DNA of 64,000 nt from Piromyces finnis finn (lineage: Eukaryota; Fungi; Neocallimastigomycota): the NCBI GenBank assembly GCA_002104945.1, contig MCFH01000009.1:310001-374000 (forward strand). The letters are read 5' to 3'. Both the position numbers and the translations under genes were made by a program. This document shows positions 1-64,000 of the stretch, one piece after another (position 1 is the first letter of the stretch; the number at the start of each line of letters is the position of its first letter). A model generated the notes under the pieces. It was not told the DNA's origin. It saw only the letters and a list, made by a program, of their open reading frames with translations, and searched no databases.

Positions 1-3000
1 GGATGCATTTAAGATTGTATATGTTGCTCCAATGAAGGCATTAGTTCAAGAAATGGTAGGAAACTTTTCTACTAGATTAAAACATTTTAATATTAAAGTT
101 GCTGAATTGACAGGTGATCGTCAATTAACTAAACAACAAATTACTGAAACTCAAATTATTGTTACTACTCCAGAAAAATGGGATATTATTACTCGTAAAG
201 GCTCAGATAAATCATATACAAATTTAGTACGTTTATTAATTATTGATGAAATTCATTTATTACATGATGATAGAGGTCCAGTATTAGAAAGTATTGTTAG
301 TAGAACATTAAGACAAATTGAACAAACACAAGAATATGTTCGTCTTGTTGGTCTTAGTGCAACATTACCAAATTATGTTGATGTTGCTACATTTTTGAGA
401 GTTGATCTTAAAACAGGTTTATTTTATTTTGATAATAGCTATCGTCCATGTCCATTAAATCAACAATATATTGGTATATCAGAAAAGAAAGCAATTAAGC
501 GTTATCATTTAATGAATGAAATTACTTACGAAAAAGTTATGGAATCTGTAGGTAAGGAACAAATTTTAATTTTCACACATTCTCGTAAAGAAACAGCACG
601 TACAGCAAAGATCATTCGTGATATGGCTATTGAAAAAGATACAATAGGCCAAATTTTAAAAAATGATTCTGCTAGTCAAGAAATTTTACAAAGTGAATCA
701 GCTACTGTAAAGAATGAGGATTTGAAGGATGTACTTCCATATGGTTTTGCTATTCACCATGCTGGTATGAGCCGTGCTGATCGTACTTTAGTAGAAGATC
801 TTTTCACTGATGGTTATGTTAAGGTTCTTGTTTCAACAGCAACATTAGCTTGGGGTGTTAATTTACCAGCTCACACTGTTATTATTAAAGGTACTCAAGT
901 TTATTCTCCAGAAAAGGGTAGTTGGGTTGAACTTTCACCACAAGATATTCTTCAAATGTTAGGTCGTGCTGGTCGTCCTCAATATGATGTAAATGGTGAA
1001 GGTATTATTATTACATCTCAAACTGAATTACAATACTACCTTTCATTACTTAATCAACAATTACCAATTGAATCTCAATTCATGAAGCGTTTAGCTGATA
1101 ACTTAAATGCAGAAGTTGTTTTAGGTACTATTAGAAATTGTAATGATGCAGTTCAATGGCTCGGTTACACTTATTTATATGTTAGAATGTTAAGAAATCC
1201 AGCATTATATGGTATTTCACAAGAAGAATTAGAAGAAGATCCATTTTTGGAACAAAAGAGAATTGACTTGATTCACAGTGCTGCCATAATATTAGATAAA
1301 TGTAATTTAATTAAATATGACAGAAAACTTGGTAAAATACAAGTTACTGAACTTGGTCGTATTGCAAGTCATTACTATATTTCACATAATTCTATGTCTA
1401 TTTATAATCAACATTTAAAGCCAATGATGAGCATTGTCGATTTATTCAGAGTATTTGCATTATCAGATGAATTTAAGTATATTCCAGTAAGAGAAGAAGA
1501 AAAATTGGAATTACAAAAATTATTGGAAAGAGTTCCAATTCCAGTAAAGGAGAGTGTTGAAGAACCAACCGCCAAAACAAATGTTCTTCTTCAAGCTTAT
1601 ATTTCACAATTAAAATTGGAAGGTTTTGCTTTAATGGCTGATATGGTTTATATTACTCAAAGTGCTGGAAGAATTTTAAGAGCTATATTTGAAATTTGCC
1701 TTAAGCGTGAATGGGCTCAATTATCAAGAAAGGCATTGGAACTTTGTAAAATGGTTAGTCATCGTATATGGTTATCTATGAATCCTTTGAGACAATTTAA
1801 GGATATTCCACATGATATTATTAAAAGATTAGAAAAGAAAGAATTTTCATGGGACAGATATTATGATTTAAATCCACAAGAACTTGGTGAATTAGCACAT
1901 CTTCCAAAAGCAGGAAAATTAATTTATAAGTATGTCCATCAATTCCCAAAATTAGAATTAGAAGCTCATGTTCAACCAATTACTCGTTCATTATTAAGAG
2001 TTGAATTAACTATTACACCTGATTTCCAATTTGATTCAAAGGTTCATGAAGGTTCTGCAGAACCATTCTGGGTTCTTGTAGAAGACGTTGATAGTGAACA
2101 TATTCTTTTCCAAGATGTATTTATATTGAAGGAACAATATGCTGAAGAAGATCATACAATTACATTTACTGTTCCATTATTTGACCCACTTCCACCAAAT
2201 TACTTTATTAGTGTTATTAGTGATCGTTGGCTTCATTCTGAAACTAGACTACCAGTTTCATTTAGACATCTTATTCTTCCAGAAAAGTACCCACCTCACA
2301 CTGATTTATTAGATCTTCAACCATTACCTGTTTCATCATTAAAGAACCCTGAATATGAAGCAATTTATAATAAGGATTTGAAATACTTTAACCCAATCCA
2401 AACTCAAGTATTTAAAACTTTATATAATACTGATGATAATACATTTATTGGTGCTTCTGCTGGTAGTGGAAAAACCATTTGTGCTGAATTTGCTTTATTA
2501 AGACTTTGGGCTGTAAACCCAAAAGCTAGATGTGTTTATGTTGCACCATATGAAGAGATTGTTGAGCAAAAAGCTCGTGAATGGAAAGAAAAAATGGGAA
2601 ATTTACTTGGAGGAAAGAATATTGTTGTATTAACAGGTGAAACTGCAGCAGATTTGAAGCTTTTAGAAAAAGGTGATATTATATTCTCTACTCCACAAAA
2701 ATGGGATATGTTGTCAAGAAGATGGAAGCAACGTCGTAATATCCAAACAATTGGATTATTCATTATGGATGAAATTCATTTCATTGGTAGTGACATTGGT
2801 CCAGTAATTGAAGTTATTGTTTCAAGAATGCGTTACATTAGTGTTCAAACTGGTAATAAAATACGTATTGTTACTTTAGGTGCATCATTAGCTAATGCTA
2901 GAGATCTTGGTGAGTGGATTGGTGCAAATAGTCACTCTATTTACAATTTCCAACCAAATATTAGACCAGTTCCATTAGAAATCTATATTCAAGGTTATTC

Positions 3001-4951
3001 TATTCCTCATTTTGCTAGTTTAATGATTGCTATGACAAAACCAACATATCTTGCCATTACAGCAGGGGAAGACCAATCAGCTTTAATCTTTGTTCCAAGT
3101 CGTAAACAATGTTGTTTGACTGCTGTTGATTTATTAACACTCTGTACTGCTGATGGTGATGAATCAAAATTCTTACATTGTAAGCCAGAAGAAATTGAAC
3201 CATTTATTGAAAAAATTTCTGATAAAACATTAAAGGAAACAATTTCTAGAGGTATTGGTTTCTACCATGAAGCTCTTTCAAAGTCTGATAAACAAACTGT
3301 TGAACATTTGTTTAAGGCTGGTGCTATTCAAGTAGTAGTTGCTAGTCGTGAAACTTCATGGGAAATTGATATTCGTAGTAGTTTAGTAGTTATTATGGGA
3401 ACTCAGTATTTTGCAGGTAAAGAACATCGTTATGTTGACTATCCAGTTATTGATGTTTTACAAATGATGGGTCGTGCTTGTAAACCATCAAATAGTGAAA
3501 GTGGACGTTGTTATTTAATGTGTCAAAGTGTCAAAAAAGACTTTTATAAGAAATTCCTTTATGAAGCTCTTCCAGTTGAAAGTCACTTAAATCATTTCCT
3601 TCATGATCACTTTAATGCTGAAATTGTTACTAAGACTATTGAAAACAAACAAGATGCTGTTGATTATTTAACATGGACTTTCTTATATCGTCGTATGTCG
3701 TTAAATCCAAATTATTATGGTCTTCAAGGTGTAACTCACCGTCATATTAGTGATTATCTTTCTGAATTAGTAGAAAACACACTCTTTGATTTACAAAAGA
3801 GTAAATGTATTACAATTGAAGATGAAATGGATATTAGCCCACTCAACTTGGGTATGGTTGCAGCCTATTATTATATTAATTATGTTACTATTGAAATGTT
3901 TAGTATGAGTTTATCTGAAAATACTAGATTCAAGGGATTAATGGAGATTTTAAGTGCTGCTGCTGAATTCGAAAATATACCAATTCGTCATAGAGAAGAT
4001 ACTGTTATTCGTCGTATCTATGAACATTGTCCAGTTAAATTCTCTAATGCTAGCTTCCATGATTCACATACTAAGACTAACATATTGTTACAAGCTCACT
4101 TCTCAAGACTTCAACTTCCACCAGATTTAGAATTTGATCAAAAACTCATTCTTAATAAGATTATTCCATTAATTCAAGCTGCTGTAGATGTTATTAGTAG
4201 TAATGGATGGTTGACTACAGCCCTTAATTGTATGGAACTTTGCCAAATGTGTGTTCAAGCTGTTTGGAACCATGATTCACCATTAAAACAAATCCCATAC
4301 TTTACAAAAGAAGTTATTAAGAGATGTGAAGATGCAGGTGCTGGTGAAAGTGTCTTTGATATTATGGAAATGGAAGATGATGTTAGAAACAAGTGCTTAC
4401 AAATGAATAATAAACAATTAGCTGAGGTTGCTAAATATGTAAATAGATATCCAAATGTTGATTTATCTTTTGAAATTATGGATAAGGATGAAATTATTGC
4501 AGGTGAGCCAGTTACTCTTAAGATCTTATTAGAAAGAGATGATGATGAAGAGGAAAGTGAAGAAGAAAGTGATGATGATAACATGGATGTTGATGGAAAG
4601 AAATCAAAACAACCAAAGGTTAAGCCAGATATTGGTCCAGTTATTGCTCCATATTATCCTGGTAAAAAGGATGAAGGTTGGTGGATTGTTGTTGGTGATC
4701 CAAAGACTAAACAACTTGTTGCAATTAAGAGAACAACTCTCCAATATCATTCTTCATTTAAGTTAGAATTTATTGCTCCAGAAGAACCTGGTAAATATAA
4801 TTATACCCTTTATCTTTTATGTGATGCCTATATGGGTGATGATCAAGAATATCCTGTTAAATTTACTGTACTTGAAGGTGAAGATGATGATAGTGAGGAA
4901 GAAGAAGAAGAAGAAGAAGAAGAAAATGAAGACAAAATGGACGAAGAATAA
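1..4951 (+). CDS. BRR2: U5 snRNP helicase Brr2/SNRNP200, 5'-truncated by the window edge; no intron in this 4.95-kb portion
   Basis: The frame is open from nt 2 ([17 protein letters not shown]). Two Ski2-like cassettes ([44 protein letters not shown]; second cassette SAGSGKT, DEIH), each followed by a Sec63 unit; acidic tail. Confidence 0.97.
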
Positions 4952-5794
4952 ATAATTTGTTGATAAAAGAATATATTTTAATTAATATCATATAACACTA
5001 AAATTTAAAAAGGAATGAAACAATAAAAGAAAAATAGCATTATTTTTTCTCTTTTTTTTTTTTTTTTTTCACTTTCATTAAGTATCAATACCATCGTTAA
5101 CAAAAAAATTTTTTTTTCTTTATTATAATACATATTTTAAAATGTATGTACCATTTTATTTTATATATATTTAATTCTTTATTATGTTTTACTTTTTTTT
5201 TTTTATTAATTTATTTTAGCATATATTATTAAAAGTAAAAAAAAAAACAAAAAACAAAAAACAATCAAACCAAAAGAACATAAAAATAGTATTTACAATA
5301 TTTTTCTCTTTAAATTACTTTTTTTTATATCATTTAATTTTTTAATAGTTAAAAAAAATTGTTATAAATATATATATATATTTTCTTCATTATTTGCAAA
5401 TATATAATAAATAAATAATATAAATAATATGTAATAATATAATATATATAGACCTAATTGTGGTATAAATAAGAATAATAATTATTGTATAAAATTATTA
5501 TAATGTATACTAGATTATTTTATTTCATTTTGCTATTATTATTATTTTTTATTGTTTTAAACCATCAAATGGTATTTTTTTGAGATAGTATTATATTCAA
5601 TTTTTTTTGGGTTTATAAAAGTTTTTTTTATTGATGGATTTATACTATTTTTTGATAAACTAAATGTTATTTCGTAGTTCTCTTTAATATTTCCTATTTT
5701 TAATTATTAATTTTTTTTTTATTTTTTTTATATTAGTTTAGGCCTTTATTTTTTTTTTTTTAAAAAAATAATATTATTATTTATTTATATGATA

Positions 5795-7202
<1,408 letters not shown>

Positions 7203-7411
7203 TTTTTATTTTTTATAAATGTATTAAAAAAAAAAGAGATAAACTTTTTGTTAAAATTATAAAAATTGTAAAAAAAAAATATATTGAAAAAATTATCAAT
7301 TAGAATTATTTTAGTTACACGAGAAACTTAAAAAAAATTTTTTTTAAAAAAAGTATAATTTTTATTCTTTTTTTTTTTTTTTTCAAATTATTTGGAAAAT
7401 ATTATAAAAAA

Positions 7412-8460
<1,049 letters not shown>

Positions 8461-8695
8461 ATATATATATATATATAAAGGAAAAATGAAAACCATTCTT
8501 AATAATTGATTAAAAGCTAAACAGTTATAATATATAAAAACTTTCCAATATTAATTAGACATAATTTAATAAAATCATTTATAAAAACATTTTTAATTTT
8601 TAAACAATTTTTTAATTTGCTATCTTTTATTATTATTATTATTATTATTATCGATTTTTTTTTTTCTTCAATCTTTAAAATGTTATTATTTTTTT

Positions 8696-9720
8696 TTATA
8701 TTTTTTGACGTTTAATATCGCCCTTTTCTTCTGGTTCTGGTGGTTCATGTTCAGGGAATTCTGATTCTGCATCCATTTGATTAAAGTAATTAACTATTTA
8801 GATATATATGATAAATATTAGTTAATATTTATTTTTAAAATAAAAACATTTGTAAAGTATAATTATTATAATAATTACTATCAAACATTTCTGATTCATC
8901 CATAGAATCATCTGGATCAGGATGCAACTCAGAACATTGAGTTATTTGTTCGTAAGCTAATGTAGCTTATTATATGGAAATTATATATATAAAAAAACAA
9001 TTTATGGAATATCCATATTTGTATATAATATAAAATTAATCAACAATTAGTAATATATAATATACATAATAAATAAATAAATAAAATAATAATAAAAAAA
9101 ATTGATATTATTATATTCAATAACTAACATTTTATATCGTTTTCAAACATGAAATTTAATTCTATAACATAATCATCATCATCCATATCATCATCTTCAT
9201 TATTATCTTTTTCTGGATTTATTATATCCATTGGAAGAACGTCATTATTTTCATTAAAAATTGTACTTTTATCGTTATTTAATTGCATATATATACATTT
9301 TTTATCATTTATTTTTGCGTGGATTGAAATAGTATTGTAATCTATTGAAATTCCTTTTTGTATTTCTTCATACCAATAAATAACTTCTCTTAATTGTGGT
9401 ATTATAATAAAATATTAATAATGAATAATAATATTAATAATGAAAAATAATAATAATATATAAAATTTATCGTATAAAAAGAATAAGTATAATAAATTTA
9501 AAATTAATTGATAATTTAAAATAAATATATGAAAATAAAAAAGTATTTTATATTACTCAGTTGTAACGAATAAAGCTCCATTTTCTTTATTATTTAATAA
9601 TTCTAAGCATTGGAAATTTGGAGATATATTCAATAATATGTTATTTTCAGAAAATTTTAAAATATTTTCTTTATTATTTTTTATATCTTCATTTAATTTT
9701 GTAATTATTTTTATAGGCAT
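8696..9720 (-). CDS. CLNS1A: Methylosome subunit pICln (CLNS1A/Lot5 family), 4 exons
   Basis: Spliced: GALFVTTEEVIYW..GISIDYNTISIHA..CIYMQL..acidic loop..VIELNF..TLAYEQITQCSELHPDPDD. Matches the ICln motifs 'Y.TISLHA' and 'ECQALHPDP'. Confidence 0.85.
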
Positions 9721-11423
9721 TTTTTATATTTTTATATCTTTAAATTTAAAAAAAAGATTATTACTTAAAATGTAAAGAAATATATATTTTAATTTTTATA
9801 TTTTATACTTTATAATATTTTTTGATATTGAAATTTATATACTTTATTATATTGAAACATTTGTAAAAAATTTTTTTTTAATTTATTTATATTTTTAAAT
9901 ATTTTAAATATATAAGTTCTTTTATATTTCTAATGATATTATAAATAATACAATGTTATTACTACCATAAATATTACTCTAATATTAATATTAACCCATT
10001 TACTTAAAAACAATGGTAATCATTTTTCAATTTGACATTCTGATATTATAACTATTTTTTTTTGTTATATTTGATAGTAATATAATTCTTTGGAACATAG
10101 TTAGGTACATTACATTAATTTTATTAATTATAGAAAATAATAAAAAATTAAGAATAATATATGTATTTATAATTAAAAAGTTTACATAATAATTATTTTT
10201 TACTTTATAATTAGTTTAAAATAACTGGAATTACAAGAATTATTTAAAGTAGTTGGATATTAAGATAATAGTTATATTACTTTTAATTGTAGGCATTATG
10301 TGGACCATATAAATCTTTTCTAAATAAGTGAATCAATAAATAAATCAAACTTGGTTAAAAATTTAATGTAATAAAAAAAAAAACTTTTTAGAAAATAGCT
10401 ATTTTATCAATATTGTTACATTGTAGTCACAACATTTTTTATAATAATTTATAATCTTTGAAATTCAATCAATGAAAAAAAAGCAATTTATATATTTTAA
10501 AAAAAAAAATCAATTGGAAAATATTTATCATTAGATTTATAATTGTTTCGATGAGTTGAGAAAAAAAATATAAGAAATGCATTTATAAAAGAATATAAGA
10601 AGAATAATAATAAAAATGGTTATTTAATTTCCATTTTTTTTTTTATTATTTAAATCATTTGAATTTTCCTCATTTATTTTAATTTTGTTTTGCTGATTCT
10701 CTAAATAATACTACCTATGATTTTATGATATATAATATATATATATATACAACATTGGTATTTTATTTAATTAAATAGATAATGTTATAAAATAATTTAC
10801 ACTTGGAATCCTTAGCAATTATATGGTCATTAAAGGAGGATGATTAAGAGAAGAATCTTCAACAATATTAATAATATTATATCTTTTTTAATAAATCATT
10901 TTTCATTTAATTTTAAATATTAAAAAGTTAAAATTATAATCTTTTATAAAGTAAATCTTTTAAATTTATTGGATAAAAACATTTTTTCAAAATTTTGTAA
11001 ACATTTTTAACGGCTTATTTGATAGATTGATATTGCTTTTTTTTTTTTGTTTTTTAAAGTGATATTTTCTTTTTCTTTTTTTAAAAATTAATATCAATAA
11101 TTATAATTATTTTTTATATCTTTATTTTAAGCATGACTTTAACATTTTTAGTATAATAAAAAAGGTTAATCTTATTATAATAAATTTGTTTTTTTCTTAT
11201 ACAAATTTAATAAATGAAAATTAATTTTGGATACAAATAGGTAATAAAAATTTTATGTCATTTTCTTTTTTTCTTTTAAAAAAGTGAAACAAAAATTAAA
11301 CAAGATTATTTTACATAGTTTACAAACTTAAAGCAAATATTTTTTAATACAATAATATGCCATATTATTATAAATTATTATGTTAAAAGGATTTATTTTT
11401 TATTTTTCATTTTTCATTATTAC

Positions 11424-12099
<676 letters not shown>

Positions 12100-13160
12100 A
12101 GTACCTCAAAAGATTAATAATAAAAACTTTATAAACTTCATAATTAAAAAGTCATATATAATTTTTGTTAGATTAACTTTTTTAATACTTTTTTAATTTA
12201 TTTTAATATATCATTTATATATATTTAATATACTAATATATACCGAAATAATATATTGTAGAATTTTTCCAAATTTAAATATATTAAAATATTTTAATTT
12301 AAATGTAATATATTATAATATACTATAATATATAGTTGTTGTATTTAGAAAATAATATAATATTTTATTAATTTAATAATAATAAATTTAGTATTGGTTA
12401 TTTAATAAGAATTTTAATAATATTTAATATATTATACTATATATTTATAATAGTTAATTAATATAAATATAGATATAAATTTAGTAATAAACTGTATTAA
12501 CCTAAAAAAATCCATAAAAGGTTAGAATATTATTAACATATTCTGTCAAAAAGAAACACAAAAAATAAAGTTAAATTTTAATTTTTTTTTTTATTTTATA
12601 TTTTTTTTATATTATGCCAATAAATATATATATATAAAGTAAATAAATAAAAATATATCAATGTTTAAAATATAATTTATTTTATTTTTTTTTTTTTTGT
12701 AAAATCTTTAAATTAATTACATTAAATAATCAAATAAAAATAAATAAATGCAAATAGAGGAAATATAAATTAAATAAAAAATAGAAAAAGTGTCTATTCA
12801 TTCAGTATATCTAATATATCTATTTGAAATAAAATTTAATATGCCATTTATAATAAAAAGAAAGTTTTAAAAATCGCATTTTTATTTAGCATATTTTTTG
12901 AAAAATATAAAAAGAAAACAAAACTATTTTTTAAAAATAGCTATACATATATCAATTTCTATATTTTATATAAACTAAAGTCAATGAAGTTTAATCAGTT
13001 GTAACATTAACATATTTTATATAAATATTAAAGTATAAAGAAAATTATTAAAAAAAAAAGAAACATAAAAATATATTTATTAATAACCTGATATTAATGG
13101 TTATAATAACAAGAAAGAATAACTTTAAAGATTTTTTTTTAAGAATTATATAAAATATTA

Positions 13161-14441
13161 ATGGTATATAATCATTCATTGTATTATGTAATAAATCCTA
13201 CAACGACAACTTTTTTTAAAAGTTATCAAACATCAAATTCAAATAAAGGCAATGGTAATGCAAATTTTCACAGAAATACAAACAATGGATTGCATAATGG
13301 TAATAAATTTAATGGAATAAATCGAGATGTAAATCAAGACAATGTAAATAATAACTATGGAAGTACAAACAACATCAATGTTGACAATAATCTTATGAGT
13401 ACAAACAACAACAACAACAACAATAATAATAATAACAATAATAATAATTATAATCAAATAAGCCAATTTAATTCAAACAATATACCAACAACTACAGTTA
13501 TAGATGATTATTGTTAGTATATATTATTTTTTAAAATATATTATAATATTTAAATTTTAAAATTTTCGAAATTAATTGTAAATTTTTAATATGTAATAAT
13601 AGACCCCGAGGAAACAGATACCGTTGTAAATGATTCTATGGAAGGATATCGAAATAGTACAGATAGTAATGAGAATAATATGAAAAGTAATGGAGATAGC
13701 CCCTTAAATTTAATGATCATAATTTTAGGTGTTATAATATTTGCGTTATTTTCTTTAAGTTTAATACGGCTTAAAAATCGCAGTAATGATCAAAACCCTG
13801 TTGAAGAAAAAAGGACATATGATTGTAATAAACCACTACCTACCATTTCTCCAAGTAAAATGTTGAAACAAGGTCAATCAACTGAAATGGATTATAATAA
13901 TATGAGTAATAATTATATTAATCCAAATGTTATAGAATATGATTTACAACAACAACAACAGCAGCAGCAATATGGTTATGATGATAATCGTATAAGTTTT
14001 TTAGCATTAGGTGATTCAGCAATCGAACCTAGACAAGTAACTCTAACGTTAAAGGAAGAAGTGATAAAAAAATCCAAAGATAACTTGCCAATTCCCCTTA
14101 TACATATTAATAATAAAAAAGTTAATAATTCAGAAGATAATAAAAATGAAGATAATGATAATGATAATAATGATGAATATGATATAAATCTAAAGGCAGT
14201 CGAGCCTTTACCTGGAACAATTATTCCAAGTAAAAGATCACCCCATAATAGTTTTTCAGGTAGTCGTTTATTACAGGAATCTCAAGGATTATTCAAGAAA
14301 GTTTCAAAAGGAGTAAAAAGTGTTGGTAATCGATTAAAGCCAAATTCAATTATATCAACAATGTCAAATTCTTCTATGTCAAGTAATAATGATTCCAGCA
14401 AAAATGGTCAATACAGTGTATTATCGTCACCAAAGGAATGA
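13161..14441 (+). CDS. Orphan single-pass membrane protein with Asn-rich N-terminus and poly-Q cytoplasmic part, 2 exons
   Basis: ORFs 13161 and 13638 join in frame via GATTATT|gttagt...aatag|ACCCCGAG (DDY-Y-PEET). TM segment LMIIILGVIIFALFSLSLIRL followed by KNRS. The start is uncertain and no signal peptide is visible. Confidence 0.65.
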
Positions 14442-15236
14442 ATAATACTAATTATCAAGAAAAAAAAAACATCAGCAATATTATAAATATTTATTGATTT
14501 TAAATATATTAATATTTAATATTCAATAAATTCAATAAGAAAAATATATAAATCCAAGTAATTAAAGTGATATAATATATCTTAATCTTATATTATTATT
14601 TTTATTTTATTACTCTTTATTTTTGTAATATTATAAAGATACACTATTTTTATATATTTTAATTATCAATGTTTTATTTATTTTATTGTAAATATTTACT
14701 TTAATGAATAACTAAATGTTAAATTTTTTTAAAAACGATATTAAATAAATGAGATTATATTTAATTCCAAGTTATTTACTACTTTTTATATAAATATTTA
14801 TTGAATTTCGAACAAAACACTACTTTTTATATTAAATATTATTTATAAATAAAATAAGGTATTATCATTATTGATATAAAACAAATAATTAAGAAATAAC
14901 TGTAAAACTATTTATTTTTTTTTTTTTTAACATAAATAAAAGTTCTGTTTTAAAATTTTTATTGTAAAAGTTAATATATGTGTATTTTTAATAAGAATTA
15001 AAATTTATATATATATATTTTAAGATCTAATATAATTAATATACATTTCATTAGTGTTATGAATTTTATATTGATGGAAAATTTTATTTTAAATTTTTTT
15101 ATACAATATTTTTCTCTGAAAGCAATAATAAAAAATAATATTGTAAAGAAGAATTTAAGTACTTATATATATATATTTCTTTTTAATAACAATAACAACA
15201 ACAACATTTTAACATAAAATAGTATATACATTTACC

Positions 15237-15243
15237 CACGAAA
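15237..15243 (+). promoter_or_regulatory. SCB-like element (CACGAAA) just upstream of the MCM10 ATG
   Basis: Exact match to CRCGAAA, ending 38 nt before the ATG; single copy only. Confidence 0.25.
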
Positions 15244-15280
15244 ATACACACACACATAAAAAAAAAAAAAATCATATAAA

Positions 15281-15982
15281 ATGAATACTCAATATAGAAA
15301 CAATGAAAAACTTGAAATAGATTTAAGAATTGAAGTGAATAAATTAAGTGGAACTTATACACCAAGTCATATATATTGTAAGGCAGATGATGTTGGACAA
15401 TCTTTACTTGGAATTGTTGTAGGTGATTTATTTAATTCCAGAAAAGAAGATCCTATAAAATCAGTCACTAAGGAATCTAAATTTGATATATCTACTATGC
15501 CAATAAGCAATCATAGTCTTGAACAAAGTATGGAAAATTTTGAACAAAAAAAAAGAAATATTCAAGATACAAATATAAAAAAAATAAATAATTCAATGAA
15601 TTTGACAAATATTGTTGTTGAGAAAAAAAAAGTATCACTAGCGGAACAATTTATTCAAAATTCTTTATCATCATATACCCCTAAAGTTAATCATTTATCA
15701 AGGTCAAATGGTAAAGAATAGATTAATTTTTTATTATTATTTTTATTTTAAATAATATAATTTGTATAATATTTGCTTTTTATAATTCATAATACTTTTT
15801 ATTTTTACAATAATGATTTTAAAAAATTATATATATTAATATAAATTACCAATTCTTTTATAAAGATAATTATGTTAAAGATGAAGATGATAAAAACACT
15901 GAAATAATAATAGAAGATAATTCAAAATTTAGAATAAGGTATTATTATAATATATATGAGGCATATTGCATATTATATTTAT

Positions 15983-16015
<33 letters not shown>

Positions 16016-16379
16016 AAGATAAAATTAATTTATACATTTTAAATAATGGTGACAATTATATATATAAATAAAGAACAATACCTAATGTTTATAAGGAAAC
16101 ATGTCATAAATTATCATCAATAAAATATATACCATTAAAAGAAATAAAAAGAAAAGATGACCCTGGAAAATGGTACACACTGGGTGTAATGGTCGGTAAA
16201 TCAAGTATAAAACAAACCACTAAAGGTGATAACTATGCAATGATTCAATTGGGAAATTTAAATAACACAATTACAAATATATTTATATTTGGAAATAATT
16301 TAAAGAAATTAAAAGATAAAAGGATTGGTCAAGTTCTAGCAATATGTCATGCAAAAACTATGATACCGACAGAAGTAGT

Positions 16380-16416
<37 letters not shown>

Positions 16417-17071
16417 ATAACTTAAAAGACTAATTATAAATTTATCAAATTTTTTTTTCTTAATATAGAAAAATTCAAGTATTGCTTTAAATATTGATAG
16501 TGAGTCATTAATATATACACTTGGAAAATCAATAGATTTATGTTTTTGTAAGGAAAAGAAAAAAGATGGAAACCCATGTAATATTCCGTTAGATAGGTAG
16601 GTCTATTTTTTTAATAATAATAATAAAAAAAAAAAAAAAAAGAAAAAAGAAAAAAGAAAAATATTTTAATAATTAATATAATAAAATTAAAATCTAATCA
16701 ATATTATAACAGGAGAATAGCTAGTGTTTGTGAATACCATACTATATCAAAATATAAAGAATTTAGAAATAAAAGACAGGAATTTGCAAATGGGTATATG
16801 AAATAAATTATTATTTTGAAATTTTAATTTTTTATTTATTTTTTTATATTAATTTATTATAATATGTTATTATAATGTATGTAATAAAATAAAAGAAATT
16901 TCCGATTTTCTTTAGAACAAAATAATCAAAACCTTTTCCAAAAAAGTACTAACGGAACATATAAATTTAAAGATAATACAATAAGTACTTTCAATGGAAA
17001 ACTAAAATTAAACCAATATAATGTAAAGCCTCAAATTTCAGAAGAAGATAATAAATATTTGTAAGTAAAAA

Positions 17072-17102
<31 letters not shown>

Positions 17103-17786
17103 TTAATTTAAAAAATAAATATAAAATAAAGTATAATAATGATATAATTATTATAATTATTATATTTTATTAATTATAGAGAAAAATTAAGACAAAATAA
17201 TAGTTATGGTGTTCATTTATTAAAAAATACAGGAATATATTCAAAACTTAAAAACGAAAATAAAAATTTAGGTAAATATTAAATAAAAAATAAAAAAAAA
17301 ATATTTGATAACATCATCAACAATTAATAATTATAATTAAAATAACCTTCCTATAAAATTTTTAAGATAAAAAAAGAGAGGAAAATTTATTAAGTATCCA
17401 TCCACCAGAAGCATTGTTAAAAATGGGAATAAGAGCGCCATTGAAAAAACCTATTAATAATAAATTAAATATACAGAAACCACCTTGTGAATCGAAAAAA
17501 GAAAAAGAAATTATATTAGAATTTAGTGATAATGAAGATAGTAAAAAATTATTGGATCCAAAGTGTAAAAGAAAAGTAGAAATTAGTTTTTTAAGTGATG
17601 AAGAAGATGAAGATAAAAGTCATTATAAAAAATTCTTAGAAAGAAAGGTAAATAAATTATTATATTACTATTTTATATTTATATATTAATATATAGTTTT
17701 TTTATTTACCATTTTATTTTATTATATGCATACAAATATAATATATATAATATATATAGAATAAAAAGCTCAAAAAAATAAATTAG
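15281..17786 (+). CDS. MCM10: DNA replication factor Mcm10, ~8 exons
   Basis: OB fold (KWYTLGVMVGKS..YAMIQLGNL..IFIFG..IGQVLAICHAK) followed by a CCCH Zn finger (LGKSIDLCFCKEKKKDGNPCNIPLD..VCEYH..KRQEF). Confidence 0.88.
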
Positions 17787-19699
17787 AAAAGTAATAATTG
17801 ACAGATAAATATATAAAAAATAAATTAATTATTATTTTAAAAAAAAGGAAAAAAATCTTTTTTATATTTTCTGTGTAATTTAATTTAATTAAATTTAATA
17901 TGTTTTGATTTAATATGTATATTTTAATATATGAACCTGTCAAAAAAAATATAATATATTATTGAGTTTTACTATTTATAGATTATAATTTTATGATTAT
18001 TATGGATGTATTTTGAATAATAATTTTATATTAATAATTAGCAGTATTATTCATATTTTCACTTTTAGTAAAGAGATGGGAAAATAATAAAGATAATATT
18101 AGATGATTTAAGTTTTAAGATTTATGTTTCGAAGTTTATAATATTAAATAATTTAATTAATAAACTATTATATTATTAATATAATTAGTTACATATATTA
18201 AATAAATTACAATTCAAATGTTAAAATCTTTTAATCAAAACTTTATTTAATATAAATTTAATTAATTAATATTTTAAATTTTTATTTTTATAAGTTTTTT
18301 TTTATTATTTTTCTCTCTATCTTCATTATTTATAATATTATTATTTATATTATGGTATTGGATTTGAGTAACTTTTTTATTTATAGATATTTTTTTCAAT
18401 TGAGTATATTACTATTTTAATAACATTAATACTTTAATAAATATTGCTATATAGATCATTAAATAGCCTTTAATAATTCACTTTATATAATAATATATAA
18501 AATATAAAAATCATTCATGAAATATAGTATGAATGTAATGTATGCAAGGATAATAATAATAAAATATATATTGAGTATTAAATGCATGATATGTATAAAT
18601 ATTTACACTAGTTTTTATGCATTTACAATCTATGTAATAGAATTAATTGAATGTATATCACCATTATAAAATTAAAGGTCATTCATATGTCTTGGAATAC
18701 ACAGAATTAATACAAAGTCAAGCCTAATAACAAGAATTAAAGCTAGATCTATTTTTAGATATTGAATTTACTAGAAAAAAGAAAAGCACAAGTCAATATA
18801 ATTTCAAATGGAATTAAAAAAATTAAAATATATAGAATATAAAATAAATGATAAATAATTTTATATTGATATTGTTATAAAAATTTTCGTTTTTAAAAAT
18901 ATCGTTTTGTAAATATTTCCTTTTTTTTTTATTTTACAATTGTATCTATGTCTTATTATATATATATATATGAAGGAAAAAAAGAAAGATAAGAAAAAAA
19001 AACTTTTTTGGTAAATTATTTACTACTGGTATTTTATTTTAATAATATTATGTAGGTTAAAAATTATTATTTTAAAAAGTTTTTTTTACTCATTTTAGTT
19101 TGTTTGTATTATTGTTAAATATTATACTTTATTATCTAGTTATTATAAATATTAAAGTTATGAAATAAAAAAGAGGCATATAAAAAAGATGTGATTATTA
19201 TAAATATTTCTAAAGATTATAAATCATTTTCGTTGATTTTCATTATATTTATATAGTTTTTGAATTATTCATAATTAAAACCTTATAAATTAAAGTATTT
19301 AAAAGTTAAATTATTAAGAAATTTCATTTAGTATTTCTTGTTGTTTCATTCATTATTGGAAAATTTTATTTAATATATTAAAAATTAAATATTATAATAA
19401 TTAGAAAAAATCTTTAATTTATTTTTTTATTAGTATTATATTAATGTATAGATAGAATCTGTCAAAATTTTTCTTTTTTCTTTTCTTTAAAAAAAAAAAA
19501 GTTAAAAATAAACAGTAGTAATTGAATATATATATAATAATAAGAATAAAAAACTCATTATATTTAAATAATATTAAACAATAATAGATTGTGGAGAAAT
19601 AACGACAACTATTATTAATAATACATTATAATAAAATAAAATATAAACAAATAAACAATAATACTCAAATAACATTACTAAATAATAAATATAATAAAC

Positions 19700-20964
19700 A
19701 TGAGTTATATCGAAGTTTGTTTAATACAAGCAAAAAATTTATTACCTATTGGAGCTGAATCTAAAAATGGTCAGTTTATATAATATACTAAATATATAGA
19801 AATAAAGATTAAATTTTAAAGGAAAAAAAAAAAAAGTGATATCATAAGTATTCAATAGGAATTATTTATTAATATAAATATAATGAATTTTTAAATTATT
19901 AATAAAAAAATCAAAAAAATTCATTTAAACAGGAAAAGATCTTTCCGTTGATCCATACGCAATAATTAATTATGATAGTTACTCCGAAAATTCAAAAATC
20001 ATTTATGATACAAATTCTCCAGTTTGGCGTGAAAGTTTTTTCTTTGAATGCAAAAATCCAACAAATGTAATTAATTATATATACTTAATACAATACTTAA
20101 CCAAACCTATATAATATAAAATAAAATTATTAAAAATCTATTCGTTAATGTCATTAATACAATAATAAAACAATAAAAATTAAATATAAAAGGTTAAAGT
20201 TGAAGTAATTATTCATGATAAAGAATTTTGCGTTTCGGATTTATTAATTGGTCGAGCTGAATTTACTTTTAACGATGTAAAGTTAAATGACTATAGTAAA
20301 CAATGGGCATCTATTGTTGATGGAGAAGTATATATATATATTTAAGACGAAATTGATATAAATTATATAATAAATATTTAATTAAAAAAAATAAATATTC
20401 TTTTTTTTTTAAAAAAAAAGGGTGAAATTGAAGTTGCCGTTAGCTTAAGACAATATGATTATCCAGGTGTAGCAAAAAGTAAAGCTGGAAAGAAAGATAA
20501 ACATTTTCAGGTAAAGTTATAACCAAAAAATTCAACGGTAAAATAAAAGTAATAAATAATAACTTTTATATTAAATTTCATATTGTCTTTTTTTTTTATT
20601 CACAAATTTATATTATTAATAAATATATATATCATAATATAATTTTTTTCCTATTAATCTTTTGTATTAATAAAAATGATGATATGATGATTGATATTAA
20701 TACTGGAATTTATTGTTGATTAAAACAAATAAACCAAAACAAATTTTAAAAACCAATTTTATCAAATTGACGAATTATTTTATAAATAATATAAAATAAT
20801 AATGGATGTGGAATATTTGAATAATTGGGGAAAATAAATAATATGTAATATATTTAATTATATATTATATATATAGTAATATTAATAAGAATTTTTGAAA
20901 ATCTTAAATAAAAATATATAGTTTTTCAATACTTTTTTTACTTTTTTTTCTTTCTTTCTTTCTT

Positions 20965-21005
<41 letters not shown>

Positions 21006-24000
21006 GAAGATATAGTTATTATAATATATTAATTATTTATATTTAATCTATTTATTTTATTAGGATGCTGACAATCAGGTTAATAGAGCATGGGCAGGCG
21101 CAATTGTCAAACCAGATAATGCACCATCAGTTACCAATAAATTACCAATTCAATCTTTAGTTCTTGAACATGTTTATGGTACTTATAAATTATAAAAATA
21201 TGATATACTTATAATAATTCTGTGTAATGTTAATATTTCTATTTTTATTGTGTTAATATAAAAAATTATTTGAATATAAATATTAAAAAAAGGTTATCGT
21301 ACTCGTGATACTCGTGATAATTTATTTGCTCTTGATTCAAATACTATAGTATATCATGCAGCAGCAGTTGGTATTGTACATAATATTAAAACTAGAAAAC
21401 AACGCTTCTTTAATGGCTCACATGTTGATGATATTCTTTGTCTTACCCGTCACCCAAATAATAAATATATCGCAACTGGTGATATTGTTAGCTTAAATGG
21501 TGAAGGTCCAATTGTTGCTATATGGGATGCTACAGCACCAGAAGCTGCTCCATTAGTTGTTTTTAAAATTGAAGAAGGAAGAATTATGCGTGGTGTTTCT
21601 ACTATGGGGTTCTCTAGTGATGGAAAATACTTAATAGTTGTTACTAGTGATAACTATCATTCTGTTCGTATTTATGATTGGAAAGCCAAAACTTTATTAT
21701 GTACCGAAAAGGGACATTCTGATAAAATCTTGGATATTGACAATCATCCAAAGGATCCAAATTCCTTTGTTACAGTTGGTGTTAAGCATATAAAGTTTTG
21801 GAAATATGATAGCGCATCTAAACGTTTTACCACTAAAAAGGGTTTATTTGGAAAAAATAAAACTCAAGTAAGAGCAACAAGAATATTCATTTACTATTTA
21901 TTATTAAATTAAAAATAAAAACAATACTTTTTATTATGAATAATGAAAATTCAAATTTATATATATTATTAAATATTATAAAAAATACTAATATTTTAAT
22001 TGGTTTTAATTTAATATGTTTAATATTATTTATAAAAGACAATTTTATGCCCATTATACATTGGTAATGGTGATATTTTACTCACTGGTACATATGATGG
22101 TGATATTTATATTTGGAATACCAAGACCTGTGATATTATGGGTACTATAAGTACTGGTCATAATTCCATTTATAGTTTTGCTTATAATCCAGAATTTGGT
22201 TTAGCATGTGGTCATCGTGATGGTTTTATTACTTTATTTGATGTTAATGAAACTAATGGAAAATTGAAAAAGATTACAGAAGTTAATATTGGTTTTTCCG
22301 TTAAATCATTAGACTTTAATCCAGATGGTCATTTAATTGTCGGTACTTCTGAAAGTGCTATTTTTATGATTAAGAATTTCCAAAAAAAAGATCCACAAAC
22401 TGATATTGAATTATTGTTCCAAGTAAGTTAATTCTTCTTATAATTATTATATAAATATTAAATAAAATTAATAAATATAAAATTTCAAATATAAATATCT
22501 TTAAAAAAAAATTATTGATAATTTATTTATATATTAGAGTCATAGTGCCGCTAAGATGGAAGAATTATGGGGTCTTGATGGTAATCCATCAAATGAAAAT
22601 GAATTTGCTACATGTTCAGATGATGGTTTAGTTAATATTTGGGATACTGAACAATATAAACAAGTAAATTTAAATAATTAAGATTCTTTTTTTTTTTTTT
22701 TTTTTTTTTGAGGTTGTTGTAATTAACATTATAATTCAATGTCATATTATAACAGAAATGCTATACTAATTTAAAAAATGAAAAACTTCGTTCAATTTCA
22801 TTCTCTCCAGATGGTAAAAAATTATTTGTTGGTTGTGTTTCAGGAAATGTTAGTATTAAATATTATAATAGAGTGTAATATATAATATTATTTCTAGAGC
22901 AAACAATTTCTCAATATTAAAATTTAATCATTTTTCTTTTTGTTAAATATAAATAGATATATGTTTTAGATGCTAATGATCTCTCTATAATTAAAACAAT
23001 TCCATATGAGCAAAGATCATTTATTAAATCAAATGAACATGATATTACTGTAATAAAGTGTTCACCAGACGGCACAAAAATTGCTTCAGGTAATCGCGAT
23101 TGTGTAATTAACGTCTATAGTACTAAAAACTATAATAGAATTAACACTTTAATCGTAAGTTTTTATAATTATATAATATTAATAATATATAGAAAATAAC
23201 AATTTTTATTTAATTAAATAATAATTATGTGTAGGGTCATTCAAGTACTATAGTTCATATGGATTGGTCTGTTGATTCAAAATATCTTCAATCAGATTCA
23301 TCTGATTGTGAAATTCTTTATTGTAAATAATATTTATTTATAAAACATTTAATTGATTTTCATTATTTTCAAATGCATTAACTAAGTATTATAAATTTCA
23401 ATAGGGAATATTGATGATATGGCTCAAGTTACAAAGATGGATGAAATTAAACCTGTTCGCTGGAACTCTTGGTCATTAATTCTTGGTTGGCCAGTCCAAA
23501 GTATTTGGGAAAGTGGATGGAGTAACTCAACTGTAATAATAATATTAATTTTATTTTTTTATTATTTATTTTTTTATTTCTATTTCTTATTATATTTTCT
23601 AAATAAAAAATTATTATTATTATTATTATTATTTTAGATTAATGCTGTTGCTAGAGATAAGAGAGAAAAATTATTAGTTACTGCTGATGATAATAGTCAA
23701 GTTAGATTATTTTCCTATCCAGTTGCTCTTGATAAAGTAATACCATTACTAAATATTAAATATTATTTTTACTTTAATTATTAATTTTTTTTTTTTTTTT
23801 TTTCATTTCCTAATTAATTTAGCAACCATGTAAGAGATATTCTGGACATTCATCCCATGTTACTAATGTTACATTCCTTGGTAATAAATATGTTATTTCA
23901 ACTGGTGGTATGGATGGTTCTATTTTCCAAGTAAGTTAATAAATATTGTACATATTATTTATGAATAGAAGTAAATGAATGTATTAACCTATTTATCCTT

Positions 24001-24041
24001 ATAACTATTTATAATTAATACAGTGGAGAATTAAAGAATAA
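19700..24041 (+). CDS. C2 domain fused to an EML/EMAP HELP-WD40 (TAPE) domain, ~14 exons
   Basis: Exons 1-4 encode C2 (IEVCLIQAKNLL..DPYAII..NSPVWRESFFF..IIHDKE..SDLLIGRAEF..GEIEVAV). A 553-nt intron (CAG|gtaaag..tag|GAT) joins it in phase 0 to the HELP motif (RAWAGAIVKP..LVLEHVYGYRTRDTRDNLF) and EML WD repeats ending YSGHSSHVTNVTF..ISTGGMDGSIFQWRIKE. Confidence 0.8.
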
Positions 24042-24465
24042 TAAAAACAAAAGTAAAATATTAAGTATCTAATAATAAAAAAAATTGATATATATTTTAA
24101 TAATTGAAAACACAAAAAAAAAGTGTTTTTTTTTTTTTTTTTCTTAATTTTATTTAATTACAAAAACAATATTAAATAATAATAATAATAATACTATAAA
24201 TATCTATTATAAAATTTTCTTTTTTATTATTAATATTTTGTTGAAACATAAATAATATCAAATAAAATATAAAATGCTGTAGAAATAAAAATAAATAAAT
24301 AAAATTTGAATGAAAAAATATTTTATATCTTATTATTGTTATAATTCAGTTTTGTGTATGTTTTTTTAAATCGTAAATATTTTATATTATAATAGTTGAG
24401 ATTAATGTTAAAATTTGATAGATTTTTATAATTACAATTTTTTTATTTTTAAATATATATATATG

Positions 24466-25369
24466 TTAAATTTCATTGACTAAAGAATCACTTTTTCCAT
24501 TGATAAATAAACCAATCCAAACTTCTTTATTTTTGTCATAATATTTTCCTGGACCATTCATTCTGATTATATATTGCATTAATAATAGTAGAAAATAGAA
24601 GAAAAAAAAAAAGGAAAAGGAAAATTACGTTATTGATAATATCTTTAGTAAATCATTGATATATATATAAAAGGTATAAAAAATAAAAAAAAAAAAAAAA
24701 AAAAAAAAATCGAAATATAAAGTTTACTTATTTTCAAGCCATTCTCCAATATAATAAGATCCGTCAGACCATCGATAAGTTCCTGTCCCATTATACTTAT
24801 TATTTAACCAGTCTCCTTCATATGAATTTCCATTTGCATATTCAATTTTTCCTATTTTATAAATCAAATACAAATGAATATCAACATTTATTTTATATTG
24901 GATAATTGGATAGGAATTATTTTATGTTACTTTACTAAATATATTATAATAAATCAAATATTATACCTTTTCCATTTATTTCATCATTAACCCATTCACC
25001 TTCATATGTGGATTGATTACTTAATGATACAAATTTTCCATGACCTGATCTTACAATTTTTCCATTTTCTGATTCTTTATAATCTCCTTCTTTATATAGA
25101 TGATAATATTTTTTTTTTTTTTATTTAGTCAAATATTTTTTCGAAATTAAAACAACAATATTCAAAATATAATTACCATATGTTGAACCATCGGGGAAAA
25201 TAAAAGTATTGGTTTTGATTACTATTAAATTTTTTTTATATATATATATATATATAAAAAAAAAAATTAATATTTTTATAATTATTTAAATATTGTAAGG
25301 ATTCAATTTACCTGATTCTTGCCTTGAATTTGCTTTTTTTCTATTATTTTCTTTATTATTTTTTACCAT
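24466..25369 (-). CDS. MORN2: Small MORN-repeat protein, MORN2-like, 5 exons
   Basis: Spliced: FIFPDGSTYEGDY..IVRSGHGK..STYEGEWVNDEINGKGKIEYANGNSYEGDWLNNKYNGTGTYRWSDGSYYIGEWLENKMNGPGKYYDKNKEVWIGLF. Colinear with recalled MORN2. Confidence 0.75.
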
Positions 25370-26073
25370 TTTTAAATTTTATATATAAAAAATTAATAAA
25401 TTATTTATGTTTATATAATCTATCTTTTTATACGAATTTCGAAAAGTAATAATTGTTTAGTGTTTAATCATTTAAAATAAAGAATAAAGTTTTTTAACTT
25501 GAACAAAATAAAATGTATATTTAAATAATTTTTTTATTAATTTGTCAACTTTTTTTTCTATATAAAAAAAGCGCAGTTTGTATTTCTTGTGGAATATTTT
25601 TTATTATTTTTAAATTATATAACTAATTTTGTTATATCATTTAAATTAAATAATAAATGATAAAACCATAGTAATTATTATTATACTACTACTATTAAAA
25701 TATTCTAGGAATGAATATTAAATCTTGACATAAAATTTTTTTTTAAAACAATTTTTTTTTTAAATCAAAATTTTAAAATATAAATTAATTATTGATTAGG
25801 ATTTCATTATTGGAATATTCCGGGGAAAAAAAAAAAAAAAGTAAATTCTAATAATGATAGAATGTGTATTTTCTTTAATAATAATAATAATAATAATAAT
25901 AATATAAAATAATTAGAAGATTTCAAATAAAAATATATAAAATACTTTTATTATCTTCTTTAATGCAACAGTAATAAAAAATAAAAAAAAAAAAATATCT
26001 ATTAGAAAATATTGAAAAATAGAAATATCAATATCAATAATTATAAATAAATATTCAAGCATTGAAAACAAAA

Positions 26074-27015
26074 ATGGCAAAGAAAATTTATTTTCTATCG
26101 ACAATATTGTTTCTGATAAATACCATTTCTTGTCAATATTTATATAAAACTGAATATAATATGAATCAAATATTAGAATTAAAAGTGTAATGTATAATCT
26201 TTTTTTAATATATATTATTTATTAATATTAATAGAAATTCTAATTCCTTAATACTATATTCTATAACTAAAATAAAAATAAATTATTAAAATTTAAATTT
26301 TAAATTCTTCAGAGTTGAATGTACTAAAAATTCTGATTGTCCAAGTTATAGTAATGGTTGTTATATTCCGGCATTACCTGAAAATAGAAAAAATGGTTTT
26401 TGTAATGTATATTATATTTGTCATGATGACGAAAGCAACTGTTATGTATTGAATAAGAATGATATCGAAGAAAATGAAGAATATGGTTTAAATGTTTCAA
26501 ACAAAGTTGATTATAATTACCCATTTTATAATGTAACTAATAAAATAAAAGAACAACTTATACTTACTACATGTGATAGAAATAATATTAAAAATAACAA
26601 ATGCATGACAGAATTCTGTTTCAAGCATAGCGATTGTTTCTCAAATCATTGTTATTTAGGGAATTGTGAAACCTTTAAAGAAAAAAAAGCACATATTTGT
26701 TCATTGGTATCACCAATTGATAATTATAGTATAAATTACGAAACCGTATATAGCATAATGTGTAAATATGCAAAACAAGAAGAGTGTGAATATAATTCAG
26801 ATTGTTTTACTAATTTGTGTGATAATATTTCAGGTCTATGTGTTAATGAGAAAGAAGTGGGAAAATTGCATGAAAAAGAGAATAAAAATATTTTAGGTTT
26901 ACCTCCTGTTCTATTTTTTATAATAATTTTTATGTTGATAATTCCATTTTGTGTATATTGCTGTTGTAGAATTCCATTAGCAAAACGTAATCGTGGAGTT
27001 CGATTAAATGATTAA
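26074..27015 (+). CDS. Cys-rich single-pass surface protein (signal peptide, CxxxxDC repeats, TM); apparent 1-nt frameshift after codon 4
   Basis: Exon 2: ECTKNSDCPSYSNGC..FCFKHSDCFSNHC..ECEYNSDCFTNLC..TM LPPVLFFIIIFMLIIPFCVYCCC. The exon 1 signal peptide FYFLSTILFLINTISC is one base out of frame with the ATG. Confidence 0.75.
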
Positions 27016-27478
27016 ATTTTAATACTGTAATATAATATCAAGAATTATTAATTAATAAATATAACTAATACTTTCAGTCTTATTAATCATATAACAGTGA
27101 TAATAAGAAATTTAATACTACCATCAGTTAATATAATTTATAGATTTTCTAAAATATTATAATATTTTTATGATAAATAAAATAATAAAGCAACTAAATA
27201 ACATAATAATAAAACAAATAGCATTTTATCAATAATTTCTATTAAACTTTTTTCATTTTCTTATTTATTAATAAGAATTAATTTTTTTTTTTTTTTCGGT
27301 ATAAATATTTAAAATAATTATCTTTTTTCAATTAATATAAATTAAATAAATAAATAAATAATAAATAAATAGATATGAAAACTATATTTTTTATTTTAAT
27401 AATAAAAAAAATAATAAAAAAAAAAGAAAAGAAAGAAAGAAAATAAAAAATAAAAACTCAAGTAAACTATTTATAACT

Positions 27479-31800
<4,322 letters not shown>

Positions 31801-32871
31801 TATTTATCTTAATTCTAATTAATAAATCAAGAAATCTATTTCTATTTCTTCTTTTCACAAATCATTTACAAAATTATTAAAAGTAATTTGAAATTAAAGA
31901 ATATTATATATATATATATTTTCCCCTCCCTATATATTTAATTTTTGGTAATTTAATAATGGTAAATATTATTTTTACTGTAACATATTATTTAAAGTTT
32001 ATATTAATCAAAAAATTTAAATATATTTAATAAATATTTTAACCTTTTTTAAAAATTTTTAAATTTTTATATAAGATCTTTTTTTTAATTAAGATAGTTT
32101 GGTTCAAACTATACTTTTTTATATATATATATAATGTTAGTATGGTATGAATAGATAATAAAATAAATATATTTGTAACATTATTAATAATTATTTTATT
32201 ATATATAAATAAATTCTTGAAATGTTCAATAAAATATTTGCTATATACTTTCTTCTTTTCTTTTTTAAAGAATAAAAGGAAATGTTTAAACAAATATAAT
32301 GGTCATAATGAAAATTAATATGTCTATTTATACATTTAAAAAGAATCATATAAAGATTTCATATTCTTTTAAATAAAAGGTTCCATTTTCAAAAATTTGT
32401 TTTATAAAACAAATATATCTTTGTAAATTTATAATACTTGAAATACAACTTAAATCATAAGTATATATATAAATAACTTGTATATGTTTAAAAAAGTGGT
32501 TAGATACCAATAAGTTCATATAAATAATTAAAGTATTAGTTATGTTGTTTATTTCATTTATTATAATAATATTATTAATTTCAAAATAAACTTTTTTTTT
32601 ACTAATTAATTATATATTTTATATTTCACCTGTTTATATGTATATATTATCCATTATGATAGAAGTAGTTAAACCTTTTTTTTTTTTATGTGATAGGAAA
32701 ATTTCAATATATTTAAATATAATTAAATAATTTAAATTTTGTGATACATGATTATTATAAAATTTAATTTTTTAACTTTATTTTTTTTTTTAAATTTTTA
32801 ATCTTTGACTATTATAAATAAAATAAAAAGTAATAATAATAAATATAAATGAATAAAATCTAAATTTTATA

Positions 32872-35800
32872 ATGGATGATTACGAAAGAAAGCAATTATT
32901 AATTGCTGGAAAAAAAACAGTAAGAAAAAAAATAAAATTATCAGATATATAATAACATTAAAAAAAATGAGAAAAAAATGTACTTATTATATTTTATTTA
33001 ATTAATAGTTTCAAAAGTTTAGAAACAATAAAAAAAGTACAAGCTCTAATGCTAACAATAAATTAATAGAAAAGGAAAAAAATAAAATTAAAAATAAGAT
33101 TAAATCTCCAACAATAGAACAGTCATTTTCTTTAGATAAGGTAAATTTCACAATGAAATAACATATAATTAGTATAATGATATATATACTAATTAATATT
33201 ATTAACTTTTATTTAAAATTTATTTTCCAATTTTAATGTATTATGTTTTTATTGATTTTATCATATGCATATTTTTTTATTTTATTAAAGGATATTGAAA
33301 ATAAAGACATCTATTTAACTAATAATAATAATAGTAGTAATGACAACAACAACAACAATAATAATATAAATATTTCAAACAATGAACAAGCAATAGACAA
33401 TAAACAAACTTCAAATAATATAGTAAATTCTGAAGTAGTAGTAGTAAACAATAAAATTGAAATAGAAGAAAATAAAGTGGAAAAAGAACAAAATATACAT
33501 AAGCAAAATGAAAATATAACACAAATAAGTAATTGTGATAATAGAAGTGAAAATGATATAGAAGAGAAATTAGGAAATACAGTCACAGAATCTGAAAAAC
33601 AAGTAGATATTATTGTAGAAAGCACAGAATTTAAAGAAATGGTTAATAAATATGAAAGAAAAATAAATAATCTACTTTCGGTTAATGAAGAATTAGAGAG
33701 TCGCCTTTCAAAATTAGAAAAAGAATTAACATTATATAAAATAAATCTTGATAAAAACAATAATGTAATTAATTGTTTATTGGATGAAAATGCAAATCTT
33801 GTTGAAAATGCAAATCTTACTCAGTCTCAAGAATCATTAAAAACATCTAACTCAAGCCTAAATAAAACTTATGAAGCATCACAAAATAAAAGCTATGTCA
33901 TAAGCGAAATCGATAAAGACTTGTTAGATAGTTCAACTATGGAATTAAGTACTTTAAGACATGATTTGGCTGTTGTAAATTTAGAATTACGTGAAAAGAA
34001 TTTAGAAATTGAACAAGCCAATACTTTAAAACAACAAATACTTGATTTGAAAAAACAATTAGAAACTGAAATTGATAGAAATCAAAAAATTGAAGATAAT
34101 TATTCTAATAATTTGTATCAATTCCAAGAAAAAAGTAACGCAAAAGTTATTCAATTAGTGGAAGAAATTGAAACATATCAAAATCAATTAAAAAATATAA
34201 AATTAAAGCTCCAACAAAAGAAAGAAATCGAATCATTAAAAAAAGAAAGTATGGATAAATTTATAATATTTCTTTAAATTTAAACCTAAAAAGAATAACA
34301 AAATTAACTATTCTATTTATTATTTATTCTTATATTATGCATGTATATTTATTTAATTTTTATAGTAAAAAATGATATAGATAGTGATTTAGATGATCAG
34401 TCGAATTTGGATAATATTAATACCATAAATGAATTAACCAAAAAATGCTTGGAATATGAAGAAAATGAGAAAAAATTAATAAAAAAATGTAAAGAATATG
34501 AAGTAGAAACAAAAGAATTAAAAGATAAAATCAGTCAAGTATCAGAGGAAAGTGTATCAAATAATAATAATACTAATGAATATTCAGAATTATTTGAAAA
34601 ATATAAGCAATATGAGCAAAATATTATTGAACTTAAAGAAAAGTGTAAAAACTACGAAGAGACTATTTCTAATAACGATACACTAGATGATAAGAAAATA
34701 AACGAAAAGTTTTTAAAGTTTGAAGAGAGTGAAAAGAAATTATTAAGTGAATTAAATGAATATGAACAAAATAAGAAAGAATTAATGGAAAAAATCTCAT
34801 TTTATGAACTAAAAGAAAAAGAATTAATGGATAATATAAAAAAGTTTGAAGAAAAGATAAAAGAATTAAATAATACAATCGAGAAATGTGAACAAATAAA
34901 TAAAGAATTAAATGATAAATGTAAGCAATATGAATTAAATGAAAAAGAATTAATAAATAAATACGAAAATTATCAAGAAGACAATAATTTAAATAATCAT
35001 AATGAATTAAAGGAAAAATGTAAACAATATGAAACAAGAGAAGTTGAGTTAAATGAAAAGTGTAAGGAATTAGAAGAAAAAGAAAAAGAATTGACTAAAA
35101 AGTGTAATCAATATGAAATTAAAGATAAAGAATTAACTGAAAAATGTAATCAATATGAAATTAAAGAAAAAGAATTAACTGAAAAATGTAATCAATATGA
35201 AACTAAAGAAAAAGAATTAACTGAAAAATGTAATCAATATGAAACTAAAGAAAAAGAATTAACTGAAAAGTGTAATCAATATGAAATTAAAGAAAAAGAA
35301 TTAACTGAAAAATGTAATCAATATGAAATTAAAGAAAAGGAATCAGTTGAAAAATTTAATCAATATGAAAATAAGGAAAAAGAATCAATTGAAAAACTTA
35401 ATCATTATAAAACAAAAGAGCAAGAATTAAATGAAAAGTATAGTCAATATGAAGTTAAAGAAAAAGAATTAACTGAAATGTGTAGTCAATATGAAAACAA
35501 AGAAAAAGAATTAAATGAAAAGTATAGTCAATATGAAGTTAAAGAAAAAGAATTAACTGAAATGTGTAGTCAATATGAAAACAAAGAAAAAGAATTAAAC
35601 GATAAGGTTAGTCAATTTGAAGTTAAAGAAAAAGAATTAACTGAGAAGTACATTCAATATGAAAATAAAGAAAAAGAATTAAACGAAAAGTATAGTCAAT
35701 ATGAAACCAAAGAAAAAGAGTTAAATGAAAAATATAGTCAATATGAAACTAAAGAAAAAGAATTAAATGAAAAATATAGTCAATATGAAACCAAAGAAAA

Positions 35801-38800
35801 GGAATTGACTGAAAAATACGATAAAGATGAAACTAAAGAAAAGGAATTAACTGAAAAATGTAATCAATATGAAACTAAAGAAAAAGAATTAACTGAAAAA
35901 TGTAATCAATATGAAACTAAAGAAAAAGAATTGACTGAGAAATGTAATCAATATGAAGACCAAATTAAGCAATATGAAACCAAAGAAAAAGAAATTAACG
36001 AGAAATTCTATGATTTAGAAGATAAAAACAAAAAACTTCTTGAAGTAACTACAAAATACGAGCAAACAATTAAGGAACTGGAAATTAAAAATAATAATAT
36101 TACAATATTAGAAACAAAATTGAATAATATAACCAATAAAGAAGCTATCATTCAACAAGAGCTTTTTGAAAAAATAAAACTTTTAGAAAAAACAGAAAAA
36201 GAACTTAAAACAATCACAAGTCAATATAATTCAATTCAAAAAGAAAATGAAAATAATAAGAAAACAATTTCAAATTTAACTACCAGTGAAAATGAGTTAA
36301 AGAATAAATCCGAAATTATGGCAAAAGATTTAAAAAATAAACAGGAGCAAATAGAAATTATTCAAAAAGAATTATTTGATAAAATTAAAATGCTTGATCA
36401 GTCTGAAAAAGAATACAATGAATTGTCAAAAAAATCTGTAAGCAGAGATGACATTAATAAGGAAATTAACGATAAAGATAATGTAATTAACAATTTAAAG
36501 GATGAAGTTCAGAATAAAGAAAAATTAAACACATCCTTGCAAGAAAAATTATTAGAATTAGAAAATGAAATTGATATACTTAAAGTTAAAAATAGTGATA
36601 CTTTAAACAATTTAAATGAAAAATGTAATATTATTGAGAATTTAAATAATAAAACAGAGGAAATTAAAGAATTACAAGAAAAGTATAAAGAAGAAAATGA
36701 AAATTTAAAAAGTCAATTAAATGAATCAAAGGAAGAAAACATTAATTATCAAGACGAAATTAAGCAAAAAAATGAAAAAATTAAAAATACAATTGAAGAA
36801 TTTGAACAAATAAATAATAAATATAAGGAATTAATAGAAGAATATGAACAAAAAAATAATAAATATAATGAATTATCAGAAGAATGTGAACAAAAAAATC
36901 AAGAGCTTAATAATTATAAAAAAAATTATAAAGAAAAAAGTGAAATATATGATGAATTATTAAAAAAAGAAGAAAGTTTATTAAATGATATTAATGAAAA
37001 AAATAAAAAACTTGAAGAAGCAAAGATTAAAATAGAAATTAATGAAAAGAAATTAACTGAAAATGAAAAAAATATTGATGATATTAAAGGTCAATTAAAA
37101 ACAAAGGAAAATCAAATTGAAGAAATGAAAATCAAATTAAAAGAAAACGATGATAATTTAAAACAATTCCAAAAGGATTTAGAAAGTAGAGATATTAGAA
37201 TTAAAGAATTAGAAGATAAAATAGTAGTAAAAGATAGTGATTCTATATCATTATCAAATTCTACATCACCAGATAAATCAAAATCACAAGAATTAGAGAA
37301 AGTTAAAGAAGAATTAAGAAAATTAAAATTAAATTCTGTGACTGAAAGAAACAGGTGGGAGGCTGTTATTAGTCAACTTAGAGATGAACTAGCAAAAGCA
37401 AGAGAAGGATTATCTCTTCCATCAATTTTGTTATCATCAAATCCAAAAATATATCAAAATGCTAATCCAGAAGCAATCAGTTCAAGTAGTTCACCAACAT
37501 ATGCATCACCTGTTGAGTTTTCTGTTCTTGAAAATAAGTATCAATCTGTTATTTTACAATTAAAAGAAAAAATAGAAGAAATGAAAAACTCAGCTCCAAC
37601 TTCATATAATGTTTCATTTTTATATTCAAAGGATTATGAAATGATGAAAAAAAATTATGATAATTTAAAAATAAAAAGTGATAAATACGATGAATTAATA
37701 AAAAAATATAATATTGATGAAAATAATATGATAATTGAAAATAATATTGAAATTGAAGATACACCTATAATTAAGGAATCATTTTCTAATAAAGAAGATA
37801 AAAATACAGATGATAATATGACATCTGGTCAAAATGAATTTAAAGATGTCCAGATTGAAAATAATAATCAAATCATTGAAAATGAAGAAAAAACCAATGA
37901 TAATGTTGAAGAAGAAAATAAGGATGATGTTGTATGTAAAAAGACATCTGAAAATGAAAATGAAAACATTAAAAAAATTGAAGAGATACAAAAAGAATTA
38001 ACAGTAAAGAATAAACTTTTAAATGACTATCAAAGTAAATATAATAATATTATAAGTAATTTAGAAAGTAATATTCTTGAAGAAATCTACGAGAAAAATA
38101 ATGAAACTGAAGATAATGAATACCAAATAAAAAAACTAATAGATGATTATAAAAGTAAAAACAAAATCTCTAGTGAAAATGAAGCTGAACAAAATCTTGA
38201 TTCAATTGATATATCAATATTTAATGTAATAGAAATGGGTGTAAAAAGTATAATTTATGAACAAGATAAATTAAGATCTTCATTAGAAGAAGCCCATAAG
38301 ATTATAGATTTACAGCATGAAAAAATCGAAAGTGTAAATGAAGAAAATAATAATTTATTAGAAATAATGAATAGAGAAAAAATAAAAAAAGAGCAAGAAA
38401 AAATTGATTATATAATAAAGCCTGTTAATAACGATACAAAAAATTCATTAATAGACTCAATATCAAAGTTTAGCAATTCAAAAAATAATGAAAATGAATC
38501 AAATACCGATTTAAAAACATCATCTTCTGGTACTGGAATTAATAAATTGAATTTATCTCAAACTTTCAATAATTCAATGATTTCCTTAGATCCAAACTTA
38601 AAAAATCAAATCAATTCAATTATTAATGAAAATAATGAAGATGCTGATGCTTCAAATAATTCCAAAAAAATAAAATTAATTCTTAATTCTTTATTTGATA
38701 AATACAATACACTTGAACAAACCTATCGTATAGTAAATCAAAAATTAGAATACCAAAAATCAGCAAATCAGGATATTAAAAAAATGATTGTTTCAGCTCA

Positions 38801-38963
38801 GATAGGAAAAACAATAGATAATAATGAAAATGAAAATAATGATAATGATGATTTAATTATGAAGAAATATTGTGATCTTGTAGAGAAAAATAATGATTTA
38901 AATATTGAATTAGAAAAGAAACAAATAATAATTGAAAATCTACAAGAATTGTTAAATAAATAA
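32872..38963 (+). CDS. Giant coiled-coil protein (~1,900 aa, 4 exons) with a golgin/AKAP9/pericentrin-like N-terminal motif
   Basis: Exon 1-2 junction gives MDDYERKQLLIAGKKT|FQKFRNNKK. Joins to ORF 33243 via aag|GAT and to ORF 34341 via A|gtatgg..atag|TA. E/K/N-rich heptads throughout. Confidence 0.75.
35079..35960 (+). repeat. Coding tandem repeat: ~21 copies of a 42-bp / 14-aa unit (KEKELTEKCNQYET)
   Basis: Counted in the ORF 34341 translation; units 9-10 recur as 11-12 (84-bp higher-order repeat). Confidence 0.95.
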
Positions 38964-39734
38964 GCATAAACAGTAATAACAATAATTAATAACAATAATT
39001 CTTTTATTACTTATAACGTAAATAATTTGATTATAATAAGAAAAAAAATAAATTATTAAAAATATTCATATGCAATTATAATAAAAAAAAATAATATACT
39101 ATTCAATGTTATTATAATAATTATATAATAGCAATACCAATGCATTTATTTATCAAATTAATAGTATAATATTATAAATACATCATAGAAAAAATAAAAA
39201 AATAAAAATTTAATAAAATCTGTTAAAATATAAATTTTAAATATTAATAAATTAATAAATTTTATATATATATAATATCATAGTATATTTCCATATTATA
39301 ATAATATTTATATATAGTTTTTAATGCATATATTTTATATAATAAATAAAAATAAAAAAGAAAATAAAAAAAAATAATATACTATTATAAAAAATAGAAA
39401 TAAATATATATGTTTAAATATTTATTCAATGTAACTATTATTATGTTTTTTTTTTTTTTTTTTTTTTTTTTTTTGTTGTTGTTGTTGCTGTAATAAAAAT
39501 TTATTTTTATTTTATTTTTAAAATATTAAAATTTAACTCCTTAATTTTTTAAATAAATGGTACTGTATGGGCCAATTTTTTTTTTTAAAAAAAAAAAAAA
39601 ATGGTTAATCCTCATTAATATTATTTTTTATAGGTAGATAAAATTTATTATATTTTTTATCAAAAATTCAAATGTTCATATATTTGTAATCTATGTAAAA
39701 TTTAATTATACTATTTTAGATTACAATTAAAAAA

Positions 39735-42700
39735 ATGATAAAAGGAGAAAAAGAATTAAAAGAAACAAATATTCAAGTTGTTGTTCGTTTAAGACCAAGA
39801 AGTACAAAAGAAATAACAGAAAATTCTTCAATTTGTATTACAACTAATGGGATTAAAGGAAAAGAAATTCATTTAAAAACTAATTCATATGAATCAACTT
39901 CAAAAACATATACTTTTGATAGAGTTTTTGGACCAGAAGGTTGATACTATTATATTGAATTATTTAAGGCAATTGATATAAAATTTATGTTAATATATCT
40001 TTTTTATTTTTAAATTAAATAAGCTTCTCAATTCCTAGTATATAATGAAATTGTATCACCTATACTGAGAGAAGTATGTATATTTATTTTTTTTATATAA
40101 TGTTTAAATATAGTATAATTTGAATTTAAAATTAATTATAAATTTATTACAAAAAAAAAAAAAAAAATGGATTTTCAAATTAAAATAGGTATTAAAGGGC
40201 TATAATTGTACAATATTTGCTTATGGACAAACGGTAAATTTAATTAAAATAATATTATATATAAATTGAAATTTCGTATAATTACTTTTCTTCTTTTTTT
40301 TAAATTTTCCTTTCCTATTATTAACTTATATAATACTAAAATAAAATAATTAATTCTTTTTATATTAATTTTAAAAGGGAACCGGGAAAACGTAAATTTT
40401 AAAAAATTTAATGAAAATATAATTTTCAAAATATATTAATTTTTGTTTTATAGATACACTATGGAGGGTGACCTAGTAAATATCGGCGATACTTCAATGA
40501 CAATAGGAATTTACTGTGGAATAATACCAAGAACATTAATGAATTTATTTGAAATACTAGAAAGAGAAAAGGATGAAGTAAATTTTAAATTTTAAAATCT
40601 AAAATTTCAATAAATTTACATTTGGATACAAAATAACTTATTAAAATATATTTTTAATATAAAGTTTTCAGTAAGAGTATCATATATAGAATTGTACAAT
40701 GAACAGCTAAAAGATTTATTATCTATTGACGATAGAAAATTAAGAATTTATGAAGATGTAAATAAGAAAGGCGGTGTTGTAATTTCCAATTTAGAAGAAG
40801 TATTAGTGAAAAGTGCTAAGGATGTTATTCAAATTTTGCAAAGAGGTATATATTTTAGAATCATATAAAAGAAAATATTAATGCTTATTATATGCTAATT
40901 TATTTTTTTTAAAGGTGCCCAAAAAAGACAAATTGCATCAACTAATTACAATTTAAAATCGAGGTAATTTATTATTAATATAATTAACAAGTTGAAAAGT
41001 ACTAAACATTTATAATTTTTTTAAAATAAATAAGTCGTTCTCATTGTGTATTTTCAATTACAGTACATATCAAAGAAACAACACCCGAAGGAGAAGAAAT
41101 GCTGAAAGTAATATATATAAAACTTATTAATATTACTTTTAAACAAGTCTTTATATAACTAATATTAATAAATATAATTATTTGTAAGGTTGGAAAACTA
41201 AATTTAGTAGATCTTGCAGGTTCAGAAAATATTGGAAGATCAGGTGCTGAAAACAAAAGAGCTAGAGAAGCGTAATATATATAATTAAATACTAATAATA
41301 TATGAATTAAAAATAAAATAAAATTAATTTAATAATAAAAAATTCTGTTTATATAAGAGGATCAATAAATCAATCTTTATTGACTTTAGGAAGAGTAATC
41401 AATTCTTTAGTTGAAAGATCACCGCATATTCCTTATAGGTAAATTCATTATAAAAAATGAAAATTAAAAAGAATTATTGTTAATAATTTATATATATAAA
41501 GAGAATCAAAATTAACTAGGTTATTACAAGATTCTTTAGGAGGTAAAAATATAAATATTTATAGGTATAAGTTATATCATTTTTATAAATAAACTAATTA
41601 AAAATTATAGGAAGAACAAAAACATGTTTAATAGCAACAGTATCTCCAGCAAAAAGTAATATAGAAGAATCCATAAGTACTTTAGAATATGCTCATAGAG
41701 CAAAAAATATTAGAAATAGACCAGAAGTTAACCAAAGAATGACAAAGCGTGCATTAATAAAGGATTATACCGATGAAATTGAACGCTTAAAATTGGAATT
41801 ATTAGTAAGCATTAATGAAATTAAGTGTTATTATGTTATTATATCTATTTTCTTCATTTTTATGTTAATTAATATAATATATTATTAGTATTCAAGAGAA
41901 AAAAATGGTGTTTATTTACCATTAGATATATATTCTAACATTGTGGAAGAAAATAGAGTTAATAAAGAGCTTGTAACGGAAATGGAAAAAGAAGTTCTTG
42001 CAAAAGACGAAGCCATGAATGAACTTACAGGAAAATTTGCCTCTCAACAAAATCAAATAACATTTTTATCAAGAAAATTAGAAGAAACAAATGTAAGTAA
42101 AAATTAAATATCTTAAATAATATGAAAATCATATTTACTTATGATTTTATATATAATTTTTTTAATTATAATAATAAAAAAAAATAAATTCTTAAAAGAA
42201 AAAATTAGAATTAACAAAAGAAGAACTTTCAAGAAGTGAAGAAGAATGCGAAATAGCAAAGAAAAAATTGGATGAACAAATTATACTTACTGAAGCACAT
42301 AAAACAACAGAATTAACATTAAATTCGATAGCAAATACTCTAAAAGATTTAATGGAAAATAACTTAAATGATATTAATAAATTACAAAATAAAATAGGTA
42401 TATATTGGATAACAGAATATATAAAAACATATACAAAAGAAGTTTAATGAGTTTTTAATCGTATTATTATTATTAAATAAATAAACACTTTTAGAAAATA
42501 AAGAAATTATATCAAATCAGAATGATGAATTATTTGAATCATTAAAAGAATCTCTTAATAGTAAATTTAAAGAACTTGATGTTAATATTAAAAACTATCA
42601 TAATAAACAATCTGAATTTTCTCAAAATATTAATAAAACAATTAAGGATTATTTAATAAATAATAATAACGTAAGAGCACACTATATTTTAAAAATTTAT

Positions 42701-44198
42701 TAAATTTTGATATTATAAATATTATATACTAAAAAAAAAATATTTTAAATTTTAATTAATTTATTATAAAAAATTAAAACAAAAAGAATATAAAATCTAC
42801 TTATGAGTATTTCGATAAACAAATAGTAGCATTTCTTGACCATTATAAATCAACTAAATCAATATCATTGAATTACCAACTTTTTAATGATTCTATATTA
42901 ACGAAAATTGAAGCAATTCGTTCAAATCTTGTTAGCTTTATAGATCAAAAGAAAGTTGATTCAGAAAATAAAATAAATGAATTATGTAAAAGTATATCAG
43001 AAAAATTGGAAAGTCAAATTTTAAAAGTAAATTTATATATTTATATAAATATTAAAATTAGATTAAATATTATAAAATTGAAAAGTATTATATATAAATC
43101 TAAAAAAAATTTTTTTTACATAATTTTCAAAATACAAGTGGGATGAAAGTATATCCAATTACATAAATAAATTTGTTGAATTCCAAAAAATAATGACCAA
43201 AGTAATTACAAATCAAAATGAAACTATGGATATATTTAAATCAAAAGTTAATGATTTTATGAACGAAAATGTAAGTTGCAATTAAGTATAATTTTCTAGC
43301 TAAATAGATAAGGAATATTAAATTTTATACTAAATTACTAAAAATTATTATTTAATATTAATTTAAGAATCAATTACTTATTTCTCAAAATAATGAGCTT
43401 AAACAATACCAAGAGAATTATTTAAATGAAATAGAGAATAGAAAGAAAATCTTATTAAATAATGTAAATAAAATGATTGAAAGTTTTACTTCTGAAAACA
43501 TCTTATCAATAAATAATATTATTAATATAGTCAATACTTCCAACAAAACTTATAGAAATGATATCCTTTTATTTAAATTTAAAAATATATATAATTAAAT
43601 ATAAATTATAATTATATAAATAATTAACCTTAACAAATTATTACATCTCGGAAGCTTTTCATCATTTATGGAATCTAATATAAATTCAGTCAATAATAAA
43701 TTAATAGAAGATAAAAAATTGATTGATTCAAATTATAATGAATTATATATAGCAATTAAAGATATTGAAAAAGTAACTTTAAGTATAGATATATTAAAAA
43801 TAAATAAACCTTAATACTAATTCTTTAAAATTATAAATTAAAGGTTCCAAAAGAGAATATTAGTATTAACAAAGAAAATATGGAAAATATTAAACATTTT
43901 ATCGAAGAAGACTTCAAGAAAACAAATGATGTATTAAATGAATCCAATCTTAATCAAGAAAAAGAATATAAGAAAGTACAGGAATATTCTGAAAACTTCA
44001 AGTTAACATTAGGAAAAGAAGAGCAAAAAATTGGAGAAATGATTGATAGTAATAAAAAAGATAGTATACAGTTTATTAGTAAAAAAGTTAATAAAAATGA
44101 AAAAAATGTCGATGAATTAATAAGTATTGTTAGTATTTAATTATTATTGTTATTATTATTATATAAATACATTAAGATAACATTAAACTAAAATTATT

Positions 44199-44229
<31 letters not shown>

Positions 44230-44894
44230 TTATTATTTAGATTAATAATAATGAAAAATATAGTAAAGATTTTTGTAATATATTGAACTCTAATATAATT
44301 GTAACAAATGAAAATTTGAACAAAACATATTCTCAAGTTAAGGTAATTAAAATACTTAAATGTTTATTTTTCTTTAAAAAAAAAAAAGAACATCATATAT
44401 TAAAATAATCAAATATAAAACAATATTAGAAATATATACCCACAATGGATACACCAAAGAAGAAGATATATTCATATCCAAAAACTTGGGAATTAACAAA
44501 ACCGCATGGTATATGAATATTATTTTTAATTAATAATCCATATTTTTTTGATTATAAAATATACTAACCTATCATTTTTATATAAGAATTAATAATAAAT
44601 GAATATAAAGAAAGGCAGAAAGGAGATGATACAATAAGCAAACAAGAAACCGATACAACAATAGAAAATGAAAATAATAAATTAAATATTTTAAAAGAAA
44701 ATTCAGTAATATCAAATATAGAATCAGAAAATGAAGACAGCATAATATCATTTAAAGAAAACAAAAAAGTTCCTATAAATAATACCAAAGAATATTCAAT
44801 AAAACCGAAAAAGCGTGCTTTTAATTACACTAATTCGAAAGATCAAGCAGAACCTTTTAATAAGATGCAAAGAATTAATAGAATCAAACAGTAA
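39735..44894 (+). CDS. KIF11: Kinesin-5 (BimC/Eg5/KIF11) mitotic motor, >20 exons, including one AT-AC intron
   Basis: [89 protein letters not shown], and a BimC-box-like [17 protein letters not shown] possible upstream ATG-only exon lies at 39557-39559. Confidence 0.95.
43561..43644 (+). other. U12-type (minor spliceosome) AT-AC intron, 84 nt, phase 1
   Basis: 5' site G|ATATCCTTTT; branch point AACCTTAAC at 43626-43634; 3' site TTAC|. Removal restores the frame (..[13 protein letters not shown]..), while read-through hits TAA. Confidence 0.9.
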
Positions 44895-45367
44895 ATAATA
44901 ATAATCAAAAAATTTATGTATTTTACACATGTAATACATATTTTAAAATTGTTTTAATTATTTAATCTAAAATTTTGTAATTTAATTTAAATTTTGTATT
45001 TGTTTTAAAACTTAAATACATTAACAATTACATATAATCTACATAATGTATATTTCGTATTTATTTTATGTAACGTAACTATATCAGAAAATTAGAGTGT
45101 TATTAAAAAATTATAATATTATATTCTTTAAAATCTAATTCGTTAAAAAATAAAATATTAAAAATTTAATATGTAGATTTTAATTTTATTAAACGAAAAA
45201 AAAAAATTTTATTTATTTATAATAAAAAATTTTTTTTAAATGTAACCATTATTATACATTTGATTGGATAATATTCTGTGGCTGGATGATTTTACAGCTT
45301 TCACTACGATTTGGTTTTGTTGCTTTTTTGCTTCATTATCAATCCCTCTTTACGTTTAATAATTGAT

Positions 45368-45607
45368 GTATGTATAATAATATTGTTTTTTTTTTTATAT
45401 ATATATATATTTATTTATTTTAATTAATATTATTGAAAGATGTAAATATAAAAATATAGTTTCTATGTTAAGTGAAAATATGGATATTTGGAGGAATAAC
45501 AAAATATTGAAAATCAGTAAAATTAACAAAAACTAATTTAATTTATATATAAATTGTAATTTAAATTATTTAAATTAAAAAAAAAATAATAATAAAAAAA
45601 TAATTAG
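45368..45607 (+). other. Probable 5'-UTR intron of EGD2
   Basis: Canonical GTATGT donor at 45368 and TAATTAG acceptor 4 nt before the ATG; reverse CCAAT (GATTGG) near 45262. Confidence 0.45.
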
Positions 45608-45611
45608 CAAC

Positions 45612-46364
45612 ATGACCGAAGAAGTTAAAAACCAAGAAGTCGGAGAAGTCGAAGTCGAAAACACTATGGCTGGTACCAGAACCAACCAAAGTCGTTCTGA
45701 AAAGAAGGCTCGTAAGGCTATGGCTAAGATGGGTTTAATTCCAATTAACGGTATTAACCGTGTTGTTCTTAGACGTTCCCAAAACGTATGTTTTAAATGA
45801 CAATGATTAAAAATATGAAATTCAATAGTTGAGATTAAATTGAAAAAAATAAAAAATTTGGAAAATATTTTTAAATGAATTATTTGTAATCAATAATTGT
45901 ATAGATCTTATTCGTTGTTTCTCAACCAGATGTTTACAAGAGTTCTGCTGCTGATACTTACATTGTCTTTGGTGAAGCTAAGATCGAAGATATTAACGCT
46001 AAGGCTGCTGCTATTGCTGCTCAACAACGTAGAGCCCAAGAAGCTGCTGAAGCTGCCGCTAAGAAGAGTGAAGAAGAAGTTCCAGAAGCTGCTACTACTA
46101 CCGAAGAAGATGACAACGAAGCTGTTGACGAAACTGGTCTTGAAGCTAAGGACATTGAATTAGTTATGCAACAAGCCAATGTTACTCGTAGCAAGGCTGT
46201 TAAGGCTTTAAAGAACAACAACAACGATATTGTTAACGCTATTATGGTAAATTAATAATAAAATTCTATCTATAATAAAATTTTTAAAATGGACTATTTA
46301 ATTAATTTATAAATTTTATTTAATATTTTATTTAAACCCATTATTTTAGGAACTTACTATGTAA
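45612..46364 (+). CDS. EGD2: Nascent polypeptide-associated complex alpha subunit, 3 coding exons
   Basis: [25 protein letters not shown]|[29 protein letters not shown] ([32 protein letters not shown]|ELTM). Strongly biased codon usage. Confidence 0.96.
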
Positions 46365-46493
46365 ATTAACTTATAAGCAAATAATAATAAAAATAAAAAA
46401 TTCAAAAAGTAAAAAAAATAAATCAATAAAATTTTTGTTTAATATTTTTTATTAATTTTTTAAATAAAAATAATTAAACAGTATTAAATATAA

Positions 46494-48174
46494 TTATTTT
46501 ATGTGAAAATCGGACATGTTTGGAGTAAATTCACTTTTTTTTATTAAGTCGCGTTTTAAATTAAATAGTATTTCCTATTATAAGATTAAAGTTAATTTAG
46601 ATATGTAAGTTAATTGATAATTAAAAATTATATATGTAAAGTAAAGTACTTTGACGTCCTTATTTATGTTTGAATTATTTAATGTTTCATGTGCGAATGT
46701 TAATGATTCTAAGGCTCTATAAAAGGATAAAAAATAATAAATGAAGATAATTGTATATTTAAAAAAATTTAGTACTTTAACGGAATAATGTGATTTATAA
46801 ATGATATAGTGTTATATATTTAAGTACTTTGCATGATATATTATTTCTCCATATAAAAATTCGTCCATGGTATTTCGTAGTATTTTAAGTTTAGATCTGT
46901 TGAAGATTTCAATTGTGTTGGTAATGTTTTCATTTGTTTTATTTGACTAAAATAATTAAAGAAACGTAAGTAAAATAATTTATAGAAAAATAAAGGTAGT
47001 AAAATAAAATAATAAGAGTACACTGTTAATTCTATGATTCAAGTCATATTGTAAATTAGCCTAAAACATTAAAATTTATTTTAAATTATAAAGATTTAAT
47101 ACTCTGTAAAATCTAAATAAAATGTGTATTTTTCTATAAAAAAAAAAAAAAAAAAAAAAAAGATTAATTATTACTATTTTTTTTGAGTTTGTGGGATCTT
47201 TAATAACCGCTTTATTTAATGATGATTGAGATTTTATATCATTTTTAGTTGCTTCTTTGCTTTCTTGAATAATATCCTTTTTTTTTTTAAAAAAAAAAAT
47301 ATTTATATATATATAAATAAATAAATATTATTAAAAATAATTAATAGAAAATTAAAAATTTGTATATAAAAATCAAACCAACCTTTACTACTTTACAATT
47401 ATCCTATTTAATGATAATGGAAGGACAAAATATATGGTATATAAATATTTAAAATTAAGTCATTTTTCTCTATTTCTAATATATAAAAAATCGTATATTA
47501 TCACCAAAACGGATATATTTACCGATGAAAAAAAATCCAAATTTTTACAAATTCGTTGATTAATTCTATCATCTGTTATTTTTGTATAGTATTCAATTAA
47601 AGTTAAAGCATTTGATAATGCTTCTATATATTTTTTACTTGATGATGGAACCTGGGTACTACAATTTTTTAATACTTTAATTAATTTAAATAGTTGTTCT
47701 CTAACCTCTTTTTTATATTATTATTATTAGTAGTGGTAGTATTATCATTATTTTTATTTTTTATTTTCAATTAAAAAAATATATTAATAAAATTTTAATG
47801 AGTAACAAAATAAAAATATATTTATAAAAAATTAATAGTATTATAATTTATTCCATTTTACTTTCTTGCTTTTGAACATAGTTTTTAAATGTTTTTGTTA
47901 AATCATTAAATACCTTTTCTATTTTTTTTTAATAAAAAAGAAAAGACAGGAAGATAGAGAAAGAATATATATTATCATTTAGAAAATATATATCATTGTA
48001 TATTAAACATTTATTATTACTTTAAAAATTTTAACCTGTTTCTGCAACGTTTTTTTGTAAAAATTCAGTTGTTACAGAACTAATATATTTTTTATTTATT
48101 TTCAAAAACAATATAGTTTTAAGATATGTGTTAATTTATAATTTATTTTTTTTATACTAAATAACCTACCTCAT
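46494..48174 (-). CDS. CIBAR1: FAM92/CIBAR-family BAR-domain ciliary transition-zone protein, ~10 exons
   Basis: Spliced MSSVTTEFLQKNVAETEKVFNDLTKTFKNYVQKQEKVREQL..ENITNTIEIFNRSKLKILRNTMDEFLYGEIIYHAKALESLTFAHE aligns end to end with recalled FAM92A (QTKQLQTAVSNVEKHFGELCQIFAAYVRK..HLEETINNFERQKMKDIKTIFSEFITIEMLFHGKALEVYTAAYQ). Not in the ORF track in this frame. Confidence 0.8.
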
Positions 48175-48554
48175 CTTTTTATATTAAGGAAAATATTTTT
48201 ATTATAACAAATCTAATAGATAATATAAAATAATGAATAATGTGTTGTTGGTTTTCTATAACATATATTATTTATTTCCTATAATTTTTATGTTATTATT
48301 TCTTCTTTTTTTTTTAAAAATAAAAAGTTATAATGTTTATTTAAATGAAAACCAATTATGTTTGTTATTATTGAGCAGCAATAACTTTAAAACTTAAAAA
48401 ATTAATTAAAATTTTATACACATTATATGATTTTTTTTTACAATTTATTAAGTTTATATATATATAGAAATTTTACAAATAAATTTTATTTTATTTTATT
48501 AGTATTTTAGTACTATGGAAATTAATAAATTCCATAATCTAAAGTAATATTATT

Positions 48555-49060
48555 TTAATTAATTGGTAGTGTTATCATCTTTTATAGAGAATGCAATGCA
48601 ATTTAATGAATTGCATAAAAATAGAGTTAGAAACTTAATTTATTTATGAAATTATTTTTAAATATTAAATATCTAAATACTTACTTCTTCACAATAAGGA
48701 CATTTTCCATATAAATAATTGAAACTTTTCTTGGTTGTTGTTAATGATCTCAACCATTCGAAGATACACTATTAAATATAAATAAATGCCTTTAAATAAA
48801 TGATTACTAATTATTATTTATAATTGCTTAAATAAATACCTTATAGTGGTACGGCTGGGAACATTTAACATTCTTACATTGCTTATCCGGTAGGAGTTTT
48901 TCTAATTTATCATCTTTTTCAATAGTAAGATAATGTGAATAGCAAATACCACATGCATCAGATATATCTGACAAAGACATTTTTTCTTTTTGTGGAAATT
49001 CAATATTTAATATCTTTTTCAAATTTTCATATATTGAGATGTTTATATTCCTATATATAT

Positions 49061-49121
<61 letters not shown>

Positions 49122-50742
49122 TAATAATAATAATGATAATAATGCGAATTATATATATATATATTTTTAATATAATTGTTAATATAAAGATAATTTACTA
49201 AATCATTTATATTTTATATATTAAAATACCATTGATGTTGTTTATTAATTAAAATCATAGTCCATTTTTGAACTAAATCGTCGGATCCCATAAATTGATA
49301 TATTGGGAAAGATCGGGGGTTATTTGGGTTAACTTGTATGTTGATTGAGCACTTTTTTTCTATTTAATAATTTATATAATTATTATTACAAATACAAAAT
49401 CTATGCTTATTCATTAATTCTTTAAATTATTATTGAATTATTATTACCTATAATAATTCTTCTATAATTAGAAGATCTTGGTGGATTAAGTGGTTCAATA
49501 ACCCATGTTTTTTTATCTATCTCTTCTAATTGACTCCTATCATTATTATAACACAAGTTTGATTATTATTCTACTGCTTATTTACTGATTATTTAATAAT
49601 CATTAGATTTTATTTTAATTTTATTTACCAAAAATTATTATATTTATCAAAAATCTATTATAATAATAAAAACAAAAATTTTAATATTTAAATATTAATC
49701 ATTAATATTACTGAAAATTAAAAATTATATATAATATAAATTTATTTTATTAAATATTAACATTTTTATAAAAATCCACAATTTTTGATAATTCATTAAT
49801 AAAATATTTATTATCAATTTTTTCAGGTATATCAGCTTTAATTTGAATGACTTCAGTGTTATAATTATATGGAAATATCAGGTCTAACTTGTGATTTCTA
49901 TTATATGAATCACTAATATAATATAAAATAATATATATATTTTAAAAAAAGAAATAAATAAAGAAATAAATATCATTATAACCAAAAAAAAAAAAAAAAA
50001 AAAAAATAAAAAATAAATAATTTTTTTTACTTTATATTTAATGTAAGAGAATGCAAATCAGATTTTAAATTGGAAATTTTATCCCATCCTATTTCATCAA
50101 ATTCTTTAATCATTTTTGATATATATTTTAAAGGATATTTTTTACTAGACAATAAAATTTCTTTTTTTTCCTTTATATTCAAAAAATTATTTTTAAAATA
50201 AAGAATATATTTATATTTATTTATAAAAAAAAAAGGTGAAGAATTTTAAAAAATAAACGAATGATAATTTAAACAATTTTAAATTTTTATTTTACCAATA
50301 AATCTTTTAAATCAATTAAAAATGTATTTAAATCAGAAGAATTTTGCAACATCTTCATTATAACATTTACAAAACACAGTAAATAATATATATAATTTAT
50401 TATGCCAATAAATATTGAAATTAATAAAAAGGAAAAATTAAATTAACGGTATATACTAAAAGATAATAATAATAATAAATTGCAAAAAAAAAAAAAAAAA
50501 TATTTAATAATAATAATAATAATAAAAACGTAACAAGAAACCTGTGATATAATTTTTTTATTGTCTTCTAATAAATTCGATAATTTTTCTGAATATATTG
50601 TTGCTGTTTTTATATTTGATGGGTCATCAAGTTTTATTTCAATTGGATATTCATGTTCTTCATTATTAATAAATAATTGAATAAACCCTACATAATGCTT
50701 TAGAGTATAATCACAAGGACTAATTAAAGGGAAATCTTTCAT
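48555..50742 (-). CDS. FANCL: Fanconi anaemia E3 ubiquitin ligase FANCL (ELF-URD/DRWD-RING), ~10 exons
   Basis: FPLISP..YVGFI (ELF); EFDEIGWDKI; FWSQLEEIDKKTWVIEPLNPPRSSNYRRIII; NPNNPRSFP..MGSD; RING DACGICYSHYL..PDKQCKNVKCSQPYHYKCIFEWLRSL..YGKCPYCEE. Confidence 0.93.
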
Positions 50743-50949
50743 ATTTAATAATTAATAATTTATTACTACTATTTATTTATTTTATATTTTAATTTTAACA
50801 CATTTTAATATGAAGATGAAGGCTCAATATCAACTCTTTTTTTTTAAAAATAAAAATATTATTTAATTAATATATTTTAAAATTTTAAAATATAGAAAAT
50901 TTTAATTTAGAAGTTTGAAAAATATGTTAAAATCAATAATAATAATATA

Positions 50950-50985
50950 TTATTGGATAAACAATAAATAACCAATCACCAATTA
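50950..50985. promoter_or_regulatory. Cluster of CCAAT boxes in the 383-bp divergent FANCL/ERB1 promoter
   Basis: ATTGG near 50952, then ACCAATCACCAATT near 50971-50984. Confidence 0.35.
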
Positions 50986-51125
50986 AGTTTTTATATTTTA
51001 AAATAATACAAACAAATTTTTTAAAAAAAAAAATAATAATAAAAAATTAAATTATTATTAAATATCAAAAAACAATAATATTATACTTTTTTTTTTTTTT
51101 TTTTAGATATTAATAATAGTTAAAA

Positions 51126-53856
51126 ATGAAAAGAAAAGCAGACCAAATCAGTAAAAAAGTTGAAAAAGAAGAAAAGGAAGAAAATAAATACGATAGTGAA
51201 GAAGAAGATAAAGCTTTAGAAAATATTAATATTGAAGAAAGTGATAGTGAAGAGGAAGAAGACAACGAAAATGATAATGAAAGTGAAAGTGAAAATGATA
51301 ATGAATATGAAATAGTTCAAATTAAAAAAGATGAAGAAAATGTAATTTTAAAATATATTTAAAAAATTTAATTTACATACTCATAATTTTTCTAAATTAT
51401 AATTTTTTTTTAATTCCGGATTTTAAATTTTATTTTTCTATTCTCAACAAATTATATTATTACAATATATATATATATCAATGTTTAATTTATTTAATAA
51501 TAATAAAGAATGATGAAGAAAATGAAGACGATAATGAAGATGGAGATGATGATGAAGAAAATGAAGATGATGAAGAAAATATTGAAGGTTTATCAGATGA
51601 CGAAAGTGAAGAAGAATTAGATGAAAATTACGTTTCTTCCTCCGATGAAGAAACCGATAATACTTTAAATAATAATTCAAATGAAGAAGAAACATTTGTT
51701 ACAGCAGATGGAAGAATTATGACAAACCCAACTATACCAGGTGTATTACCAAGAGAAGTTCATCCTGAAATTAACCCTATTTATGATAGTGATACTTCTG
51801 ATGAAGTAAGAAAACTGATAAAAACGATAATAATTTAAAGTTTAAAAATTCAAAATTCAAAATTAAATTTGAAATCACATTTCAATTAATAAATTGATAT
51901 AATTAATTTTTTTTTCAATTTTACTCTTTATCAAAACTTTAAATTAAAAAGGAAACCGAAAATACAATTGGTAATGTACCATTAGAATGGTATGATGATT
52001 TCCCACATATTGGTTATGATATTAATGGTAAGAAGATTATGAGACCAGCTAAGGGTGATGAATTAGATAAGTTCTTAGCTAAGATGGAAGATCCAGATGA
52101 TTGGTATGATAATTATGATACTTTTTATATTTCAATATTTTATGTAAAGGAATTCGATATTTATACTATTTATCTCTATGATATTATAATATTTTTATAT
52201 AATAATGCAAAAACTATAACAGGAAAACTGTTGAAGATGAAAAAACAGGAAAGAAAATTGTATTATCAAAGCAAGAACTCGATATGATTAGAAAAATTCA
52301 AGGTGGAGATTATGCTGATGGTTATGATCCATATGAAGTAATTATAATGACGCAAACAACAGATAAAATATAATTCCATTAAATTTAAATCCAAAAATTC
52401 AAATTTTAATCAATATAACTTTATATATAAATAAATATAATTTACATTTTAAATAATCACATTAAATAGCCATACGTCGATTGGTACACTAGCGATGTCA
52501 TGGTAACACCAATTAGTGCAGCTCCAGAACCAAAGAGTAGATTCATTCCATCAAAATGGGAAGCTAAGAGAGTATGCAACATGATTCTATTATGCCTATT
52601 AAAATAATATTATCTAGTTAAAAAAAATACCTTTAACTAATTTGTTAAAAACTCAAAATATAAAATTCACCTAAAATAATAATAAATAGATTATGAAAAT
52701 TGTACGTGCTATTAGAAAAGGATGGATTGTTCCAGGTAAGAAGAAGGAAGAAAAGCCAAGATTCTATGCATTATGGGATAATAATGATGAAGTTGAAGAA
52801 CGTCCAAATCATATTCCAGCCCCAAAACTTCCATTACCAGAAAATGATATGTCATATAATCCACCAGCTGAATATCTTCCAACAGAAGAAGAAATTGAAG
52901 AATGGAAGAAACTTGATCCAGAAGATAGACCAAAGAATTACCTTCCAAAGAAATATTCTTCACTTAGAGCAGTACCAGCATATGATAAATTTATTCAAGA
53001 AAGATTTGAAAGATGTCTTGATTTATATCTTTGCCCAAGAGTTAGAAAGAACAAAGTAAGTCATGATTTACTTTATAAATATGATAAATAAATAAATGAA
53101 ATATAATTGAAAAGGAAATTAATATATGAATAAAAAATTATTTTTCTAATTTTAAATAATCTATCATGAATAAAATTAAATAATATTAGTTCCAAATTGA
53201 TCCTGAATCACTTATTCCAAAATTACCAGATCCAAAGGATCTTCAACCATTCCCATCTTCACTTGCTATTACTTATAAGGGTCATACTGGAAGAGTTAGA
53301 TCCATTTCAGTTGATCCAACTGGCCAATGGCTTGCTTCAGGTAAATTAATAGTTAATATTTATTAGAAAAAAATATAAAGAATTAAATATATAACCATTA
53401 ATATAATAATATTGTCAAAAAAAAAATTTTTTTTTTATAATATAAATATAATTCAACAGGTTCTGAAGACAAAACTCTTAGAGTATGGGAAGTTGTTACT
53501 GGACGTTGCTTACGTATTTGGAAGATGGAAGAACCAATTACTAATGTTTCATGGAATCCAAATAAGATGTTCTCAATTATATCAGTTGTCTGGTAAATAA
53601 AATCGGTTTATTTGAACTAAAAAATTTAAATATAAATTTTAAAGACCTCCTTTATTAAAATCATACATTTATATTTTTACATAAATTTAATAACAATATA
53701 ATTTTTACAACAACAACAATAATAATTACAACTAATAAATAATAATATAAAAAAAAAGTGGTGATATTGTAAAATTAATTAATCCATTAATTGCATCTTC
53801 TGAAGTTCAACATAATACAGATGAATTCTTAAAGCCACATTCCGAAATTGAAAGTA

Positions 53857-53887
<31 letters not shown>

Positions 53888-55385
53888 GAATCATTTAATC
53901 AATCACCGAAAATTTGAACAAGGAAAAATTAGTATAAAATATTTAATTTAATTATTATTATTTTTTAATTTATATTTTAACAGAAAGTAAACATGTTGAA
54001 TGGGTTAACCCATCTACACCTGAATTTAATAATGGTATAAGACAAGTTATTAAATTTGAAAAGGTAAATCTATTATTTCAAATTTATAAAAAAAATCTTG
54101 AAGCATCAATTATTTAATGTATATATATTATTTACTTTAAAAATAATAGAATGTTACTTATCTTACATGGCATAGAAGAGGTGACTACTTTGCTACTGTA
54201 TCTCCAGATGGTAATAAAAATAAAAAAAAGAAAAAAAAAGAAGTTTTTAAAGAAAAATAAAAAATAATATATTTTTGAAAATTTCAACATAATAATAATA
54301 ATTTTTAAAAAAAAAAAATCTTTTTCTTTCTATTAATTAGCTGCCAGCTCAGCTGTATTAGTTCATCAAATTACCAAACGTCAAACACAAAGTCCATTCA
54401 AAAAATCAAAGGGTTTAGTACAAAGAGTTCAATTCCATCCATCGAAACCATTCTTATTTGTTGCTGTATGTATAAAAATATCTCTTTTGAATGATATAAC
54501 ATATATAGTATACATTTATTATAAATACAATTTTTCTTTTTATTAATAATAACAAAAAAAAAAAACATCAAAACAATAAATTCCTTCTATTTTTATAAAA
54601 TGTAGACTCAAAACTATGTTAGAATTTACAACTTGGTTAAGCAAGAACTTATAAAGAAATTACAATCTGGTGTTAAATGGATTTCTAGTATGGATATTCA
54701 CCCAGGAGGTAAATAGAACCTATTATTGATCCCTTAAAAAATAGATTTTATAATTATATTAGAGATAAAAAAAAAAAGGATTTTTTTTTAATATTAAATT
54801 ATCTCTATTTGTTTTAAGAAAAATAAAACTAATTATAGTATTAACCTGTCTAACCTTTAATAATATACCTAATCCTTCTTTTTTACATATATATAACTTT
54901 TTCATAAAAAAAAAAAAGGTGACAATTTAATTATTGGTAGTTATGACAAGCGTTTATGTTGGTTTGATTTAGATCTTTCTGTTAAACCATACAAAACATT
55001 AAGATACCATAAATATGCTATTCGTAATGTTTGTTACCACAAAAAGTATCCATTATTTGCCTCATGTAGTGATGATGGAAATATTAATATTTTCCATGGT
55101 ATGGTTTATAATGATATGTTACAAAATCCATTAATTGTTCCAGTTAAAATTATTAAGGCTCATGAAGTTACAGAAAATTTGGGTAAGAATTCATTCACCC
55201 TTTTTTTTTATATATATAGAATAGAATTAAAAATAATGTATAAAGAAAAAAATAAATATTTAGTGATTAATAATTTCATTATTTTATAATTAACAAAACT
55301 AGGTGTCTTAAACTGTGAATTCCATCCAATCCAACCATGGATATTTACTTGTGGTGCTGATACCAATATCAAATTATTCTCTTAA
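51126..55385 (+). CDS. ERB1: Ribosome biogenesis protein Erb1/BOP1, ~14 exons
   Basis: Acidic N-terminus; [39 protein letters not shown]; [14 protein letters not shown]; [16 protein letters not shown]; [14 protein letters not shown]; C-terminal WD40s ending [14 protein letters not shown]. Confidence 0.97.
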
Positions 55386-56183
55386 TTTAAAAAAAAAAAA
55401 GTAGTCTATAGAGTATCATTATTAAATTATTTATATAACACCATCACATTTTTTTTTATTATTATTCTTTATTCTATTTAATTTTTTTTTTTTAACTATG
55501 CACATTTTCTTTATGTATTGTCGAGAAAAAGAAAAAAAAAATTAAAAAAATATATATATAAAAATATTAATAATTAGAAGAAGAACAACATTTTTATTTA
55601 ATATAATAGTATTATTTATTTTTTTTTTCTTTTTTTTAAAAAGAATTTTTTTAAAAACTTTATAAATAAAGTTTAAAAAATATATATTATAAAAAAAAAA
55701 AAAAAAAAAATTAAAAGCCAATATCTTTATTTGAAAAGTGGATATACAAATTAGTCAAGGTGTAACTCTTTACGCAACTCATTATTTTTATAAAAACAAA
55801 ACAAAAAAAAACTTTTTTTTTATAGAATAAAATTAGTAAATAAAACGAAAAAAAAAAAAAAAAAAAAAACTTTAAGGATTTATATTATGGGGAAGAAGAT
55901 TATTTTAATGGTGGTGAAGGTTCTATGCATTAAAAAAAAAAAAAAGAAATTCTTTTTTTTATATATAGATTTCAAATATATTTTTTTTAAAATATAATTT
56001 TTATCAAGAATACATTATTCAAATTTTTTTTTTTTTTTATTTATTATATTTTCAAAGTATCACATGATTTTAAAGTTGTTTTTTCTTTTTTTTTTTTAAA
56101 AAAAAAATAAAGATAAAATTTTTTTTTAATTTTTTAATTTTTTAATAATAATTATTTTATAAATATATTAAAAAAAAAAAAAG

Positions 56184-57011
56184 ATGGAATTAACCGAAGA
56201 ATTAACTAAAACATTAATAAAAGAATCTCAAAAAGGTAATAATGAAAAAAAAAAAATATATTAAAAAATATACAGTTTTTAATTAAAAAAAAAAAAAAAG
56301 AGTCAAACTCTAAAAAAGTATATATAAATGAAATGGATTTCCCATCTAAAATTATAATTTCTTGAAATTTTTTTTTTTATTTTATTTTTCTTCACCCGTT
56401 ATTTTGTATATCTTTTATTCCTAAAAAAGCAAAAAGTTTTTCTTATTCCCCATATAGTAATTTTGCTGTTGGTGCTGCTCTTTTAACTAAAGTAATTAAT
56501 TTTCTTTTTAATACCCTAAAATTAGAAATTTGAAATTTCATTTATTCATTTTAAAAAATAAATATATATATAATATTTCTTTTTTTTTTTTTTTATTTTA
56601 TTTTATATTATAAACATTTTAAAAATATAAATTGTAAAAAAAAAAAGAGTGGAAAAATTTATACAGGTGAGTTATATCAAGAATGATTAATACAAAAAAA
56701 ATATAAAATCTATAAATTTCTTGAAGAAAAAAAAAAAAAATCATTTCTAATCATTTCATTAACTATTTTTTTTAAAAAAAAAAAAGGTTGTAATGTAGAA
56801 AATGCTTCCTATGGTAAATAGATAAAAGAAGAAAAAAAAGAATAAAAAGAATATAAAAAACCTTCCATTTTTATAAATTATACTGAAATATTAAAATATA
56901 TATATAATTTTAAATTGATACTATTTAAAAAAAAAAAAAGGTGGTGCTATCTGTGCTGAAAGAACAGCATGTGTTAAAGCTGTGGTAAATAAAATTTTAA
57001 TATTGAGGAGA

Positions 57012-57051
<40 letters not shown>

Positions 57052-57505
57052 TTGAATTCATATTTTTAAAACTTATTTTTAAAAAACTTTTTTTTTTTAA
57101 ATATATATATATTCATGGTGGTTATCAATTCTTTATTTAAATCTTTTATATTATAGAGTGAAGGTGAAAAAGAATTTGAAGCTATTGCTATTAGTTCGTA
57201 AGTTTATCCTCCTAATTAATTATTATTATTATTATTTCTTTAAACTTTCTTTTTATCAATTATATAATTAATTTAAACTTTTTTTTTTTTTCTTCTTTCT
57301 TTTTTATCCTTTTAAATACATTCTTTTTTAAACTTTTAGAAATTCTAAAGATTATATTCCACCTTGTGGTTTTTGTAGACAATTTTTAGTAGAATTTGGT
57401 ACTAAATTAAAGGTAATTTCCACCAAGAAAAATGGAGAATATAAGATTAATGTTCTTGAAGAATTATTACCAGATAGTTTTGGACCACATTCTTTAAATA
57501 TTTAA
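56184..57505 (+). CDS. CDD1: Homotetrameric-type cytidine deaminase, 7 exons including micro-exons
   Basis: Spliced: [76 protein letters not shown]. Confidence 0.95.
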
Positions 57506-57515
57506 AGAAAAAATT

Positions 57516-57547
<32 letters not shown>

Positions 57548-58026
57548 CTAATCGTATACAAAACTATTTTTTCCATAAAAAAAAATACATTTATAAAATA
57601 TAAAAATAAAAATTGAATAAATAAATATATATATATATATTTAATGAGTGTTTATGCAAAATATAAAAGTGAATGTGTTTTAATCTATATATAAACCTCT
57701 TTTTTTCAAGTCTTTTTTTTTAAAGTAATTCATTTATAAAAAAAAAAAAAAAAACTTTTTACTAAACATAAAAATAATAATAATAATTGATATATAAAAA
57801 TTTCTTTATTTTTTTAAAAAAAAGTTTTTTATTTTATTTACTTTAAGGATATATATATAATATAGTTTCTATAAATTTATGGAACATATTTTAATGCTTT
57901 ATGAACTACTTTTTTTTTTTTTTTTTTATAATTTGTAATAAATATTTGTGTATAAAAAAATTATTTTATTTTTCTTTCTTTTACTATATATAAAAATTTA
58001 AAAATTTGATTAATTTTTCATTAAAC

Positions 58027-60230
58027 TTAACTAGCTTTTCCTAATTCAATCTTCTTCTTTAATTTCTTTTCAGCAGTGTAAATAAATGAATCAATTATAC
58101 CAGCAACAGTAAATACACCACCAACAATAGCACAAACACCAGTTAAGAAACTAGTAAATGATTTTCTAGTTTCAGTATAAGTAACTAACATTGGGGAAAT
58201 TTCATAGTTAAAGAATACACCTTTTTTTTTTTTTTTTTTTGAAAATAAAAAGTAAAAATATAAGAATGAGTCACAATTATTCATCATTAAATATATAATA
58301 ATTTGTATATACCTGGTAAACCATAAACTCCTGAACCAATAGAAAAGTCTTGGTCGTGTTCAGTAACAGAATATTGATTACTTGGTTCTTCAGTACCATC
58401 TAAGTAAACAGTGTTGGTACTAACAATCTTGAGGAAATATTGGAATTGATATCTTGCTATTGACCATTTTTTTTAAAAAAAATAAATAAATATATTTATA
58501 AAAGGTATTAAAAAAGATTTCACTTTTTTTTTTTACAAACAAAAATAAAAAAAAAAAAAGATATAATATTAAATTTTAAAGAAAGGGGAGGGGAAAAAAA
58601 AACATACAAATTGAAGTTTCTTTTTGAGTGTCATCAAGTGGGTTAAATATTCTTTCTTGTGGCTTTCCAAATGAAATGCTGTGAATAATGTGACTGAAAT
58701 CAAAATCGGTAGATTTGTAGAATTGTTGGAGATCGTGAACATGCATACCATTTTGTTGGAAACTCTTACCTGGACTAGAGATATAAATTATTTAAAGATA
58801 ATAATATTAATAGGATTAATCAAAATATTGAACAAAATATTTTAATTCTAATAATATCAATATACAATAATATAATTGTTTATATAAATAACGTACGCAA
58901 AGTGGAAATTTCCGGCAACCTTGTTGACCTTGACAAAACCATGAACATTACATCCTTCGTTCTTTTGTTCTTCAACCTTATCACCATAACCTTCTCTTAC
59001 ACACTATACAATTAATTATATATTTAATAAGTTTTTTTCCTTTTTTTTTAAAAAAAATATTATATTGTTTATATTATATAAATATAAACAATAGTGCATA
59101 TATATATTAAATTAATTTCATCTATTTATGGTGGAATATTTACTTGTTCAACTTTTCCTGGATTATTGAATGACCAACCCTTAGCAGCATAAGCTTCTTT
59201 AACTTCATCACAAGTATTACAACAACCTCTACGAGCACCATAACAAGAACCACAGTAATTTGGTGGTAATTCAGCATCTTGATCACCTTCAATTTCAGAT
59301 TCACCGACGACTATTGTAATAAAAAAAAAAATTAGAATTATATACTTTTTTTAAAATTAAAAAGCAAATAAAGGATTTTTTAAAATAGTTACAAGAAGCT
59401 TCAGATTCAATGACATTTCCATTTGGATCTAATCTAGTCTTGTAAACATCATGTTCAATATCATTTTGCTTTTAAACCATTCATTAATATAAATATTTTT
59501 GGAGATTAAAATAGGAGGAAATAACATTATATTAGTATTAATAAAGGTTTGAAAAATAGATATAAAAATTTGATTATAATGATACTCACTTGTTCTCCAG
59601 AAACATCCATAACATCAACACTTAATACTATTTTTTTTATTATAAAAATTTTTCATATAAAAAAATATATATATTAGTTTTCTTTTTCCAATATCATTAT
59701 ATATATATATTTTTTTTATTCTACAAAAATAGTATAATTCTTTAGTATTTAAAACTTTTTATTCAAAATGACATACAATAACATGGCATATGTGGGAAAG
59801 TAATATTCATGAAAATTGACATTCTTTCTTTTCTAGATTTATCGACAGTTAATATTGGTTCAGTATGAACTTTTCTATAATCCAAAAATTCACTTATAAA
59901 TAAGAAAATAATAATGATAGAACTGATAATGGTGACTAAAATAATTGTAATAAAGAATTTTTCAAATATATTTATTTTTATTATATTATTATATATATAG
60001 TATATATATTGGTAGGATATAAAAAAAAAAAGTTAGTAAAGAATAAATTACTTTTTTAAAGTAAACACAACTTATATATAAAATATACTAATTATATATA
60101 TATGCTATATGTGCTATTTTTATTTTTACATACCAGCACCCCCTGCAAAGGTTTTAACCTTGAAGTCATCAAGAGGTTTGGCATAGGCATCAAACCTTTT
60201 AAAACCATTTGAAAGTTTACGTTGGAACAT
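58027..60230 (-). CDS. ERV46: ER-Golgi vesicle protein Erv46/ERGIC3, 9 exons
   Basis: FKRFDAYAKPLDDFKVKT..NITFPHMPCYLLSVDVMDVSGEQ..YCGSCYGA..CCNTCDEVKEAY..EGCNVHG..VNKVAGNFHFAPG..PGVFFNYEISPM..FLTGVCAIVGGVFTVAGIID..GKAS. Confidence 0.96.
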
Positions 60231-62551
60231 TGTTGTTTATATTAGTATATATGAATGAAGAGTATTATATTTGTTTATTTTTTTTTAATTTGTGTTGAAT
60301 ATTTTTTTATTTATTTATTGAATTTTTATGATTGATGATAATATTTTTTAAAAAAAATTTGATTTCTGAATTTTTTTTTTTTTTTTTTTTTTTACTCGTT
60401 AATAATATTTTTTTTTTATTTCAAATAAAAAAAAGGTCTATTATACTTTAAATCATATAAATTTTATCTATGGAATATATAAACAATATATATATGTAAT
60501 ATTATTTAAACAAAAAAAAAATACAAAGATGAGGGGAAATAAAACTATATATATGTAAAAAAAAAAAAAAAAAGATTATAAATTATAAACAATACAATAA
60601 ATATAAAATCCTTTTTAAATATTTAATGTTTTAAATTATAATTTATAAAATAAAAAAGAAATAATATTTTTTTTTATCTTTTTTTTTTTTCAAATTTATA
60701 TTTTTTTTTTTTTTAAATTCCTTCTCTTCTTTTTTTTTATTATTTCGTTTTTCTTAGTAGAAATAAAAAAAAAATAAAATAAAAATAATTTTTTTTTGTA
60801 TTAAAAAAAAGTGAATTTTCTTTTTTTTTTTTTTTATTAAGAAAAAAAAGAACAAAATTTTTAGGTGTGAGATGGTTGAATAAACAAAAATTCACTTTTT
60901 AAATTCTATTAAATCATAATAATTATTAAAAATGTATGAGAACGCTTAATATTTATTATTAAATAATATTATTTCTTACTCTAAATTTTTATTAATATAT
61001 TCTATTTTATATTCTATTATTTCATTAATATATTGATTCTATTGATTCTAATATATTATGAAATGAATGAATCTTTCACAACGTTTATTCTTACTATTGA
61101 TGGAAATATAAATGATATAAATTAAAAATTAATACATTTTTCATACATTAATATAAAATGTAATCTACGTTAAAAAAGGTGAAAGATGAACGAAATCTGT
61201 TGGATAAAACTAAAATGAAAATAAATTAAAAATAAAAAGAAAATGAGCGGTCGGTCGGTCGGTGCAAGCATCAAGGTAAAGGAGTCATATAAAAAGGAAG
61301 AGGAAGGTGGTTAAAAATGAAAAGAGAATTATTGTTAATATATACCCTTGAAATTAGTACACAATTCTTTATCACACAAAAAAAAGTAAATGTATAAAAA
61401 GTATATATATATCTACTTATTTCATCAATATAATAATTATATATATCATTACTAGAGTTACCTATTGGTACCCTTATACTACACTTTATACTTTTATGAT
61501 TAAATAACAGGATAGGACGTCTATAGTGTTTATTTATAATTTCAAATACATAGGTTAACAGAATTTAGAATAGAAGCAAAGAGTTGACTTAAATTGTCAT
61601 TAATAAATGTATATTATTAAAATGTTTTAAAATTAATATATATATATAATAAAATTTAAAAAAAAAAAAAGTATATGGATTAGTAGGAGATGTATACAAG
61701 ACATCCATTTCGAAAAAAAGAAAAGTATGCTTGGCCATGAATTAATGTAAAGGAGAACATAAAAAATGATGCTTGATCCATATTTAACTATCATATGATT
61801 TATATCTACAGAATAGATCATTCATAATAGATTTTTGTGTAATACAATAAAGTACGACATAAAAGATGCTTAACTTGATCCATTCTATTGAAACTACCTC
61901 TTTAAATCTACCCTCCCTTTTTCTTAAGTTCACCTTTTTAAATAATATTGAATAGGTTAGAAATCATTATTTATTTCTATGTACATAATTGGATAAGTAA
62001 TGTAGATAATGTAATAGAAATTAAATGTATGTAATGCTTATTATCGAATCGGTCGGTTAAAAAGGTGCTTTTAACCTATTTTCTTCTTATCTATTATAAA
62101 ATACTTAATGATTATTAAGATAAATGGGAGAAGGGTATAATAATTATCTCTTTATTCATATTATATAACTTTTCTATTATATTATAATATATATATTATA
62201 TATAAATATTTTAAACTTGTTACATACAAACTATTTTCTATTCTATAAAAAAAAATTTTTTTTTCAACTATTTTATAATTGAACCATTGATTCCTTTCAA
62301 TCTATTATAATACATGTTATGAAGATCTATTAGGTATCCATAAACTTTTTATTTTATAATTACTAAAAAAAACATATTAAAAATGGATGTAAAAATAATA
62401 TATAAATTTTATTCATTTATTTTAAAAAGTTAAGCTTTTTTTTGTTATTAATAGGAATCTATTAAATTTTAATTATTAATAAAAAAAAAGTTTATTATTT
62501 ATATGTATTATTATAAATACTAGGGAGAATGAAATATTATTTTAAGGTGAA

Positions 62552-62820
62552 AATGAATAATGAATAATGAATAATGAATAATGAATAATGAATAATGAAT
62601 AATGAATAATGAATAATGAATAATGAATAATGAATAATGAATAATGAATAATGAATAATGAATAATGAATAATGAATAATGAATAATGAATAATGAATAA
62701 TGAATAATGAATAATGAATAATGAATAATGAATAATGAATAATGAATAATGAATAATGAATAATGAATAATGAATAATGAATAATGAATAATGAATAATG
62801 AATAATGAATAATGAATAAT
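62552..62820. repeat. Perfect heptamer tandem repeat (AATGAAT)n, ~38 copies
   Basis: Direct reading; intergenic. Confidence 0.95.
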
Positions 62821-63391
62821 TGTATATTTATTGGGATGATAAATCCTTTATATGTTCTATATCAATGGTTTGTTGATGATGGACATGCTTGTATTATAAG
62901 TAAGAAAAATGATTTTTTTTTTTAAAAAAAATTTATTAATTTTTTACTTTTTTAAATTAATAAAATAAATTTATTATAATATACTACAATATACTGTAAT
63001 ATATATTACAATATATAATTTTATAAATTTAAATTTTTAATTAAAAAAGTGGTTTAACCACACCATGCCATAGATGAAAAAAAAAAAAAAAAAAAAAAAG
63101 AGGGAACAATACCATCAATCACTAAGAAATAAAGGCATGTGAAAATATATTATATATATGTATATTTTATAGGAAATCTCTAAACACTTTTTTTTTTTTT
63201 TGGTTTAATCGCTTAATGATACTTTAAGTCACTTTTATAATTAAAAACACCTAATTTTTGTTTTAATTTTTTTTTTTTTATTTTTATTATTATTATTGCT
63301 TTTTTTTTTTAATAAAAAAAATCGTCAGATAGTTTAAAAAAAAAAAGAAAAAGAAAAAATCAAAATACTAAAAAAAGGAAAATTCATATTT

Positions 63392-63427
<36 letters not shown>

Positions 63428-63754
63428 TAAGAAAAATAAAAAAAAAAAAGACAAATTAATTAATTGAAATAAAACATAAATTTCTATTATCTATATAACA
63501 TCCCATATAAATTAATTATCTTTTTTTTTTTCAAAAATTTTTTTTTTGTTCAGTATATAGATTGACATAATAGTAGGTATAATAATGTATTTGTTTTGAT
63601 AGTCCTGATACAAAATTAACATCGTCTTAATACTTTGCCAAATTATAATGATTTAATAAATTATTGATTTTTTTTTTTTTTTTGATATTGATATTATTGT
63701 TTTTTTTTATACTTTTTATAATAATTTATTTTTTTGTGATTTAATAAAAGAAAT

Positions 63755-64000
63755 TTATTCGTTCTTCTTTTCTTCTTCTTGCTTTTCTTCAGCATCATTT
63801 TCAGCCTTATCATCAACTAATGGTTGAGTTTCTTCTGGCTTAGATTCAACTGGGGCAGCAGCACCCTTACGCTTTTCAATTAAACTCTTAACAGTGGTAA
63901 CAGACTTGGTGTAACCAGTCTTACTGTATTCAACAGTCTTACCGTAGTAGGTCTTACATAATTCAACGTATTCCTTAGCAGATTCAGTTAAAGTAGAAAT
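63755..64000 (-). CDS. 3' end of an unidentified, probably highly expressed gene (5' part outside the window)
   Basis: Open frame ISTLTESAKEYVELCKTYYGKTVEYSKTGYTKSVTTVKSLIEKRKGAAAPVESKPEE..KKNE*, with EGD2-like codon bias (AAG, TAC, GTT, CGT). Confidence 0.75.
   Translation of the reverse strand: MSTLTESAKEYVELCKTYYGKTVEYSKTGYTKSVTTVKSLIEKRKGAAAPVESKPEETQPLVDDKAENDAEEKQEEEKKNE

What the first reader, a model, noticed from the sequence alone, without database searches (positions are those of the whole stretch)
19700..24041. C2 domain fused to an EML (EMAP) TAPE domain: candidate membrane-microtubule linker with a possible C2-only isoform
Seen: the EML part has no in-frame ATG of its own (the ATG at the start of the 21064 exon is out of frame and closes), and it joins in phase to the C2 exons across a 553-nt intron, much longer than the others in this gene. 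Reading through the donor gives GTA AAG TTA TAA with AATAAA just downstream, so a stand-alone C2 protein is also possible. The C2 keeps DPY and HDKE..SD (most Ca-binding acidic positions). Established: animal EML1-4 have an N-terminal trimerising coiled coil rather than a C2, and TAPE binds tubulin. Inference: a Ca2+/lipid-regulated tubulin binder, perhaps in the zoospore flagellar apparatus. I do not know this architecture from any characterised protein.
Basis: partly seen in the sequence, partly recalled or inferred. Interest (0 to 1): 0.7.

Follow-up and report, generated by a model that had tools for sequence, protein, structure and literature searches.

The report
C2-domain EML protein of gut fungi
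This is a real single gene of the anaerobic gut fungus Piromyces finnis that joins a lipid-binding-type C2 domain to a complete EML tubulin-binding domain; the fusion is already in public gene models and recurs in other fungi, amoebae and a metamonad, but I found no study of it.

Summary
Window 19700-24041 (+) is one 15-exon gene. It encodes a C2 domain, a 22-residue disordered basic linker, and a HELP motif plus a complete TAPE double propeller.

- **Species and model:** every exon peptide is found exactly in the public Piromyces finnis protein P0008 (781 aa), which already fuses C2 to EML.
- **RNA evidence:** intronless RNA contigs from Anaeromyces, Neocallimastix and uncultured gut fungi carry the uninterrupted C2-EML frame. 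No reads could be laid for P. finnis itself.
- **Acceptor:** The public model uses 21079 and lacks five residues (DADNQ). Both forms occur on RNA contigs of two relatives, so this is a conserved tandem-acceptor choice.
- **C2-only isoform:** no support. AATAAA occurs 6.8 times per kb, and early stops are expected in AT-rich introns.
- **Spread:** the architecture also occurs in Basidiobolus, Piptocephalis, three amoebozoans and Paratrimastix. That argues against a role confined to the zoospore flagellum.
- **Calcium site:** gut-fungal C2 keeps only about three of five canonical calcium ligands; distant orthologues keep all five.
- **Function:** the protein lacks the trimerisation domain needed for microtubule-lattice binding in animal EMLs. 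A membrane-targeted tubulin binder is plausible but untested.

It is an uncharacterised variant of a known family.

The parts
19700..19769 (+). Exon 1: start codon and first C2 strand (MSYIEVCLIQAKNLLPIGAESKN)
   Evidence: identical in P0008
19933..20066 (+). Exon 2: C2 core with the DPY motif (calcium-loop 1 end)
   Evidence: Pfam PF00168 24.7 bits, cut-off 22; translation
20193..20327 (+). Exon 3: C2 strands with loop 3 (HDKEFCVSDLLIG)
20421..20510 (+). Exon 4: last C2 strand and the basic linker (YDYPGVAKSKAGKKDKHFQ)
   Evidence: AlphaFold gives C2 as residues 1-124 and the linker 126-147 at pLDDT below 50
20511..21063 (+). Long intron between the C2 and EML halves: 553 nt, or 568 nt with the distal acceptor
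   Evidence: the orthologous introns are 633 nt in Anaeromyces and 761 nt in Neocallimastix, the longest of the gene in each
20801..20863 (+). Conserved block inside the long intron; function unknown
   Evidence: The best local alignments to both orthologous introns fall here, with scores of 28.1 and 26.1 against shuffle maxima of 24.6. It is absent from all 13 cDNA contigs and has no Rfam hit.
20933..21004 (+). 72-nt T-rich tract, preceded by CTTT repeats, upstream of the acceptors
21064..21078 (+). Optional 15 nt (DADNQ) between the proximal acceptor (TAG|21064) and the distal acceptor (CAG|21079)
   Evidence: The public model P0008 lacks it. Long and short forms that differ in nothing else coexist on RNA contigs of Anaeromyces and a Pecoramyces-like fungus.
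21079..21178 (+). Exon 5 core: start of the HELP region (VNRAWAGAIVKPDNAPS...LEHVY)
21293..21867 (+). Exon 6: end of the HELP motif and first part of the first EML propeller
   Evidence: PF23409 127.7 bits and PF03451 40.6 bits; best solved relative is the EML1 TAPE domain 4ci8, E 1e-25
22039..24041 (+). Exons 7-15 (22039-22422, 22538-22663, 22756-22848, 22957-23154, 23235-23322, 23405-23532, 23638-23736, 23823-23930, 24024-24041): rest of the first propeller, the second propeller, and the stop codon
   Evidence: Hits to PF23409 and PF23414 on the exon pieces. All peptides are identical in P0008. Foldseek matches the model to 4ci8 with target TM-score 0.89 and rmsd 2.4.

Best explanation
One gene encodes a monomeric EML-family protein whose usual N-terminal oligomerising or targeting module is replaced by a classical C2 domain.

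Shown:
- Layout: C2 beta-sandwich (residues 1-124), a roughly 22-residue disordered lysine-rich linker, then a HELP motif and a complete TAPE double propeller (148-781).
- The fusion is a conserved, expressed mRNA in gut fungi. It belongs to a subfamily also present in zoopagomycete fungi, amoebozoans and a metamonad.
- A conserved pair of acceptors 15 nt apart adds or omits a 5-6-residue, mostly acidic insert right after the basic linker.

Inferred:
- The C2 domain places the protein on a membrane or another acidic-lipid surface. This would be calcium-dependent in the ancestral form. In gut fungi, where the calcium site is degenerate, it is probably weakly dependent on calcium or independent of it.
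- The TAPE domain binds tubulin dimers there, and the short basic linker may contact tubulin tails or lipid.
- The protein has no trimerisation domain, so it is more likely a membrane-localised tubulin binder or adaptor than a strong lattice-binding microtubule-associated protein.

I put the fusion itself at about 0.95. The confidence figure below is for the membrane-targeted tubulin-binder mechanism.
For: - Gene model and phases.
- Pfam on the exons: C2, HELP and both EML propellers.
- All exon peptides are identical in the public P. finnis protein P0008.
- Four metatranscriptome-type contigs each hold one uninterrupted 781-804-aa C2-EML frame. One of them retains the last intron, which marks it as RNA from an intron-bearing gene.
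- Anaeromyces RNA contigs L006 and L009 map exon by exon on genomic L008 across a 633-nt intron.
- Runs X1-X4 hold 0.45-0.46 of the sampled words. I expect 0.463 for fully spliced C2+EML mRNA, 0.37 for EML exons only and 0.59 with the long intron retained.
- AlphaFold: mean pLDDT 88, disordered linker.
- Foldseek top hit is the EML1 TAPE domain 4ci8 (target TM-score 0.89).
- The C2 is nearest by sequence to the C2 domains of E-Syt2, dysferlin and Munc13.
- The same architecture is confirmed by Pfam in Basidiobolus (two copies), Piptocephalis, Cavostelium, Soliformovum, Rhizamoeba and Paratrimastix.
- TAPE binds soluble tubulin, and the trimerisation domain plus basic region bind microtubules (PMC4761370).
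Against: - No reads could be laid on the P. finnis junction itself.
- Lipid, calcium and tubulin binding are all untested.
- The gut-fungal C2 lacks two to three of the five canonical acidic ligands, so calcium regulation may be lost.
- C2 domains can also act as protein-binding modules.
- Nothing here shows where the protein sits in the cell.
Confidence: 0.5

Rival explanations
1. A C2-less EML isoform is made from a promoter or first exon inside the long intron, so that C2 and EML also act separately.
For: - The intron is unusually long and stays long in three genera: 553, 633 and 761 nt.
- It holds a conserved block of about 60 nt with a donor-like GTAA site at 20845.
Against: - No ORF in the intron joins exon 5 in phase, apart from a weak ATGGAT|GTGGAA at 20802, and the block itself runs into stops.
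- The block is absent from all 13 cDNA contigs.
- The first in-frame ATG downstream (21586) would delete HELP and the first blades.
- The observed word share fits all exons being present.
Confidence: 0.12
2. A stand-alone C2 protein (143 residues plus VKL) is made by reading through the 20510 donor and polyadenylating inside the intron.
For: The literal sequence is GTA AAG TTA TAA, with AATAAA at 20542 and 20551.
Against: - AATAAA occurs 6.8 times per kb in this window.
- By my arithmetic on the base composition, stops come about once in nine codons at this AT content. The orthologous introns also stop within 2-3 codons, with different sequences.
- The short members of the orthologue clusters are exon-6 fragments, not C2-only products.
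- The word share argues against much intron retention.
Confidence: 0.08
3. The protein is a part of the zoospore flagellar or kinetosome apparatus.
For: - Gut fungi make flagellated zoospores.
- After EML1, the nearest structural matches of the double propeller are axonemal proteins of ciliary and flagellar doublet microtubules.
- By sequence, exon 6 also hits CFAP44 and CFAP52 in the PDB.
Against: - The same C2-EML architecture is present in Basidiobolus, Piptocephalis and Rhizamoeba, which as far as I know lack flagella.
- The zoosporic Rozella, Synchytrium and Chytriomyces EMLs show no C2 domain.
- The Foldseek score for EML1 is far better than for CFAP52-type proteins (3.7e-52 against 1e-36 or weaker).
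Confidence: 0.1
4. The C2 domain is a calcium-independent protein-interaction or structural module, and TAPE acts as a scaffold for partners other than tubulin, so no membrane-tubulin coupling takes place.
For: - The calcium site is degenerate in every gut-fungal orthologue.
- The best solved match covers the second C2 of E-Syt2. As far as I recall, that domain does not bind calcium.
Against: - Distant orthologues keep all five acidic ligands.
- The TAPE domain is strongly conserved: the predicted model shares 31% identity with EML1 at rmsd 2.4.
Confidence: 0.25

Closest known systems
Animal EML1-4 (EMAP-like proteins; EML1 TAPE structure 4ci8)
   Same: HELP motif plus a complete tandem atypical propeller. 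Foldseek gives E 3.7e-52, target TM-score 0.89, rmsd 2.4 and 31% identity. Pfam finds Beta-prop_EML and HELP. A disordered basic linker precedes HELP.
   Different: There is no N-terminal trimerising coiled coil; a C2 domain sits there instead. The linker is only about 22 residues. In the TAPE tree, EML1-4 and DCX-EMAP form a separate starred clade.
EML5/EML6 (multi-TAPE, no coiled coil)
   Same: They are the best animal hits by sequence (33-36% identity over the TAPE part). The Basidiobolus orthologue is annotated 'EML5'. They too lack the trimerisation domain.
   Different: EML5/6 have three TAPE copies and no C2 domain.
Drosophila DCX-EMAP
   Same: It is a precedent for swapping the N-terminal module of an EML protein for another targeting domain (PF03607 on the insect hits; papers PMC2892299 and PMC10471123 listed).
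   Different: Its module is a doublecortin domain that binds microtubules, not a C2 domain. It is an animal lineage and a different TAPE clade.
Classical membrane-binding C2 domains (E-Syt2, dysferlin, Munc13)
   Same: Pfam PF00168 match. The nearest solved sequences are E-Syt2 (1.6e-9), dysferlin and Munc13-1 C2B. The model shows eight strands.
   Different: The gut-fungal form has a 5-residue insert in loop 1, Glu at ligand position 4 and Leu at position 5. No membrane protein context is known.
EF-hand-, SAM-, LRR- and calpain-EML fusions of protists
   Same: They show that TAPE is combined with varied N-terminal modules, including calcium sensors (P0155, P0253-P0261, P0272, P0156, P0276).
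   Different: The modules differ, and none of these fusions appears to be characterised either.

Membership tests
EML / EMAP family (TAPE domain) | HELP motif | tested here: met
   PF03451 scores 40.6 bits (cut-off 27) on exon 6. HELP is also found in the orthologues.
EML / EMAP family (TAPE domain) | First EML beta-propeller | tested here: met
   PF23409 scores 127.7 bits (cut-off 88.2) on exon 6 alone.
EML / EMAP family (TAPE domain) | Second propeller, and the whole tandem atypical fold | tested here: met
   PF23414 hits exons 8, 10, 12 and 14; each is below the cut-off because the pieces are short. The AlphaFold model of the identical public protein matches 4ci8 over 651 columns, with target TM-score 0.89.
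EML1-4 subclass | N-terminal trimerising coiled coil (trimerisation domain) | tested here: not met
   Residues 1-124 are an all-beta C2 domain, and the model has no helix before residue 148. Pfam finds only C2 in the first 160 residues of the orthologue P0001.
EML1-4 subclass | Long Ser/Thr- and basic-rich linker that binds microtubules | tested here: inconclusive
   There is only a disordered stretch of about 22 residues, KSKAGKKDKHFQ(DADNQ). Binding was not tested.
EML / EMAP family (TAPE domain) | Binding of tubulin or microtubules | not testable with these tools
   It rests on homology only. Established for animal EMLs (PMC4761370).
C2 domain (PF00168) | Profile match above Pfam's gathering score | tested here: met
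   Exon 2 alone scores 24.7 bits (cut-off 22). The orthologue P0001, residues 1-160, scores 61.6 bits.
C2 domain (PF00168) | Eight-stranded beta-sandwich | tested here: met
   The AlphaFold model has strands 2-15, 31-37, 40-43, 54-62, 68-77, 85-95, 103-108 and 113-124, with pLDDT mostly 75-92.
Calcium-dependent C2 (synaptotagmin/PKC-alpha type) | Five acidic calcium ligands in loops 1 and 3 | tested here: not met
   In all 11 gut-fungal sequences compared, positions 2 and 3 are Asp, position 4 is Glu and position 5 is Leu. Position 1 is ambiguous because of an insert in loop 1. Basidiobolus, Piptocephalis and the amoebozoans keep Asp at all five positions. The mapping of the five positions is from my own knowledge of synaptotagmin-1 C2A.
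C2 domain (PF00168) | Phospholipid or membrane binding | not testable with these tools
   It needs liposome binding assays.

The most novel reading that the evidence does not exclude
C2-EML may be an ancient EML subfamily, present at least in the common ancestor of fungi and amoebozoans and possibly older given Paratrimastix. It would tether a monomeric tubulin-binding TAPE domain to membranes under calcium control.

In gut fungi the calcium site has decayed. Regulation may have shifted to a conserved tandem-acceptor switch that inserts 5-6 acidic residues next to the basic linker. That switch could be governed by the conserved element in the unusually long intron.
Probability: 0.2. Interest if true: 0.6.

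Novelty: new variant of a known kind. Interest (0 to 1): 0.42.

Why it matters
EML proteins are known almost only from animals, where a coiled coil and a basic region put them on microtubules. This subfamily uses a C2 domain instead, and it is kept in lineages as far apart as gut fungi, Basidiobolus, protosteloid amoebae and a metamonad.

That suggests a second, older way of deploying the TAPE tubulin-binding module: at a membrane, probably under calcium control. It offers a concrete candidate for membrane-cytoskeleton coupling in early-diverging fungi and amoebae.

The conserved two-acceptor junction is a small, testable case of regulated charge tuning in a linker. The gene itself is ordinary in the sense that it is already correctly modelled in public annotation.

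Tried and rejected
- **Read laying:** No letters of 19458-19517 were sent to any search tool afterwards.
- **Joined model:** I searched exon by exon by reference. I then used the public protein P0008, which equals the short-form model. Exons were joined once inside a script only to count length and stops; nothing was printed or saved.
- **Protein Atlas searches** gave only generic WD40/EML clusters and no large C2+HELP cluster.
- **Rfam on the gene** gave only a chance-level snoZ267 hit inside exon 7 (E 0.61). No snoRNA explains the long intron.
- **Four literature searches** found nothing on C2-EML.
- **Earlier findings of this scan** held nothing on EML.
- **Short cluster members** (100-240 aa) were checked as possible C2-only or EML-only isoforms. 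They proved to be exon-6 ORFs from genomic contigs.
- **Stygiella P0162** had a weak local C2-profile hit that Pfam did not confirm.
Full report
**Anatomy**

Reading window 19000-24800 and checking by script gives 15 exons on the + strand. They are 19700-19769, 19933-20066, 20193-20327, 20421-20510, 21064-21178, 21293-21867, 22039-22422, 22538-22663, 22756-22848, 22957-23154, 23235-23322, 23405-23532, 23638-23736, 23823-23930 and 24024-24041.

All introns are GT..AG. The frame is open for 786 codons and stops only at the end. Exons are 31% G+C, introns 5-17% and the window 19%. The intron between exons 4 and 5 is 553 nt; the other thirteen are 80-171 nt.

**Domains**

I searched exon by exon, by reference. 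I did not send the joined model to any search tool.

- Exon 2 hits Pfam C2 (24.7 bits, cut-off 22).
- Exon 6 hits Beta-prop_EML (127.7 bits, cut-off 88.2) and HELP (40.6 bits).
- Later exons hit Beta-prop_EML_2.
- The best solved relative of exon 6 is the EML1 TAPE domain 4ci8 (E 1e-25).

The ATG at 21065 is out of frame and closes after 31 codons. The first in-frame ATG of the EML half is at 21586, inside the first propeller. Reading through the donor gives VKL*.

**Identity of the genome and the public model**

Every exon peptide occurs exactly in P0008, the 781-aa 'WD40 repeat-like protein [Piromyces finnis]'. The one exception is that P0008 uses an exon 5 that starts at 21079 (after CAG 21076-78) instead of 21064. 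It therefore lacks DADNQ.

So the window is P. finnis, and public annotation already fuses C2 to EML. Full-length orthologues of 781-788 aa exist in Anaeromyces robustus, Neocallimastix lanati and Pecoramyces, and on many JGI and Logan contigs.

**Is the fusion a real mRNA?**

A scan of metagenome contigs with exon 6 returned four contigs of 2.4-3.1 kb. Each holds one uninterrupted frame of 781-804 aa covering C2, HELP and TAPE. One of them (L002) reads into the last intron and then resumes exon 15, which marks it as RNA from an intron-bearing gene.

For A. robustus, Logan contigs from two run series encode the protein without introns. They map exon by exon on the genomic locus L008, across a 633-nt intron at the same C2|HELP position. 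In N. lanati the same intron is 761 nt.

For P. finnis itself I lost the one read-laying run to a filter on places 19458-19517. Indirect evidence remains. Four runs from three studies hold 0.45-0.46 of the sampled 31-mers of 19600-24100. I compute 0.463 for fully spliced C2+EML mRNA with UTRs, 0.37 for EML exons only and 0.59 if the long intron were retained.

**Two acceptors**

Within single 90%-identity clusters, long and short junction forms coexist.

- A. robustus P0001 (786 aa) and P0220 (781 aa) are identical in all 781 shared residues and differ only by ENDDQ.
- A Pecoramyces-like pair differs only by EIVDQ.
- Both A. robustus forms come from intronless Logan contigs of the same studies. 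They map 15 nt apart on the genome.
- Every insert ends in Q or K, that is CAG or AAG, the distal acceptor.

In the window the same arrangement is TAG|GATGCTGACAATCAG|GTT. Most likely both are made. In most species the insert is acidic, and it sits right after the lysine-rich linker.

**The C2-only isoform**

I found no support for it.

- AATAAA occurs 434 times in the window and 7 times in this intron.
- At this base composition, a stop is expected about every nine codons by my arithmetic. The orthologous introns also stop after 2-3 codons, with different sequences.
- Short proteins in the orthologue clusters are exon-6 fragments from genomic contigs.

It is not excluded.

**An EML-only start inside the intron**

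The only ATG with an in-phase GT is ATGGAT|GTGGAA at 20802, which is weak.

That spot nevertheless lies in a conserved block, 20801-20863. The best local alignments of the P. finnis intron with the A. robustus and N. lanati introns both fall there. Scores are 28.1 and 26.1, against means of about 17 and maxima of 24.6 in 200 dinucleotide shuffles. The block is absent from all 13 cDNA contigs, has no open frame into exon 5, and has no Rfam match. I leave it unexplained. It could be a splicing or transcriptional control element, or a non-coding alternative 5' exon.

**Spread of the architecture**

An exhaustive profile search with exon 6, followed by a local C2 profile and Pfam, shows C2+HELP+TAPE outside gut fungi:

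- Basidiobolus ranarum, two copies
- Piptocephalis tieghemiana
- the amoebozoans Cavostelium apophysatum, Soliformovum irregulare and Rhizamoeba saxonica
- the metamonad Paratrimastix pyriformis (names)

The amoebozoan proteins come from Trinity transcript assemblies. The EMLs of Rozella, Synchytrium, Chytriomyces and Stygiella show no Pfam C2.

Other hits carry coiled-coil, DCX, EF-hand, SAM, LRR or calpain modules on a TAPE domain. TAPE is evidently combined with many partner modules.

In a quick maximum-likelihood tree of 64 TAPE domains:

- fungal EMLs form a starred clade (99) that includes the C2 forms;
- the amoebozoan C2 forms group together (92);
- animal EML1-4 and DCX-EMAP are a separate starred clade.

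Holding the fungal, amoebozoan and Paratrimastix rows together is not rejected (p-AU 0.54). One ancient origin is therefore possible but not shown.

**Structure**

AlphaFold of P0008 with a 32-sequence alignment gives mean pLDDT 88 and pTM 0.78. It shows an eight-stranded sandwich at 1-124, a disordered linker at 126-147 and a confident double propeller at 148-781. Foldseek puts the EML1 TAPE domain 4ci8 first (E 3.7e-52, target TM-score 0.89, rmsd 2.4), well ahead of chains from ciliary and flagellar doublet-microtubule structures. The C2 is nearest by sequence to the C2 domains of E-Syt2, dysferlin and Munc13.

**Calcium site**

I take the five acidic ligands of synaptotagmin-type C2 domains as the reference; this mapping is my own knowledge. 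Basidiobolus, Piptocephalis and the amoebozoans keep Asp at all five positions. All eleven gut-fungal sequences compared have Asp, Asp, Glu and Leu at positions 2-5, and a 5-residue insert in loop 1 that obscures position 1. The gut-fungal domain may therefore bind calcium weakly or not at all.

**Mechanism**

[quoted passage not shown] The TAPE domain binds soluble tubulin, and HELP is buried between the two propellers (PMC4761370).

This protein has no trimerisation domain and only a short basic linker. The best-supported reading is a monomeric TAPE tubulin binder that its C2 domain places on a membrane or acidic-lipid surface. The optional acidic insert may tune the charge of the linker. 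All binding steps are inferred.

The presence of the architecture in organisms that, as far as I know, lack flagella argues against a role confined to the zoospore flagellum.

**Novelty**

The gene model is public, and the architecture recurs across several eukaryotic groups. It sits under generic names, and I found no paper on it. I class it as a new variant of a known family, of moderate interest.

Noticed in passing
window 20801-20863; L008:2805-2851; L013:3270-3325: A conserved block of about 60 nt lies inside the long C2|HELP intron and is shared by three genera (alignment scores beat all 200 shuffles). It is absent from the cDNA contigs, has no ORF and has no Rfam match. Its function is unknown.
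   Followed up: partly
window 24466-24873 (- strand); L008:7175-7983 (- strand): A MORN-repeat-like gene lies tail to tail downstream of the EML gene (ORFs such as YEGDWLNNKYNGTGTYRWSDGSYYIGEW). The same neighbour, with a weak PF02493 hit, sits downstream in Anaeromyces robustus, so gene order is conserved.
   Followed up: no
L013:3536-4227: Neocallimastix lanati lacks the intron between exons 5 and 6; the cDNA maps as one 692-nt block. This explains the 240-aa database ORF P0236, which starts inside the long intron.
   Followed up: partly
L002:2690-2832: This metatranscriptome contig retains the last intron: it reads FQ|VS..., and exon 15 follows after TAG. That is incomplete splicing of the final 93-nt-type intron in a relative.
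   Followed up: partly
proteins P0155, P0253-P0261, P0272, P0156, P0276: In protists the TAPE domain is also fused to EF-hand, SAM, LRR and calpain modules. EF-hand-EML (for example in Rhodelphis marinus) would be a second calcium-linked EML type.
   Followed up: partly
window 20933-21004: A 72-nt T-rich tract preceded by CTTT repeats sits 60 nt upstream of the tandem acceptors. It is far longer than an ordinary polypyrimidine tract.
   Followed up: no

Follow-up and report, generated by a model that had tools for sequence, protein, structure and literature searches.

By which spliceosome is an intron with AT and AC at its ends taken out of a fungal kinesin-5 transcript, and does its removal do anything besides making the coding frame whole? 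The intron in question occupies positions 43561-43644 of a 64-kb stretch of Piromyces finnis DNA (64,000 nt in full, called "the window" throughout; about 17-19% G+C; all coordinates are window positions and the gene and intron features lie on its + strand). The initial annotation read these 84 nt as a U12-type AT-AC intron, the kind that is processed by the minor spliceosome, lying among the exons for the kinesin-5 stalk. That core interpretation is supported by the analysis described below: transcript evidence and conservation across lineages together make this a well-supported minor-spliceosome substrate in an early-diverging fungus.

The kinesin-5 gene and its neighbors

The gene model was built from the joints of transcript contigs together with the sequence of the window. 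It places a coding region of 23 exons at 39735-44894, with a predicted mRNA of 3350 nt and, once the 84-nt intron is excised, an unbroken frame of 1061 codons. The product is a predicted kinesin-5 of the BimC/Eg5 type by virtue of its Kinesin motor domain and of a match to PF13931, the tail domain with the BimC box. The N-terminal motor is recognized by Pfam PF00225 on three separate exons (E 2.8e-12 to 2e-4), and the modelled protein has the P-loop GQTGTGKT. At the other end, the 26 aa of exon 44430-44507 match PF13931 with E 2e-4 and 22.3 bits, a score that falls just below the cut-off of 25 bits because the query is only a fragment; the motif TMDTPKKK of the BimC box stands at about residue 938. 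Comparing exon 20 with the protein atlas retrieved coiled-coil look-alikes at chance level and nothing else.

The 22 introns of the gene are of two kinds: 21 of them are GT-AG introns of 62-144 nt, and intron 18 is the sole exception. The 21 GT donors are AT-rich, of the form GT[AT][ATG] (GTA(A/T)-type), and none resembles ATATCCTTT, the donor of intron 18; C is found at position +5 in just one of them, and at +6 in just one other.

Other features of the gene and its surroundings deserve mention in passing. The P-loop residues GTGKT of the motor are encoded by a 14-nt microexon, GGAACCGGGAAAAC, at 40378-40391; AG and GT border it, each of the four runs described below has it in its transcript contigs, and it recurs in identical form in contigs from relatives (L003:432, L004:646, L007:193). 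Directly downstream of kinesin-5, at 45612-46200, lies a gene for a NAC/UBA_HYPK-domain protein; the same neighbor follows kinesin-5 in the ortholog contigs L001 and L003-L006. The window also holds, at 32-4951, an uninterrupted ORF of 1639 aa that covers the C-terminal three quarters of Brr2/SNRNP200, the U5 snRNP helicase that is common to both spliceosomes. Its nearest named relatives are those of chytrids (74% identity for Spizellomyces), which, taken with the extreme AT-richness, points to Neocallimastigomycota; so long a stretch with no intron stands in contrast to the kinesin-5 gene and its 22 introns.

Intron 18 and its signals

Intron 18 (43561-43644, 84 nt, phase 1) separates two exons of the stalk: exon 18 (43368-43560), whose last letters are ...TATAGAAATG with 43560 as the final base, and exon 19 (43645-43772, 128 nt, with the next GT donor at 43773), which opens with ATCTCGGAAGCTTT. 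Inspection of the sequence shows the intron to begin with ATATCCTTTT at 43561, which has the form /[AG]TATCCTT of the U12-type AT-AC subtype; the 5' splice site as a whole (43561-43569) agrees with the U12 consensus RTATCCTTT. Toward the other end, the branch-site box CCTTAAC (43628-43634) corresponds to the TCCTTRAY that is looked for about 10-15 nt before a 3' splice site. The presumed branch A is 43633, the 12th base from the 3' end of the intron, and the box is directly followed by the ten bases AAATTATTAC, which end in the terminal AC (43643-43644). Every base that the initial annotation quoted for these signals is found in the window where it was said to be. The intron is 93% A+T and has no G, and all six of its C residues belong to the three signals: donor box, branch box and terminal AC.

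Removing 43561-43644 leaves the frame intact, with the split codon G|AT becoming Asp762, so that the earlier statement that excision of exactly 84 nt is an in-frame event holds for the entire 23-exon, 1061-codon model. The premature TAA that had been anticipated for retention is at 43596-43598: reading through into the intron (ORF 43473-43598) meets it 12 codons in. The placement of the splice can be shifted by +1 or +2, AT being common to both sides; the AT..AC placement is preferred because it is the only one of these sliding options that has recognized termini.

How much should be made of such motifs in DNA of this composition? Separately, very little: RTATCCTT occurs eight times in the window against 8.2 expected occurrences, and CCTTAAC four times against 3.9. 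All eight RTATCCTT matches are ATATCCTT (there is no GTATCCTT), and for none of the seven that remain when intron 18 is set aside does a branch box lie at a distance that could serve. The composite signal, defined as a donor box followed after 30-500 nt by CCTTAAC and after a further 6-12 nt by AC or AG, is another matter: it occurs once in the real window, against an average of 0.04 in simulated ones, 11 of 300 of which contain it one or more times. By themselves the motifs are suggestive evidence for an intron; the decisive evidence is that of the transcripts and of the relatives. A look-alike of the branch box, CCTTAAT at 43809, lies within the next GT-AG intron (43773-43843), far from that intron's 3' end, and appears to be coincidental.

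Excision from the mRNA

The transcript evidence comes from four public runs (X1-X4) that carry the label "RNA?", a label that is itself a guess. Of the words sampled from the gene region, 35-54% occur in these runs, which is what spliced RNA should give, and the contigs come without the kinesin-5 introns. Two contigs bear directly on intron 18. In record 4 of X2, window positions 43368-43560 match record positions 307-499, and the next matching piece resumes at window position 43844 and record position 628; the 128 letters that separate 43560 from 43844 in this record are precisely the length of exon 43645-43772. Record 1 of X1 is a single contig of 3350 nt covering 39641-44964, and 3350 is exactly the length that the gene model gives once the 84 nt are taken out. 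The excision that joins 43560 to 43645 is thus deduced from the boundaries of contig pieces and from exact length arithmetic, and the joint that had been expected in RNA (43560^43645) fits both contigs. The end of the contig piece, the 128-letter exon and the 3350-nt length accordingly place AT and AC at the mRNA boundaries, confirming that the 84-nt intron is removed from mRNA exactly there.

A GT-AG alternative was also considered: a GTTTTA donor at 43483 and a CAG acceptor at 43687-43689 do exist, but the X2 contig runs unbroken over 43368-43560, which rules out their use and bears out the initial annotation's dismissal of this pair.

Two odd joints, 42484->43503 and 41332->41866, with sides of 21 nt, appear in X1 and X2 contigs; foreign letters intervene between the two sides of the former. 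These joints are most likely cross-matches of low-complexity sequence rather than products of splicing.

Conservation in relatives

Exon 18 was searched against 1.84 billion representative proteins and matched three short ORF fragments, each of which runs from the exon into the intron: at the border the fragments read (D/Y)-I-L, as N|ATATCCTT does when translated. Ortholog contigs (L001-L010) from JGI, ENA and Logan metagenomes represent three diverged lineages (L001, L003 and L007), in which the amino acid sequence of exon 18 is between 74 and 49% identical to that of the window (74, 52 and 49%). The position of the intron is conserved at all three orthologous loci, where it interrupts the same codon in the same phase. 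The ATATCCTTT donor and the AC end are invariant across the window and the three relatives, and in each of these four lineages CCTTAA(C/T) begins exactly 17 nt before the 3' end. What lies between is freer: the introns are 84, 105, 104 and 198 nt long, and their interiors are barely alignable (23-52% identity, as against 77-92% for the 9+17 nt of the signal stretches). Splicing yields homologous peptides (NDLGSFSS, NDLESFSS, NYIENFSA and NDLESFSS), and unspliced read-through meets stops in every one of the four lineages. End signals that stay fixed while the interior drifts are the pattern that one would expect of functional U12 signals under selection.

In one of the relatives (L003 4188-4385, also L004, L005 and L006), the AT-AC intron contains a (TTTA)n run whose copy number varies among metagenome samples; the interior thus tolerates changes of length while the end signals stay fixed.

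Which spliceosome?

Introns of the U12 type are defined by their donor and branch boxes, and it is highly probable that 43561-43644 is a U12-dependent (minor-spliceosome) AT-AC intron in the stalk-coding part of kinesin-5. Its removal would then fall to the minor spliceosome (U11/U12/U4atac/U6atac), and what is established for that machinery suggests the steps: ATATCCTTT would base-pair first with U11 and afterwards with U6atac, the GUAAGGA of U12 would bind the CCTTAAC box so that the branch A, 12 nt from the 3' end, bulges out, and excision of what lies between G43560 and A43645 would unite G|AT in Asp762.

Is the machinery there? A scan at Rfam gathering thresholds turned up no family, and no snRNA, in the window or in the loci of five relatives. 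Scanning metagenomes for the conserved U12 5' end, CCTTAAACNNNNGAGTAAGGAAAA, gave at least 120 stretches, of which none is below 25% GC among the matches listed; given the GC content of those matches, the scan bears on no gut fungus. Published surveys are more informative: minor introns and minor snRNAs have been reported in Neocallimastigomycetes (PMC10639083, PMC11347168), with U4atac represented by a divergent candidate only. The number of minor introns in Neocallimastix californiae is put at 129 by Olthof et al. [quoted passage not shown] We infer that the minor spliceosome is functional in this organism, in agreement with these surveys of its lineage (PMC10639083, PMC11347168). In the light of these surveys the intron is not surprising, the lineage being already known to keep minor introns (PMC10639083, PMC11347168).

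Alternative readings

Might there be no intron at all, and 43561-43644 be an artefact of assembly or alignment, or a chance pair of motifs in AT-rich DNA? Single motifs are indeed present in the window at chance frequency, as noted above, but the suggestion has to contend with transcript contigs of exactly the predicted length (three studies), with the same structure in independent metagenome assemblies of three relatives, and with the restoration of the frame by this 84-nt excision only; it is scarcely credible. A more substantial question is whether the major (U2-type) spliceosome removes this intron, as it does a few animal AT-AC introns, and here AT-AC termini by themselves do not determine the answer. 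The internal signals are more telling. U2-type AT-AC introns carry ATAAGT-like donors, whereas positions +3 to +9 of this donor read ATCCTTT and CCTTAAC stands 10 nt before the 3' end; the donor and the CCTTAA(C/T) box have remained constant over four lineages while the remainder of the intron drifted; and the U2 donors of the kinesin-5 gene itself are entirely unlike ATATCCTTT. We judge removal by the major spliceosome to be very unlikely.

With the minor spliceosome retained as the preferred assignment, a question about regulation follows: does slow or regulated removal of the U12 intron gate the output of kinesin-5, and thereby mitosis? A retained intron would bring in a stop after 12 codons and cost the protein its tail with the BimC box, and minor-intron retention does regulate some animal genes, according to background cited in PMC10639083. 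The same paper (PMC10639083), however, reports no regulation of minor splicing with the cell cycle in the fungus that it tested, and argues for a mostly neutral persistence; conservation of the signals, for its part, is what any functioning intron would be expected to display. No retained-intron contig is seen in the four runs, but contigs drop rare forms and so are uninformative on retention and on the efficiency of splicing. A gating role is, on these grounds, unlikely. It is also decidedly unlikely that a minor intron is kept, in the one part of kinesin-5 lying ahead of its regulatory tail, because the efficiency of its removal sets the dose of full-length spindle motor; if this were so, an anaerobic fungus would have its mitosis linked to the activity of the minor spliceosome. 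A more modest reading, suggested by the absence of any GTATCCTT from the window, is that AT-AC could be the dominant subtype of minor intron in extremely AT-rich genomes. Intron 18 of kinesin-5 looks, all told, like an inherited minor intron that is removed constitutively, its regulatory role being undemonstrated.

Comparison with known systems

The locus is useful for annotation rather than surprising. Minor introns and minor snRNAs were already documented in Neocallimastigomycetes, and the kinesin-5 intron changes nothing in that account. It can serve as a positive control for the scoring of minor introns and for the correction of gene models in the AT-rich genomes of gut fungi; predictors that allow only GT-AG introns would truncate or distort this kinesin-5 gene.

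The comparison with kinesins elsewhere is straightforward as to architecture and less so as to intron position. Like BimC, Cut7, Cin8 and Eg5-KIF11, the protein has an N-terminal motor, a long stalk and a C-terminal BimC box with its TPKK motif. Intron positions can be compared only inside the gut fungi, since elsewhere the stalk is too diverged. The literature search brought up no paper that describes a minor intron in KIF11; where KIF11 and minor introns are both mentioned, in two papers, they are not linked, and one of these names KIF11 only as a cilium and spindle protein.

U12-type AT-AC introns (Hall & Padgett 1994 and Tarn & Steitz 1996, as cited in PMC10639083) are the class with which intron 18 is most closely allied. 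It shares with them the /ATATCCTTT donor, the AC terminus and a branch box that resembles TCCTTAAC and stands 10-15 nt from the 3' end, and likewise the want of a pyrimidine tract, a phase other than zero, and a solitary place among many U2-type introns. It departs from the typical member of the class in being very short (84 nt) and 93% A+T, and in having A rather than the consensus T as the base that precedes the branch box. The dependence of U12-type AT-AC introns on minor snRNPs is a property of the class, to which the kinesin-5 intron is assigned by its sequence signals. Its place is with the minor introns that have been catalogued in Neocallimastigomycetes (Larue & Roy 2023, PMC10639083; Olthof et al. 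2024, PMC11347168), as one more of the same class.
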